Virus record (IMG/VR): IMGVR_UViG_3300020414_000008
Span: 116,770-180,769 of that record
Strand: one strand, 5' to 3'
Origin: a virus
Lineage: Duplodnaviria > Caudoviricetes
DNA length: 64,000 nt
The first letter of the stretch is position 1. The number at the start of each line of letters is the position of its first letter. Shown piece after piece: positions 1-64,000 of this stretch. The notes below the pieces were generated by a model. The model was given only the letters and a program-made list of their open reading frames with translations, had not been told where the DNA came from and ran no database searches. A program made the position numbers and the translations under genes.

Positions 1-461
1 AAACAGTTACAAAGATTAAAAGTCTGTTGAAACAGGCTCAAGACCTCGCTCAAGATGAGTTGGGACTTGAAAACATTTTCTACAATGAACGATTTGTCGA
101 ACTTATGATTGCAAATGAATTGGGTCATGAGTACGGTAACAACACACAGGGTGGTGACGCATGGGACCCTGTCAAAAAGAAACCTGTCGAGTATAAAGCA
201 ATAAACTTGAGGAGTAAAGGTAAAGGTACATTTCAGTTTCATTGGTTATCAGAGAACAAGATTAACCAATATAGTCAAACTGAAGATATGTACTTTTGTA
301 TTAGGGATGGTGTTCAAATCAAAGAGATATACAGAGTACCAACCAAAACAGTTATACCTTACCTAAAGGAAAAGTCAACAGGTGGTAAGAGTATCCACGG
401 ACATTGGGGTACTAACAAAGATAAATTAATTAATGAGTTGAACGCAACTAAAGTTATATGA
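1..461 (+). CDS. PvuII-like restriction endonuclease (probably 5'-truncated by window edge)
   Basis: Frame is open from the window start. QDLA..LGLENIF, GGDAWD..VEYKAIN, IKEIYRV and the C-terminal TKVI are co-linear with PvuII as recalled (QDLALKHGINDIF, GNDAVD..YELKSIN, IEAIYRL, GTKIY). Confidence 0.7.
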   Translation, partial: TVTKIKSLLKQAQDLAQDELGLENIFYNERFVELMIANELGHEYGNNTQGGDAWDPVKKKPVEYKAINLRSKGKGTFQFHWLSENKINQYSQTEDMYFCIRDGVQIKEIYRVPTKTVIPYLKEKSTGGKSIHGHWGTNKDKLINELNATKVI

Positions 462-595
462 TAAAGGTAGTAATAGGAACATTAGTCGTTATATGGTTGT
501 GGATTGTATATGAAATGCATATCGCACCCGAGGTTGATGAACACGGTAATAGAATACCCGATGACAAAAAGAGAAAAGGTAAAACTCGTAAATAG
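458..595 (+). CDS. small membrane protein
   Basis: ATGA overlap with the previous stop; MIKVVIGTLVVIWLWIVYEMH TM segment, basic tail; below the ORF-track cutoff. Confidence 0.55.
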   Translation: MIKVVIGTLVVIWLWIVYEMHIAPEVDEHGNRIPDDKKRKGKTRK

Positions 596-1106
596 GTTAC
601 GGAAAACAAAAAGGAACTTTAAAGAAAGTTCTGACTTCCAAGAATTCTTAATAGATTGTTATCTATTTCTTGGTCCATCTGCATACGGTAGTCGTATTGA
701 GAAAAGGTGGATAAAAGAAATGGGTTACAAAAAAATGTCTACATATAATCGTGGAGATTATATGGATGGTGACGAGTATGTGGAGTTCAAAGCATCGTAT
801 GAATCATTCGATAGATATACATTCTTACACATAAGACCACATGAAGATGTTGACAGGTATGACCTATTTACAGTAGATAAAAAATTTAAACACAACGTAT
901 ATAGTATACCAAAAGAAAAAATAGGAGACTTCATTTACAACAAAAAATTATTGAGTGGTGTTTGTAATGGAACTTCTGAAGCAAACGAAAACAATCAAAC
1001 GGTTGAATACAGGTTCACTATCAAGAAAAACCAATTGGAATTGTTGGAACCCTATTTAACTACAGGAAAAAAAATGAAAAAAACATACGAAAAGTTTTGG
1101 AAATAA
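561..1106 (+). CDS. putative PD-(D/E)xK endonuclease
   Basis: GSRIE helix followed by RGD..YVEFKAS catalytic-type motif; ATG 561 preferred over TTG 504. Confidence 0.5.
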   Translation: MTKREKVKLVNRLRKTKRNFKESSDFQEFLIDCYLFLGPSAYGSRIEKRWIKEMGYKKMSTYNRGDYMDGDEYVEFKASYESFDRYTFLHIRPHEDVDRYDLFTVDKKFKHNVYSIPKEKIGDFIYNKKLLSGVCNGTSEANENNQTVEYRFTIKKNQLELLEPYLTTGKKMKKTYEKFWK

Positions 1107-1127
1107 CAAATAAATTTCGTATATTAT
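1096..1127 (+). promoter_or_regulatory. host-RNAP-type promoter (TTTGG-N19-TATATTAT)
   Basis: One of about 11 copies with 24-nt start-to-start spacing; resembles the Bacteroidota -33 TTTG / -7 TAnnTTTG promoter. Confidence 0.6.
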
Positions 1128-1143
1128 GTCTAAACAATTAAAT

Positions 1144-1302
1144 ATGAAAGACGTGCTAATACACTTATTGACTGCTGTTAAACTTGATTTTAAACGTAGG
1201 TGTGAACAAAACACCGATGAAGAATCACGAGATACATACGGTAAGTGGCACGGAATCATTGAAGATATGATTAACACAATAGAATCAGGTGGAGTAAAAT
1301 GA
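1144..1302 (+). CDS. hypothetical protein (52 aa)
   Basis: ORF downstream of the promoter; ATGA overlap with thyA. Confidence 0.55.
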   Translation: MKDVLIHLLTAVKLDFKRRCEQNTDEESRDTYGKWHGIIEDMINTIESGGVK

Positions 1303-2096
1303 ATAGAGTAGATAGTCAATACCAAGATATCATTCACAACATTTTAGAGTTCGGTGAAGAACGTCAGGACCGAACAGGTACAGGAACGTTATCGTTTTTT
1401 GGTGGTTCCTTCAGACATTGTATGTGTGATGGGTTCCCTGTACTTACCACTAAGAAGATGCCTTTGAAAACTGTTGCTACAGAACTCAAATGGTTTCTGA
1501 AAGGTCGTACCGATATCCAATACTTGTGGGATAATAACTGTCATATATGGGATGGTGACTACAAGAAGAGTGGAAGGACCGATGGAGAACTTGGACCAAT
1601 CTATGGAAAACAATGGAGAGATTGGAACGGTATAGACCAACTGACAGAGTTATTATATACGTTAAAAGAAAACCCACATGGAAGGCGACATCTTGTCAAC
1701 GCTTGGAATGTAGAGGACCTACATCTTATGACACTACCACCTTGTCATTACGGATTCCAATGTTACGTTAGTAACGACAACAAGTTATCTCTCTTATGGA
1801 ACCAAAGAAGCGTTGATGCTTTCCTTGGGTTACCTTTTAACATTTCTTCTTATGGTATGTTATTGATGATACTATGTAAAGAAACAGGATATGAGCCAGG
1901 TAATCTGATTGGTAACTTCGGTGATGTACACCTGTACAAGAACCACTTACCACAAGCAAAAGAAATCGTAAAACGAGTTGGATATGAATTACCTACTATG
2001 GATATCACAAGTTCAGATATCCTCAACGGTGAGTTTGAATTCAAACTAAATAATTATCAATCACACAAAACACTAAAAGCAAAATTAAGTAACTAA
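1299..2096 (+). CDS. thyA: thymidylate synthase
   Basis: DRTGTGT, ELKWFLKG, LGPIYGKQWR, LPPCH, QRSVD..LGLPFNI, GDVHLY motifs. Confidence 0.97.
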   Translation: MNRVDSQYQDIIHNILEFGEERQDRTGTGTLSFFGGSFRHCMCDGFPVLTTKKMPLKTVATELKWFLKGRTDIQYLWDNNCHIWDGDYKKSGRTDGELGPIYGKQWRDWNGIDQLTELLYTLKENPHGRRHLVNAWNVEDLHLMTLPPCHYGFQCYVSNDNKLSLLWNQRSVDAFLGLPFNISSYGMLLMILCKETGYEPGNLIGNFGDVHLYKNHLPQAKEIVKRVGYELPTMDITSSDILNGEFEFKLNNYQSHKTLKAKLSN

Positions 2097-2097
2097 T

Positions 2098-2316
2098 ATG
2101 GATTTAGATAAAATGTTACCACAAGAGAATCAAGAGATGGATGTAAACTATACTCTTGATTTTACAGATGGAGTTTCCCAATACCTAAAAGGGAACAAAA
2201 GATTAGAAGGTGAATCTTATAGTGACTATAGGATTCGACTCAAGAACGAGAAGAAGATTTTAAAATTGTACCTAAGGGGAAGACCTGTACAAGAAGAACC
2301 TAATTACGATTATTAA
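2098..2316 (+). CDS. hypothetical protein
   Basis: Tightly packed ORF; RLEGESYSDYRIR motif. Confidence 0.6.
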   Translation: MDLDKMLPQENQEMDVNYTLDFTDGVSQYLKGNKRLEGESYSDYRIRLKNEKKILKLYLRGRPVQEEPNYDY

Positions 2317-2317
2317 T

Positions 2318-2476
2318 ATGATACACAGAGCACCGATGACAGAAGAAGATATGAAATACAGACAGGGTCGTAGTAAACGACAATACAACAATAGTTACTT
2401 CGGAATAAAAGCATCCGCAGTACTACTTGGAATTACCCTGTTAGGTTATTTACTTTTTAAATACTTTGAATCATGA
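2318..2476 (+). CDS. small membrane protein
   Basis: 52 aa, YRQGRSKRQ then a C-terminal TM segment; fills the gap with ATGA coupling. Confidence 0.55.
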   Translation: MIHRAPMTEEDMKYRQGRSKRQYNNSYFGIKASAVLLGITLLGYLLFKYFES

Positions 2477-2652
2477 GTATATCAAACGAAGAACACATTG
2501 AAGAAATCTTATACGAAGCACACGCTTACGGATTCAGAGAAGAGTTGTTTAAGTTAGTAAAGGATTACGAAATGGAATATCCAAAGATGAGTCAGTTGGA
2601 TAGATATCAAAAAGGTTATGAAAAATTAATTACAAAATATAATGAACTATGA
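2473..2652 (+). CDS. hypothetical protein (59 aa)
   Basis: ATGA-coupled on both sides. Confidence 0.55.
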   Translation: MSISNEEHIEEILYEAHAYGFREELFKLVKDYEMEYPKMSQLDRYQKGYEKLITKYNEL

Positions 2653-2846
2653 AAACAATTAAATTATTTTGGGACACATATTACCCAATCATTTTAGCAT
2701 TCGTATCATTCCTTTATTCAGTATCACTATGGTTTAGTGGTCAGAAGTTAGAAGGAATTTTTGTTGGTATATGGGTACCATCTATCCTAGCGTTCTCAAT
2801 CGCTATAAGACAAAGGAGAAACGATTTATTAAAAAATAAGAAATGA
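2649..2846 (+). CDS. small two-TM membrane protein
   Basis: Two hydrophobic segments; SVSLWFSG..EGIFVGIWVPSIL. Confidence 0.65.
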   Translation: MKTIKLFWDTYYPIILAFVSFLYSVSLWFSGQKLEGIFVGIWVPSILAFSIAIRQRRNDLLKNKK

Positions 2847-3055
2847 GTTCACCAGCACCATTAGGAATGTTCATCATAGGATTCATAATCTTCGCACTTT
2901 ATATGTGGGGATTGTTGACTATGATATACAGGGGACATAAACAACAAAGAGAGGAGTTTAAGAATGACCCTGAGATACAAGAGTATTATAGAAAGTTAGA
3001 AGTTAAAGACCGAAGAAAGAAAAGAGTTAAAAAAAATGAAAGACAAAAAGTATAA
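2843..3055 (+). CDS. small single-TM protein
   Basis: N-terminal TM segment, basic tail. Confidence 0.6.
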   Translation: MSSPAPLGMFIIGFIIFALYMWGLLTMIYRGHKQQREEFKNDPEIQEYYRKLEVKDRRKKRVKKNERQKV

Positions 3056-3506
3056 AGTTATGTTAGTCAGTGGTGGGTTTGACCCTGTCCACAAAGGTCA
3101 CCTCGAGATGATTGAAAAAGCACAAGAGATGGCAGAAGAAGTTTGGGTAATCCTTAATAATGATTTTTGGTTAAAACAAAAGAAAGGTAAACCCTTTATG
3201 AAAGAAAGAGAAAGGGAATATATCATGTCCCGTGTTAAGGGTGTAACAAAAACATTTGTATGTAACCCAAGAAGTGCAACTGATAAAACAGTTTGTGATG
3301 GAATCTATTCTGCTGTTAACACATTCCGTAGAGAGTATGATGAACCACTATCTATGGCTTTCGGTAACGGTGGTGATAGAGGTAAAGGAAATATTCCTGA
3401 GGAAGACTATTGTAATTCTATGGGAGTAGATATGGTATGGGGATTAGGTGACAAAGTACAATCGTCAAGTTGGTTAATCGAAAAAGCGTTAAATAGTGCA
3501 GTATAA
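3036..3506 (+). CDS. HxGH cytidylyltransferase-family protein (TagD/RfaE-II-like)
   Basis: SGGFDPVHKGH, NGGDR, KVQSSSW motifs. Confidence 0.85.
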   Translation: MKDKKYKVMLVSGGFDPVHKGHLEMIEKAQEMAEEVWVILNNDFWLKQKKGKPFMKEREREYIMSRVKGVTKTFVCNPRSATDKTVCDGIYSAVNTFRREYDEPLSMAFGNGGDRGKGNIPEEDYCNSMGVDMVWGLGDKVQSSSWLIEKALNSAV

Positions 3507-3654
3507 GGAACAAGAACATATCGTAAAGAATCTCAAACAGATTGCAGAACTGTGTGAGTCGGATTGTCCTATGATGGCAGCTGAGAGATTGAAATGGTTA
3601 ATCGATGAGATAGAATTAAGACCACTAATAAAACCTTGGTGGAAATTTTGGTAA
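3496..3654 (+). CDS. small protein ending KPWWKFW
   Basis: GTG start, 52 aa, fills the gap; aromatic/basic C-terminal motif. Confidence 0.55.
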   Translation: MQYKEQEHIVKNLKQIAELCESDCPMMAAERLKWLIDEIELRPLIKPWWKFW

Positions 3655-3655
3655 T

Positions 3656-4228
3656 ATGAAAACGTTTATAGAAATAGGTTCGTGTGATTTCAATACATTG
3701 AATCACTTACACTATGATGGATGGAGAGGAGTAATAGTAGAACCTGTTATTGAGTACTTAGATAATTTAGAGAAACATCCAAGTATTAACTATGTAAACG
3801 CCGCAGTAGATACACAAGATGGTGAACGTGAGTTGTGGATGTGTCCACAAGAATATCAAAAGGTGAGTAGAGATTATAGAGGGATGTCTTCTTTTCATAG
3901 AGACATTCATCACGGTAGTGTGGTAGGAGAGCAAGTATTGAATGACAAAGGTAAACCTGTTCATACGGAATCACGAAGTGTGAAGACAATAACATGGAAT
4001 ACGTTAGTAGAAACATTTAATATAAATGAAGTAGACTATTTAAAGATAGATACGGAAGGACACGATTGGGAGATACTAAAGAGTATTGACCTAAACAAGA
4101 TTAAACCAAAAGTAATTAAGATAGAACATAAACATAGTGGTAAGTGGAGAGAGATTAATACTTACTTGATGGAGCACGGATATCACACCGAGACGTTCTA
4201 TTATGATATAATGGGATTTGTAAAATGA
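3656..4228 (+). CDS. FkbM-family SAM methyltransferase
   Basis: FIEIGS, GWRGVIVEP, YLKIDTEGHDWEIL. Confidence 0.88.
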   Translation: MKTFIEIGSCDFNTLNHLHYDGWRGVIVEPVIEYLDNLEKHPSINYVNAAVDTQDGERELWMCPQEYQKVSRDYRGMSSFHRDIHHGSVVGEQVLNDKGKPVHTESRSVKTITWNTLVETFNINEVDYLKIDTEGHDWEILKSIDLNKIKPKVIKIEHKHSGKWREINTYLMEHGYHTETFYYDIMGFVK

Positions 4229-4518
4229 AAGACACAAATTTTGCGGACATGAATTATTTCTACGGAGTCATCCAATTCATCAGGGGGGAACAAGTAGAAG
4301 AACGACCCTTCAAAGTATCAGACGATAATCTACGGTCATACTACTTAGACTATCCTAAGGTATACAGTAATGAGACTAAGTTCCATAGGTTAGAAGAAAA
4401 AGAATTAAGTGAAATAATTAAAGAGTGGTTCGTTAACTCTCAGGATTGTCCACCCGATATGTGGGACAGAGAAAGAATAGAGTTCATGACACACTCAGAG
4501 TATAAGAACAAACTATGA
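4225..4518 (+). CDS. hypothetical protein
   Basis: ATGA-coupled ORF. Confidence 0.6.
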   Translation: MKDTNFADMNYFYGVIQFIRGEQVEERPFKVSDDNLRSYYLDYPKVYSNETKFHRLEEKELSEIIKEWFVNSQDCPPDMWDRERIEFMTHSEYKNKL

Positions 4519-4733
4519 CAGTATTTCAATATATATCATTATACATTATGTTAGGTTGTGTAAACAATCTAATCATTATGTTAATACTTGACTATGTAGA
4601 TAGGAAGGGTGGGTTGACGGAAAGGTTTCACCCCACAACCGAACAAGTTGTTTGGGGATTGATTCTCTGGCCCGTAACGGGTTGGATATTTTGGTCCGAG
4701 TTTTTCAAGACATGGTGGAAGAATAACCAATGA
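4515..4733 (+). CDS. small membrane protein
   Basis: Two hydrophobic segments, LILWP motif. Confidence 0.6.
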   Translation: MTVFQYISLYIMLGCVNNLIIMLILDYVDRKGGLTERFHPTTEQVVWGLILWPVTGWIFWSEFFKTWWKNNQ

Positions 4734-4805
4734 TAAGCAGTAAGCAAATAAGCAGTAAGAAACGCAAGTTTCTAAACACACACGAAATTTTTTTAAATTA
4801 CACAT

Positions 4806-5129
4806 ATGAAATATAAAAAACTGAATAAGAAACGCGCCCTCGAAAAGATAGGTGGAACGTCCCTGAAGGATAGATTAAATGGATGGTCTTACAAACAATT
4901 AGTTCAAGCGTTTGGTGACCCAACATTTCCCGAAACTAATGGTGATGGGAAGATTAATAAAGAATGGGTGTTCGAAAGAAACGATGGTGAGATATTCACC
5001 GTGTACGATTGGAAGAAGGGTGATAGTGATTTCACCACGAACTTTAATACTACTTGGAACATTGGTAGTAAAGTATACGCGGGTGAATTTGTCACTGAGA
5101 TGATAACCCAATTAAAGAAAAAGAATTAA
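4806..5129 (+). CDS. phage hypothetical protein
   Basis: GTSL..SYKQLVQAFGDP..DGKINKEW..FTVYDWK pattern of the kind seen in T4-like phages. Confidence 0.7.
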   Translation: MKYKKLNKKRALEKIGGTSLKDRLNGWSYKQLVQAFGDPTFPETNGDGKINKEWVFERNDGEIFTVYDWKKGDSDFTTNFNTTWNIGSKVYAGEFVTEMITQLKKKN

Positions 5130-5296
5130 TGAATAGATTAACAAAACACATTGAAGAATGGATTGAAGGTAAATCATACGAAGACTTAGTTAATGAGTTA
5201 GTAGATTTAAAAGTTCACGGAGAGAATACTCAAGAGAACAAACTTTGGATTCAAAAGATTCAACAACGACTATCTGATATATCAAGTAGTGACTAA
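5129..5296 (+). CDS. hypothetical protein (55 aa)
   Basis: TAATG coupling; fills the gap. Confidence 0.55.
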   Translation: MNRLTKHIEEWIEGKSYEDLVNELVDLKVHGENTQENKLWIQKIQQRLSDISSSD

Positions 5297-6764
5297 AAAG
5301 ATAAACAAAATATTTGTACTATCCGTAAAAGGAAACTACAATGATATTGGAAATCGATTAGACGAATTAGACCTATCTTACGAGGTACCCTATGAAGTTG
5401 TCGATGGTATCATTGGTAGAGAAACCGATATGGAATACTCCGAGTACCCATGGACATTAACTGAAATGAATCCATGGAACGAGTGGTGGGAACGTCCAAT
5501 GTTAGATGGTGAAGTTGGATGTGCATTAGGTCACTACAATATGTGGAAACAGGCGTATGAAGAGGGACATGAAGTATGTATGTTCTTAGAAGAAGACTTC
5601 AAAGGTGTCAAGTCACTATTCGACCTCGGTATGATTCCCAACGATATTGATGGTTTATATTTAGGTAGAAGACGAGTACCAAATCACGAATGGTTATATG
5701 ATGGACCTGAACAAAACTATAACGACAATTGGGTACATCCACAATACAGTTACAACGCTCACGCATACATACTAACAAGAGAAGGATTAAGAAAACTATT
5801 GTATGATTATGATTTCATAAACAATCTAATGCCACTCGATGAGTTTTTGATATCAACAATAAATCTACATCCACGAAAAGATATCAGGGAGTTTATCAAA
5901 CCAACACTAAAGTTTATTGCTCCACCAACCAATGAAGACAATTGGATAAACCAAACATCCGTTGATATCGAATCGGGTAATGAATATGGTACCTCACTAA
6001 CTGAGGATATAACACGATTAGAACGAAGTATTAAATTTGATATGGTTTATGTCATTACATTAGATACAAGTAACGAGAACGTAGAAAGATTAATCAACAG
6101 AGTAAAAGAATTAGGTTTACCAAATGATGTTCCAATAAGAATATGGAGAGGGACAAATGGTAAGGAAGAGTTTGATACGATTGAAAAGAGAGAACAAATG
6201 GGTATCAAGTTCTATGATGATTGGAAGATAGAAAGTGGTAACAATTGGTGGACAAGACCTGTAACTGTTGGTGAAGCAGGTGGTGTACATTCTCATATTA
6301 GAATATGGGAAGACGTAGTTGAAAGAGAATATAATAACGTATTAATATTAGAAGATGATTTTAATCCAACACAAAGGTTTCATTGGAATACCTTTGATGA
6401 ATTAAAAGATTACGATTGGGATTTAGTATTCCTATCAAGACTTTTGATTGAAGGAAAGGATACTAATGTAGGATTAGAGAATTGGGTCAAACCAAGTTAT
6501 TCATATCAAACCCATTGTTATGTTTTAAACTATGAAGGAGCAAAGAAATTAGTAGAAACAAATGTACCAACACTAAAACAAAATATAATAGTATCAGATG
6601 AGTTCTTACCTGCCACATACACAACTCATCCAAGAGAAGACATTAGGAAAATGTTTATTCAAAACATGAATGTCTTAGCTCTTAAATCAAACCCTGTTAT
6701 CCAAGACAGGTATGAAGCGGCAAACAATTCACAGACATCCCCAATCGAGGGAATAGATTTCTAA
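5289..6764 (+). CDS. tandem two-domain GT25 glycosyltransferase
   Basis: Two copies of GE(V/A)G..(G/S)H..W, (F/I)LE(E/D)DF, SY..H.Y.L..EG..KL and DEFL. Confidence 0.85.
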   Translation: MTKKINKIFVLSVKGNYNDIGNRLDELDLSYEVPYEVVDGIIGRETDMEYSEYPWTLTEMNPWNEWWERPMLDGEVGCALGHYNMWKQAYEEGHEVCMFLEEDFKGVKSLFDLGMIPNDIDGLYLGRRRVPNHEWLYDGPEQNYNDNWVHPQYSYNAHAYILTREGLRKLLYDYDFINNLMPLDEFLISTINLHPRKDIREFIKPTLKFIAPPTNEDNWINQTSVDIESGNEYGTSLTEDITRLERSIKFDMVYVITLDTSNENVERLINRVKELGLPNDVPIRIWRGTNGKEEFDTIEKREQMGIKFYDDWKIESGNNWWTRPVTVGEAGGVHSHIRIWEDVVEREYNNVLILEDDFNPTQRFHWNTFDELKDYDWDLVFLSRLLIEGKDTNVGLENWVKPSYSYQTHCYVLNYEGAKKLVETNVPTLKQNIIVSDEFLPATYTTHPREDIRKMFIQNMNVLALKSNPVIQDRYEAANNSQTSPIEGIDF

Positions 6765-6769
6765 GGAAT

Positions 6770-6843
6770 GGACCCGTAGCTCAGTTGGATAGAGCATCTG
6801 CCTTCTAAGCAGACGGTCACAGGTTCGAATCCTGTCGGGTTCA
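6770..6843 (+). tRNA. tRNA-Arg(TCT)
   Basis: Cloverleaf; anticodon arm TCTGC-CTTCTAA-GCAGA; GTTCGAATC T-loop; no encoded CCA. Confidence 0.95.
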
Positions 6844-6865
6844 CAATTTATTAAATATATTTTAA

Positions 6866-6873
6866 TATTTATA
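6866..6873 (+). promoter_or_regulatory. putative phage late-promoter motif TATTTATA
   Basis: TATTTAT recurs in intergenic DNA before gene starts (11152, 17491, 21111, 26705, 37235, 45563, 57685, 62353, 63409). Confidence 0.55.
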
Positions 6874-6902
6874 TAATAGTTAACTAAATAAAAACAATTG
6901 TT

Positions 6903-7172
6903 ATGAGTAAAGTTTCAAGAAGATTATACCAAGCCGTAGAGGCAAAGTATACAGCAGATATCATGGACGCAAAAGCAAGACTATCAGTCTACTTTGAGAA
7001 TCCTGTAGCTATTGGGGAACACCCACAACACACAGAAGAAATCGACAAACTTATCGGACAACTTGAAAGTGCAACAGGAAAGTTAGAAACACTTTCTGAG
7101 TACTTTGGAAAAGAATACGGTCACGATATCCCTGTATCTGAATCAGACGAAAAAGAAATCTTAAAAGGATAA
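6903..7172 (+). CDS. T4-like phage hypothetical protein
   Basis: Helical protein with YFENPVAIGEHP motif. Confidence 0.7.
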   Translation: MSKVSRRLYQAVEAKYTADIMDAKARLSVYFENPVAIGEHPQHTEEIDKLIGQLESATGKLETLSEYFGKEYGHDIPVSESDEKEILKG

Positions 7173-7179
7173 ATTCGTA

Positions 7180-7253
7180 GGGGATATAGCTCAGATGGCT
7201 AGAGCACTACGCTTGCACCGTAGGGGTCGTGAGTTCGAGTCTCACTATCTCCA
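7180..7253 (+). tRNA. tRNA-Ala(TGC)
   Basis: Anticodon arm CTACG-CTTGCAC-CGTAG; G3:U70 alanine identity pair; no encoded CCA. Confidence 0.95.
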
Positions 7254-7331
7254 CTATGTTTGTTTGTTTTTGTACATACTTATTATTGATATAAGTGTCT
7301 ATATAAAAACGTTTTAAAAGGAGAAAGTATT

Positions 7332-7961
7332 ATGTCAATCGCAAATCAATTTAAAGGACTACCAATCGAAGAACTAATCGTTGGTCCACTAACAGGTGTG
7401 GCAAAAGGTCAGGCGCAACTAAATGATATTACTTGGAAGTACATCTCTGAGGTTGCATTTGAGCCACCTTCAGGAAGTAGTACCCATCGTAAATCAAGAA
7501 AAATCGATGTTGAACTAAACAGGTATATAAAGGACTCGGAAACAGGTGAATTAAAGTTACAACAAATTCAATCTATGATTCCTATGTTACCGTTAGTACC
7601 ACTACCAACATTAGCAGTTACATCTGCAGATGTTGATTTTACTATGGAAGTTCATGAATCAACCTTGTCTAAGAATACAAGTGATTCATCATTCGAAACA
7701 TCAGTTCAGGCTTCAGGTGGATTTTGGGGAGTTAAGTTTAAAGCCTCTATGACAGGTAAAGTAGCAACTCATAAAGAGAATACAAGAAAAACTGACAACT
7801 CAGCTAAGTACAATGTTAAAGTACACGCAGAACAACTACCACAAACTGAAGGTATGGGTAAACTAAACGATATGTTACACATGATGATGGAACCAACTGT
7901 AGTAGGTATGGAAGACCCAACAACAGGAGTAGCGACACCATCAACAGGTTCAGCAGGATAG
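7332..7961 (+). CDS. DUF2589-family protein
   Basis: QFKGLPIEELIVGPL..AQL N-terminus, PMLPLVPLPTLAV..VDFTMEV, TRKTDNSAKYNV. Confidence 0.75.
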   Translation: MSIANQFKGLPIEELIVGPLTGVAKGQAQLNDITWKYISEVAFEPPSGSSTHRKSRKIDVELNRYIKDSETGELKLQQIQSMIPMLPLVPLPTLAVTSADVDFTMEVHESTLSKNTSDSSFETSVQASGGFWGVKFKASMTGKVATHKENTRKTDNSAKYNVKVHAEQLPQTEGMGKLNDMLHMMMEPTVVGMEDPTTGVATPSTGSAG

Positions 7962-7972
7962 TCCATAACTAA

Positions 7973-8004
7973 TTTGGAAAATTGAAATATTTTTTGTATA
8001 TTAG
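7973..8004 (+). promoter_or_regulatory. host-RNAP-type promoter (TTTGG-N19-TATATTAG)
   Basis: Same consensus and spacing as the other copies. Confidence 0.65.
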
Positions 8005-8036
8005 TAAGAAGTAAAAAAATAAGTTATAGTTAAAGC

Positions 8037-8546
8037 ATGGCTAAGGTTAATTTAGAAGAACTACTTGGTGGTCTACAAGAGGCCTCACAAGTAGTTCTTT
8101 CTATACAAGAAAGACAACACATCAATACCATCTCAAAGTATTTTGATAAAGATGGTACACCAATCACTCAAAAGTTTAGAATCGGTGACAGGGATATAGA
8201 GATACCACTCTACATTCTTGCGGACCATTCATCTGTTGGGTTAGATAAGTTGGATATTGAGTTCCAAGCAAGACTATTGCCAGGAAATACAACTAAACCA
8301 TCAGCACTCAAAAAGAATTTATTACCTATCTTTCAAAGACAAAAACAAAAAGGTAATGACAAGTACAAACATCAGATTAGTAATATCTCAGTTGATGGTA
8401 ACAGTCCTGACAAGGAAGGTGTTGCTAAAATCAGTATACATTTTAAGAAAGATAATAAACCCGAGGCGGTTTCTCGATTAGTAGATATGTTAATAGCGAA
8501 AATGGATGACCCGACTCATAAAGTTATAGAGAATGGCGATTCCTGA
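8037..8546 (+). CDS. DUF2589-family protein (second type)
   Basis: LEELLGGLQEA, IEIPLYILADHSSVGLDKLDIEF, PEAVSRL. Confidence 0.65.
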   Translation: MAKVNLEELLGGLQEASQVVLSIQERQHINTISKYFDKDGTPITQKFRIGDRDIEIPLYILADHSSVGLDKLDIEFQARLLPGNTTKPSALKKNLLPIFQRQKQKGNDKYKHQISNISVDGNSPDKEGVAKISIHFKKDNKPEAVSRLVDMLIAKMDDPTHKVIENGDS

Positions 8547-8814
8547 GTTAGAATTACCAAATAGTAAGAAAGGGAAACCTATGGAAAAAGAGCAAGATAC
8601 TACTAACACAAAGGTAAGTAGTAACGGTAAACAAAGATTACGAATTAGTATGTTTGTAATCTCATGTTTTGCTTTTACATTGGTTTGGATATTCTTATCA
8701 ATGCACTTTGACAAAGGTCTTAACGCAGAATGGAAAGAACTTCTATTATTGTTGTTAGGTGCATTAATCGGAAACTTCAACCAAGTAATTAATTATTGGT
8801 TCAAAGATAAGTAG
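8533..8814 (+). CDS. two-TM membrane protein
   Basis: Two hydrophobic helices; EWKELLLLLLGALIGNF..YWF. Confidence 0.7.
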   Translation: MAIPELELPNSKKGKPMEKEQDTTNTKVSSNGKQRLRISMFVISCFAFTLVWIFLSMHFDKGLNAEWKELLLLLLGALIGNFNQVINYWFKDK

Positions 8815-8815
8815 T

Positions 8816-9019
8816 ATGCCTTTACCATGTCCGAGTTGTACTACACCGTTAGATTTAACTTTAGAATTTATTCTAAAGAATCCTGTATCGGTTTGTCCAC
8901 ATTGTCAAACTGTAATGAACTTCAATGTAGATAAAAGTATACAGAAAGAGTATAATCAGGCGTTACAAAACATAGAGGACGTGAAAAAGAAATACAGTAA
9001 GATAGCTAAGTTTAAATAA
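8816..9019 (+). CDS. zinc-ribbon protein
   Basis: CPSC..CPHC. Confidence 0.7.
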   Translation: MPLPCPSCTTPLDLTLEFILKNPVSVCPHCQTVMNFNVDKSIQKEYNQALQNIEDVKKKYSKIAKFK

Positions 9020-9020
9020 T

Positions 9021-9092
9021 GCTCGGTTCGTCTAACGGTTAGGACTTCAGGTTTTCATCCTGGCAATAGGGGTTCGATTCCCCTACCGAGTA
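9021..9092 (+). tRNA. tRNA-Glu(TTC)
   Basis: Acceptor GCTCGGT/ACCGAGT; anticodon loop TTTTCAT; GTTCGATTC; no encoded CCA. Confidence 0.92.
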
Positions 9093-9104
9093 CAAATAAA
9101 TGTT

Positions 9105-9731
9105 ATGTTAAGATACGATATAATAAACAAAGTAATAGAAGTAAATGGGTTTACAAAGTACCTTGAGATTGGTGTATGTAATCCTGTAGATTGTTTTGAT
9201 AAAGTTAATTGTGAACTCAAACATGGTGTCGACCCTGGCTATGAGTTTGAAGAAAACCCTGTTACATACCAAATGGAGTCCGATACGTTCTTTGAGTATT
9301 TAAGTGAACATGACCCTAATAGAAAGTATGATGTAATCTTTATCGATGGTCTACATAAATCATATCAAGTTAAAAAGGATATAGAAAATTCTTTAAGAGT
9401 TTTAAGTCCAAACGGATATATTTTATTACACGATTGTAATCCACCAACCTCACATATGGCAAGAGAAAACTACAGAACTGAATACGGGTATGAACCGTGG
9501 AATGGAACTGTATGGAAGGCGATATACAATCTAAGAACAACAAGAAAAGACTTACACGTTTGTGTTGTTGATACCGATTGGGGTATCGGTGTTGTAAAAC
9601 GTAACGACCTCTTTGATACTAAACTTGTGTGGAATCATAATGAGTTTTATGAGTTTAATATCATGGACGCAAACAGAGAAGAAGATTTAGGTTTAATTAC
9701 TATAGAACAATTTTTACAAGATGTGGGATGA
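9105..9731 (+). CDS. class I SAM methyltransferase (Methyltransf_24-like)
   Basis: YLEIGV, YDVIFIDGLH, ILLHDCNP, WNGTVWK, DWGIG. Confidence 0.85.
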   Translation: MLRYDIINKVIEVNGFTKYLEIGVCNPVDCFDKVNCELKHGVDPGYEFEENPVTYQMESDTFFEYLSEHDPNRKYDVIFIDGLHKSYQVKKDIENSLRVLSPNGYILLHDCNPPTSHMARENYRTEYGYEPWNGTVWKAIYNLRTTRKDLHVCVVDTDWGIGVVKRNDLFDTKLVWNHNEFYEFNIMDANREEDLGLITIEQFLQDVG

Positions 9732-10002
9732 ACCATATTCACCATGGAATATAAAAAGGGATTCTGAAAAAATCCTTATATTGTGGAGTCTCATTGAGAA
9801 CTCTAAGACAATGACACAGAGACAAAGAGGGGATGTGTGGGCAGTGTTACAGGGTATAATAGCATACACTGACAAAGGTATGAACTTAGAACCCCATCAT
9901 CGTAAGTATTTAAGAGAACAATGGGACAGAGCATGGAACTCCCAAAAAGATAATAAAGTAAAACAAGATATAGCAGAGTGGCTAAATGAACTACCTTTTT
10001 AA
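9721..10002 (+). CDS. hypothetical protein
   Basis: Overlap-coupled ORF. Confidence 0.6.
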   Translation: MWDEPYSPWNIKRDSEKILILWSLIENSKTMTQRQRGDVWAVLQGIIAYTDKGMNLEPHHRKYLREQWDRAWNSQKDNKVKQDIAEWLNELPF

Positions 10003-10400
10003 TGATGAAACTAATAACAACACACCCAATTAAGAAATCAGATTTAGGACTACACAACAATTTGTTTGGTGGTAAACTTTTAGCATGGATTGATGCTGCA
10101 GGAGCGGCGTTTACTACTGAGTATGTGGATAGTCCGAGACTCGTAACTGTTATGATTGATAAATGTATATTTAAGAAACCTGCTAAAGAAGGACAGTTAC
10201 TAAAGATATATGGAAAGATAAAAGAAGTTGGTAAAACATCTATAACTGCATATCTTGAAGCAAGAGCACATAATGTGTATGACGGTAATCAAAAATTAAT
10301 ATTATCCACGTCAATAAAATTTGTTAGGATTGATGAAGGTGGTGACCCTATTCCAATCCATCAAAGAATCAAGGATAAATTTGAGAAAGAAGAAAAATGA
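10002..10400 (+). CDS. acyl-CoA thioesterase (hotdog fold, YciA-like)
   Basis: NLFGGKLLAWID, LVTV, FKKP, VGKTSI. Confidence 0.85.
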   Translation: MMKLITTHPIKKSDLGLHNNLFGGKLLAWIDAAGAAFTTEYVDSPRLVTVMIDKCIFKKPAKEGQLLKIYGKIKEVGKTSITAYLEARAHNVYDGNQKLILSTSIKFVRIDEGGDPIPIHQRIKDKFEKEEK

Positions 10401-10834
10401 TTTATTGGTTTTACGGACAACCTGGCGCAGGTAAGACAACACTCGGTAACGCATTAGAAGAACGTCTAAACTTCCATCACTCACACCAAAAAACAATCAG
10501 AATAGATGGTGATGAAATGAGAGAAATATTTCAGAACAAAGATTATTCTGAACAAGGTAGACGTAACAACTTAAGAAAGGTTAACGACCTTATTCGTTTC
10601 TTACATCACAAAGGATTCACAGTTATTGTATCAGTTGTTGGTCCATATCAAGATGTAAGAGACGAGATACACGACCTCGACCCTATGATGATTTATACAT
10701 ACACAACTGAAATCAGGGGACGAGAACATTATCATACTGACGACTTAGAGATTGGTAAGTATGATGTTTGGATGAACACAGACAACAGATTAATAGAGGA
10801 TTGTATAAATGAAATACTCACTTTTCGTAGGTAG
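10397..10834 (+). CDS. adenylylsulfate (APS) kinase-like P-loop kinase
   Basis: YWFYGQPGAGKTT, IDGDEMR, DYSEQGR..N; CysC-like but short. Confidence 0.75.
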   Translation: MIYWFYGQPGAGKTTLGNALEERLNFHHSHQKTIRIDGDEMREIFQNKDYSEQGRRNNLRKVNDLIRFLHHKGFTVIVSVVGPYQDVRDEIHDLDPMMIYTYTTEIRGREHYHTDDLEIGKYDVWMNTDNRLIEDCINEILTFRR

Positions 10835-11147
10835 ATATCAACCATGGCACAATGGACATAGATGGTTAATAGACCAAAGATTAAATGAAGGTAAGAACGT
10901 TTGTATAGCAGTTAGAGACGAACACCCTGACGAAACCCACGAGTGGTACAGTGGAAAGATTGTACACAATATCAAAGCAGAATTAAACGATTTAGTAAAC
11001 GAAGGTAGGGTGAAAGTTATAGTGATACCTGACATTGAATCAATCAATTATGGTAGGACAGTTGGATACGAAGTAATCGAACACGAACCACCAAAAGATA
11101 TCTACAACATATCAGCATCAAAGATTAGAAAGGAAATGGGAAAATAG
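10809..11147 (+). CDS. minimal HxGH nucleotidyltransferase
   Basis: GRYQPWHNGH and ISASKIR motifs. Confidence 0.8.
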   Translation: MKYSLFVGRYQPWHNGHRWLIDQRLNEGKNVCIAVRDEHPDETHEWYSGKIVHNIKAELNDLVNEGRVKVIVIPDIESINYGRTVGYEVIEHEPPKDIYNISASKIRKEMGK

Positions 11148-11171
11148 TATATATTTATTTCTTTATGAGAA

Positions 11172-11516
11172 ATGAGAATGAATATAACTATCGTACCCTA
11201 CAAGTTGCCCGAATCCGTACCGACTCCAAAAGAGGAGTGTGGCTGGATTGCTCTACACGATAATAAAGCGATAGGTTGGAACTCATTACTATTTTTATCC
11301 CACAATACAGTAAAGTTTGCTAATGCATTTGTAGAAGAAGAATATAGAGGTAATGGAATCTACAGAATGTTATGGGACGCCAGATGGAAATGGTGTCAAG
11401 AAAACCTTAAAGGATATGATGTAATAACGTACTGTCTACCAACAACACTTAACTTCTACAGAGAAAAAGGGTGGTCCGAAGGACATACATCTACATTAAT
11501 GTCGTCAAAAATTTAA
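11172..11516 (+). CDS. GNAT acetyltransferase
   Basis: FVEEEYRGNGIY acetyl-CoA motif A; FYREKGW. Confidence 0.8.
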   Translation: MRMNITIVPYKLPESVPTPKEECGWIALHDNKAIGWNSLLFLSHNTVKFANAFVEEEYRGNGIYRMLWDARWKWCQENLKGYDVITYCLPTTLNFYREKGWSEGHTSTLMSSKI

Positions 11517-11568
11517 CAAAACTTTAACATTTAAAGTTTGGATATTAACGTTTTTATGCTTATCTTTA
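11512..11568 (+). promoter_or_regulatory. promoter with upstream TTTAACA-N4-TTTAACA direct-repeat box
   Basis: Repeats at 11512 and 11523, TTTGG 11537, TATCTTTA 11561. Confidence 0.65.
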
Positions 11569-11572
11569 CTAT

Positions 11573-11678
11573 GTAGTTGTGGGGACTCTAAAGTCCCTCG
11601 TCATTGAATCCAATGGACCTGACGTTAAACGGAGTAACCGATACCCCCCTCGGGGGGTGGTGAAACTAAGGAGAAAAA
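11573..11678 (+). ncRNA. putative structured 5' leader RNA
   Basis: GC-rich island with four hairpins between the promoter and an AAGGAG ribosome-binding site. Confidence 0.45.
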
Positions 11679-11846
11679 ATGAGTAAGAAAAAAGAATCAT
11701 ATCAAGACGAACTTGACTTCAACGGGGGTTGGACCCGTGGTGAAGCGAGTCATCACATTGGTAAGAAGACAACTGAACAAACTCACAAGTCTAAAAAGAC
11801 TTATTCTCGAAAGGAGAAACATAAGAAAAATTTAACAATTTCTTAA
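11679..11846 (+). CDS. 55-aa basic peptide with ArfA-like C-terminal motif
   Basis: AAGGAG site upstream; ends HKSKKTYSRKEKHKK; below the ORF-track cutoff. Confidence 0.6.
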   Translation: MSKKKESYQDELDFNGGWTRGEASHHIGKKTTEQTHKSKKTYSRKEKHKKNLTIS

Positions 11847-11887
11847 CATTAGAAATTTGGAAATAAGTAAAAATTATATTATCTTTA
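11831..11887 (+). promoter_or_regulatory. promoter with TTTAACA/CTTAACA direct-repeat box
   Basis: Repeats 11831 and 11842, TTTGG 11856, TATCTTTA 11880. Confidence 0.65.
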
Positions 11888-11904
11888 TATCGTAAGATTA
11901 AAAA

Positions 11905-14031
11905 ATGGGAAATATGTATAAATCAAATCTAAATTATTCATCCTTCTGGCTCGACAAGTCTATTTGGGACGAGGATGATGACCAATCAAAAGTAGAAAAG
12001 AAATCAAATGACTTAATGAAACTGATGTCCTACAAAAGGAGTATCGGTAACTTCGTAAGTATTGTAACAGGTGAGTCTATTCCTGTGACATTCGATGGTA
12101 GGGGTAGTGACTCTTACACCGATGGTAGAGAGGTTGTTATCTCTGCAAAATTAGACGATAAAGAATTTGACCCCGTGGTTGGTCTCGCACTACACGAGGG
12201 TTCTCACATTAAACTTACAGATTTTGATTCCCTTAAAAGTCTTATGGACCATGATGTATTTCCCGTGTCTATGCAAGATTACATCAAAAAGTTCCAAGAC
12301 AGTTCAGGAACATTCAAAGGTTATTGGTATGATACTTCAATGGGTAATGTAATAAAAGGTAAATTAAAAGACCTTCTTAACTATGTAGAAGATAGGAGAA
12401 TTGACAACTTTGTTTATTCATCCGCGCCTGGTTATAGAGGTTACTACGAGTCGATGTACAAAAAGTATTTCCACTCTAATGTAGTAGACAAGGGTCTTAA
12501 GTCTTCAGAACACAGAGACGAGACGTGGGAGTCTTATATGTTTAGATTGATTAATATCACTAACAAAAACAGAGACCTCAACGCTCTTAAAGGGTTAAAA
12601 AAGATTTGGAATCTTCTTGACCTTAGAAACATTTCAAGACTAAAAAATACAGATGACTCTCTTGAGTTAGCAGGTAAGATTTTTATGGTCATCCAAAAGA
12701 ATGTTAATGAAGATGTGGACCAAACACCACAACCACAAAAAGGTAATGGTGGTGAAGATGGTGATACTGATGGTAAGTCCGATGTATGTGATTCAGAATC
12801 TAAATCAACAGGTGATGGTAAACCAATGACAGGTAAGGGTCAAGGTAAAGGTACCGACTCTAACGGTGATGGTAAGGACGATGGTTCTACTGACAAGAAG
12901 GGTTCTATGTCAAGTGGTCAATCAAACAAGAATGGGGCAGGTGGTCAACACCAACCACTGAATGACAGACAAAAAAAGATGTTAGAGAACGCTATTGAAA
13001 AACAAAAGAAGTTTCAGAATGGTGATATCTCTAAAAAGAAAATATCTAAAGCAGATAAAAAGAAGATTGATACTCTTGACCAAGCGGATATCAAGACAGA
13101 GGTTACAGGTAAAGGTCTTGAACAAGGTTATTGGAGAAACCAATCACAAGGTGTTCAAACTTATGTTATCAACAACATGACTCAACAGTTAATTGAGTCG
13201 GGTCTGATTGACCACTTAGGTACTTGGAGAACTGATTCAAACAATGTTGCAGTTAACAAGGGTATTATGTTAGGTACTCAGTTAGGTAAGAAACTTAAAA
13301 CAAGAAACGAAGAGAGAGTTCTTCAGACTCCAAGAATGAAGAGTGGTAAGTTGAACGGTAGAATGTTACACGAGATTGGTTTCGGTAACTTTGATATCTT
13401 TGACCAAATCAACATCAATACCGCGACACCATCGTTGTTACATATATCGATTGACGCAAGTTCTTCAATGAATGGTGACAAGTGGTACAACACTCAGACC
13501 GCCGCAGTAGCAATCGCTAAAGCAGCATCAATGACAGAGAATATGAATGTTGTTATATCTTACAGAGGTATTTACTACAATAGAGAAAGTAGACAATGTC
13601 AACCTTTGATGTTGGTTGCATACGATTCGAGAAAAGATAAGTTCCAAAAGATACAAAACTTATTCAAGTTTATTTCACCAAGTGGTACAACACCCGAGGG
13701 TCTTTGTTTTGAAGCAATACTAAAAGAGTTAACTAAGACCAAGAACGGTGAAGAGAGTTATCTAATCAACTTCTCAGATGGATGGCCTGGTTTTGATAAC
13801 AGAGAAATTAGTTACGGTGGTCAATACGCAGTAGACCATACAGCAGAACAAGTCAAGAAAATCAGACAATCAGGTGTATCAGTTCTTTCTTACTTTATCT
13901 CTGATGGATACTTCGGAAACAGTAAGACTCAGTTTGAGAAAATGTATGGGAAGGACTCAGAGTTCATTGATGTAAACAATGTGACTCAGTTAGCTAAGAC
14001 ATTAAATAAAAAGTTTGAAGTTAAAATTTAA
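11905..14031 (+). CDS. vWA-domain protein with N-terminal HExxH domain (CobT-like MoxR partner)
   Basis: LALHEGSH, VEDRRID, G/D/S-rich linker, MIDAS DASSS..T(GTTP)..SDG. Confidence 0.85.
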   Translation: MGNMYKSNLNYSSFWLDKSIWDEDDDQSKVEKKSNDLMKLMSYKRSIGNFVSIVTGESIPVTFDGRGSDSYTDGREVVISAKLDDKEFDPVVGLALHEGSHIKLTDFDSLKSLMDHDVFPVSMQDYIKKFQDSSGTFKGYWYDTSMGNVIKGKLKDLLNYVEDRRIDNFVYSSAPGYRGYYESMYKKYFHSNVVDKGLKSSEHRDETWESYMFRLINITNKNRDLNALKGLKKIWNLLDLRNISRLKNTDDSLELAGKIFMVIQKNVNEDVDQTPQPQKGNGGEDGDTDGKSDVCDSESKSTGDGKPMTGKGQGKGTDSNGDGKDDGSTDKKGSMSSGQSNKNGAGGQHQPLNDRQKKMLENAIEKQKKFQNGDISKKKISKADKKKIDTLDQADIKTEVTGKGLEQGYWRNQSQGVQTYVINNMTQQLIESGLIDHLGTWRTDSNNVAVNKGIMLGTQLGKKLKTRNEERVLQTPRMKSGKLNGRMLHEIGFGNFDIFDQININTATPSLLHISIDASSSMNGDKWYNTQTAAVAIAKAASMTENMNVVISYRGIYYNRESRQCQPLMLVAYDSRKDKFQKIQNLFKFISPSGTTPEGLCFEAILKELTKTKNGEESYLINFSDGWPGFDNREISYGGQYAVDHTAEQVKKIRQSGVSVLSYFISDGYFGNSKTQFEKMYGKDSEFIDVNNVTQLAKTLNKKFEVKI

Positions 14032-14083
14032 CAATAATTTAACATTAGAAATTTGGAATTGTGAACCTAATTCACTATCTTTA
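14027..14083 (+). promoter_or_regulatory. promoter with TTTAACA direct-repeat box
   Basis: Repeats 14027 and 14038, TTTGG 14052, TATCTTTA 14076. Confidence 0.65.
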
Positions 14084-14128
14084 GAGAGTAATATTAATAA
14101 TGAGAAATAATAATTTAAAACAAAGTCT

Positions 14129-15391
14129 ATGAAAGCACAAAAATCAGTTTTTGGAAAAGTAGTTCAGATAGATGACCTCTATTTGTTCGAAGATTCGGCA
14201 GGTGTTAAGTTCAACATCCCCGAGTTCAATGAAGAGGGTACCAACCTCTATAAAAGGGTAAAGTCAGCGTGTAATAATCCTGCGAAGTGGGGTTTCAAAA
14301 TCAGAGTCAGAGGTAGACTTTCTGATGGTGAGATTGTTTACAACAGAGTTCCTGCTTCAACCGTTGAACAGAAACCCGAACCTGTTGGTAACTTCAACAA
14401 ACCTAACGGTGGTCTGATGTCTATGTTATGGGAACCAACACCAAAGGGTGTCGCTTCTAAAGAAATGACTTCAGATGTCCTTAACTTTATTCATAACGAA
14501 GTCGATGGTTTGAAACCAAAGATGTTGTTCATGAAATCTCTAAAGTGGAAGTATCTAATCAGAAACATCCTTAGAGGTAAAAATATTATGATGACAGGTC
14601 CTGCTGGTTGTGGTAAAACTATGGCAGCGAAAGCAGCGGCTAATTCCCTTGAAGGTTACAACACCTTCATTATTAACTTGGGTGCAACTCAAGACCCGAG
14701 AACAACCCTTATCGGAAATACTCAGTTCGATACTAAGAAGGGAACAGTGTTCAACTCTTCACCATTTGTGAAAGCAATCCAAACTCCAAACACGGTGGTG
14801 GTCCTTGATGAGTTGACGAGAGCACACCCTGAAGCTCACAACATCCTAATGACAGTTCTTGACCAAGGTCAAAGATACTTGAGATTGGATGAAGCCGCTG
14901 ACGCTCCTGTTATCAAAGTTGCAGATGGAGTATCCTTCATCGCATCAGCAAACATCGGTAATGAATATACTGCGACGAGAGCACTCGATAGAGCTATTCT
15001 TGACAGATTTACTGTCATTGAAATGGACACCTTGACTAAGGACGAAGAGTCTGAGTTACTTCAGATGATGTATCCTTCAGTTGATAAGGATGTTATTTCT
15101 TCTGTCGCTGAAATTACTTCGATGACAAGAAATGACGTAATGTCAGAGACTCCTAAGTTGACTAACTCATTGTCAACAAGAACCGCAGTTGAGATTGGTT
15201 CTCTACTTTATGATGGTTTTGAATTAGGTGAAGCAGCTGAGATTACAATCTATCCACTGTTCGACCAAAGTGGTGGTGCTCAATCTGAGAGAGTGTTCAT
15301 GAAACAATACATTCAGAAGTTCTTAGGTGAGACTCCACAAGACGAAGACTTGTTTAATGTAGAATCAGAAGACGTTAGTAATCCTTTCTAA
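14129..15391 (+). CDS. MoxR/CbbQ/CobS-type AAA+ ATPase
   Basis: GPAGCGKT, VVLDELTRA, SANIG, LDRAILDRF, STR sensor II. Confidence 0.9.
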   Translation: MKAQKSVFGKVVQIDDLYLFEDSAGVKFNIPEFNEEGTNLYKRVKSACNNPAKWGFKIRVRGRLSDGEIVYNRVPASTVEQKPEPVGNFNKPNGGLMSMLWEPTPKGVASKEMTSDVLNFIHNEVDGLKPKMLFMKSLKWKYLIRNILRGKNIMMTGPAGCGKTMAAKAAANSLEGYNTFIINLGATQDPRTTLIGNTQFDTKKGTVFNSSPFVKAIQTPNTVVVLDELTRAHPEAHNILMTVLDQGQRYLRLDEAADAPVIKVADGVSFIASANIGNEYTATRALDRAILDRFTVIEMDTLTKDEESELLQMMYPSVDKDVISSVAEITSMTRNDVMSETPKLTNSLSTRTAVEIGSLLYDGFELGEAAEITIYPLFDQSGGAQSERVFMKQYIQKFLGETPQDEDLFNVESEDVSNPF

Positions 15392-15402
15392 GGGTTACTA
15401 AC
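15374..15402 (+). other. 13-bp stem-loop spanning the AAA gene stop codon
   Basis: GTTAGTAATCCTT-TCT-AAGGGTTACTAAC; no U-tract. Confidence 0.5.
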
Positions 15403-15418
15403 CTCTAATATTAATACT

Positions 15419-15856
15419 ATGGCATACAACAAGTATAGATGGTGGACAAACGGTAAAAGAAAAACTCTTTCTGTAAAATCTCATCTTTGGGATAGGATAC
15501 AGAATGGTGACTTTGAATTATCTCATTATTACACAGAGGAGAAGGCTGCAAGAAAGCAGTCTTCTGACCTCTACAGTGAGATAATGAGTAAGTGTCCCGA
15601 TGGTGGTGATTATTGGGGATATGAATATGAAGCAAGACAAAAGACCTACCTAAAGAATGTTAGAGCAAACAAGTTAGCAGAAGAAGGACACAGAGACGAT
15701 ATTAAGATATTAAACAATTTTAAAAAAGAATTAGAAAAACATTTTGGTTTTTGTCTATGGGATAAACTCATGGATGAGAAACCTATGAGTACCGAAGATG
15801 TCTACGAATACTACTGTATTGAGAAGATGTTTAGAAACGGTTTGGATGTTAAGTAA
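15419..15856 (+). CDS. hypothetical protein
   Basis: YRWW..DRIQNGDF. Confidence 0.65.
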   Translation: MAYNKYRWWTNGKRKTLSVKSHLWDRIQNGDFELSHYYTEEKAARKQSSDLYSEIMSKCPDGGDYWGYEYEARQKTYLKNVRANKLAEEGHRDDIKILNNFKKELEKHFGFCLWDKLMDEKPMSTEDVYEYYCIEKMFRNGLDVK

Positions 15857-15872
15857 AAATTTTGTATATTTA
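15841..15872 (+). promoter_or_regulatory. host-RNAP-type promoter
   Basis: TTTGG-N19-TATATTTA. Confidence 0.6.
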
Positions 15873-15877
15873 AAGAT

Positions 15878-16228
15878 ATGAACCTAAAGTACGACCCCGA
15901 GAATCCATTAACGGATAAACAACTTGACGAAATAGCAGCATACGACTTTGACTTGTTTTTAGAATACTTAGATTCAAAAACAGAATACCTAAAACAGTTT
16001 AGTAGACCATTGGGTAAGTATCATTGTAAGAGGTTCGCAGCGTTAGACGCTAAAATGAGTGGTAAAGAAATTACTACTAAACTAATTAAAGACGCAGAAA
16101 AGATGGGACAGGTTGGTGACGACATTGTTCAACAAAATATTATAGACAAGATGAATGAGAAAGGTTTAGAAGAACCTGACATTATGGTTGATAATCATAA
16201 GACTCATAGGTCACAATGGTTTGATTAA
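15878..16228 (+). CDS. hypothetical protein
   Basis: ORF after the promoter. Confidence 0.65.
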   Translation: MNLKYDPENPLTDKQLDEIAAYDFDLFLEYLDSKTEYLKQFSRPLGKYHCKRFAALDAKMSGKEITTKLIKDAEKMGQVGDDIVQQNIIDKMNEKGLEEPDIMVDNHKTHRSQWFD

Positions 16229-16230
16229 TT

Positions 16231-16404
16231 ATGGGATTTAACAAAACACATTTACCGAATATAGAAGACCTTAAATCGATGGTTAAAGAATGGGGAGTTA
16301 GTGCAGTATTAAATCGATACAACGGTCCAAAGGTTGATGTCCTAATTGGGGACGTAGACGCAATGGACTACTTAGATAGTTTGGTAGAAACTAAAGAAAA
16401 ATAA
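16231..16404 (+). CDS. hypothetical protein (57 aa)
   Basis: MGFNKTHLPNIEDL..; fills the gap. Confidence 0.55.
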   Translation: MGFNKTHLPNIEDLKSMVKEWGVSAVLNRYNGPKVDVLIGDVDAMDYLDSLVETKEK

Positions 16405-16405
16405 A

Positions 16406-16756
16406 ATGAATTGGAATCGAGAAGATTTAAACGGCTTAGTGATAGACATAATCTCTGAATTAAAGGGAGTTGGATTTTCGGGTGTTGAAGATTGGGATAC
16501 ATTCGGTGACATCTTAAGATACAAACTTAAAAAATCAGGTGAGTTTGATATGTTATCAGAAGTGGTTGTGGAAACCTTCAGAGATTACACAAAATTTGAA
16601 ACAGATATGGCTCTTATGAACTTATCTGACAAAGGATTGATTCGTATGTATGTTGACGAGAACGGAAAACTTGCATATGGTCCAACAGAAAAAGGGGTTA
16701 AATTGTCCACCCTTATTAATGAAGAAAGGGACAAAAATAAAAATCAAAATAAATAA
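16406..16756 (+). CDS. hypothetical protein (possible winged helix)
   Basis: LMNLSDKGLI..YGPTEKG C-terminal pattern. Confidence 0.6.
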   Translation: MNWNREDLNGLVIDIISELKGVGFSGVEDWDTFGDILRYKLKKSGEFDMLSEVVVETFRDYTKFETDMALMNLSDKGLIRMYVDENGKLAYGPTEKGVKLSTLINEERDKNKNQNK

Positions 16757-16759
16757 ATT

Positions 16760-16960
16760 ATGAAGTATTACATTGCAAAAGTAAAAGTACATCACACGGA
16801 TGACAAGGGCAGAGTAAAAAAGTTAACTGAACAATATGTGGTTAACGCAGTGTCTGTAACTGACGCTGAAACAAAAGTTGTAAAAGACTTTGAGAATTCA
16901 GGAATTGAATTTGAAGTAGGGTCAGTAATAGAGACCAAAATCATAAAGGTAATTAAATAA
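16760..16960 (+). CDS. DUF4494-like protein
   Basis: KVK..GRVKKLTEQYVVNAVSVTDAE resembles the Bacteroidota DUF4494 family. Confidence 0.65.
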   Translation: MKYYIAKVKVHHTDDKGRVKKLTEQYVVNAVSVTDAETKVVKDFENSGIEFEVGSVIETKIIKVIK

Positions 16961-17196
16961 TGATTTTTCAAAAAGGGGACAATGTAATTGTAAAGTTAAA
17001 CGGGACTTACAGAGTAGGTTCCGTTTTACACCGAACAAGATTAAAAAGAGGTCTTGTATATAAGGTAAGACTTGAGAACGGTAATACAGTTGACGAATGT
17101 TCTGTAAATAAAGAATTGACGAGTTGTCACATCCACAGAGGATTGACAAAATCACTAAATAAAAAAGATGGACGAGAAACAGAAAAGGAAGTTTAA
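16960..17196 (+). CDS. small SH3/KOW-like hypothetical protein
   Basis: FQKGDNVIV..G.V..YKVRLENG. Confidence 0.55.
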   Translation: MIFQKGDNVIVKLNGTYRVGSVLHRTRLKRGLVYKVRLENGNTVDECSVNKELTSCHIHRGLTKSLNKKDGRETEKEV

Positions 17197-17470
17197 AACA
17201 TTCCAAAGAAAAGTTAGGAAGAGATATCCTAAAGCAAAGATTCAAAGAAACACAGATGGGTTATTTTATATATCAAGTGGAATCGGTACAGTAGTAGGTG
17301 AGGAGTTATTCATTCCACCACAAACTAAGGTGTATGACGCATGGTATTGGGCAAGTAGGTCTTGTCAAATAGAACAAAACTTTAACAGAACACATCCAAT
17401 GAAACACGATATGGCTGTTGATGAGAAAAGATTCGATAGAGTTTCTCGAAGAAATAGGAAGAAAAAGTAG
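17168..17470 (+). CDS. hypothetical basic protein
   Basis: Overlap-coupled ORF. Confidence 0.6.
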   Translation: MDEKQKRKFKTFQRKVRKRYPKAKIQRNTDGLFYISSGIGTVVGEELFIPPQTKVYDAWYWASRSCQIEQNFNRTHPMKHDMAVDEKRFDRVSRRNRKKK

Positions 17471-17528
17471 TTTTATTAATTTCAAAAAACTATTTATGTA
17501 ATATAACCAAAACTATATAAATCAGTTT

Positions 17529-17819
17529 ATGAAAAAATATAACAAAAAGCAAAGAGGTGGTTACGTTAACCAATCTTTCGGAATTCCAAAAGACGTAGCG
17601 AAAAAGAATGATAAGAGGATGGGTAACTATTGGTCTTCTATCGACTTTCAAATGCACGAACAAAAACAAACTGAGTATCCAACAGGTCCATCTAAAATAG
17701 GATACTTACAAGTTGGTAATCATGACATCGAACTAACAATGGCAGAATGTAACAGGATAGCACATACGTTGGTAGAGGCGATTGATTTAGCAAAAAAGAA
17801 GTACAAACTTAATATGTAA
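17529..17819 (+). CDS. hypothetical protein
   Basis: Follows the TATTTAT motif at 17491. Confidence 0.6.
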   Translation: MKKYNKKQRGGYVNQSFGIPKDVAKKNDKRMGNYWSSIDFQMHEQKQTEYPTGPSKIGYLQVGNHDIELTMAECNRIAHTLVEAIDLAKKKYKLNM

Positions 17820-17822
17820 TTT

Positions 17823-18173
17823 GTGCCACCCAAGGGAATTTTCAACATATTTGATGAAGACGCATTAGAAAATAATACGGACTTAGAATTGTATCTAAAG
17901 AGTGTCCGTGATATTCTTGTGGAAAAAAAAGACCCGTATTATACTTTGTGTAAAAGTAAAATCAAAGAGTTGATTTCAGAACCCGATAAAATGGTTACAA
18001 AAGAATACAAAGAAAAAATGATTCCAAGACTAACAATGGTCAAGGATAATTTTGGTTCTGAGTATTTAAAAACATTGATTGAGATATTCTCAGAGGTTGT
18101 TCTTCACGATAAACGATTTATATCTAAACAAGGTTTATTATTCTTGAACAAGGTTTGGAAAGATAAGATTTAA
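17823..18173 (+). CDS. hypothetical protein
   Basis: Packed ORF. Confidence 0.6.
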   Translation: MPPKGIFNIFDEDALENNTDLELYLKSVRDILVEKKDPYYTLCKSKIKELISEPDKMVTKEYKEKMIPRLTMVKDNFGSEYLKTLIEIFSEVVLHDKRFISKQGLLFLNKVWKDKI

Positions 18174-18176
18174 GAT

Positions 18177-18527
18177 ATGTATAGTAAAGGAGATATCATG
18201 GAACATTGGGATGAAGCGGAATATAATTACTTCATGAGTTTAGATGATATGACTAAAGTATATTATCTACATGACTATCTCTATGGTGAGTTTGAAGAGG
18301 ATGTCTTTGAAGATGTTGACATTCCTGAACAAACTCCTGAACACAGACCGATACAGGTTTTAATAGACTCAGAGAATCTTACCGTTATTTGTGATAACCC
18401 AACACTACTCAAGAAGACAGTCGCATTATTTGTAATGGATGGATTTCTTTTAGAGAAACAGGTTGAAAGAGCAGACGCAGTAATTTACAAGATAATAGCA
18501 GTTGGGGACCCAATGTCAGTAAACTGA
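18177..18527 (+). CDS. hypothetical acidic protein
   Basis: Packed ORF. Confidence 0.6.
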   Translation: MYSKGDIMEHWDEAEYNYFMSLDDMTKVYYLHDYLYGEFEEDVFEDVDIPEQTPEHRPIQVLIDSENLTVICDNPTLLKKTVALFVMDGFLLEKQVERADAVIYKIIAVGDPMSVN

Positions 18528-18596
18528 CACATTGTCACATCAAATTAATTTAAAACTAACAAAATGTCATACATTTCCAATTGGTACAGATTTGGT
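18525..18596 (+). promoter_or_regulatory. sigma54-like promoter with TGACA-N3-TGTCA boxes upstream of hsp20
   Basis: TGACA-CAT-TGTCA 18525, TAACA-AAA-TGTCA 18557, TGGTACAGATTTGGT 18582 (compare TGGCACRNNNTTGCW). Confidence 0.55.
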
Positions 18597-18610
18597 ACTA
18601 ATAGTAGTAT

Positions 18611-18976
18611 ATGTTTAATAATTTAAAAAGGAAAAAAATGACATTAAGAAATTTTGATAAGATTTTCGACTCATACTTAGATTGGGATATGAGTGGTTAT
18701 GGTTCAGATACTACAGCACGAGTTGAAGACGATGTGTTGTTAATGGACTTCGAAGTGCCTGGATTGGGTAACAAAGACGTTCAGGTAAATGTAGAAGATA
18801 GAAATCTACACATTAAAGCAGAAAAAGACCATCGTAAGTTCGAAAGAAAGTACAGGGTTCATGATTCTTATGATTTGAATCAAACTTCTGCTGTTTGTAA
18901 AGATGGTATCTTAACAATCTCTATTCCTAAGTACGAGGATAGAAAGGCTAAAAGTATTACAGTAAAAGTTAAATAA
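18611..18976 (+). CDS. small heat-shock protein (Hsp20/alpha-crystallin)
   Basis: EVPGL, LHIKAE, FERKY, A..KDGILTISIPK, C-terminal ITV; real start may be 18638. Confidence 0.92.
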   Translation: MFNNLKRKKMTLRNFDKIFDSYLDWDMSGYGSDTTARVEDDVLLMDFEVPGLGNKDVQVNVEDRNLHIKAEKDHRKFERKYRVHDSYDLNQTSAVCKDGILTISIPKYEDRKAKSITVKVK

Positions 18977-18982
18977 AGTTAA

Positions 18983-19186
18983 ATGTTTTCTAACTCGTGG
19001 TTTAGGTACGAAAAACTTAATTACAACAACAAGTTATATTTAATCATACGGAAGATTGCGATTGACCGAAGACCAATAGTTAACGTTTGGAAAGAACACT
19101 TAAACTGTGACACTGTACTGAAGGGAAATGACGGTTTTTTCTATTTTCTCCAAGAAGTTTCGGATGTAGAGTGGAAAGAGGTATAG
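18983..19186 (+). CDS. hypothetical protein
   Basis: Packed ORF. Confidence 0.6.
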   Translation: MFSNSWFRYEKLNYNNKLYLIIRKIAIDRRPIVNVWKEHLNCDTVLKGNDGFFYFLQEVSDVEWKEV

Positions 19187-19191
19187 GAAAA

Positions 19192-19248
19192 TTTAACATA
19201 AATTTAACATTGGGGACTTGGAAAAGTCCCCTTTTTTTATTATCTTTA
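19192..19248 (+). promoter_or_regulatory. promoter with TTTAACA direct-repeat box
   Basis: Repeats 19192 and 19203, CTTGG 19217, TATCTTTA 19241. Confidence 0.65.
19212..19238 (+). terminator. rho-independent terminator
   Basis: GGGGACTT-GGAA-AAGTCCCC followed by T7. Confidence 0.8.
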
Positions 19249-19269
19249 TTATGTAATAATAATTAAGAT

Positions 19270-19392
19270 ATGGGATATTCAAAATCACTCTACCAAGCAA
19301 TTCACAAAGATACCTTAGTGAAGTATCTAATGAGTAGAGATAGAAAAATTAAATCACTACAAAAACAAATAGACGACTTAAAAACAAAGTAA
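19270..19392 (+). CDS. hypothetical peptide (40 aa)
   Basis: First ORF after the promoter; TAATG-coupled to the HAD gene. Confidence 0.5.
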   Translation: MGYSKSLYQAIHKDTLVKYLMSRDRKIKSLQKQIDDLKTK

Positions 19393-19850
19393 TGAGTAAA
19401 ATAGTAATTTTTGATTTAGATGGAACTTTGGCTGATATAGACCAAAGAAGAGCAGCCGCTATCAACATGGGTGGTGGTAAGATGGATTGGGATTTCTTTT
19501 TCGACCCAAAGAATGTAGCAATGGATGCTCCGAATATGTCTGTAATCACTACGGCACAAACATTCAAAAAACAAGGTTTCAAAATCTTTATATTTAGTGG
19601 TAGATTAGACAATAGTAAAGATGTTACTATTAATTGGTTAAAATATTGGAAAGTACCATTTGATAAACTTCAAATGAGACCTAATAATAAAAAAGATAAA
19701 TTCACACCCGATGATGTTCTAAAACAAAATTGGTTAAATGATTTAGATAAGAAAGATATCCTTTGTGTATTTGACGATAGACAAAAGGTAGTAGATATGT
19801 GGAGAGCTAATGGTATCTCTTGTTTTCAGGTTGCGCCTGGTAATTTTTAA
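19392..19850 (+). CDS. HAD phosphatase, T4 PseT (PNK) 3'-phosphatase-domain-like
   Basis: IFDLDGTLA, FSGR, LQMRP..D..LK, VFDDR..VVDMWR..G..CFQV. Confidence 0.85.
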   Translation: MSKIVIFDLDGTLADIDQRRAAAINMGGGKMDWDFFFDPKNVAMDAPNMSVITTAQTFKKQGFKIFIFSGRLDNSKDVTINWLKYWKVPFDKLQMRPNNKKDKFTPDDVLKQNWLNDLDKKDILCVFDDRQKVVDMWRANGISCFQVAPGNF

Positions 19851-19855
19851 ATAAT

Positions 19856-20104
19856 ATGAATCAGATTAAACACCCTTTAGATTGTTTCTATATAACTGAT
19901 AACAAAAATGGTTTGATACATGGTTGGGCAGATGGATATCATCAGTTCAATGCATTTAATAAATCAAACCCTCAAGTTAGTATTAGAAAAGGTCTTACAT
20001 GGTTAGATAAAAATTCAGACCTCTATGATAAGTTAAGAATGATAGTTCTATATAACTTAGGATGGAAGTACGATAATAAAAAACAATTATCGTTTGGATT
20101 TTAG
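19856..20104 (+). CDS. hypothetical protein
   Basis: Packed ORF. Confidence 0.55.
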   Translation: MNQIKHPLDCFYITDNKNGLIHGWADGYHQFNAFNKSNPQVSIRKGLTWLDKNSDLYDKLRMIVLYNLGWKYDNKKQLSFGF

Positions 20105-20124
20105 AAAAATATTTTGTATATTAG
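20093..20124 (+). promoter_or_regulatory. host-RNAP-type promoter
   Basis: TTTGG-N19-TATATTAG. Confidence 0.65.
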
Positions 20125-20145
20125 TAATAGATTAAATAGTAAAAA

Positions 20146-21075
20146 ATGACAAACTTAGGTTACGCATGTATTAACATGACATTGGGTTCTCAGAAACCCA
20201 AGGTTACCACAAACCGTGGTATGATTAAACGAACCTTCCTTAGTGAAGGTGTAAAGTATTCTTCAGAACTTGCTCTACAGAATACACGAGACTTGATTGA
20301 GGTTATCAAGTGGAATCACAAAAACGGATTCAAATTGTTTCGTATGACTTCCAACCTCATCCCTTGGTCATCGGAGTTCCCACTCAGTTCAATGCCTGAC
20401 TATCGTAAAATTTCTATTCTACTGAATGGTGCAGGTAATCTTGCTGATAAGTATGGACAACGTATAACGTCACATCCTGGCCCTTTCAATGTTCTTGTAT
20501 CACCAAACGAGAAAGTCGTTCAGAACACGATTACGGACCTTTCTATACACGGTGAGATATTTGACTTGATGGGTCTTAGTAGAACTCCTTACAACAAAAT
20601 CAATATTCACTGTAATGGTGTCTATGGTGACAAACAATCTGCGATGGATAGATTCTGTAAGAACTTTGAGAAGTTACCCGAGTCTGTACAAACTCGATTG
20701 ACTGTAGAAAACGATGACAAAGCAAGTATGTATTCAGTAAAAGACTTAATGTATATACACGAAAGAATTGGTATTCCTATTGTGTTCGATTATCATCACC
20801 ATACATTCAATACAGGTGGTCTGACCGAACAAGAAGCATTAGAACTTGCTATGTCTACTTGGGGTGATATCAAACCTATTGTACATTACTCTGAGTCAAG
20901 AACTCTTGAAGATGAGACTGCAAAACCACAAGCTCACTCTGATTTTATATATTCTGAAATCAACACATATGGTCACGACCTTGATATTGTTGTTGAAGCT
21001 AAGAAAAAAGAACTAACTGTTCAGAAATATCTTTCCATTTATGGTAGACACGGAAAGGGCATAGTTGGGGGATAG
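20146..21075 (+). CDS. uvsE: UV DNA damage endonuclease (UvsE/UvdE)
   Basis: LGYACIN, RITSHPGPF, INIH, RLTVENDD, VFDYHHH, HYSESR, AHSD, EAKKKE. Confidence 0.95.
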   Translation: MTNLGYACINMTLGSQKPKVTTNRGMIKRTFLSEGVKYSSELALQNTRDLIEVIKWNHKNGFKLFRMTSNLIPWSSEFPLSSMPDYRKISILLNGAGNLADKYGQRITSHPGPFNVLVSPNEKVVQNTITDLSIHGEIFDLMGLSRTPYNKINIHCNGVYGDKQSAMDRFCKNFEKLPESVQTRLTVENDDKASMYSVKDLMYIHERIGIPIVFDYHHHTFNTGGLTEQEALELAMSTWGDIKPIVHYSESRTLEDETAKPQAHSDFIYSEINTYGHDLDIVVEAKKKELTVQKYLSIYGRHGKGIVGG

Positions 21076-21078
21076 CTT

Positions 21079-21209
21079 GGTTTTATTTATTTAATTAATT
21101 TTCTTATTGATATTTATACTACAGAATAACACTAAGTTAACTAAGCTTTTAAGTATACTTAAGCACTTGGTGTTTTAGTATAAGTACAATTTTAAAAGTT
21201 AATAAAACC
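21079..21209. repeat. AT-rich nested inverted-repeat intergenic element
   Basis: GGTTTTATT/AATAAAACC, TATACTA/TAGTATA and AACACTAAGT/ACTTGGTGTT arms around the palindrome TTAAGTATACTTAA (21149-21162). Confidence 0.6.
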
Positions 21210-21226
21210 AATTTTTAGGAAAAAAA

Positions 21227-22384
21227 ATGAAAAATATTTTTAACAGGTCAAATGGTTTTATCTTATTGATGATTTTAAGTACCTTCTCGGTAGCAGGTGC
21301 AGCAGCATATTATTCAGTATTTGGATTAAGTTCTTTATTCGCAGGTGCAAAGTTTGAAGTCATCATTATGGCAGCAGCATTAGAAGTCGCAAAACTTGTG
21401 ACTGCTTCATACCTACATAACAATTGGAAAAACGCAGGTTGGATGAAATGGTATCTATCACTTGCTGTTGTTGTACTAATGGTGATTACATCATTAGGTA
21501 TCTACGGATTCTTAACATCAGCATACCAAACAACTGCAGACCAATTAGGAGTTATGGAAAAGAAAGTGAATGTTATTGAGTTGAAGAAAGATAGATTTCA
21601 AGAACAACTTGATTATTTCAATACTGAAAAAAGTAACCTAACAGCATCTATTGTTGATTTGAGAAATGGTATCTCTAATAACAAGATACAGTATACAGAT
21701 ACTTTAGGTAGAATAATTACAACTCAATCATCCTCAACAAGAAAATTATTAACAAGAGAGTTAGAGACTGCCGTTCAATCAAGGTCAGAGATAAACATCA
21801 AGATAGAACAATTAACAGACTCAATAACAAAACTTGATTTACAAGTATTAGACTTGGAATCTAACAATGAAGTTGCAGCAGAAATAGGACCATTGAGATA
21901 TATGGCAGAACTAACAGGTAAACCTATGAATATAATTGTAAATTGGTTTACACTGTTGATAGTATTTGTATTTGACCCATTAGCAATTGCGATGGTCATT
22001 GCATTAAATAAATTAATTGGAAGGAATAAGAATGGAAACCACGGAGATAATGATGTTGATAGCAACGATACTGATAGCATCGATGATAGGGATATCAATA
22101 ATAGCACTCCTGTTTTGTCTGAGAACGATGGGGACGAGGTATCTCAACACGAAGAACCATTGGGAACAAGTGGAGAGGAAGAACAAGAGAAAGAAGTGGA
22201 AGAAGTTTTGGAAGTCCCACAAGACAAAGAAGAAGACAGGGTAAGAGGGTTTAAATTACCTGATGAGGCGAGAGGATTTACACCACCTGAAGAAAATAAA
22301 AGAATTCTTTATGGTGAAGAACAGGTAGCTAAAGAACCTAAACCTAAACCAATACCCAAACACGTTTACGGAAGAAAAATATAA
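21227..22384 (+). CDS. multi-TM membrane protein with coiled coil and acidic tail
   Basis: Three N-terminal TM segments, long heptad region, EIGPLRY, IVFVFDPLAI TM. Confidence 0.75.
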   Translation: MKNIFNRSNGFILLMILSTFSVAGAAAYYSVFGLSSLFAGAKFEVIIMAAALEVAKLVTASYLHNNWKNAGWMKWYLSLAVVVLMVITSLGIYGFLTSAYQTTADQLGVMEKKVNVIELKKDRFQEQLDYFNTEKSNLTASIVDLRNGISNNKIQYTDTLGRIITTQSSSTRKLLTRELETAVQSRSEINIKIEQLTDSITKLDLQVLDLESNNEVAAEIGPLRYMAELTGKPMNIIVNWFTLLIVFVFDPLAIAMVIALNKLIGRNKNGNHGDNDVDSNDTDSIDDRDINNSTPVLSENDGDEVSQHEEPLGTSGEEEQEKEVEEVLEVPQDKEEDRVRGFKLPDEARGFTPPEENKRILYGEEQVAKEPKPKPIPKHVYGRKI

Positions 22385-22397
22385 ACTCAACAAAACA

Positions 22398-22429
22398 TTT
22401 GGTAATTACAAAAATTATTTGTATATTAG
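22398..22429 (+). promoter_or_regulatory. host-RNAP-type promoter
   Basis: TTTGG-N19-TATATTAG. Confidence 0.65.
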
Positions 22430-22448
22430 TAACAAATTAAATTAAACT

Positions 22449-23105
22449 ATGAGTGAAACACTATACGGCGAAGAGTTTAACGAAGAAAACTTAGATAACG
22501 AGTTAGACAAAGCAGAGAGAGTACAGAAGTCAGAATCAACGGAGAACGATTTGGATAGAAAATACTTCAGACAGTTTGATTATGGTATTGACACTAAAGA
22601 TAACGTGATTATCATTGAAGGTGAAATACAATCAGGACTTACATTTGATATTATAGCTAAAACGAGATTACTAAACAATTTAGCAGGAGAAGACATTAAG
22701 ACATTTAATATCTTATTGAATTCGCCAGGTGGTGATGTTATAGAAACACTTGGGTTAATCGATTTTATGAAATCTCAAGAAAAGTATGGTGTCAAGTTTA
22801 ATGTAATAGTAAGAGGTGGAGCAATGTCAGCAGCAGCACTCTTGTTGACTTGTGCTACAGGAACCCGAATGGTTTCTAAACACTCTAAGATTATGGTACA
22901 CCAATTGTCTACAATAGTAGTAGGTAAGTTGAGTGATGTTAAATCTAACGCTAAATTTAGTGAGGAGTTAGAAAAAGAGTGTAACGTGTTGATGGCAGAA
23001 CACAGTAAGAAGGACCAAGAGTATTGGGAAAATATTTCTTCAACAGATTACTTCATGTCTTCTGACAAAGCACTTGAATTAGGAATAATAGATAAAATAA
23101 TATAA
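22449..23105 (+). CDS. clpP: ClpP-family serine protease
   Basis: LNSPGGDV, AMSAA (Ser), IMVHQ (His), DYFMS..ALELGIID (Asp). Confidence 0.88.
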   Translation: MSETLYGEEFNEENLDNELDKAERVQKSESTENDLDRKYFRQFDYGIDTKDNVIIIEGEIQSGLTFDIIAKTRLLNNLAGEDIKTFNILLNSPGGDVIETLGLIDFMKSQEKYGVKFNVIVRGGAMSAAALLLTCATGTRMVSKHSKIMVHQLSTIVVGKLSDVKSNAKFSEELEKECNVLMAEHSKKDQEYWENISSTDYFMSSDKALELGIIDKII

Positions 23106-23106
23106 A

Positions 23107-23889
23107 ATGACAAATTTCTTTACAGCAGAGGAACTTAAAAGTAATTATGAAAAGTTCCGAAAACTAATCAACAAATCCTTTACAGGTGAGAGATTAGAAA
23201 AACTAAACAAAATGTATGACCACTTTGAAGATAGAATTATCTACACACCTGCGTCATCATTTGAACACTTCCACAATTCATTTCCTGGCGGATACATCGA
23301 CCATGTACTTAGAGTGACAAGAAACGCACTTAAGTTATATGATATGTATTTGGAATTAGGTATGATAGAGGAAGGTGAGATATCTAAAGAATCCGTAATC
23401 TTTTCAGCTATACATCACGACTTAGGTAAGTTGGGTTCTGTTGACGCAGACCACTATCTAAAAAATGATTCAGAATGGCATAGAAAGAATCAAGGTAAAA
23501 TGTATAAGTTAAATCCAAGTAACCATTATATGGATACACACGATAGAACTTTCTTTCACCTTATACACTTTGGAATTAAATTAACTGAAGAGGAATTCTT
23601 AGGTATTAGATTAACAGATGGGGTTTATGATGAATCAAGTAGAGAATACTTGAGACAGTTTAATAAAGACAAAGTTTTGAAAACAATGTTACCACATATC
23701 TTACATCAAGCAGATATGATGGCATCTAAGTTTGAATTCCAAAGATGGAAAAAAAGTTCTGACAAATCAAAAGGAACTCGTAATCCAAATGGAAGACCGT
23801 CAACCCAATCTAAGTTAAGTAACGCATTCACAAGTACAGAAAATAAAGTAAATGTATTTGACGCGTTTAAAGATATAGTAGAAGATTAA
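23107..23889 (+). CDS. HD-domain phosphohydrolase (YhaM-like)
   Basis: PAS..H..GGYIDH, IHHDLGK, LHQADM. Confidence 0.85.
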   Translation: MTNFFTAEELKSNYEKFRKLINKSFTGERLEKLNKMYDHFEDRIIYTPASSFEHFHNSFPGGYIDHVLRVTRNALKLYDMYLELGMIEEGEISKESVIFSAIHHDLGKLGSVDADHYLKNDSEWHRKNQGKMYKLNPSNHYMDTHDRTFFHLIHFGIKLTEEEFLGIRLTDGVYDESSREYLRQFNKDKVLKTMLPHILHQADMMASKFEFQRWKKSSDKSKGTRNPNGRPSTQSKLSNAFTSTENKVNVFDAFKDIVED

Positions 23890-23897
23890 TAAACATT

Positions 23898-24191
23898 ATG
23901 ACAGAAATAATAGTAATCAGTGTACTATCATTATCAACCGTTGTATTAGGATTTACAACTTGGAACCTTCTTAGAAAGAATGAAGCGACTGAGGATGTGA
24001 TTGAAGAACAGGAAGAGATGATAGCAAACATAGCAGGTAGAATTGATGATTCTATGCAAAAAATGAAAGAGTTAGATACGAAAGGTGCGTTTGAAGCAGA
24101 CGATGAGACAGGAACAGTATTTAAACAATTATACGAAGTCATTGAAAAATTAGAAACGTATTATGCCGAGGAAACGAAGGAAGAGGAGTAA
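23898..24191 (+). CDS. single-TM coiled-coil protein
   Basis: N-terminal TM; D.KGAFEADDE.G..F motif. Confidence 0.7.
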   Translation: MTEIIVISVLSLSTVVLGFTTWNLLRKNEATEDVIEEQEEMIANIAGRIDDSMQKMKELDTKGAFEADDETGTVFKQLYEVIEKLETYYAEETKEEE

Positions 24192-24882
24192 AAGATATTT
24201 TACAAAGATAACAGAAATCGCAATAAACGCGTATAATAATTCTGATGATGACAAGTTAAAGAATAAAATCTATAACAGGTTTATTCATTATCCATTTGAT
24301 AAACTATCTGAAAATGTAATTCACACATACAAGACTTACTACTTTGACGTACCATATGATGACGTGAAAGCAAATGTAGTCGCGTTTCTAAATCAGAAGA
24401 TAGATAAGTTCAATGGAACAAATGGTAGAGCATTCTCATACTTTACAGTTGTAGCTAGAAACTACTTGTTTAATGAGAATAATCAGAACTACCAAAGAAT
24501 GAAACAAAAGACTGAGGTAAAGTACATTGACACTTCAAGAAATATAACAAACGAAGTATATGAACAAAACCTAAAAGACAGTATGTCTGATTTCTTTGAC
24601 TTCTATGTTAGATATATTGACGCAAATCTATATAAGATGTTTGATAAACCAAGAGACCAAAAGATTGCTGATTCAATAAACGAATTATTTAGAACACGAA
24701 GAGACCTGTATTCTTACAACAAAAAGGCACTTTACATACTTATTAGAGAGAGGACAGGAGTCCAAACTCAATATATAACAAAAGTAATTGGAAAACTAAA
24801 ATTAGTATACAAGGAACTATACATTGATTATCTGAACGTAGGAAACCTCAGACTCAATCATAGAATAGAGGAGTTTATCTAA
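24163..24882 (+). CDS. T4 gp55-like late sigma factor
   Basis: Region-2-like IDKFN..RAFSYFTVVARNY (compare gp55-family NPFAYFTQ); precedes the structural genes. Confidence 0.6.
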   Translation: MPRKRRKRSKRYFTKITEIAINAYNNSDDDKLKNKIYNRFIHYPFDKLSENVIHTYKTYYFDVPYDDVKANVVAFLNQKIDKFNGTNGRAFSYFTVVARNYLFNENNQNYQRMKQKTEVKYIDTSRNITNEVYEQNLKDSMSDFFDFYVRYIDANLYKMFDKPRDQKIADSINELFRTRRDLYSYNKKALYILIRERTGVQTQYITKVIGKLKLVYKELYIDYLNVGNLRLNHRIEEFI

Positions 24883-25241
24883 TGAACATAGAAGACGAAA
24901 TTTTTAAAGGAAGGTCATTTCAAGATTTGATGTCAGACATTTATTCAAATCAAAAAAAGAAAGACCGACAAATAAAACTACTGATTGCACAACTTGAACC
25001 AATGGTCAAGAACCTAAATGATGCTTCAGTAGTTGTTCCTTTAATAAAAGAATATCTTGAGATATCTGTAAAGAACGATGACGCATTAATTAAGTTAGCA
25101 GCAATCGTACAGAGATTAATGAAAGATAACAACAACGAAGGTGGTGGTCTATTATTAAGTGACGAAGAGAAAAGACAACTAATGGATGCCATAGACGAGG
25201 TAGAAAAGGACCTACCTGTCAAAGGAGACGAAGATGAGTAA
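24882..25241 (+). CDS. hypothetical helical protein
   Basis: PLIKEYLEISVKNDDALIKLA..LSDEEK. Confidence 0.65.
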   Translation: MNIEDEIFKGRSFQDLMSDIYSNQKKKDRQIKLLIAQLEPMVKNLNDASVVVPLIKEYLEISVKNDDALIKLAAIVQRLMKDNNNEGGGLLLSDEEKRQLMDAIDEVEKDLPVKGDEDE

Positions 25242-26196
25242 TCTTTATGGACTTGTAACAAAGATAGAGTTAGTAGATAGTGATGGTGATAACCTACATG
25301 GAATAGAAGTAGCGATAAAAACCTCTACAGGGTCTTCACTAACTACAGAAATCGTATATCCACTTGACGTAAATATCAAAAGAGTTCCCGTAGTAGGTGA
25401 ACTTGTTTACTTAGTAAAAGGAAAAAGTTCTGATAGCAAAACGAGTGGTGGTGGAAGACGATATTTTTATGTTACAAGTAATTCACTACAACACAATATA
25501 AACCACAATGTACTACCAAAGTCAATAACCGCATCAAAAGGTAAAGGTGGGTCAAGTGGTTACGATGAAGCAGCAGCAGGTAATCCTGAATCCAATAACG
25601 AAAAAGATTTTGAATTTGAAGCAGGTTTTGATGAAGTAAAAGACTTATCAGGACTTCAACCATTTAGTGGTGACGTTTTGATAGAAGGTAGATATGGTCA
25701 ATCAATAAGACTTGGTCACACACCGTCAGGAGCAGGTACATCAAAAGACCCAAGTTGGAGTGGTGACCCAACTAAACCAATAACAATAATTAGAAACCAT
25801 CAAGAAGAAGGTGGTTGGAATAAATTTGTTATTGAAGATGTTGATAAAGATGATTCGTCAATTTATTTAACATCGGGACAGACTGTAAAATTATCAACAC
25901 CAAATTCTTTACCACCAATATCTGCGACAAGTGGATATAGTGATAAAGGTATCTTCATGAACTCGGGTAGAATTCATTTGAACGCAAGAGACGAATCAAT
26001 TATACTATCGTCTAAAGATAATCTTGCTATTAGTACAAGTGGATATAAGTTATTACTAAATGAGTATTTAGATGACTTATTAGAGATACTAAAAATAATA
26101 GCAGACGGAAAGTATCCAACACCCGTTGGTCCTACAGGTCCATTAGCACCTGCAGTATCTAAAGTGGCAGCACTTAAAGCTAAGATTAGTCAATAG
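25234..26196 (+). CDS. baseplate hub/spike-associated protein (gp5/gpV-like)
   Basis: OB-type P..GELV, GDVLIEGRYGQSIRLG, beta-repeat C-terminal part; position before gp25/gp6. Confidence 0.55.
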   Translation: MSNLYGLVTKIELVDSDGDNLHGIEVAIKTSTGSSLTTEIVYPLDVNIKRVPVVGELVYLVKGKSSDSKTSGGGRRYFYVTSNSLQHNINHNVLPKSITASKGKGGSSGYDEAAAGNPESNNEKDFEFEAGFDEVKDLSGLQPFSGDVLIEGRYGQSIRLGHTPSGAGTSKDPSWSGDPTKPITIIRNHQEEGGWNKFVIEDVDKDDSSIYLTSGQTVKLSTPNSLPPISATSGYSDKGIFMNSGRIHLNARDESIILSSKDNLAISTSGYKLLLNEYLDDLLEILKIIADGKYPTPVGPTGPLAPAVSKVAALKAKISQ

Positions 26197-26205
26197 GAAG
26201 TTACA

Positions 26206-26685
26206 ATGCCTTTAATAAAAGCAAATTTAAAAAACGATATCTTAAATTATTTTAATGCGGTAGATGATGGAACCACATATGAATCCGCAGCAGAAACAAT
26301 AGGTGAGGCAATTATTTCCTATTCTAATCCAATAATATATGCAGTCAATGGTAAACCACCAATGGACCAATCATTTAAAGCAAATCTTGCTACGAGTGCA
26401 ATACCAAGTGCACCAAACGGTAAACTTATGTTAATGTTTGCAGATTGGTTAGCAGCGTATACTGCTCAATTTCCCGCGGGAATGATAGCGGCGGGAGCAA
26501 CAGCAGCAACTCCACCAGCAGGATTAGGAGCGTTAAAGATAACATTATTAACTATTTGGGGTACCCCCGTGTCCCCCATATATCAATCAAGACAAATATT
26601 TGCGACTAAGTTTTCAAATGCTGTTGACGTGTATATGAGAACAGGAACATACACAATTGGTACAACAGTTTCACCTTGGTCGTAA
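26206..26685 (+). CDS. hypothetical virion protein
   Basis: A/P-rich; within the baseplate block. Confidence 0.6.
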   Translation: MPLIKANLKNDILNYFNAVDDGTTYESAAETIGEAIISYSNPIIYAVNGKPPMDQSFKANLATSAIPSAPNGKLMLMFADWLAAYTAQFPAGMIAAGATAATPPAGLGALKITLLTIWGTPVSPIYQSRQIFATKFSNAVDVYMRTGTYTIGTTVSPWS

Positions 26686-26729
26686 TAATAATTTAATTAA
26701 ATCATATTTATATAAAAACAAATACAATT

Positions 26730-27176
26730 ATGGACACTAATAAATTTGTAAAAGCGTTAAAACTCTTAATAAAAGAAGAGGTTCGTAAGGAAGTTGAAAA
26801 ACAAAAAACAACTATCAGAGAATCTGTTATTAAAGAGATGAGTACGCCTCAAACTAAAACTCAAAGTAAAAAACCAAAGGTCAAGTTCAAGGGTAACAAG
26901 TTTTCTGATTTGTTAAACGAAACAGTAGACACTTGGGATACCATGGGTGGTCAAACCTTGACATCACAACATGCTCAAGGTATGGATAGACAAACTATGG
27001 CGTCGATGATGGGTCTTAGTAATCAACCAACACAACAATCAATGATACCAACACAAGATTCTGATGGTAGAGCAGTTGATGTAAACGCAGTGATGAACTC
27101 AGGTGTTGGTAACGCATTAACAAGAGACTATTCTCAGTTAATGAAAGCAATAGATACGAAGAAGGGTAGAGTATAA
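26730..27176 (+). CDS. hypothetical late protein with LIKEE leader
   Basis: TATTTATA at 26705; LLIKEEV, IRESVIKE, LLNET. Confidence 0.7.
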   Translation: MDTNKFVKALKLLIKEEVRKEVEKQKTTIRESVIKEMSTPQTKTQSKKPKVKFKGNKFSDLLNETVDTWDTMGGQTLTSQHAQGMDRQTMASMMGLSNQPTQQSMIPTQDSDGRAVDVNAVMNSGVGNALTRDYSQLMKAIDTKKGRV

Positions 27177-27613
27177 TGTCAAGAAAACGTGAAGAGAAAA
27201 AGTATCACCCATTAGACCTACAGAAAAACATAGGTGTGGGTATTCCATTACCATTGGGTGGGACTCCTATATTCGCAAGCACGTTTACGACAGAAGAACA
27301 GGCACTATCTAACTTAAAAAACTTATTATTAACAAGAAAAGGTGAGAGACCGTTTCAACCATTATTTGGAACTGATGTCCCATCTTTCTTGTTTGAAAAT
27401 ATAACAAAAAACCTACTTGACAATCTAAAAGCGGGATTGCAGAAGGATATAGAATTTTGGTTACCTTACATTAATATAAAAGAAATTATAGTAGATGATT
27501 TACCAAATGAAAATAGAATTAATATTTCTTTTTCGTTTTCTGTAGGAGAAAGTGGAGCAAATCAGATAATTATAGTAAACGTAGATGAACAGGGTAGTCT
27601 TTCAATCGCATAG
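27176..27613 (+). CDS. baseplate wedge protein gp25-like
   Basis: NLKNLLLTRKGERPFQPLFG..LFE..WLPYI. Confidence 0.9.
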   Translation: MSRKREEKKYHPLDLQKNIGVGIPLPLGGTPIFASTFTTEEQALSNLKNLLLTRKGERPFQPLFGTDVPSFLFENITKNLLDNLKAGLQKDIEFWLPYINIKEIIVDDLPNENRINISFSFSVGESGANQIIIVNVDEQGSLSIA

Positions 27614-27622
27614 GGTTAGAAT

Positions 27623-29536
27623 ATGGCAGACAAAATAAAAAAGGAAGTAAAACTTTTAGGAAGGGATTTTGGAGAAATAAGAAATAATCTTGTTGACTTC
27701 ACAAAAACTTACTTCCCACAAACATATAACGATTTTAACGAGTCATCGCCAGGTATGATGATATTGGAACTTGCGTCATATGTTGGTGACGTACTTTCTT
27801 ACTATACTGATGTTCAGTTAAGAGAATCTTTATTAGAAGAAGCTCAGGAAAAGAAAAATATATTTACAATCTCACAAGCATATGGTTACAAACCAAAACT
27901 AAATGTACCTGCTACAACAACCTTAAGTGTATATCAAATAGTACCTTCAATAGGAAGTGGTGACAGTGTTAGACCCGATTGGAGATACGCTCTTACAATT
28001 AAAGAAGGAGCGACAGTAACCGCGGAATCTAACGGTGAGGTTGAGTTTAGTACAAATCAAAAAGTAAGATTTAACTATTCATCTTCATTCGACCCGACTG
28101 AAGTTTCTGTTTATCAAATTGATGACAACAACAACGAACCAATTAAATATCTTTTAAAGAAGTATGTAAAAGCAACAAGTGGTAAAGAAAAGACACAGAC
28201 TTTTACATTTGGTACCCCAAAGATATATGATAAAATTAGATTACAAGACGAAGACGGTCTTATAGATGTAATCAAAATATCTGATGATGACGGTGAGGAT
28301 TGGACAAAGGTAGATTACCTTGGTCAAGACACCGTATTTGAAGAAACTCCAAATACTGAAGAGTACTCATTAGAGTATTCAGCATATAGTTCTGATACAC
28401 CTTCGTTACTAAAATTAAAAAAAGTACCGAAGAGATACATCACAAGAGTATCAGACGATGGTGAAATACATATTCAGTTTGGAGCAGGTATATCTGCAAA
28501 CGCAGACGAAGAACTACTTCCTAACCCTGACAATGTTGGGTCCGCATTATATAATGCAAGTGGTAACTTAAATCAAGGTTTAGACCCATCAAACTTTCTG
28601 TATTCTAAAACATATGGAGTAGCTCCTGCTAACCAAACACTAACAGTTACATATAGAGTAAGTCAAGGTGTATCAGATAATGTTCCAAGTAATGATTTAA
28701 CACAAATTGGAAACATTCAAATCGAAACATCAACGTTAGGACTTGATACATCATTGTACAATCAAGCAAGAAACTCTATAGCAATGTCAAACGAAGCAGC
28801 CGCAGTTGGTGGTAAGTTCGAAGAAACTGTTGATGAAGTAAGAGAAAATGCAAAAGCATATTTCGGAGCACAGAACAGGTCAGTAACAAGAGAAGACTAT
28901 GTAGTTAGAACTTATGCGATGCCACCACAATTTGGTTCGGTAGCAAAAGCATTTGTCGCTCCTGACTTTCAAATAGAGACATCATTAGATGATGGTCCTA
29001 ATCCAATATCCAATCCACTTGGTATAAACTTTTATGTATTAGGATATGACTCAAACAAAAACATTACAGAACTAAATGTCGCAACAAAACAAAATCTTGC
29101 GAATTATTTATCGTTCTATAGAATACTTACAGATGCGATTAATATTAAAAACGCATACATTGTAAATATAGGAATCGATTTCGAGATAGTAGTAAAACCA
29201 AATTACAACTCAAATGAAATACTTTTAAAATGTATAAGTAAATTAAGAGATTATTTTAAAGTAGACAACCAACAAATAAATCAACCGATATTATTGTCGG
29301 ATGTATATGTCATGTTAGATGATGTAGATGGTGTACAGAGTGTTGTAAGACCTGACAAAGATGGACTTGGTGGATTACAAATCACCAACAAGTATGGTGG
29401 AACCTACTCACCGAGAAGATACGACATGAAATACGCAACAAGAAATGGTGTAATCTATCCACCTAAAGACCCGTCTATATTTGAGGTTAAATATCCTGAT
29501 ACAGACATTAGAGGTAGAGTGGTACCATTATTTTAA
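27623..29536 (+). CDS. baseplate wedge protein gp6-like
   Basis: RDF..L..F, YNDFNESSPG, YGYKP, IQFGAG, AQNRSVTREDY. Confidence 0.9.
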   Translation: MADKIKKEVKLLGRDFGEIRNNLVDFTKTYFPQTYNDFNESSPGMMILELASYVGDVLSYYTDVQLRESLLEEAQEKKNIFTISQAYGYKPKLNVPATTTLSVYQIVPSIGSGDSVRPDWRYALTIKEGATVTAESNGEVEFSTNQKVRFNYSSSFDPTEVSVYQIDDNNNEPIKYLLKKYVKATSGKEKTQTFTFGTPKIYDKIRLQDEDGLIDVIKISDDDGEDWTKVDYLGQDTVFEETPNTEEYSLEYSAYSSDTPSLLKLKKVPKRYITRVSDDGEIHIQFGAGISANADEELLPNPDNVGSALYNASGNLNQGLDPSNFLYSKTYGVAPANQTLTVTYRVSQGVSDNVPSNDLTQIGNIQIETSTLGLDTSLYNQARNSIAMSNEAAAVGGKFEETVDEVRENAKAYFGAQNRSVTREDYVVRTYAMPPQFGSVAKAFVAPDFQIETSLDDGPNPISNPLGINFYVLGYDSNKNITELNVATKQNLANYLSFYRILTDAINIKNAYIVNIGIDFEIVVKPNYNSNEILLKCISKLRDYFKVDNQQINQPILLSDVYVMLDDVDGVQSVVRPDKDGLGGLQITNKYGGTYSPRRYDMKYATRNGVIYPPKDPSIFEVKYPDTDIRGRVVPLF

Positions 29537-29546
29537 GAGGTGAAAA

Positions 29547-31622
29547 ATGATATATAGAATATACCCAAATAAAGACAACACTATCTACGAGAAGGACAAC
29601 CTGAAACTTCAGAATACAGGTAAAGACCAAATTCTTGAAGTAGGTAAGTTCTATGGTGACGACAACATAACGTTTGTTGGAAACAGTAGAATACTTCTTG
29701 GTTTCGATTTGACACCAATATCATCCTCTGTAGCAGACGGAACAATTACGTCACCTCAATATAGACTAAGATTAGAAAATATAGAAAGTTCAGAATTACA
29801 AGACGACTTTGATTTATTTGTATACCCACTAAAAGAATCATGGAATGAAGGACTTGGTCAGTTTAGTGATTCACCAAAGAGTGAACACGCATCAAATTGG
29901 GTATTTAGAATCAGTGGTTCTAAATGGGACGTAGACAACTCTACAGAAGGAAAAGCATTAAACGCAGACACACTAAGTTCGTTAAACGCATATTACAACT
30001 TCGCAGGAAGTGTTGGTAACTTTGAATTAGTTGATAAGATAAAAGGTACAAACGGAGATGACCCATTACTATTTGTATCGGGTGGTAGATTAATTATGTC
30101 AGCATCAGATTTTAGTGGTGGTACAGCAAATCTATCATCATCATTAGACTCGGGGTCAGTATACAATATTCAATTTGATTTTAACAGAGAATCTTTAACA
30201 GGAGTTGATTTCAATGTAATCAATCCAAGTGGGTCTCGATTAAACTCAGACATCGTTGGGTTCCAAGAATCATTAGTATCAACAGCAACATATAAAATGG
30301 CATTTACAGCAAGTATGCCAGGAGTTCACAAATTACAGTTTACATATTTTGACGAAGACGGGTCAGACGGGTCAGAAGGAAACATAGATAACTTTTTCCT
30401 TTACACAACAACCGACCCTAACACTTTAGTGTTTGACCAATTCGCATCAAACTTAACTGACTTACCTTCAACTTATATAATAAATGAGGGGATTCAAAAC
30501 TTAGATGGTATTACAGGTTCAGCAGAAGTATTGAACAATACATTGACTATGACATCGTCAAAGTTTGGTGGAGCAACACTAAACAGAAAGTTTACTCTAC
30601 AAGAAAACGCAAACTATACAGCTAGTTTTGATATAGTGCCAGGAAACTTCCCTGATACACGAGGTGATGGTAGTCCATTAGGTATTGAGTTTACAGTACA
30701 AACACCAACGGGTAGATTGGTAGACATAAACGACTTTACAGGTTATACAAGATACATAACATCAAGTATGACTCAAAGAATTATATTCCAAGCAAGAGAA
30801 TCAGGACAACATTTATTTAGATGGTCTTACTATGCAAGTGGTAGTGACTTACAAGCAAGTGCATCGTTAGATAATATTTTAATAAAATCGTTTGACCACG
30901 ATACAACAAGTGCAAGATTTAATGATAACAAATATGACGCACATTTTAGTAAAACATCAGGTGGTGGTACATGGTTTACTTCTTCATTTGGAAGTGGGAA
31001 GCATTACTATCAATCTTTTAACAGAAATACTGATAACATCAATGTTGAAGTAACTGATTATGTATCAGAATGGATTGATGGAACAAGAACAAACAACGGA
31101 TTCATAATTAAGAAATCCAAAACAGATGAGAATTCAACAATCAACTTTGGTAAGATTAAGTTCTTCTCAACTGATACACATACAATATATCCACCTGTCT
31201 TAGAAGCAAGGTGGGACGACTCATCATTCGATACAGGGTCGTTAGACGCACTAAGTGGTGACGATTTAATTCTTTATGTTAAAAATTTACAAACAGAATA
31301 TAAAGAATCATCCAAAGGAAAAATAAGAGTATTTGGTAGAGAGAGATATCCTAACAGAAGTTTCTCTACAAGTCCATTGAAGACTGTAAAGTATTTACCA
31401 ACCACATCATATTACTCAGTAGTTGACGCAGAAACAGAACAAGTCATTGTTCCATTTGATACTAACTACACAAAGTTGAGTTGTGATAGTAGTGGTAATT
31501 ACTTTAACTTTTGGTTCAACGGATTACAACCTGAAAGATTTTACAAATTTTGTTTTAGAGTTGACCAAGGTGGTAATGTAAGATACTACGATGACAACTT
31601 TTACTTTAAGGTAATTAGATAA
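29547..31622 (+). CDS. baseplate/virion structural protein with inserted beta-rich domains
   Basis: SRILLGFD..W.EG.G N-terminal part and NNGFIIK..KFFS.DTHTIYPP.LE..WDDS C-terminal part, separated by repeated domains. Confidence 0.7.
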   Translation: MIYRIYPNKDNTIYEKDNLKLQNTGKDQILEVGKFYGDDNITFVGNSRILLGFDLTPISSSVADGTITSPQYRLRLENIESSELQDDFDLFVYPLKESWNEGLGQFSDSPKSEHASNWVFRISGSKWDVDNSTEGKALNADTLSSLNAYYNFAGSVGNFELVDKIKGTNGDDPLLFVSGGRLIMSASDFSGGTANLSSSLDSGSVYNIQFDFNRESLTGVDFNVINPSGSRLNSDIVGFQESLVSTATYKMAFTASMPGVHKLQFTYFDEDGSDGSEGNIDNFFLYTTTDPNTLVFDQFASNLTDLPSTYIINEGIQNLDGITGSAEVLNNTLTMTSSKFGGATLNRKFTLQENANYTASFDIVPGNFPDTRGDGSPLGIEFTVQTPTGRLVDINDFTGYTRYITSSMTQRIIFQARESGQHLFRWSYYASGSDLQASASLDNILIKSFDHDTTSARFNDNKYDAHFSKTSGGGTWFTSSFGSGKHYYQSFNRNTDNINVEVTDYVSEWIDGTRTNNGFIIKKSKTDENSTINFGKIKFFSTDTHTIYPPVLEARWDDSSFDTGSLDALSGDDLILYVKNLQTEYKESSKGKIRVFGRERYPNRSFSTSPLKTVKYLPTTSYYSVVDAETEQVIVPFDTNYTKLSCDSSGNYFNFWFNGLQPERFYKFCFRVDQGGNVRYYDDNFYFKVIR

Positions 31623-32152
31623 TGAGTGTAGATAGAGACTTAAAAAGAAACGTAAGGGGACAGATTGTCTCCTATGAGATTCCACAACCAGCACAGGTAC
31701 CTGTAGGAACACCACTTCCGTCATACTCTAAAGTGTATATTACATCACAAGATGGTGGAGCAACAACTCCCGAAAGGTTTAGATTAGGAAGAGTATTAGA
31801 AGGTACTGATTCAGTTATATCTGAATTACAGTTTGTAGGTGTTAGTGTCAGAACAAACGCAAACGTTAGAACATCACTCGCAGGAGCAACAGGTGGTGGG
31901 AGTTTAGCGTCAAGTGGATTCCAATCAAGTGGTGTTGCAAGTACACCATCCAACCCATCAACAGGACAAGCAGCAGCAGGTTCAGCAGGAACCACAGGTG
32001 GAGTAGTTTCTACAGGTGGTGGTAGTCAAGGTGGTGGTGGTACAGGTGGTAACACCCAAGACGGAAGTCCAATTGGAGTAGGTGGATACGATTCATATGG
32101 ATTTAACACAGACTCGGGCCCTGACCGAAACTTTACTATGAATTATCTATAA
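31622..32152 (+). CDS. protein with G/S-rich low-complexity C-terminus
   Basis: TAATG-coupled ORF in the structural operon. Confidence 0.65.
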   Translation: MSVDRDLKRNVRGQIVSYEIPQPAQVPVGTPLPSYSKVYITSQDGGATTPERFRLGRVLEGTDSVISELQFVGVSVRTNANVRTSLAGATGGGSLASSGFQSSGVASTPSNPSTGQAAAGSAGTTGGVVSTGGGSQGGGGTGGNTQDGSPIGVGGYDSYGFNTDSGPDRNFTMNYL

Positions 32153-32165
32153 ATGAGTATATGAT

Positions 32166-32747
32166 ATGTTTGAATTTACAATCGGAAATATAAAAACTTT
32201 CACACCTTGGGAACAACCAAGGTTTGACACGTTTAGGGGTTGGTGGAATAGATTCAACCGAGAGGTTGACTTATCAGACTATAGAGTATATTTAGTTGGT
32301 TCATTCGCAGAGAATATTTATGGAGCAAATATCCCAACAATGGATGTGGATATTGTGTTAAGAAACGAAGTAAAAGATTATACAAAACTAAAACATATTT
32401 TAGATACAGCAATGATAATGGGATTTGAATCTAAAATGTTTATAGATATAAAGTGGAGTTGTGAAACTCTTTGGACAGAACATCTTGGTCTTAGAAAAAA
32501 GTGTCAACGACCTTCTAAGTTAAGTAAGTTCACAAGAATAAAGAATTACAATTACAGTATCAAAACGGTCAATGGTAGAACTTTAGAAAAAAGAAATATG
32601 CCAAAAGACATGAGATGTAAAGAAATTATAGATGGTCTATATGAAGTAACAGGATACGATTATATGACAGCATCTAAAGTTAACAAACGTATGAGAGAAA
32701 AAACTTATACGGGAAAATATATGGACTTAAAGAATGCCTTTAGATAG
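32166..32747 (+). CDS. Pol-beta-superfamily (MNT-like) nucleotidyltransferase
   Basis: YLVGSFA..MDVDIVL..FIDI (GS, DxD and third Asp). Confidence 0.7.
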   Translation: MFEFTIGNIKTFTPWEQPRFDTFRGWWNRFNREVDLSDYRVYLVGSFAENIYGANIPTMDVDIVLRNEVKDYTKLKHILDTAMIMGFESKMFIDIKWSCETLWTEHLGLRKKCQRPSKLSKFTRIKNYNYSIKTVNGRTLEKRNMPKDMRCKEIIDGLYEVTGYDYMTASKVNKRMREKTYTGKYMDLKNAFR

Positions 32748-35700
32748 ATTTTTTAATGAAGATGAAGTAAATGGTAAACAACCTATCTTCGGAGAGGTGT
32801 TTTCACCTGAAGATGTTGCACTAATAGCAGAGGGAGCAACATACCCTGTTTTAAGTGACGAAGACATCACAGGTATTCCATCATTTACTACACCAAACTT
32901 AGAAGTTCATTACTATACACCACAAGGAGCGTACTTGGGTGGTAGAGCCGGTTTACCATTTAACACAGTCGGTGACGTTGGTAATAAAACTCTTTTCATA
33001 AGGCCAGGTCAAGACATAAGAGATGGTGGTTACAAAAGTGGTACATATAAAATGGTGTATAACTTTTTACACCAAGCAGCATCAGGATTGAAAATAACAG
33101 AGATTTCACCAAACAGAAAAGAAGTAAAAATCCAATCCTCAAACATAAACGGTCTATCAAACCTATACCAACTATACAGTACACCAAATGGTCTTGTGGG
33201 GAACACATTCTCAGGTGATGATACATTTTTACCAGCACAATTAAACTTTGGAGCAAACAATTTATATCCAATTGTTAATGCACAGTTTATGGGACAACGT
33301 GGTGGACTCTTTTCCGCGTCACTACCATTTCCTGTTGGTGACACGAGTGTTAATGACTCTAATAGAAATACAATATTTGTCCCCGTAACACAAACACCAT
33401 TAGAAACAGGATTTGGTGACGACAATACAACAGACTTTGTTACATTTGCAGAAGTTGACTTAGATGACACTGTTCAAGGTGGTAACACTTTCTTCCCTAT
33501 AACAAAATATAGATTAACAGGTATTTTTGATAGATTTAAACTTGTCAGAAACGCAGACACATCTTTAAGTTGGTTAAGAAAAAATGAAACGTATTTATCG
33601 CCAGAAGAATTACCATCTGATGTAGACCAAGCGACGAGAGACGCATTTATTCAACCAACTTACTCGTCATTAAACATAAACGCATTAGATGTACGATATA
33701 ATGCATTTGACCTTAATCTAAATACTGTAAATGAAGTAATTGTTAAACTAAGTCAAGAATTACCATCAACTATAAATGTTAATGATACACTTGATATCTC
33801 ACTACAATTAGTAAAACCGTATATAGATAATATAATCATATACGAGGGACTCGAAGACCCTAATATGATTCCTTTCTTTTCAAATCCAAACTTCAACATT
33901 GATTTGGGTGACAACAAAGGAGCAGCAGGTGAGTTCGAATCTTGGGATTCTTTATTAGACGCAGGTCTACCAACAAGACAACAAATCGTAGATAAGTTTT
34001 TCAGTGGTTCACTTGGAAACGTAACACTAAATATAGATTATTCTGACTTAAAAAACTTTATTCACTTTTCATCAGCAGAAGAAAGAGTTAGAAACTTTAA
34101 ATACAAACTACAACTTGTAGAAGGATACAACACGAGAATCCAAACTTTAACAGGAGTAAGTGGTTCTGAAGCAATAACAAACATTTCATCATCAACAAGT
34201 AGAAGAGACGCGTTGATTGGTGGGTTTGATGACTTTGAATATTGGATGTACTATAATCATGAGTCATCTTTATATACACACTTTAGTTCGTCACAGTTTG
34301 TAATAGACCCATATCCAAAAGAATTAAAGAACCCACATACGTTATATGACTTGACATCATCAAACGGTACAAGTTGGTTTAATAATACAATTGAGACAGC
34401 AAAAGCATATGACGCATTAAATGATACTAAGTTAACAGAAATGATTCCTGCTAATTTAGCGTTTGATGAAAAGAACGAAGAGTATGTTGAGTTTGTAAAA
34501 ATGTTAGGTCAACATTTTGATATATTCTACAACTACATAAAAGAAATTACTCAAATCAATGATAGAGAAGAACATCCTAAAGATGGTATGGCACAGGATT
34601 TGATTGAGGTTATTACAAACTCATTTGGTTGGAAACTATTTAATGGATACTCCGATACTTCATTATGGAAATATGAATTCGGAGTTGACCAAACAGGTAA
34701 TCCAATACAATCAGGTTCTCTATATTCTAAACCAACAAAAGAGATTGTTCACGAAACTTGGAGAAGATTATTAAATAACGTGCCAGGAATATACAAAAGT
34801 AAAGGTACTGCACGTTCATTTAAAACATTGATATCTTCTTATGGTGTTCCAAGTGCATTCTTAAAGATTAGAGAGTACGGTGGACCGAGAATAAAAGATA
34901 CTAAAGAGATATACGAACACGAAAGATATATCTACAAACTACAATTAGACGGAGCATGTCGTTCAGAGAACCCATGGGATAAAATTAATGGTCATAGACC
35001 AAAGACTATTGAAATAATAGCAAAACTACCACAGGGTAATCACACAATCATGAGACATAATATTTCCGACACCTATGATTTAAAATGGGAGTATAACCAA
35101 GTAACGGGAAAAGCAAGATGGGTTGTTAATTATGTTGGTGGTGGAGCGTTAGCATCAACACCATATGTTCCTTACAAACAAGAAAGAAATGTTATAGTAG
35201 CAATATCATCGGGGTCAGGTGGATATACACTTAACTCAGCATGGGTTGACGATTGGGGATTCACATTAGCAAATCCAACTGCGTCTTGGGATGATAGTAG
35301 CATAGATAGTATTTGGAACCCAACATCACCAACAGGTAGAAGTGCGTCTATTTCTATACCATTTACTAATGCGGGAAATACTACATCAAGTATCCAAGAA
35401 ATAAGATACTACAAAAAACAGTTATCAAACGAAGTCATACTTGGTCACGCAGCAAATACTGACGCATATTATTCTGATGATAATACAACTGATTTAGATA
35501 TCGACACATCATATGAGAATCTTCTATATAGAATTTTCCCTGATAGTACATACAATAACATTAGTGGTTCTATATCATCAAGACATCCTAATCAGCAGTT
35601 TACCTCATCAGCAACGGGTCTTATATTATCTGCGTCTTTTGATAGATTTGGACAAGCAGACGCATCAAGATTATCAGGTGAAGTAGATACTCAGTTTGTT

Positions 35701-37200
35701 TCTATTCCATCTGTTGGAGCACTAAACTTAACAAATAAGAAAGTAAGAATAGAATCTTCATCATTAAGAGGTCCATTACAATTTGATGTTAGTAATGAAA
35801 AAAGTCAATACGATGAAGCACCTCTTGATTCTAATTTATTAGGAACTTATTTCTCTACAACAGATACAGTCAACTTTGATATCTACGCGTCTGAAGGTTA
35901 CTTTGACGCAGGTGATTTGGTTGGTGATACTGATGTTAGAAATAATGACGGATATGATTTATTAGATTTTAGAGCAAGAAACTATTTCCAAAAATATACA
36001 GGAAGAACCGCACTTCAGATTCAATTAGATATGTTATCAAGATATGATATGTCTATCTTTGATTCAATGAAACAGTTAGTTCCAGCAAGAGCTGATTGGC
36101 ATAAAGGTATTTTAGTTGAACCACATATTTTTGAGAGAAACAATTATTTAAGACCACAAGGAATCTCATTCACACAAAATCAATATGAGAGTAGTGGAGT
36201 AACAACGTTAAGTATAATATCAGGTTCTTACTTAACTTACACAAGTAGTATAACCAAAGATGTATTTAAACCGTCTGTTTACAAATACACCGACATCCAA
36301 AGACTTAGTTCTTCAGGTGATTACTTTACAGATACAAATCCATATTGGGAATACTCACCAACAGGTTCTACTATATTAGACGCAAGACTTTCAAGAACAG
36401 CATTGGAACCAAGATATTTTTACACAAACGAAATAAGTGCATCAAAAGGTCCTGAGTTCGCAAGTTCCGCGTCATTCCATTTTGCAAGAGTTCAAGATGA
36501 TAGATTGACAGGTAATCTAAATAACTTATTCTATTTAGGATGTAAAATATCAAGTACATCTTTAACAGCAAATTCAGCGGATACTCCTGACAACAGTCCT
36601 GTAATAGAAGTAACTCAGGTTAGTGATACTGATATCGTAGTAAGTACTACAAAAGAAGTTGAACTTGATTCAAAGGGAGCAACAAAGGTAATAAATGTTA
36701 TGGAATCTGAGGATTTAGTATCAGTTAAAAAACACATTGATACAGTGGAAACTATAAGTAAATCAACATCAAAAGCAATAGATAAAGCAATTGAAGACGA
36801 TTTATTTAGAAATCCACCAGCACTACCATTATTACCTAAAAGAAGAAAAAGACCTATTGGGAAAATACCAGGCGATGATACAAAAGTATCATTTAGTTTT
36901 ATTCCGTCTGTTGGAATTGCACAAAAGAATGTTACGTTAAACGTAAACGCTACATCAAGAGCAGTTGAGAATGTAGCGAGAAAACAAGCGGCAAGAGCTT
37001 ATAGAAATGGTGGTGCACCAAGAATAAGTTCTACACCACCACCAACGACTAATGTGTCGTTTGGATATGGACCACCACCACCTGTAAATAATAACTCAAC
37101 ATTTGGAGCAGCAGCTACTACAAATGGACCGTTAGACGATATTTTTCAACAACAAAGAAATCGTAGGTCAGGTGGATTATTTTCGAATAGAGGTGGTTAA
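32734..37200 (+). CDS. large baseplate/virion structural protein
   Basis: EISPNRKEV, FSSAEER, MLGQHFD, KSKGTARS..YG, IREYGG, LVPARA..GILVEP; LamG-like IQEIRY. Confidence 0.75.
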   Translation: MPLDRFFNEDEVNGKQPIFGEVFSPEDVALIAEGATYPVLSDEDITGIPSFTTPNLEVHYYTPQGAYLGGRAGLPFNTVGDVGNKTLFIRPGQDIRDGGYKSGTYKMVYNFLHQAASGLKITEISPNRKEVKIQSSNINGLSNLYQLYSTPNGLVGNTFSGDDTFLPAQLNFGANNLYPIVNAQFMGQRGGLFSASLPFPVGDTSVNDSNRNTIFVPVTQTPLETGFGDDNTTDFVTFAEVDLDDTVQGGNTFFPITKYRLTGIFDRFKLVRNADTSLSWLRKNETYLSPEELPSDVDQATRDAFIQPTYSSLNINALDVRYNAFDLNLNTVNEVIVKLSQELPSTINVNDTLDISLQLVKPYIDNIIIYEGLEDPNMIPFFSNPNFNIDLGDNKGAAGEFESWDSLLDAGLPTRQQIVDKFFSGSLGNVTLNIDYSDLKNFIHFSSAEERVRNFKYKLQLVEGYNTRIQTLTGVSGSEAITNISSSTSRRDALIGGFDDFEYWMYYNHESSLYTHFSSSQFVIDPYPKELKNPHTLYDLTSSNGTSWFNNTIETAKAYDALNDTKLTEMIPANLAFDEKNEEYVEFVKMLGQHFDIFYNYIKEITQINDREEHPKDGMAQDLIEVITNSFGWKLFNGYSDTSLWKYEFGVDQTGNPIQSGSLYSKPTKEIVHETWRRLLNNVPGIYKSKGTARSFKTLISSYGVPSAFLKIREYGGPRIKDTKEIYEHERYIYKLQLDGACRSENPWDKINGHRPKTIEIIAKLPQGNHTIMRHNISDTYDLKWEYNQVTGKARWVVNYVGGGALASTPYVPYKQERNVIVAISSGSGGYTLNSAWVDDWGFTLANPTASWDDSSIDSIWNPTSPTGRSASISIPFTNAGNTTSSIQEIRYYKKQLSNEVILGHAANTDAYYSDDNTTDLDIDTSYENLLYRIFPDSTYNNISGSISSRHPNQQFTSSATGLILSASFDRFGQADASRLSGEVDTQFVSIPSVGALNLTNKKVRIESSSLRGPLQFDVSNEKSQYDEAPLDSNLLGTYFSTTDTVNFDIYASEGYFDAGDLVGDTDVRNNDGYDLLDFRARNYFQKYTGRTALQIQLDMLSRYDMSIFDSMKQLVPARADWHKGILVEPHIFERNNYLRPQGISFTQNQYESSGVTTLSIISGSYLTYTSSITKDVFKPSVYKYTDIQRLSSSGDYFTDTNPYWEYSPTGSTILDARLSRTALEPRYFYTNEISASKGPEFASSASFHFARVQDDRLTGNLNNLFYLGCKISSTSLTANSADTPDNSPVIEVTQVSDTDIVVSTTKEVELDSKGATKVINVMESEDLVSVKKHIDTVETISKSTSKAIDKAIEDDLFRNPPALPLLPKRRKRPIGKIPGDDTKVSFSFIPSVGIAQKNVTLNVNATSRAVENVARKQAARAYRNGGAPRISSTPPPTTNVSFGYGPPPPVNNNSTFGAAATTNGPLDDIFQQQRNRRSGGLFSNRGG

Positions 37201-37264
37201 AAACAAAAAAATGATTTAAAAATAAAAAAAACTATATTTATATAAGTAAAAGAGGAAAACAACT

Positions 37265-37906
37265 ATGGGATTTTTAGACAATTCATCTGTAACAGTAGAC
37301 GCTATCCTTACCAAGAGGGGAAGAGAATTACTCGCGGAAGGTAGAGACAAATTTTCAATTACCCAATTCGCATTAGCGGATGATGAGGTCGATTACGACC
37401 TTTGGAATCCTGCTCACTCGTTAGGTAGTGACTACTATGGAATCGTTATTGAAAATATGCCAATCTTGGAGGCGATTACTGACGATTCATATTTAATGAA
37501 ATACAAATTATTATCATTACCGAAATCAACGGTAAAATTACCATTTATAGAACTATCGGTAACTTCTATCTCTTCAGCAGAAGAAGGAACAGCAAGTACT
37601 ATAAACGTAACTACTAAGAATGGTGGTAATGAAAATTTAGGATATACAGCAATATTACTTAATAGTGATGTAGGTTCAATCAGTGGTAACGCAGGAGTGC
37701 CAGGAACAACTTCACCTATTATTAATATCAATTCATATGCTACTAATCAAGCATTAGCAGTAACAGGATTGAATTCATTTATATTCACTCCAACAAACAA
37801 TCTACCAACAAACCAAACAACCAATACAAGAATTATCATTATTGGTAATGAAACAGGTGGTAGAGCAGAGTTAGATGTAACGGTAACACCTAAGGTAAAC
37901 GAATAA
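37265..37906 (+). CDS. virion structural protein
   Basis: MGFLDNSSVTVDAILTKRGRELLA..FALADDEVDY; TATTTATA upstream. Confidence 0.75.
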   Translation: MGFLDNSSVTVDAILTKRGRELLAEGRDKFSITQFALADDEVDYDLWNPAHSLGSDYYGIVIENMPILEAITDDSYLMKYKLLSLPKSTVKLPFIELSVTSISSAEEGTASTINVTTKNGGNENLGYTAILLNSDVGSISGNAGVPGTTSPIININSYATNQALAVTGLNSFIFTPTNNLPTNQTTNTRIIIIGNETGGRAELDVTVTPKVNE

Positions 37907-37917
37907 GGAGATAAATT

Positions 37918-39261
37918 ATGGCATTTTTAAACAACTTCGGATTCGGTGGACCTAACTCATACTTTGACGGTGGATTCAATTCACCGCCAGGTGGATTTCC
38001 TGGCATTAATGGATTTAATGGTATGCCGTTCCTTAATGGTCCAAGAAATGGTGGACAAAACGTAATATCACAAAACCTTCAAAATGGTGGTGGAGCATCA
38101 AACGTATCAGTTACTCCACAGGTAGCACCAAGACCATCTATTTTGAGTCCAACCTCAGGTCAAGGACCAAGTAGTGGAGTAAACGTATCACCAATTGATG
38201 TCATACTAAATGATGATGTCGCAGCAAATGACACTCCAATCGTTCCAGCAGGAGCATATGATTATGGTAGTGGAAAAGTTTATACTGCCTTTACTACTGA
38301 AGATGTAGTAGAAGGTGGTACTAAGAGAGTAACAAGAGGACTATGGTCAGGTGGAAGTGGTGAACTAACTGTATTCCACACATCATCGTTCTTATCAAAT
38401 ACTCAAAAATCATATTACTATGAAGTATATAACGGACTTCCATCAGTATCTACAAACGAACCTCAGTTCTCAGTAGCATACGGACACTACGCAGGTAGTG
38501 GTTCGGCAGGAACAAATGAAGATTCACCTTCATCTGCAATATACTCACAAATGCAACAAGTCTTGTTACCGTCTAACCAAAAATTCTTCAAATGGCAAGA
38601 TAGAAACCAAGATGATATTTACGCAATCGCAATCAACAGAGCTAGACTAAAAGATAGATTAGACCCTGGCAATTGGGAATTGTGTATCTCAGGTTCAGGT
38701 GGTAAAAAACTATTAAGACTAATTGATGATAGTGGTGACACTAACCAAGCAGGTAACGCAAGACAAACTAAATACAATGTAGTATCAGGTTCTCTTACAG
38801 GTGGTATTCAAAACTCAACAGAAATATTTGGTGAAGTTTATCCACAACATGGTATAATCATATTAGGTGCAGCGGCACTTGATGATTCATCATCATTAGG
38901 AACTGTAAGAACTGTAGCAGATAATCAAAACCATAATAGATTGTTTGAAGCAATTAGTGGTTCAGCAGTTGATAGTACATCAAACGGATTCCAAGCAAGA
39001 AACGAAGAAGAAGTTAAATCAACTTTCTACTTTGTTAGAGCTAAGAATGGTGAATATAACTTTAGTAACAACCCGACTTATATTTCAGGTTCAGAGGGTA
39101 GATTGAATCAATCAACTTTCGTTGGTGACCCAAAAACTTATATTACAAGTGTTGGGTTATATAACAATGATAATGAATTACTCGCAATCGCTAAACTTTC
39201 TAAACCAATTTTGAAATCATTCCAAAACGAAGTATTGGTCAAGGTTAAATTAGATTTCTAA
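37918..39261 (+). CDS. virion structural protein
   Basis: C-terminal N.SNNPT..TYITSVGLYN..ELLAIAKLS.P shared with the next gene; low-complexity N-terminus. Confidence 0.75.
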   Translation: MAFLNNFGFGGPNSYFDGGFNSPPGGFPGINGFNGMPFLNGPRNGGQNVISQNLQNGGGASNVSVTPQVAPRPSILSPTSGQGPSSGVNVSPIDVILNDDVAANDTPIVPAGAYDYGSGKVYTAFTTEDVVEGGTKRVTRGLWSGGSGELTVFHTSSFLSNTQKSYYYEVYNGLPSVSTNEPQFSVAYGHYAGSGSAGTNEDSPSSAIYSQMQQVLLPSNQKFFKWQDRNQDDIYAIAINRARLKDRLDPGNWELCISGSGGKKLLRLIDDSGDTNQAGNARQTKYNVVSGSLTGGIQNSTEIFGEVYPQHGIIILGAAALDDSSSLGTVRTVADNQNHNRLFEAISGSAVDSTSNGFQARNEEEVKSTFYFVRAKNGEYNFSNNPTYISGSEGRLNQSTFVGDPKTYITSVGLYNNDNELLAIAKLSKPILKSFQNEVLVKVKLDF

Positions 39262-39277
39262 GAATTAGTGATGAAGT

Positions 39278-41005
39278 ATGGCAAAAGTATTCAAAAGGAT
39301 ATTCAATCAGGGAATAACCACACGTCCCTACAAAGCTCATAAAAGATATGAGGTAACGGATGTAAACTATTCGTCATCATTCGAGATATCTACTTTTAGA
39401 GCAATATCCCCATTTAATACTAAGTTAGAAGTTTCTAAATCAAAACACCAAGGTATTGAATATGATACTACTATCCTAACAGGTTCAGGTGCAATTTCAA
39501 GAGACTTAAATAAAGTTCCACAGAAAATTATGTGGAGTACACTTAACTCAGTATGTTTTAAGGATTATGGGGATAAACATTTATATCCAACAGCATCAAT
39601 TGTTTCGATACCACAAAATAAATTTGGTTTAGGAATCAAACCTGAATCAGTAACTATCTCAGACTTTTCAAGAGCAGCAGGTTCTGCTTCATTACACCTA
39701 AGTGAATCAAAGTTTGATAATAACTGTGGTGTTTTATATGATACAGCAATAGACCACACTAAATTTGTAGATGACAAATATTTAAAATTCTATTTAGGAT
39801 TTAATAAGTATCCACACAATACAATCTATAAAATTCAAAAAGACGAAGGACCATTTGGTAATAATCTTGAATGTAAAAATGTAACCATAGTAAATGGAAT
39901 AGATACAACAGGTGAAGCAACAGCAAGTGGTTATGGTGGATTCTTACAAACATCATCATCACTTTACATACCTGCCGCAGGTAGTAATACCGACTTCTTT
40001 AATTCATTTGAAAATTGGTCGATATCAACATGGATTAAACTACCACCAAGTCAATCTATGTTAGAAAGAAATAATAATATAATATTAGCAAAAGCAGGTC
40101 AAGAATATAATCCATATCTTGATTACAATCCAAGTTCAATACAACGAGGAAACGTTTTCGGTTCAAGACAAATCATTGACCCACCTGCATATCCATTTAA
40201 AATAAGTGTATATAATCAATTAGCGGGAGAGTTAAATGGTAAATTACAATTCCAATTTTTTGATGGAAGAGAAAATAAAAGAAGTCAACTCATAGTAACC
40301 TCATCAAAGGTTAATGACAATCAATGGCATAATATTATTGTAAATCATACAGGTGGACAAAATGGTGGGACTATGAAATTCTACGTTGACGGAGTTCAAC
40401 TTGATGATTTTGCCGCTACTCATGTTAGGAGACCAATCGGTAATGAACAAGATGTAATGATAATGTGTAGAAACGGAATGGGTGATACAGGTACAAGTGG
40501 TTCAATAGATGAAGTTAGATTCTATAACACAAACCTTACAGCAGATAATATTTCATCACTGAGTAACAATCATGTAATCAGTGGTTCAGCATATCAAACA
40601 AGAAACGTTGGATATACATTTTATGAAAAGGGATTAATAGTAGTAACAGACCCAAGACCAAAATATCAAAATTGTTTTTTGGGTGATGGTGACTTTAACT
40701 ACACAGGAAAAGGTTTTGAGTTCACATACAACTCTACTAAAAAAATAGAACAACAATCAATCCTATGTGAAATAGGAAGAGGTGAGTTTAACGTCTCACA
40801 AAATAATACATTAAGACTAACAGGTGACGAAAGTGGTCATGTACTAAGAGACTTTGTTACGGGGTCTGCGTTTAGACCATATATAACATCCATAGGATTA
40901 TATAACAATGAAGGTGAATTACTTGCGATTGGTAAGATGGGTTCACCAATGAAGAAAAGACAGGATGTTGATGTAACAGTTGATGTTAGATTAGATTTTG
41001 AATAG
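39278..41005 (+). CDS. virion structural protein with LamG domain
   Basis: SISTWIK, NDNQWHNI, FYVDG, GSIDEVRFYN; C-terminal PYITSIGLYN..ELLAIGK paralogous to 37918. Confidence 0.8.
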   Translation: MAKVFKRIFNQGITTRPYKAHKRYEVTDVNYSSSFEISTFRAISPFNTKLEVSKSKHQGIEYDTTILTGSGAISRDLNKVPQKIMWSTLNSVCFKDYGDKHLYPTASIVSIPQNKFGLGIKPESVTISDFSRAAGSASLHLSESKFDNNCGVLYDTAIDHTKFVDDKYLKFYLGFNKYPHNTIYKIQKDEGPFGNNLECKNVTIVNGIDTTGEATASGYGGFLQTSSSLYIPAAGSNTDFFNSFENWSISTWIKLPPSQSMLERNNNIILAKAGQEYNPYLDYNPSSIQRGNVFGSRQIIDPPAYPFKISVYNQLAGELNGKLQFQFFDGRENKRSQLIVTSSKVNDNQWHNIIVNHTGGQNGGTMKFYVDGVQLDDFAATHVRRPIGNEQDVMIMCRNGMGDTGTSGSIDEVRFYNTNLTADNISSLSNNHVISGSAYQTRNVGYTFYEKGLIVVTDPRPKYQNCFLGDGDFNYTGKGFEFTYNSTKKIEQQSILCEIGRGEFNVSQNNTLRLTGDESGHVLRDFVTGSAFRPYITSIGLYNNEGELLAIGKMGSPMKKRQDVDVTVDVRLDFE

Positions 41006-41007
41006 TT

Positions 41008-41442
41008 ATGAATAAAAAAGGAAATTGGTCCCACATCCAAAAAATGAAGGGACACAAAAGTGGGTTGGAAACTCGTATAGATGAACAACTCAAACAACAA
41101 GGAATTGACGGTGAATATGAACAACACGAAGTATCATATACAGTACCAGCAACACACCACACTTACAAACCCGATTTCAAATTACCAAACGGTATCTACA
41201 TTGAATCAAAGGGTTGGTTTTTACCCGAGGACAGAAAGAAACATTTACTCATCAGAGAACAGAATCCTGAGATGGATTTACGATTTGTTTTACAGTCCCC
41301 AAACGGTAAAATATACAAAGGTTCTAAAACTACTTACGCTCAATGGTGTGAGAAGAATGGTTTCAAATGGGCTAAAAAAGAAATACCCCAAGAATGGATT
41401 GAGGAAAAACAAAAGGAAAATTTCTTTGATTATTCAAAATAA
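41008..41442 (+). CDS. T7 endonuclease I-like Holliday junction resolvase
   Basis: KSGLE, YKPDFKLPNGIYIESKG, DRKKHLLI, SKTTYAQWC. Confidence 0.9.
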   Translation: MNKKGNWSHIQKMKGHKSGLETRIDEQLKQQGIDGEYEQHEVSYTVPATHHTYKPDFKLPNGIYIESKGWFLPEDRKKHLLIREQNPEMDLRFVLQSPNGKIYKGSKTTYAQWCEKNGFKWAKKEIPQEWIEEKQKENFFDYSK

Positions 41443-41455
41443 TTTTGTATATTAG
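41425..41455 (+). promoter_or_regulatory. host-RNAP-type promoter for primase and Mre11-Rad50
   Basis: TTTGA-N18-TATATTAG. Confidence 0.55.
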
Positions 41456-41471
41456 TGTAAGTTTATACTAA

Positions 41472-42404
41472 ATGGAAGATAGATTACTTGAATTATTGGA
41501 GTCTGTTCTTGGTAAATCCAAGAAAACATCGGGTGATAATTATGCCTTTTATTCCCCGTTTGTAGACCACTATAAACCTAAGTTAGAAGTAAATATTAGA
41601 ATTACTTCTGATGGAAAGAATCCATGGCATTGTTGGATATCTGACGAAAAGGGTAGAACAATAAAAACCCTTTTTAAAAAACTTCGTGTATCTAAACAAA
41701 CTTGGGATGAGTATAATAGTATATTCAGTAGAATAAACCGTTACGTTCATTCCGATAATCAGATACAGGTAAATCAAGTTGAACTTCCAAAAGAATTTAA
41801 ACCACTTTACAAAAAATCAAACTCGTTTAAGTACAAACACGCTCTTAACTATTTGTTAAAACGTGGACTTAGACCTGAGGATATTGTGAAATATAATATA
41901 GGATATTGTGAAACAGGAGAATATGAAGATAAAATTATTATACCATCTTATGACGATGATGGAAAACTAAACTTTTTTGTTGGTAGGTCATTCTATCAAT
42001 CAAAATACAAACACAAAAATCCAAAGGTATCTAAAGACATTGTAGGGTTTGACCTTTTAGTGAATTGGGATATACCATTGGTTTTATGTGAAGGAGCATT
42101 TGACGCAATAGCAATACGAAGAAATGCAGTTCCATTGTTTGGAAAAAGTATACAATCAAAATTAGAGAAGAAAATAATTGGAAATTCGGTAAAAAAGTTG
42201 TATATTGTATTAGATTCGGATGCTATATCTAACGCAATAGGTCTGTCCAAGAAGTTTATGTCCTACGGGATTCAGACTCATTTGGTAGACTTAGGTGATG
42301 AGGACCCATCTGAAATGGGATATGAACGTATAAACCAAAAAATTTATGATACACCACCACTTGATTTAAGAAAGTTAATGGAGTATCAACTATTTAACGT
42401 ATGA
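41472..42404 (+). CDS. DNA primase (TOPRIM, degenerate zinc-binding domain)
   Basis: WHCW, YLLKRG, IIIP, LCEGAFD, LDSD, DP. Confidence 0.85.
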   Translation: MEDRLLELLESVLGKSKKTSGDNYAFYSPFVDHYKPKLEVNIRITSDGKNPWHCWISDEKGRTIKTLFKKLRVSKQTWDEYNSIFSRINRYVHSDNQIQVNQVELPKEFKPLYKKSNSFKYKHALNYLLKRGLRPEDIVKYNIGYCETGEYEDKIIIPSYDDDGKLNFFVGRSFYQSKYKHKNPKVSKDIVGFDLLVNWDIPLVLCEGAFDAIAIRRNAVPLFGKSIQSKLEKKIIGNSVKKLYIVLDSDAISNAIGLSKKFMSYGIQTHLVDLGDEDPSEMGYERINQKIYDTPPLDLRKLMEYQLFNV

Positions 42405-45400
42405 GAAGAATAAAGTATATCGATGTCGGTGTGTCCGATATCGGAAAGATATATCACATCGCAGATGTGCATATCAGAAACCTTCAACGACACAAAGAAT
42501 ACCGTGAGGTATTTTCCAACCTTTATGGATACATCTTATCCACAATGAGGGAAAATGACATCATTTATATCGCAGGTGATATCGTACACGCAAAAACTGA
42601 TATGTCACCTGAGGTTGTTGATTTAACTCAAGAATTTTTATGTAAGTTATCAGACTTACTACCAACTATCGTAATTCCTGGCAATCACGACGCAAATCTA
42701 AACAATACTTCAAGATTGGACGCTCTTAGTCCTATCATAAAAGCATTAGACCACCCAAACTTACACTATGTAAAAGATACAGGTGCAGTTGGAATCGGTG
42801 GTTACACGTTTGTACACAAATCAATATGGGATAAGTCAGAAGGATTCCCACCTGCTACAGACTACAAGAAAAACAATGGACGAATTGCAATGTTACACGG
42901 TCCTGTTGATAACATTGAAACTGAACACGGATTTGTAATACAGAATCAAAATGTAAAAGTATCACACTTTGAAAATTATGATTTAGTATTGTTAGGTGAT
43001 ATCCATAAACCAAACAACGAGGTAATGGGTAAATCACATATCAAATATTCTGGCTCATTGATAGTTCAAAATCACGGTGAAGCTAAATATCCTATTCACG
43101 GTATCTTAGTTTGGGATATGAAAAATCTAAAAAGTGAATTTGTTCCAATACACAATGATTATGGATATGTGACTGTTGATATTGAAAATGGTAAAATAGT
43201 ATCTGACAATTATATGCCTAATAAACCAAGAGTTAGGGTAAGAGTAAAAGATACTAAGACTTCACAACTTAATAGATTAATCGCAAAGATTAAAAAACAA
43301 GCACAAGTACAAGAACTAACTGTACAAAAAGTTTTAACTCGTAAAAGAGATGTAGAACATCAATCAATAGTATTACAAAATGTAAGAGATACAGGTTTTC
43401 AAAATAAACTTATCGAAGAATATTTAGAAGAAACAGAACACCTTACAAAAGAACAACTAAGTGTAGTTACCAATATCAATAAAGATATAAATGATAAACT
43501 TGGAAAACCAAATATTGTAAGTAACTCAACGTGGATTCCAAAACGATTTGAGTTTTCTAATATGTTCTCATATGGAACTAACAATGTAATTGACTTTACA
43601 AATATGAAAGGTGCATATGGAATCTTTGCACCAAACGCAAGTGGTAAGTCAACTTTATGGGACGCATTATCATTTTGTATGTTTGACAAGTGTTCAAGAA
43701 CAATCAGAGCAGAAGATGTAATGAATTACTCTAAAATGAATTTTGATTGTAAGTTTGAATTCGAGTTAAATGGTGTTGAATATTTCATAGAAAGAAAAGC
43801 AAAGAAAAGTCCAAAAAGAGGAACTGTAAAAGTTGACGTTGATTTCTATAGAATGATTGATGGACAAAAAGAATCATTGAATGGTGAACAACGTAGAGAG
43901 ACAAACGCAATAATTAGAAACTACATTGGAACATATGAAGATTTTGTTTTAACAGCAATGTCAACACAATCTAATAACAGTGGGTTTATAGAAAAATCTC
44001 AAAAGGAAAGAAAAGAATTATTAGCACAGTTTTTGGATATGGATATATTCGAAGATTTATATCATCTCGCAAGTGAAGAGATTAGAGAACTAAATACTTT
44101 ACTTAGAGAATATAAAAAACAAGACTTTCCTACAAAACTAATTGAAGCAGAAAATACACTATCAAGTATCACGGGTTCGTTGGATGAATTACAATCTAAA
44201 AAAGATGAACTAAATCTTAAATTAGAAAATACTAATACTAAGATAGAGTTTGAAATGAGAAAACTAAAACCTGTTGAGGATATTGGTAATGTAGATGATA
44301 TCTCAAAAGAACTAAAAGATTTAGAATTAGTTCGGGATACTCAAAACAAAGAGTGTGACCACAATCTTTCAGAACTTAAAAATATCGAAGTATCTAAAAA
44401 CGATATAGAAGGTAAACTTAAAACCTTAGATATTAAAGACTTAAAAAAGAAAGATACTAAGTTTAATAGATTAGATAAAAAGTTCAACGAGTTAGATAAT
44501 AAGATGGAAAACATCAATGTAGAAATAACTCATAAAAAAGATACCTTAGAAGGAATCGGTCAATTAACTTTCGATGATGATTGTGAACATTGTGTGCAGA
44601 ACAAGAATACTCCTATTGTAAAAAAGGCAGATAAATTACAAAAAGACATAGAAGGTCTACAGAAGAGTTTTAAAGACCTTTTAGAGAAGAAAGTTAAACT
44701 TATTGATGAAAGAGATAGTTTTAACGTTAAAAACGATTTAAAAGACTTTGACACCCTTACTAAACAACAGATAGATTTAGAGAAGGAATGGTTAACTGCG
44801 TCTAAGATTTACGAGTCGTGTATACAAGACGTTAGAGATTTAGATATACAGTTAAAAGAACTAAAGTCTAAACTTCAGAAAGCAAAGAACCAAGAACAAG
44901 CAGTTAAGCATAACAAGCAGGTAAACGAAAAGATAAAATCTTTTAAACTCACACGAGATTCTATAAAAGAGAAGATAGATGAGGTTGGTGGTGAAATGAT
45001 GACTGTCAACTCTGAGATTACATTAGCAGAAAATTCCATACAACAAGTTAACGAGTCAATCGAGAAACTTCGTGAAATGGAAATCAAATATGACGGATAC
45101 GAATATTACATTAAATGTGTTAGACGAGATGGAATCCCATATCAATTAATATCCGAAGTATTACCAAAATTAGAAATAGAGATAAACAATATACTATCAC
45201 CAATAGTAGACTTCCAAGTGTTATTGAATACGGATGGTAGAAATATCAACTCATACATTGCATACGGAAGTGATGAATATTGGCCTCTCGAATTAACAAG
45301 TGGTATGGAAAAATTCATATCATCAATAGCAATTAGAACAGCATTAATAAATGTATCAAACCTACCAAGACCAAACTTCATAGCCATTGACGAAGGGTTC

Positions 45401-45571
45401 GGTTCACTTGATACTGAGAACTTTAATTCTCTATATTTATTATTTGATTACCTTAAAACACAATTTGATTTTATTATCACAATATCTCATATTGACAAGA
45501 CACGAGATATGGTTGACCAAATAATAGATATCAGCAAAGTGCGCGGGTTCTCAAAAGTTTCATATTTATAG
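42401..45571 (+). CDS. fused Mre11/SbcD nuclease - Rad50/SbcC ATPase
   Basis: HIADVH, AGD, PGNHD, LGDIH then NASGKS, CEHC zinc hook, SGME signature, IDEGFGSLD, ISH. Confidence 0.92.
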   Translation: MRRIKYIDVGVSDIGKIYHIADVHIRNLQRHKEYREVFSNLYGYILSTMRENDIIYIAGDIVHAKTDMSPEVVDLTQEFLCKLSDLLPTIVIPGNHDANLNNTSRLDALSPIIKALDHPNLHYVKDTGAVGIGGYTFVHKSIWDKSEGFPPATDYKKNNGRIAMLHGPVDNIETEHGFVIQNQNVKVSHFENYDLVLLGDIHKPNNEVMGKSHIKYSGSLIVQNHGEAKYPIHGILVWDMKNLKSEFVPIHNDYGYVTVDIENGKIVSDNYMPNKPRVRVRVKDTKTSQLNRLIAKIKKQAQVQELTVQKVLTRKRDVEHQSIVLQNVRDTGFQNKLIEEYLEETEHLTKEQLSVVTNINKDINDKLGKPNIVSNSTWIPKRFEFSNMFSYGTNNVIDFTNMKGAYGIFAPNASGKSTLWDALSFCMFDKCSRTIRAEDVMNYSKMNFDCKFEFELNGVEYFIERKAKKSPKRGTVKVDVDFYRMIDGQKESLNGEQRRETNAIIRNYIGTYEDFVLTAMSTQSNNSGFIEKSQKERKELLAQFLDMDIFEDLYHLASEEIRELNTLLREYKKQDFPTKLIEAENTLSSITGSLDELQSKKDELNLKLENTNTKIEFEMRKLKPVEDIGNVDDISKELKDLELVRDTQNKECDHNLSELKNIEVSKNDIEGKLKTLDIKDLKKKDTKFNRLDKKFNELDNKMENINVEITHKKDTLEGIGQLTFDDDCEHCVQNKNTPIVKKADKLQKDIEGLQKSFKDLLEKKVKLIDERDSFNVKNDLKDFDTLTKQQIDLEKEWLTASKIYESCIQDVRDLDIQLKELKSKLQKAKNQEQAVKHNKQVNEKIKSFKLTRDSIKEKIDEVGGEMMTVNSEITLAENSIQQVNESIEKLREMEIKYDGYEYYIKCVRRDGIPYQLISEVLPKLEIEINNILSPIVDFQVLLNTDGRNINSYIAYGSDEYWPLELTSGMEKFISSIAIRTALINVSNLPRPNFIAIDEGFGSLDTENFNSLYLLFDYLKTQFDFIITISHIDKTRDMVDQIIDISKVRGFSKVSYL

Positions 45572-45590
45572 TTATATATGGAGTCTATGA

Positions 45591-48500
45591 ATGGCATTAG
45601 AATACAAAAGAAGAGGTAAACAGAACTTAGATAAGGTCAGAGCACAAATAGAAGACCGAAGTCCAAACTCTGAAAATTACTTTAACATAACTGAAATTCC
45701 ACCCTATTTAGGGCCTGGAAAAAATTCGATTAGATTAAAAGTTTCTAACAAAGATACTCTTGCGCCTAAATCACAAATTAGAATAGAGGTAAAAGACTCC
45801 AAGGGTAATCCAATATATCACGAAGTTCCAAATCTAAAATCATCCGATGGTTCTATACTCATTACTATATGGGTTTATACTGATAGAGAGAACTCAAAAG
45901 AAAATACAGCAAGTGGTCCTGCTACAATCACAATCGTTGGTTTAGCAAGAGCAACAGTTGGAAGTGGTAGTGGAGTAGGTAGTGGACGAGGTAGTGGAAG
46001 AGGTCGTGGTATAACAAACGAAAAGGTAGTTAAGTGGACTAAAACAATTCCTGTAAGAATTGATACGAAGTCTTCTTCAAAAATTGTATTTCAAAAACCA
46101 AACCTACCAACAGGAACAGTATCGTCAAGTTTAGTACCTTTCAAAACATTCTCAAGAGTAGTAGCAGGTAATGACCCACTTGGATTAGGAGTTGGGTCAG
46201 GAACAGGTACGGGTCCTGTAGTCACAGAGTTAGTAAGTTTACTTCCCTTAACGTGGTCACAAGTTACCACGGACACTCAGCCAGGTGGTGATGTGTTCAA
46301 ATCTGTAGCAGGTAATGGTGCAAGTACTTTAGGTGCTCAAAATGCAAACGGTGGGTTTAGACAAATAAACTTTGGTACGGGTAATGGAATGCAAGGAGTA
46401 CTCCTTAATGTAAGTAAAAGTATAAATAACTCTGATGACGCACAATACATTCTTAGAATAAACCATTCAACAGACCCAACTAATAGTGCAAACCGATTTA
46501 AAGAATATAAAATAACAGAAGTAACAAAAACTGCGGCTGGGAGTAGTTTTAACTTTAGAGTTAAAGTATCATCATTCCATTCAGGTTCATTGTCACCTTT
46601 ATCAGGATTTGTAAATGATTCGGTTAGTCCTGTAACGATTAAAAGAAAAGCAACGCCAGGTTTAGTAAAAACAAAAGATGTAATAAACACAAAGTATATC
46701 GCATCAAATTTCGGTAGTGATTCAAGACTCCAAAGAAATACAGGAGACTCACTTTCATTTAATGGTGAAATGATTGATGGTGAAGCAAGACTTGATTTAT
46801 CAAATGTAAGATTATATCCTGAACAAAGAGGAGTTACACAACCAACTTCTCATACAGCAAGTATTTTAAATGTAACAGGAAGTGACATTATACAATTAGA
46901 TACTAAGATATCGGGTAGTAATAATCATACATTCAAATATTCTGATGATTTTACAATACCGACTACTATAGTTTATTTTTCATCAGCATCAAGAGGTGAC
47001 TCAGAAAACCTATCAACAAAAGGTACAATTACATTACCAAGTATAAAACCAATATCGGGTGAAGTAAATGAAGTTAGAACCTCTGTAAAATCAAAAGGGT
47101 TAGATACTGACTTTGAGGTGTTAGGTAATAACACGGTAACAACAGATACTAATTTTAGTTACAGTATAACAATACCATCAAAACACATTGGTGACCCAAA
47201 AACATTAAAAATAGAATTTGTAAATGTATTAGGTGAGGTATCGGAACAATTCGTTTTAATAGAAGACGTTGTATTTCCTGGCTCAAATACATTCATAGGT
47301 GGTAAAGGGTCTCTTATATCGGGGTCAATCTTTATATCAAACGCACTCGGGTCGGGTATTGAGTTGGGTGGAGCAAGTAGTGGTTTCATCAAATCAGTTG
47401 GATTCGAAGGACAAACATCAGCATCGTTAGGTAAGGGGCCTGGTGGATTTATATTCTACTCGGGTAGTGGAAACCTAACTCTTGGTGTAGATAATTTAGA
47501 TGGTGTCGGTTTACAATTAATTGGTGACAATGACGATAGACACTTTATATTTACCACTGACAATGGTGGTTTATTAGATGTTAAAACTGATAAGTTCTTT
47601 ATTGGTACAACAGGGTCACAATTTATTAGTGGTGCAAATCAAAACATTGAAATCAGTTCATCACTATTCCATTTAGACCCACAAAACGAATCACTCGTAA
47701 TTGGTGCAGACGCAACCATTCTCGCAGGTTTAACGGTAAATAGTTTAAGAACACCTGCTACAGTAAACGGAGCACCTGCTACTAAAACAAACTCATCATC
47801 ATCTATTGACGCAGACGGATTCGCAAGATTCGTATCAGCATCCATAGCAGGATTTACAGTCAATACAGAAGAAATTAAATCATCTGATAATGCTTTAAGA
47901 TTAAAAGCAGCGGGTGACATAACAGCGTCAAGAGTATTACTACAAGGTGGTACGATTACAGACGGTGTAACAATATTAGGTTCCGTTACAGCAAACAGTA
48001 TCAGAACTCCTGCTACAATTGCAGGTAATCCATCAACTGAAACAAACTCATCATCGTCTATTAGACCTGATGGTTTCGCAAGATTTGTATCTGCAAGTAT
48101 TGGTGGATGGGACATTACTACAAACTCAATCGAGGGTGGTAATTTGATAATGAAACCTCAGGGTATTTTACAAACAAAGGATTACGCGTCAAACTTAAAA
48201 GGATGGATTATATCATCTGAAAATAATGGATTCGCAGAATTTGAGAATGTAAAGATTAGAGGTACTTTATCAACAACGACATTTGAAAAAGAATCAGTAA
48301 ACGCAGTTGGTGGTCAACTGTGGGTAGCTAACTCAACAGCAATTACAGGGTCATCAGTTGGTACAACCGACACGACCATGTCAGTTGGAAACGCAAGTGG
48401 ATTCGCACAAAACGAAATATTATTAATAAAGAAAGTATCCGATACAGGATTCACTACTGAATATGTTTTAGTTCAATCATCGTCAATAGATGGTGATAGT

Positions 48501-51500
48501 TCAAATCCTGATAATGTAGCAGGTAGACTTTATGTAGCAAGATATCATACAGAAAGTGTTGCTGGTGGTGACGACACACTTGTTGGTCAACACCCATCAA
48601 GTTCTATTGGTGGTCAAACCTATGAAGAGGGTCAAGTATTAGTTTCTACAGGTAAGATTGGTACAGGATACATTCGTATGAACGCAAATCCAAATGACCA
48701 ATCAACACCATATATGGACATTATCGAAAGAACAGGTAGTGGGATTTATGATGTAGCACTAAAAGCAAGAATTGGTGATTTGAGTGGATTAGCAAACTCA
48801 TCATATGTGTTTGGTAACACAAATCCTGGCTTTGGATTAGCAACAGATAACGTATTCCTTCAAGGTGGTATAATCGCTAGAACAGGTTCTATTGGTGGAA
48901 TCAATATGGAAGCGGGTAAACTGTATATTGGAACAGGAACCCATGGAAATAGTAATACAGGATTTTATGTAGACTCAGGTTCTTTCTTTTCTTTAGGTGA
49001 TAGATTTGTTTGGAATCCGAATACGAGTGCATTAACTATTAGAGGTACTTTACAATTCCCAAGTGGTGATGATGTACAACAGGCGATTAATGACGCAACA
49101 GCATCAAATACTGCAAAACAACTTTCTGTAACAGTAGACTCACAAGTATACGCATTTGATAATTCAGCAGATACTTCTGCAACACCAAACGTAATTAATT
49201 TTACAGTTAGTCAACAAAACTTAAATGCAACTGTAGGGACAAGTGACATTACAATTACAAAAGCAGGTGGGTCAACAATATCAACACCATCCTTAGGTGG
49301 TGTAGTATCAGAGGGGTCAGGACAGTTGAGTGGTAGTTTATCATTCTCAGGACTGTCTTTAGCAAAAACTGATTTACCATTAACAATAGAAGTTAGTAAA
49401 GATTCTTTAACTGACTCAACAACAATATTTAAAGTACAAGGTGGTACAGATGGTGAAGCAGGAGCAACAGGTGCGACAGGTGCGGCAGGTACCGATGGTA
49501 CAGACGCAGTATCAGCATTCTTAACTAACGAATCACATACATTAGCATTGAGTTCCTCTAATGAAATTATATCATTTGCAGGAGCACAAACTGATATGGT
49601 TGTTTTTGAAGGAGTAACAGATAGTACAAGTAATTACACCGTCGCAGTTAGTAGTTCTACGGACTCACACATCACAACATCAACATCAGGTAATACTGTA
49701 ACAATAACAAATACTACAACACCATTTAGTGGTTCAATAATTATTACAGCAACTTCAGCAAGTATTGTATTACCAAAAACAATGTCACTATCTGTAGCAA
49801 GACAAGGTGATGATGGAGAGGATGGACAGGCAGGTACGCCAGGTTCAAATGCACTATCATTAAGTTTGACAACAGATTCACAAGTATTCTCATTCCCAAG
49901 TGCGTCAAGTAGTACAGCAGATGATGATACTATTGAAATTGTTATCAGTCAACAAAATCTAAGTGGTACTATCGCAGCAGGTAATGTTACAATTACAGAC
50001 TCGAGTGGAACCACTCTAACAACTCCTACATTTGCGCCGACAACACTACCAAGTAATACAGGACAGGTTAGTGGTTCTATTACATTTAGTTCTACAGTAA
50101 GTGGTGACAAAACAAAATTACCATTGACGATACGAGTAGCTAAGGGAGCGTTATCAGACGAAACAAAAATATTTAAAGTAGAAGGTGGTTCAGATGGTGA
50201 TGATGGGGCAGCAGGTACTGATGGTTCTGATGCTGTAACCACTTTCTTAACAAACGAAAGTCATACATTAGCAGCAGCGTTTGATGGTACAGTAGCAACC
50301 TTTACAGGAGCTGAAACTGATATGGTTGTATTTGAAGGTGTTACCGATTCTACTTCAAACTATGGATATAGTGGTACAGGTAGTGCGGGTGTAACTTTTA
50401 GTAAAAGTAGTAATACATTTTCAATTACAGGAATGAGTCATGACAGTGGGTCATTGACAATAACTGCAGTAAGTTCAAGTACTCAGTTAGTTAAAACCAT
50501 GTCACTGTCAAAATCAAAACAAGGTAATGTTGGTCAAGACGGTACAAACGCTAAATTACTAAACATAATATCAGATTCACCAACCTTTGCGTTTGATGAT
50601 TCTTCTGATTCAAGTGCGACACCAACATCGATTAACTTTACTGTAAATCAACAAAACTTAAGTGGTACAATAGCAACAAGTGATATCGCAATTACTAAAG
50701 CAGGTGGAAGTACATTTACAACTCCATCGTTAGGTGGGTCTGTAAGTAACGGAACAGGTACAAGAACGTTTGCATTAGCATTCTCATCTTTTAGTAAATC
50801 TGATTTACCACTAACACTTACAGTAGAAAAAGATGGTTTATCTGATAGTGTAAAAGTATTTAAACTTGAAGGTGGGGCAGACGGAGCAACAGGTCCAACA
50901 GGTGCAGCAGGTTCTGATGGTGTTTCAGCATTAACAGCATTTTTAACAAACGATTCTCATACGTTACCATTAAGTGGTTCGGGTAATATTATATCATTCG
51001 CAGGTGCAAGTACAGACATATTAGTATTCCAAGGTGTAACAGATGTAACAGATGATTTCGAAATATCAAGAACACCACCATCTCACATTACAACAACACT
51101 TTCAGGTGATACTGTTACTATTACAAACGCCACTACACCATATAGTGGTTCTATTGTAATTACAGCAACATCAGCATCAGTTACATTAAATAAAACAATG
51201 TCAGTCGCAGTAGCATTACAAGGTGATGACGGAGCAGACGGAGCAACAGGTTCGCCAGGGTCGCCTGGGTCGCCTGGGTCGCCAGGTTCGCCAGGTTCGA
51301 CAGGGCCGCCAGGTGTAGATAATCAAGACTTTAGTTTTGCAAATGAAAACTTAACAGGTGTAGGTCCTGCACCAGCAGGTCTATTAATGACTGCAAATGT
51401 ATTTGGATATCACGATGGTATCTCAAGTGCAAATGCGACACTAACTGATTTTACATCTTACTTAGATAGTGATGGTAATTTCTTCTTAGGTAGTGGTAGT

Positions 51501-53759
51501 AATTCATTCTTAAATTGGGACAACGAGGCGCCTGGTGGTGGAAGACTTTTAATTACAGGTTCACAAGCAGATGTTAGAGTAGATAAATTTGTATTGGGTA
51601 ATTTGAATTCTCAATATATTAGTGGTTCAAATAGTAAAATAGAAATTAGTTCTTCTAAAATTCACGTTAAACCTAACGGTGATATCGTTGTTGGTAAAAT
51701 TACTGCAACTGAAGGTTCAATCGGTGGATTCGTAATTGGGACAGGTTCCATAGTAAATAATGCAGGTAGTGGAGCGGGTAAAGGTTTATTATTAGACGCC
51801 GAACAAAAAAGAATTACACTTAATGATACCACATTTGGAAATACGGGATTACAATTTGAATCTAATAACTTTAATCCAAGAGTGTTTATTGGTAGACTTG
51901 CAAGTGAAGTAAGTGCATCATTTATTAGATTTGAAGATAGTCAATTAGAAATATCAGCATCAACTTTCCACTTAAGTAGTAGTGGTGAGTTAGATATGGA
52001 AGCTAACATTACAGCAAATCAGGCAACCTTAAGGGGTATTAAAATATCGGGTAATATTATCAAAGCAAGTGGTAGTCACGGTGCTAAATCAAGAAAACTT
52101 ATTGAAACATGGGCAACAGGTTCCGCACTTGCAGATATCTACGCGTCAGGAAAGGGTTCAGGTCCAAGGGAAAAAGGTAATGGGGACACTACAGGAAACG
52201 CAAGTACTTATGGTGGTAATCATGACTTTAAGAAAAGATATGCGATTGCAGACCAACTACAATCATCAACATTTGGTGATACACTAACGTTTTCACACTA
52301 CGAAGTCGGTTCGGGAGTTGGGAATGGTATTGGAAAGATTAGTAGTGGTAACTTAACATGGTATACCACAAGAGGTAGTGCAGTCCCCGCCACTCAGTAC
52401 TTATCAAACTACACCATGTCTATGGGACATGATTATCTATCATATATAAGAAGTACGGATGGTAATAGAATGTCAGGTAAGGCAGTTAGTGGACTGATGG
52501 ATTCTACTCAAGCGTGGGCACAAACTCTTCCATCATGGACAGATTTAGGTGGTAATTTCAAAGATTATCAAGGTAGAAGGCCAGATGGTGAAGTAGGGTT
52601 TAATGGATTTGTCGATGGTGGTTCTACAGGTTTACCATCTCTAGCTGATACAACACGTTTAGGTATTTTTAACGCATACTCATTTAAAACAGGCTCAGTT
52701 GGTCCAAATGCAGGTCAATCATATTTTCCAAAAATTAACATCGGGTTGCCAATCTCACATAATACTTACAATGTAAATTCCGAATTATATTATCTCGGTC
52801 TTAGAAGTGAACGAATTAACCTTGACAAAAGTGACTATGAAGAAGGTGATAACCTTACACTTCAGTTCCAAGGTGGTATTGTTGGTGCATGGGGTGGTGG
52901 TGGATTTACCCTTGAAACTCACATATATGATGCTGATGATGGTGAAAGACTAAAAGAATATCATCAAGAAGTAGTTTCAGGTGGACTCCAATTTAATGTA
53001 AATTTACCTATGGCTGGAATTCTAAAAAGAGCAGTATTGGTGGGTGGTTATTATATAGACAAACCCATATACAGTTTCTTTGTAGAACTTAGGTGGTATA
53101 AGAGTTCTAATATCGCGGGAGCGGGTGGTGGTGGTCCATCGGGTATACGACTTACTGAAATGAGATTCGTAAAAGGAGCAAGAATCACATCAGCAACCAT
53201 GAACTCTTTAGAAGTTAGTGATGTACCAATAACTCCACTTCAGAATACTTCACAAGGTTCACAACAATCAGGTAGACACCGAGGATTGGAAGTTCACGGT
53301 CATTGGTGGCCAGGGGAAGATAATACTTTTGACCTTGGATGGGGTGGTGCTGATGGACAAGCGGCTAGAAGATGGGATGATATTTACGCAACTAATAGTA
53401 CAATCCAAACATCTGATAGAAGACAAAAACGTAATATAGAATCATCATCGTTAGGTTTAGATTTTGTTGAAAATCTTAATCCTATTAGTTATACTTGGAT
53501 AAGTGGTTCAAGAGTTCATTATGGACTTATAGCACAAGAAGTCAGTTCATCACTTTCAATCGAAGGTAAGACATCAGCAGATTTCGCAGGACTAATTACA
53601 GGTTCTCAGGACCCTATAGGAACATCCATAGGAGCAGCAAGAGGTGGTACTTGGGGACTTAGATATGGTGAGTTTATTTCACCAATGATTAAAGCAATAC
53701 AAGAACTTTCTGCTGAAGTAAAACAACTAAAATTACAGATTAGTGGAAGTAACGGATAA
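45591..53759 (+). CDS. long tail fibre with internal repeats, collagen-like linkers and C-terminal S74 autocleaving chaperone
   Basis: TSDRRQKRNI..GLIAQE..LRYGEFISPMIKAIQEL; Gly-X-Y runs; TATTTATA at 45563. Confidence 0.85.
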   Translation: MALEYKRRGKQNLDKVRAQIEDRSPNSENYFNITEIPPYLGPGKNSIRLKVSNKDTLAPKSQIRIEVKDSKGNPIYHEVPNLKSSDGSILITIWVYTDRENSKENTASGPATITIVGLARATVGSGSGVGSGRGSGRGRGITNEKVVKWTKTIPVRIDTKSSSKIVFQKPNLPTGTVSSSLVPFKTFSRVVAGNDPLGLGVGSGTGTGPVVTELVSLLPLTWSQVTTDTQPGGDVFKSVAGNGASTLGAQNANGGFRQINFGTGNGMQGVLLNVSKSINNSDDAQYILRINHSTDPTNSANRFKEYKITEVTKTAAGSSFNFRVKVSSFHSGSLSPLSGFVNDSVSPVTIKRKATPGLVKTKDVINTKYIASNFGSDSRLQRNTGDSLSFNGEMIDGEARLDLSNVRLYPEQRGVTQPTSHTASILNVTGSDIIQLDTKISGSNNHTFKYSDDFTIPTTIVYFSSASRGDSENLSTKGTITLPSIKPISGEVNEVRTSVKSKGLDTDFEVLGNNTVTTDTNFSYSITIPSKHIGDPKTLKIEFVNVLGEVSEQFVLIEDVVFPGSNTFIGGKGSLISGSIFISNALGSGIELGGASSGFIKSVGFEGQTSASLGKGPGGFIFYSGSGNLTLGVDNLDGVGLQLIGDNDDRHFIFTTDNGGLLDVKTDKFFIGTTGSQFISGANQNIEISSSLFHLDPQNESLVIGADATILAGLTVNSLRTPATVNGAPATKTNSSSSIDADGFARFVSASIAGFTVNTEEIKSSDNALRLKAAGDITASRVLLQGGTITDGVTILGSVTANSIRTPATIAGNPSTETNSSSSIRPDGFARFVSASIGGWDITTNSIEGGNLIMKPQGILQTKDYASNLKGWIISSENNGFAEFENVKIRGTLSTTTFEKESVNAVGGQLWVANSTAITGSSVGTTDTTMSVGNASGFAQNEILLIKKVSDTGFTTEYVLVQSSSIDGDSSNPDNVAGRLYVARYHTESVAGGDDTLVGQHPSSSIGGQTYEEGQVLVSTGKIGTGYIRMNANPNDQSTPYMDIIERTGSGIYDVALKARIGDLSGLANSSYVFGNTNPGFGLATDNVFLQGGIIARTGSIGGINMEAGKLYIGTGTHGNSNTGFYVDSGSFFSLGDRFVWNPNTSALTIRGTLQFPSGDDVQQAINDATASNTAKQLSVTVDSQVYAFDNSADTSATPNVINFTVSQQNLNATVGTSDITITKAGGSTISTPSLGGVVSEGSGQLSGSLSFSGLSLAKTDLPLTIEVSKDSLTDSTTIFKVQGGTDGEAGATGATGAAGTDGTDAVSAFLTNESHTLALSSSNEIISFAGAQTDMVVFEGVTDSTSNYTVAVSSSTDSHITTSTSGNTVTITNTTTPFSGSIIITATSASIVLPKTMSLSVARQGDDGEDGQAGTPGSNALSLSLTTDSQVFSFPSASSSTADDDTIEIVISQQNLSGTIAAGNVTITDSSGTTLTTPTFAPTTLPSNTGQVSGSITFSSTVSGDKTKLPLTIRVAKGALSDETKIFKVEGGSDGDDGAAGTDGSDAVTTFLTNESHTLAAAFDGTVATFTGAETDMVVFEGVTDSTSNYGYSGTGSAGVTFSKSSNTFSITGMSHDSGSLTITAVSSSTQLVKTMSLSKSKQGNVGQDGTNAKLLNIISDSPTFAFDDSSDSSATPTSINFTVNQQNLSGTIATSDIAITKAGGSTFTTPSLGGSVSNGTGTRTFALAFSSFSKSDLPLTLTVEKDGLSDSVKVFKLEGGADGATGPTGAAGSDGVSALTAFLTNDSHTLPLSGSGNIISFAGASTDILVFQGVTDVTDDFEISRTPPSHITTTLSGDTVTITNATTPYSGSIVITATSASVTLNKTMSVAVALQGDDGADGATGSPGSPGSPGSPGSPGSTGPPGVDNQDFSFANENLTGVGPAPAGLLMTANVFGYHDGISSANATLTDFTSYLDSDGNFFLGSGSNSFLNWDNEAPGGGRLLITGSQADVRVDKFVLGNLNSQYISGSNSKIEISSSKIHVKPNGDIVVGKITATEGSIGGFVIGTGSIVNNAGSGAGKGLLLDAEQKRITLNDTTFGNTGLQFESNNFNPRVFIGRLASEVSASFIRFEDSQLEISASTFHLSSSGELDMEANITANQATLRGIKISGNIIKASGSHGAKSRKLIETWATGSALADIYASGKGSGPREKGNGDTTGNASTYGGNHDFKKRYAIADQLQSSTFGDTLTFSHYEVGSGVGNGIGKISSGNLTWYTTRGSAVPATQYLSNYTMSMGHDYLSYIRSTDGNRMSGKAVSGLMDSTQAWAQTLPSWTDLGGNFKDYQGRRPDGEVGFNGFVDGGSTGLPSLADTTRLGIFNAYSFKTGSVGPNAGQSYFPKINIGLPISHNTYNVNSELYYLGLRSERINLDKSDYEEGDNLTLQFQGGIVGAWGGGGFTLETHIYDADDGERLKEYHQEVVSGGLQFNVNLPMAGILKRAVLVGGYYIDKPIYSFFVELRWYKSSNIAGAGGGGPSGIRLTEMRFVKGARITSATMNSLEVSDVPITPLQNTSQGSQQSGRHRGLEVHGHWWPGEDNTFDLGWGGADGQAARRWDDIYATNSTIQTSDRRQKRNIESSSLGLDFVENLNPISYTWISGSRVHYGLIAQEVSSSLSIEGKTSADFAGLITGSQDPIGTSIGAARGGTWGLRYGEFISPMIKAIQELSAEVKQLKLQISGSNG
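49113..51315 (+). repeat. three tandem ~235-250-aa domain repeats in the tail fibre
   Basis: Units start near 49113, 49851 and 50550; each has QQNL, LPLT, FLTN(E/D)SHTL, KTMS and a Gly-X-Y linker. Confidence 0.85.
51249..51314 (+). repeat. 9-nt tandem repeat encoding (GSP)n collagen
   Basis: GG(T/G)TCGCC(A/T) x5. Confidence 0.85.
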
Positions 53760-53767
53760 TTATTATT

Positions 53768-56700
53768 ATGGGACAAAAAATTAAACAATGGGTAGTAGAG
53801 TCTTTATTGACTGAACAGACTAACAAAACAGTAGTAACTTATGTTGGAAGATTTCACCCATTCCATTCAGGTCACAACGCGGTTTACCAACATTTGGTAA
53901 AAAAGTTCGGTAAACAAAATGTACATATTGGAACCTCTAATAAAGTACAATTACCAAAGTCGCCTTTTAACTTTAAAGAAAAAGTTCAAATCATGACCAA
54001 GATGTTTGGTATCCCAAAAAGTAATATACATCAAGTAAAAAATCCATATAGACCTGACGAGATTTTAAAAAAGTTTGACGATAAGAAAACGGCATTTGTA
54101 ACTGTTGTTGGTGAAAAAGATAAAGGTAGATTGGGTATGGGTAAAGGAAGATACTTTCAACCATACAAAGGAAATACTGATTTACCTATGAAAGACAACG
54201 GATATGTTTATATCGTACCACCACAAGGTAGAGGTATTTCAGGAACAGAAGTTCGTCAAGGAATAGGTAGAGGTGAAGAATCACAAAAGAAAGCATTCTT
54301 TAAAAAAGTATATGGAAAGTTTGACCCAAAGATATTTAATCTACTTACAAAAAAAATAACAAAAACTGAATCTGTAATGGAATCGTTTTTTGAATCAATT
54401 AATTTTAAAAGTTTAATTGAAGGTTCTTTATATGGTGCAGACGCAGGTGAACCTGATACTATTTATGTACCAGCTGGAAAAAAAAGAGTATTAGGAACTC
54501 AGAAAAGTAGTCAAAAAGACGAACCTTGGATGGATTCAATGGGATATACTCAAATGCATTTTCCAACAGCAGATTCAATATATTCTAAAGACTCTAAAGG
54601 TACATCAGATGAAGCCGAATACTACGCAATCAAAAAAATAAAAAAGAATCCAGCGTTAAAAGAACCTGTACCAAGTGATGATTTTGTAACATCGGGTATT
54701 GGTGAAAAGGGTGAAGAGTTGCATAAAATAGATGAAGCGTCTGTCTTAAATTTAGGAAAAGGTGTAGTAGATGATGGACCAGGCGCATTTTATGGTGACA
54801 TGAAAACTTTTAAATCCGAGATGGAAGAAGTAATTGGTAAACTTGGATGGAACATTGTCACATATCTTATGGACGAAGATGATATGGAATCATTTACAGA
54901 TACCGAATATCCTAATGGGCCAGGTAGATATCCCGTTTCATTCTTTCCACAAGGTAAAGCAGGTCTTGACGCATTAGCAGTAAGATATGGTGATGACCTA
55001 CAAGGACTACCAGCATACAGAAAGTGGGCAAATCATATCAAAGGTGTTGCATTACAATTAGGATATGAGTTCTTAAACTTCTTAGAACCAAAAGACCAAG
55101 ATAATGTACTTTCAGATGAACCTAAGAAAGAAGAAGATACAACAGGTACATTAAAAGAATCTATTGAAAGATATGATTTAATAAATGAGGCAAAACAATT
55201 ACTGAAGATACCATCTGATATTCAAAAAATTCACAAAGCATTTAAAAAGAATGGTAAGAAACTTTATGTAGTGGGTGGAGCAGTAAGAGACGCAATACTT
55301 GGTAAGTCACCAAAGGATTATGATTTAGCAACAGACGCAAAACCTGATGAAGTTCTAAAGATTGCAAAAGACACAGGAATGAAAACTGTTGAGGTTGGTA
55401 AATCATTCGGAGTTGTGATGGTTGGTGGACATGAGATTGCAACATTTAGAAAAGATATCGGTAAAGGTAGAAGACCATCGTCAGTTGATTATACAGATAT
55501 AGAAGGTGATGTTAGAAGAAGAGATTTAACTATCAACGCATTATTCTATGATATTGATAAAAAAGAAATCGTAGATTTAGTTGGTGGTATCGCAGACCTT
55601 AAAAAGAAAAACATTAGAACAGTAGGTAAAGCATCAGAAAGATTTGATGAAGACCCACTTAGAAAATTAAGAGCGTTAAGATTCCAAGCAAGTACAGGTG
55701 GTAAACTTGATAAAGAACTACACGACGCACTTCAAAGTGACCCATCACTAAAAGGTGTAAGTGCTGAAAGAATCAGAGATGAGTTTGTTAAATCTATAAA
55801 GAAAGCAAAGAATCCTTCTAAGTATTTAGAGATGTGTGACAAACTTGGATTTACACAACAGATACTTCCAAATCTAAAAGTATCAAAACCATATCCAAAT
55901 GATAACGATTATATTTTATTCTTATCATCAATATTATCTAAAAACTCACCCGTAGTATTATCAAAAGTATTAAACAAACTTACATACTCAAACGAAGAAA
56001 AAAATAATATAGTATTCTTAGTATCACTTCAGTCATTTAGACCTGATGATATTGTTGTATATAAAAACGCGCAAAACAAAACATCTTTATCAGATGACCA
56101 AATAAAAAAGTTTGGAAAGTCAATTGGTAAAGATATGGATAAGTTTGTTAAATTCAATTTATCAGTTGGTGGTAGAGATGTACCTAAAGATATTAAAGGT
56201 CCACAGATAGGATTATGGATTAAGAATAAAGAAAAAGAAAACTTCTTAGATGAGAAGAAAAAACCAAAGAAGAAAGTAAAAAGTAAAAAAGCATCTCTAA
56301 TGAAACAAAAGAGAAAGTTTTATTTAAAACCTGATAACGCAAAAAAAGAACTTGATAGTTCAGGTAGAGAAGGACAAGTACTTTCTAAAAAAGTTGGTAA
56401 ACAAAGACTGTATTTTGTTTCCTATGTTGGAAATGTAGGAACACAGAATATATTTGATGAAGGTATGATTATGGAAGGTGGAGCATATGGACATATGAAT
56501 CACCCATTTGATACCGAAATGAATTTAACATTTGGTGATTTAAAAACAATCATTTCAAATGCTCTAAATGGTAAATTAGAATTTACAAGAGAAAAAACAG
56601 ATGGACAAGCATTAGCAATATCATATCGTAAAGATAGAGGTATTATTGCAGCTAGAAATCAAGGACACCTCAAAAATAGAGGACTTAACGCATTAGACAT

Positions 56701-57676
56701 TAAAGGTGTCTCAGATAAGTTTGCTAATAGGGGTGGGTTGACCGATGCGTATAATTTCGCTATGAGAGACTTAGAATCAGCCATTTCTAAACTTTCCGAC
56801 GCGCAAAGACAAAAAATATTCAAGGATGGCTCAAAATTTATGAACCTTGAAGTCATATGGCCGGAGTCAGTAAACGTAATACCATATGGTCAACCTCTAT
56901 TAGTATTCCACGGAACAATGGAATACGGTGAAGATGGAAAAGCAATAGGTGCAGATACTTCTGACGCAAAAGTACTTGCGGGTATGATTAAACAAGTAAA
57001 CGCAGATGTGCAAAGTCAGTATACAATAAAAGGTCCACCTGTTATTAATTTACCAAAAACTAAAGAACTGTCTAAAATGCAATCTAAGTTTTTCTCACAA
57101 GTAAGTAAACTTCAAAAAGAATTTAAACTAAAAGATTCAAATGGAGTTGCAGACTATCATCAAGCATGGTGGAGTAATTTTGTAGATAAAAACTCACCAT
57201 CTACTTTAGATAACAAAACCAAAATGGGATTAGTTAAAAGATGGGCATTTTATGACAAGAAGTTTAGATTAGATAAGAAAAATATTTCTGATTCTAAAAC
57301 TTTAGATTGGGCAAAGAAGACAGACAAACAAGACCACGCTAAAATGGCTAAACAAAATATTAGACCATTTGAAGATATATTCTTAGGTGTAGGTGCGGAA
57401 GTTTTATCATTTATGTCATCAGCATTAACAGTAAATCCTGATAAAGCACTCCGTGACATTCAGAAACAATTAGATAAAACTATCAAGGATGTAAACAAGA
57501 GTGGTGATGAGAAAAAGATTGCAAAATTAAAAATGGAATTAGAACGATTAAATAGTATTGGTGGTAGAAATAAGATAGTACCAAATGAAGGTATTGTATT
57601 TACATATAAAGGTAACACATACAAGTTAACAGGTACTTTTGCACCACTTAATCAAATACTTGGACTTTTCTATTAA
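53768..57676 (+). CDS. multidomain protein: HxGH nucleotidyltransferase + CCA-adding enzyme + RNA-ligase-like domain
   Basis: GRFHPFHSGH; VGGAVRD..DYDLAT, RRDLTINAL, EDPLR.LRALRF; EKTDG..NLEVI..EGIVF..YKL. Confidence 0.8.
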   Translation: MGQKIKQWVVESLLTEQTNKTVVTYVGRFHPFHSGHNAVYQHLVKKFGKQNVHIGTSNKVQLPKSPFNFKEKVQIMTKMFGIPKSNIHQVKNPYRPDEILKKFDDKKTAFVTVVGEKDKGRLGMGKGRYFQPYKGNTDLPMKDNGYVYIVPPQGRGISGTEVRQGIGRGEESQKKAFFKKVYGKFDPKIFNLLTKKITKTESVMESFFESINFKSLIEGSLYGADAGEPDTIYVPAGKKRVLGTQKSSQKDEPWMDSMGYTQMHFPTADSIYSKDSKGTSDEAEYYAIKKIKKNPALKEPVPSDDFVTSGIGEKGEELHKIDEASVLNLGKGVVDDGPGAFYGDMKTFKSEMEEVIGKLGWNIVTYLMDEDDMESFTDTEYPNGPGRYPVSFFPQGKAGLDALAVRYGDDLQGLPAYRKWANHIKGVALQLGYEFLNFLEPKDQDNVLSDEPKKEEDTTGTLKESIERYDLINEAKQLLKIPSDIQKIHKAFKKNGKKLYVVGGAVRDAILGKSPKDYDLATDAKPDEVLKIAKDTGMKTVEVGKSFGVVMVGGHEIATFRKDIGKGRRPSSVDYTDIEGDVRRRDLTINALFYDIDKKEIVDLVGGIADLKKKNIRTVGKASERFDEDPLRKLRALRFQASTGGKLDKELHDALQSDPSLKGVSAERIRDEFVKSIKKAKNPSKYLEMCDKLGFTQQILPNLKVSKPYPNDNDYILFLSSILSKNSPVVLSKVLNKLTYSNEEKNNIVFLVSLQSFRPDDIVVYKNAQNKTSLSDDQIKKFGKSIGKDMDKFVKFNLSVGGRDVPKDIKGPQIGLWIKNKEKENFLDEKKKPKKKVKSKKASLMKQKRKFYLKPDNAKKELDSSGREGQVLSKKVGKQRLYFVSYVGNVGTQNIFDEGMIMEGGAYGHMNHPFDTEMNLTFGDLKTIISNALNGKLEFTREKTDGQALAISYRKDRGIIAARNQGHLKNRGLNALDIKGVSDKFANRGGLTDAYNFAMRDLESAISKLSDAQRQKIFKDGSKFMNLEVIWPESVNVIPYGQPLLVFHGTMEYGEDGKAIGADTSDAKVLAGMIKQVNADVQSQYTIKGPPVINLPKTKELSKMQSKFFSQVSKLQKEFKLKDSNGVADYHQAWWSNFVDKNSPSTLDNKTKMGLVKRWAFYDKKFRLDKKNISDSKTLDWAKKTDKQDHAKMAKQNIRPFEDIFLGVGAEVLSFMSSALTVNPDKALRDIQKQLDKTIKDVNKSGDEKKIAKLKMELERLNSIGGRNKIVPNEGIVFTYKGNTYKLTGTFAPLNQILGLFY

Positions 57677-57692
57677 TTTTTGTATATTTATA
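57659..57692 (+). promoter_or_regulatory. overlapping host-type and TATTTATA promoter motifs
   Basis: CTTGG-N19-TATATTTATA. Confidence 0.55.
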
Positions 57693-57712
57693 TAAAGTAT
57701 TAACAAACGGTT

Positions 57713-58294
57713 ATGTCAAAAAAATTAAAAAATGTAAAAGCAGTCAAAGAGATGGTTGCTGGAACACACAAAAGTCAAACTAAAACCACTGTTGGTTTTG
57801 GTGAGACTAAAACTATTGTCAAAAGAGAAGTCGGTGATAGATGGACGGATGACAATGGAAATGTTTGGGAACAAAAGAAAGGGTACAAAGTTAAACTTGG
57901 TAAACTTTCAGAGTTAAGAAAAGAACTCAACACATTCCCAAACTGTAAAAAAGAAATTTGTACTTGTACAAACCCTAAACGAAATGACATCAAAATGAAA
58001 ACAATTCATGGGATGTGTTTCGATTGTGTTATCCAAATGGAACACGAATTAAAACTAAGTGGTGGGTATAAGGACTACGAAAAAGATAAAATGTTGGCTA
58101 ACATGAAATCTTGGTTTAAACAAGCCGAGATTGAAAAGGAAGCATTAAAGGCAGGATTGAAAACGAAGTTCGTTAACGAAGACGGTTCATTTGAAGAATG
58201 GAATGGAATGTCTTGGGACGAGATGGAAGAAAAGATTGAAAACGAGTTTCGTATTTTTAAAGAAAACTATATCCAAAAAGTGGAGAGTAGATGA
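57713..58294 (+). CDS. hypothetical protein with Cys cluster
   Basis: REVGDRW..WEQKKG, C..C, MCFDC. Confidence 0.7.
   Translation: MSKKLKNVKAVKEMVAGTHKSQTKTTVGFGETKTIVKREVGDRWTDDNGNVWEQKKGYKVKLGKLSELRKELNTFPNCKKEICTCTNPKRNDIKMKTIHGMCFDCVIQMEHELKLSGGYKDYEKDKMLANMKSWFKQAEIEKEALKAGLKTKFVNEDGSFEEWNGMSWDEMEEKIENEFRIFKENYIQKVESR

Positions 58295-64000: not shown

What the first reader, a model, noticed from the sequence alone, without database searches (positions are those of the whole stretch)
53768..57676. Three nucleotidyl-transfer chemistries in one protein: possible injected tRNA-repair machine
Seen: an N-terminal HxGH domain; a class II CCA-adding domain (about 55190-56250) with DYD, RRD and EDPLR intact; and a C-terminal domain (56477-57676) with ligase-like motifs I EKTDG, III NLEVI, IIIa LVFH, IV EGIVF and V YKL. 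Elsewhere in the window are a PseT-type 3'-phosphatase (19392), an HD hydrolase (23107) and CCA-less tRNAs. Established: T4 repairs anticodon-nuclease cuts with PNK plus RNA ligase, and CCA enzymes repair 3' ends. Inference: an end-healing, sealing and CCA-restoring kit against tRNA-targeting defences, with the CCA domain inserted between protease motifs. The ligase call rests on short motifs.
Basis: partly seen in the sequence, partly recalled or inferred. Interest (0 to 1): 0.75.

Follow-up and report, generated by a model that had tools for sequence, protein, structure and literature searches.

The report
Protease-punctuated phage RNA-repair polyprotein
A marine T4-like phage strings an NAD-synthase-like enzyme, a tRNA tail-adding enzyme and an unrecognised RNA-ligase-shaped enzyme into one protein whose parts meet exactly at sites like those cut by its head protease, so it is probably a cut-apart enzyme kit carried in the virus head, though neither cutting, packaging nor any activity has been tested.

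Summary
ORF 53768-57676 (1302 aa) has three nucleotidyl-transfer domains:
- a class II CCA/poly(A)-type head and neck with motifs A-E intact;

That domain heads a large metagenomic family (1836 clusters at 50% identity). Only 3 of 50,697 phage genomes carry it.

New here: near-identical relatives lack the CCA module and other modules. Every indel border coincides with an L/I-x-E site. All nine strict sites lie in the leader or between modules. The genome encodes a T4 gp21-type protease, and its capsid and scaffold proteins start with the same motif.

Best reading (about 0.5): a head-packaged polyprotein, cut into separate enzymes and injected to restore tRNA ends and possibly NAD+.

Caveats:
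- CCA addition versus poly(A) addition is unresolved.
- No 5'-kinase was found.
- The genome lacks any DNA ligase.
- Sequence-profile links to ligases are not significant.

The scan reported the same architecture earlier on other genomes.

The parts
53768..57676 (+). Whole ORF, 1302 aa plus stop. It starts 9 nt after the stop of the 2722-aa collagen-like ORF, and I saw no promoter-like motif in that gap.
   Evidence: The same protein cluster is seen on 19 metagenomic contigs.
53768..53815 (+). N-terminal leader MGQKIKQWVVE|SLLTE|, aa 1-16. It is a candidate capsid-targeting propeptide with two L/V-x-E sites.
   Evidence: It resembles this phage's capsid (MNTQSLLNE|S), scaffold (MAKSDLLKE|A) and core (MKLKDLLNE|Q) N-termini.
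53816..54382 (+). HIGH-superfamily, NMNAT-like nucleotidyltransferase (aa 17-205) with GRFHPFHSGH and ISGTEVR.
54383..54421 (+). Junction cluster with three sites: VME|S, FFE|S, LIE|G (after aa 205, 209 and 218).
   Evidence: The indel border against P0157 falls at aa 217/218.
54422..54736 (+). Optional cassette 'ins1' (aa 219-323, YGADAGEP...GYTQMHFPTAD...), ending HKIDE|A. Function unknown.
   Evidence: Absent from the 90-94% identical P0157; present in P0182, P0208 and P0017. No Pfam or PHROG hit. Model pLDDT below 50.
54737..55189 (+). Conserved middle module (aa 324-474, VDDGPGAFYGDM...), ending TLKE|S and LINE|A. Function unknown.
   Evidence: Detected in most of the relatives sampled. 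No family hit. Model pLDDT below 50.
55190..56254 (+). Optional class II tRNA nucleotidyltransferase cassette (aa 475-829), CCA-adding type: head, neck and a short body, no tail domain. It ends NFLDE|K.
   Evidence: Pfam PF01743 E 4.8e-31 and PF12627. PHROG 2244 E 3e-60. PDB CCA-adding enzymes 6ibp and 1miv, E about 1e-30. Motifs A-E located. Absent in P0157 and P0166.
56255..56476 (+). Optional lysine-rich cassette (aa 830-903), ending IFDE|GMIME|.
   Evidence: Present or absent independently of the CCA cassette among close relatives.
56477..57673 (+). RNA-ligase-fold covalent-nucleotidyltransferase-like domain (aa 904-1302). It starts GGAYGHMNHPFD; the predicted nucleophile is K943 in EKTDG. 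A helical insert of roughly 170-200 aa lies between motifs IIIa and IV. There is no OB domain.
19392..19850 (+). Stand-alone PNKP-type HAD 3'-phosphatase. It has no kinase domain. Possible end-healing partner.
   Evidence: PF25109, E 3.2e-28. PHROG polynucleotide kinase families, E 2.5e-36.
23107..23889 (+). Weakly HD-like phosphohydrolase. Any link to the system is speculative.
   Evidence: PHROG 28876, E 4.6e-12. Pfam HD E 0.005, below cut-off.
6770..6844 (+). tRNA-Arg(TCT) without an encoded CCA.
7180..7254 (+). tRNA-Ala(TGC) without an encoded CCA.
9021..9093 (+). tRNA-Glu(TTC) without an encoded CCA.

Best explanation
The gene encodes a modular polyprotein of a 181-kb marine T4-like myovirus. 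Proposed path:
1. It is made together with the upstream giant collagen-like protein.
2. A short N-terminal leader draws it into the prohead.
3. The phage's gp21-type prohead protease cuts it after Glu at L/I/V-x-E sites that punctuate it.
4. This releases separate enzymes: an NMNAT-like adenylyltransferase (about 190 aa), two small proteins of unknown function, a tail-less class II tRNA nucleotidyltransferase (about 355 aa), a lysine-rich peptide, and a 399-aa RNA-ligase-fold enzyme whose Lys943 would form the nucleotidyl-enzyme intermediate.
5. The pieces are ejected with the DNA, so they act before phage genes are expressed.

Proposed roles:
- The ligase-like enzyme reseals cut RNA, with tRNA the likeliest target.
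- The CCA-type enzyme rebuilds tRNA 3' ends and completes the phage's own CCA-less tRNAs.
- The NMNAT-like enzyme remakes NAD+ or another adenylylated cofactor.

Shown: the domain folds, motif conservation, cassette swapping at L-x-E sites, and a gp21 homologue in the genome. Inferred: cleavage, packaging, injection, substrates and all catalytic activities.
For: Domains:
- NMNAT-like HIGH domain.
- Class II head and neck with motifs A-E.
- Ligase fold with invariant KxDG, RN, E, (F)H, EGxxF and K. T4 Rnl2 aligns EKIHG (K35) to EKTDG and YVFDI (F119, D120) to LVFHG.

RNA-repair context in relatives:
- 31 of 36 long relatives carry the HIGH domain; in 7 of the 269 relatives typed the order is reversed.
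- 4 carry AAA_33/Zeta-type P-loop kinases, 4 carry HD domains and 4 carry CCA heads.
- The CCA head occurs at a different position in P0090.

Protease punctuation:
- P0157 is 90-94% identical but lacks aa 218-320 and 475-825. Every combination of presence and absence of ins1, CCA and K-rich occurs.
- 4 of 4 indel borders lie within 4 residues of an [LIVMF]xE site (p about 1.5e-4).
- There are 9 strict [LIVMF]xE[GAS] sites against 3.9 expected, and none within 907 domain residues.
- Across 140 representatives the motif is depleted in the ligase domain (77 observed, 178 expected) and enriched upstream (487 against 246). 108 of 140 have it immediately before GG.

The protease and its known rules:
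- The genome encodes a Peptidase_S77 (gp21) homologue, E 6e-34.
- Its capsid, scaffold and core proteins begin with LL(N/K)E| motifs.
- T4 gp21 cuts after L/I-X-E, and 10-residue leaders target internal proteins to the head (PMC9026906).

Precedent and context:
- In T4-like cyanophage S-CREM2, cytidylyltransferase gp154 (leader FLTE|A) was found in the virion by mass spectrometry (PMC10665884). hhalign to this HIGH domain gives E 5e-5.
- The only cultured carrier, Mel-JY01, also has a gp21 homologue and an IIAE|GG junction.
- All three phage tRNA genes lack CCA.
- No other RNA ligase or RtcB is in the genome.
Against: - There are no proteomic or biochemical data for this protein or any close relative.
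- L-x-E is short. Conserved linkers could serve recombination or flexibility rather than cleavage.
- Depletion of the motif inside a homologous domain is not phylogenetically independent evidence.
- Motif V has a single Lys, and motif IIIa has His where Rnl2 has Asp.
- No 5'-kinase is recognisable in this genome.
- The CCA module lacks the tail domain and scores nearly as well against PcnB.
- The role of an NMNAT-like enzyme in RNA repair is unexplained.
- Expression timing is unknown, and no T4-type TATAAATA late promoter was found nearby.
Confidence: 0.5

Rival explanations
1. It is an uncleaved, cytoplasmic multifunctional RNA-repair enzyme, built like bacterial Pnkp or fungal Trl1. The L-x-E-rich segments are merely flexible linkers and recombination joints that allow module shuffling. 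Nothing is packaged or injected.
For: Multidomain repair enzymes that stay whole are well known. Trl1 and Pnkp are among the structural matches. The HIGH and ligase domains stay together in either order, which is the pattern expected of domains that work in cis. No late promoter or virion data were found.
Against: The junction motif matches this phage's own capsid and scaffold maturation sites. It is absent from 907 domain residues yet clustered, often doubled, at every border. Stand-alone homologues carry 10-20-residue leaders ending L-x-E|GG, which linkers do not explain. A related HIGH enzyme with such a leader is in the S-CREM2 virion.
Confidence: 0.25
2. The C-terminal domain is the phage's replicative or repair DNA ligase (a nick sealer), replacing the missing T4 gp30. 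The fused NMNAT-like domain supplies NAD+ or ATP-derived cofactor. The CCA module is an unrelated passenger.
Against: There is no OB domain: the protein ends about 13 residues after motif V. RNA ligases outrank DNA ligases in both structure searches. The fused partners in relatives are RNA-end enzymes, namely CCA, HD and kinase. As I recall, many marine T4-like phages manage without gp30; this was not checked here.
Confidence: 0.1
3. The middle module is not a CCA-adding enzyme. It is a poly(A) polymerase or a partial (A-adding or CC-adding) enzyme that tags host or phage RNAs.
For: NCBIfam PcnB (164 bits) scores almost as well as CCA (173 bits), and both are below cut-off. Only the head and neck align, and the tail domain is missing. 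Poly(A) polymerase structures match at E 1e-25.
Against: The best matches by sequence are CCA-adding enzymes and the PHROG tRNA nucleotidyltransferase family, E 3e-60. The EDPLR template motif and the other motifs are intact. Sister architectures carry the CCA-plus-HD arrangement of the multifunctional CCA repair enzyme. All three phage tRNA genes lack CCA.
Confidence: 0.12
4. The ligase-like domain is catalytically dead. It serves as a conserved structural or anchoring module that carries variable cargo into the virion.
For: It is the one constant part of a family whose N-terminal parts vary widely. One relative (P0087) has HNTDG instead of EKTDG.
Against: Every catalytic-motif residue is invariant across 18 homologues at 38-68% identity and nearly invariant across 36 more. 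That pattern indicates selection for chemistry, not only for shape.
Confidence: 0.05

Closest known systems
T4 tRNA repair pathway (Pnkp plus Rnl1; also Rnl2 and the Rnl5 NgrRnl / REL1 clade)
   Same: Phage-encoded ligase-fold enzyme with motifs I, Ia, III, IIIa, IV and V and no OB domain. Best structural matches are REL1, NgrRnl, Rnl2, Trl1 and Rnl1. A PNKP-type phosphatase is encoded in the same genome, and kinase modules are fused in relatives.
   Different: - No significant sequence match to any ligase family.
- A helical insert of roughly 170-200 aa lies between motifs IIIa and IV.
- There is a conserved GGAYGHMxHPFD N-terminal motif.
- Motif V has a single Lys.
- The domain is fused to NMNAT-like and CCA modules.
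- No kinase was found in this genome.
- T4's repair enzymes are made after infection, not carried in the virion.
T4 internal proteins and Alt: capsid-targeting leaders and gp21 processing at L/I-X-E (PMC9026906)
   Same: T4-like phage with a gp21 homologue. There is a short N-terminal leader ending in L-x-E followed by a small residue. The same motif occurs on this phage's capsid and scaffold proteins.
   Different: Here many enzymes would be released from one precursor by internal cuts. The cargo is nucleotidyltransferases rather than small basic proteins or an ADP-ribosyltransferase. Neither cleavage nor packaging has been shown.
Phage polyvalent proteins (Iyer et al. 2017, PMC5512222)
   Same: Several unrelated enzymatic domains sit in one phage polypeptide, predicted to be delivered with the DNA. 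Domains are exchanged in a mix-and-match way.
   Different: That survey does not mention CCA-adding enzymes, and it states that RNA ligases were never seen with its 2H domains. The hub domains of that network (MuF, zincin peptidase, ArdC-N) are absent here. Here the modules are separated by prohead-protease-type sites.
Class II CCA-adding enzymes (for example Bacillus-type 1miv, Planococcus 6ibp) and stand-alone phage tRNA nucleotidyltransferases (PHROG 2244)
   Same: Head and neck domains with motifs A-E, including DxD, RRD and EDxxR.
   Different: It is embedded as an optional cassette in a polyprotein. The body is short and the tail is missing. It is below the NCBIfam equivalog cut-offs.
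NadM/archaeal-type NMN adenylyltransferases and the virion-associated cytidylyltransferase gp154 of cyanophage S-CREM2 (PMC10665884)
   Different: Below the NMNAT family cut-offs. No Nudix partner. Substrate unknown. Fused to a ligase-like domain.
Pfam DUF6267 (PF19782), an uncharacterised viral family
   Same: The protein-language-model neighbours of a stand-alone homologue are viral clusters of similar length (355-404 aa), in which about a quarter of members carry DUF6267.
   Different: No HMM match in this protein, in 18 homologues, in the genome or in Mel-JY01. The link is a lead only.

Membership tests
Covalent nucleotidyltransferase superfamily (ATP/NAD ligases, capping enzymes) | Motif I KxDG, with the lysine as nucleophile | tested here: met
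   EKTDG at aa 942-946. K, D and G are invariant in 18 homologues. K is at least 90% conserved, and D and G invariant, in 36 long relatives. It aligns to K35 of T4 Rnl2.
Covalent nucleotidyltransferase superfamily (ATP/NAD ligases, capping enzymes) | Motifs III (E), IIIa (aromatic), IV (EG) and V (K) in order on antiparallel strands | tested here: met
   E1028, F1047-H1048, E1274-G1275 and K1286 are invariant. They lie on strands 144-151, 165-174, 396-401 and 404-408 of the model. The spacing from E to F/H is 20 residues, as in Rnl2 (E99 to D120). Motif V has one Lys, not KxK.
Covalent nucleotidyltransferase superfamily (ATP/NAD ligases, capping enzymes) | Nucleotidyltransferase fold | tested here: met
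Covalent nucleotidyltransferase superfamily (ATP/NAD ligases, capping enzymes) | Formation of a covalent enzyme-NMP intermediate | not testable with these tools
   Needs a label-transfer assay with a K943A control.
Rnl2-type RNA ligase family (Pfam PF09414) | Significant sequence or profile match to the family | tested here: not met
   No Pfam hit at E up to 10 for this domain. One of 18 homologues hits at E 0.11. hhalign against a T4 Rnl2 profile gives E 0.15. It works like the family but cannot be filed in it.
ATP-dependent DNA ligases | OB-fold domain following motif V | tested here: not met
   The protein ends about 13 residues after motif V. The model has only one short helix after the motif V strand.
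Class II tRNA nucleotidyltransferase (CCA-adding) | Head and neck with motifs A (GGxVRD...DxD), B (RRD), C, D (EDxxR) and E | tested here: met
   All were located. PF01743 at 108 bits and PF12627 at 28 bits are above their cut-offs.
Class II tRNA nucleotidyltransferase (CCA-adding) | Full-length match to a CCA equivalog, including body and tail | tested here: not met
   The best NCBIfam CCA model scores 173 bits against a cut-off of 290. Only model positions 11-232 of 396 align.
Class II tRNA nucleotidyltransferase (CCA-adding) | Specific C-C-A addition rather than poly(A) | not testable with these tools
   PcnB scores 164 bits against 173 for CCA. An enzyme assay is needed.
NMN adenylyltransferase (NadM/archaeal type) | GxFxPxHxGH and ISxTxxR ATP motifs on a Rossmann-like HIGH fold | tested here: met
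NMN adenylyltransferase (NadM/archaeal type) | Family-level HMM score | tested here: not met
   NF002243 scores 28 bits against a cut-off of 127. Only about the first 55 residues align.
T4-type head-internal, protease-processed proteins | gp21-family prohead protease in the same genome | tested here: met
   PF03420, E 6.3e-34, at genome 7511-7951.
T4-type head-internal, protease-processed proteins | L/I-X-E sites in an N-terminal leader and at fragment borders | tested here: met
   The motif definition is from PMC9026906.
T4-type head-internal, protease-processed proteins | Presence of processed fragments in virions | not testable with these tools
   Only a distant precedent exists: S-CREM2 gp154 in the virion proteome.
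Polyvalent proteins (Iyer et al. 2017) | Disparate enzymatic domains in one phage polypeptide | tested here: met
Polyvalent proteins (Iyer et al. 2017) | Link to the hub domains of that network (MuF, zincin peptidase, ArdC-N) | tested here: inconclusive
   None in this protein. One SprT-like and one DUF6782 peptidase hit occur among 36 relatives. Not examined systematically.

The most novel reading that the evidence does not exclude
A large, almost wholly uncultured family of T4-like and huge aquatic phages packs interchangeable enzyme cassettes into the capsid as one precursor. The head protease cuts it into free enzymes, which are injected as an immediate counter-defence kit. Its constant member is a previously unrecognised clade of RNA ligase, with an inserted helical domain, that works with an NMNAT-like partner. 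The kit restores cleaved tRNAs, clipped CCA tails and depleted NAD+ before any phage gene is expressed.
Probability: 0.35. Interest if true: 0.85.

Novelty: new variant of a known kind. Interest (0 to 1): 0.7.

Why it matters
If correct, three things follow.

1. It would add a new RNA-ligase clade that no family database currently names. The clade has about 1800 clusters at 50% identity but is present in only 3 of 50,697 sequenced phage genomes. That could be useful enzymology.

2. It would show that T4-like phages can deliver whole repair and salvage enzymes, not just small inhibitors, inside the capsid. They would do so by concatenating them between prohead-protease sites, a viral polyprotein strategy not described for tailed phages.

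3. It would tie three host immune strategies to one pre-loaded counter-measure: anticodon nucleases, tRNA-tail cleavage such as Cas12a3 (PMC12851939), and NAD+ depletion.

The cassette pattern also gives a practical rule for finding other injected phage proteins: look for modules flanked by L-x-E. One cultured carrier, Microcystis phage Mel-JY01, makes the idea directly testable.

Tried and rejected
Searches that gave nothing useful:
- Pfam, PHROG and NCBIfam on the C-terminal domain and on the two unknown modules: no usable hit.
- Profile of the C-domain against PDB sequences: only a weak match of the helical insert to ribosomal protein eS6 (E 2.4e-4). I treat it as probably compositional.
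- hhalign of the family against T4 Rnl2, as a single sequence and as a 15-sequence profile: E 0.13-0.15, so not significant. Only the register is informative.
- DUF6267 as the family's name: suggested by language-model neighbours but with no HMM match in this protein, 18 homologues, this genome or Mel-JY01. No paper mentions it.

Models and tools that fell short:
- Structure model of aa 1-474: only the HIGH domain folded, and aa 202-474 stayed below pLDDT 50. The two unknown modules therefore remain uninterpreted.
- Complex prediction, intended for HIGH domain against ligase domain, was not available. The 'atlas' fold library was not available. The first protein-atlas call failed.

Context checks:
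- T4-type late promoter TATAAATA: not found near the gene. Expression timing is undetermined.
- ClpP-like protease at 22449-23105 as the processing enzyme: set aside, because the genome has a true gp21-family protease next to the scaffold and capsid genes.
- Search for a canonical partner kinase or ligase in the genome: no Rnl1, Rnl2, RtcB or DNA ligase. There is only a weak small kinase at 10397-10834.
- The control genomes for the Rnl1 model did not ring, so its absence is weakly supported.
- Literature search for Mel-JY01: nothing held.

Full report
**What is there.** The window is the last 64 kb of a 180,769-bp viral record, estimated 94% complete. Earlier scan notes also call it a marine T4-like phage. 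ORF 53768-57676 (+) encodes 1302 aa. It starts 9 nt after the stop of a 2722-aa collagen-like ORF, with no obvious promoter in that gap. Its 90% cluster has 14 member sequences and is seen on 19 metagenomic contigs. The ORF is therefore real and not an assembly artefact.

**Three nucleotidyl-transfer domains (observation confirmed).**

2. *Class II nucleotidyltransferase, aa 475-829.*
   - It matches PolyA_pol head (E 4.8e-31), PolyA_pol_RNAbd, PHROG 2244 'tRNA nucleotidyltransferase' (E 3e-60) and solved CCA-adding enzymes (E about 1e-30).
   - Motifs A-E are all intact: GGAVRD...DYD, RRRD, DLVGGIADL, EDPLR, AERIRDEFVK.
   - Only the head and neck align to full-length models. The CCA and PcnB models score 173 and 164 bits, both under their cut-offs.
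   - CCA addition is therefore likely but not separable from poly(A) or partial addition by sequence.

3. *C-terminal domain, aa 904-1302.*
   - It has no Pfam, PHROG or NCBIfam match.
   - An exhaustive search found 1836 representative clusters (601 at E below 1e-30). The domain usually sits at the C-terminus of proteins of 400 to 1930 aa.
   - In an alignment of 18 mostly stand-alone homologues (38-68% identity), the invariant residues are K-D-G of EKTDG, A-R-N, E of NLEVI, H of LVFHG, E-G-F of EGIVF and K of YKLTG.
   - The AlphaFold model (pLDDT 87, pTM 0.83) puts these residues on the strands expected for ligase motifs I, III, IIIa, IV and V. A helical insert of roughly 170-200 residues lies between IIIa and IV, and nothing but a short helix follows motif V.
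   - Foldseek's PDB list is almost entirely ligases and capping enzymes, but at weak E-values (1e-2 and above). In the viral structure library, annotated RNA ligases appear at E 1e-3 to 3e-2.
   - hhalign against T4 Rnl2 is not significant (E 0.13-0.15). The only alignment it finds pairs EKTDG with EKIHG (K35, the known nucleophile) and LVFHG with YVFDI (F119, D120).

I conclude that the fold and active-site layout of a covalent nucleotidyltransferase are well supported. An RNA-ligase role is favoured. Membership of any named ligase family is not supported.

**What the relatives say.** Among 36 long relatives scanned with Pfam:
- 31 carry the HIGH domain;
- 11 carry DUF5661;
- 4 each carry a class II head, an AAA_33/Zeta-type P-loop kinase, or an HD domain.

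In seven of the 269 relatives typed the order is reversed, with the ligase first and HIGH second. In P0090 the CCA head lies N-terminal to HIGH. The HIGH-ligase pair is thus the conserved core. Kinase, HD and CCA modules are the usual companions of RNA end-healing, and they were added repeatedly. Only 3 of 50,697 phage genome records contain the ligase-like domain: Microcystis phage Mel-JY01 and two uncultured huge phages.

**Cassette structure and protease-type punctuation.**
- P0157 (845 aa) is 90-94% identical to this protein in every shared segment, yet it lacks aa 218-320 and aa 475-825, the CCA module.
- P0166 (765 aa) lacks both of these and also the lysine-rich segment.
- Typing 269 relatives with the six modules of this protein found every combination of presence and absence of ins1, CCA and K-rich (alignment).
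- All nine occurrences of [LIVMF]-x-E-[GAS] lie in the N-terminal leader (after aa 11) or at module borders (after aa 205, 209, 218, 323, 464, 474, 898, 903). None lies in the 907 residues of the three folded domains.
- Shuffling gives 3.9 expected sites (P of 9 or more = 0.015). All four indel borders lie within 4 residues of an [LIVMF]-x-E site (random placement p about 1.5e-4).
- Across 140 representatives the motif is under-represented in the ligase domain (77 observed, 178 expected) and over-represented upstream (487 against 246). 108 of 140 have it immediately before the GGAxGH start of the domain. Stand-alone homologues carry 10-20-residue leaders ending L-x-E|GG.
- The depletion figure is not phylogenetically independent. 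The enrichment in the unrelated N-terminal parts is more independent.

**Why this points to the prohead protease.**
- The genome encodes a Peptidase_S77 (T4 gp21) homologue (E 6e-34), next to the scaffold and major capsid genes.
- The products of those genes begin MAKSDLLKE|A, MNTQSLLNE|S and MKLKDLLNE|Q.
- T4 gp21 cuts after L/I-X-E. Ten-residue N-terminal capsid-targeting sequences load internal proteins into the prohead, and these proteins are later injected (PMC9026906).
- Mel-JY01 also has a gp21 homologue. Its 639-aa HIGH-ligase protein starts MGKLINILLSE| and has IIAE|GG at the domain junction.
- As experimental precedent, the T4-like cyanophage S-CREM2 has a 286-aa 'cytidylyltransferase' (gp154, leader FLTE|A) that was detected in purified virions by mass spectrometry (PMC10665884). 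It is related to the HIGH domain here (hhalign E 5e-5 over 140 columns).

**Context for function.**
- The phage's only three tRNA genes all lack an encoded CCA.
- A stand-alone PNKP-type 3'-phosphatase is at 19392-19850.
- The '23107 HD hydrolase' is only weakly HD-like.
- I found no Rnl1, Rnl2 or RtcB, and also no ATP- or NAD-dependent DNA ligase. The Rnl1 control did not ring, so that one absence is weakly supported.
- The only kinase-like hit is a weak one at 10397-10834. In this phage the end-healing set is therefore incomplete. A DNA-sealing role for the ligase-like domain cannot be dismissed. It is disfavoured by the missing OB domain, by the ranking of RNA ligases over DNA ligases, and by the RNA-type fusion partners.

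**Most likely mechanism (inferred).**
1. Late synthesis, together with the upstream giant protein.
2. Leader-dependent incorporation into the prohead core.
3. gp21-type cleavage at the L-x-E clusters into about six pieces.
4. Ejection with the DNA.
5. Immediate action on host-inflicted damage: resealing of cut tRNA (ligase-like enzyme, via Lys943-NMP), rebuilding of 3' CCA ends (class II enzyme) and re-synthesis of NAD+ or a related adenylylated compound (NMNAT-like enzyme).

Defences that cut tRNA anticodon loops or tRNA tails, or that deplete NAD+, are known (for example PMC12851939; NAD+ reconstitution by phages is cited). I give this composite reading about 0.5. The main rival, at about 0.25, is an uncleaved cytoplasmic multifunctional repair enzyme.

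**Comparison and novelty.** The parts resemble known things: T4 Pnkp/Rnl repair, class II CCA enzymes, NadM NMNAT, T4 internal proteins, and polyvalent proteins. The following do not appear in the literature I could search:
- the ligase-like clade itself, with its helical insert, GGAYGHMxHPFD start and lack of any family match;
- its obligate pairing with an NMNAT-like domain;
- the concatenation of exchangeable enzyme cassettes between prohead-protease-type sites.

The polyvalent-protein survey has no CCA enzymes and notes no RNA-ligase association.

The scan itself has already reported the same architecture on other genomes, with the same reading (e1-5758952, e1-5644021). I had written down the protease-site hypothesis before seeing those notes. 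This window is therefore a further member, not a first sighting within the scan. I class it as a new variant of a known kind and rate interest at 0.7.

**Limits.**
- No activity, cleavage or packaging has been tested.
- The two unknown modules (aa 219-323 and 324-474) did not fold confidently.
- The complex-prediction tool and the atlas structure library were unavailable.

Noticed in passing
window 60123-62333 (+), 736 aa: A second ORF with nine [LIVMF]xE[GAS] sites, mostly doubled (DVNE|SLNE|A, LIGE|SVNE|A, GFNE|GVNE|G). It has no family annotation apart from an unknown PHROG at its C-terminus. It looks like another protease-punctuated precursor.
   Followed up: partly
window 10397-10834 and 10809-11147 (+): Two overlapping small ORFs match the N-terminal (positions 4-88) and C-terminal (134-229) halves of one PHROG 'kinase' family, phrog_10255. 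The second also resembles the start of a HIGH nucleotidyltransferase. This may be a split or frameshifted kinase-HIGH fusion.
   Followed up: partly
window 56890-57300 (helical insert of the ligase-like domain, about profile positions 162-309): The family profile gives weak but repeated matches (E 2e-4 to 1.5e-3) to the C-terminal helical part of eukaryotic ribosomal protein eS6. This could be compositional, or it could hint at an RNA-binding helix.
   Followed up: no
window 22449-23105 (+): A ClpP-family protease gene (PF00574, E 5e-28) sits in the late region, in addition to the gp21-type prohead protease near genome position 7.5 kb. The phage therefore encodes two candidate maturation proteases.
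   Followed up: no
whole genome (G000): No ATP- or NAD-dependent DNA ligase, Rnl1/Rnl2 or RtcB was detected in this 94%-complete T4-like genome.
   Followed up: yes
window 20146-21075 (+): A full-length UvdE UV-damage endonuclease (PF03851, E 5e-63) lies next to the PNKP-type phosphatase gene.
   Followed up: no
L006 (Synechococcus phage S-CREM2) 4013-4726: gp156 was listed in that phage's virion proteome. From its sequence it looks like a small Pol-beta-type nucleotidyltransferase (GG...DIDL), although I ran no family search on it. It has a leader MKKLISE|. Together with gp154 (HIGH enzyme), it mirrors as separate genes the HIGH plus Pol-beta pairing that is fused here.
   Followed up: no
relatives P0087 and one member of alignment A3: One relative has HNTDG in place of EKTDG, so the predicted nucleophile is lost. 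Another relative carries an intein (Intein_splicing/Hint) within the polyprotein.
   Followed up: no
window 6770-9093: All three tRNA genes end with discriminator A, then one C, then A or T. One of the three CCA residues may therefore be templated and the rest added after transcription.
   Followed up: partly
BFVD hit A0A0M6VVW4 (Synechococcus phage S-PM2, 591 aa): The 'cytidyltransferase-like' protein of the cultured cyanophage S-PM2 matches the ligase-domain model structurally (Foldseek E 3e-5, 13% identity), although BLAST does not find it. The family may therefore reach well-studied cyanomyoviruses in a diverged form.
   Followed up: partly
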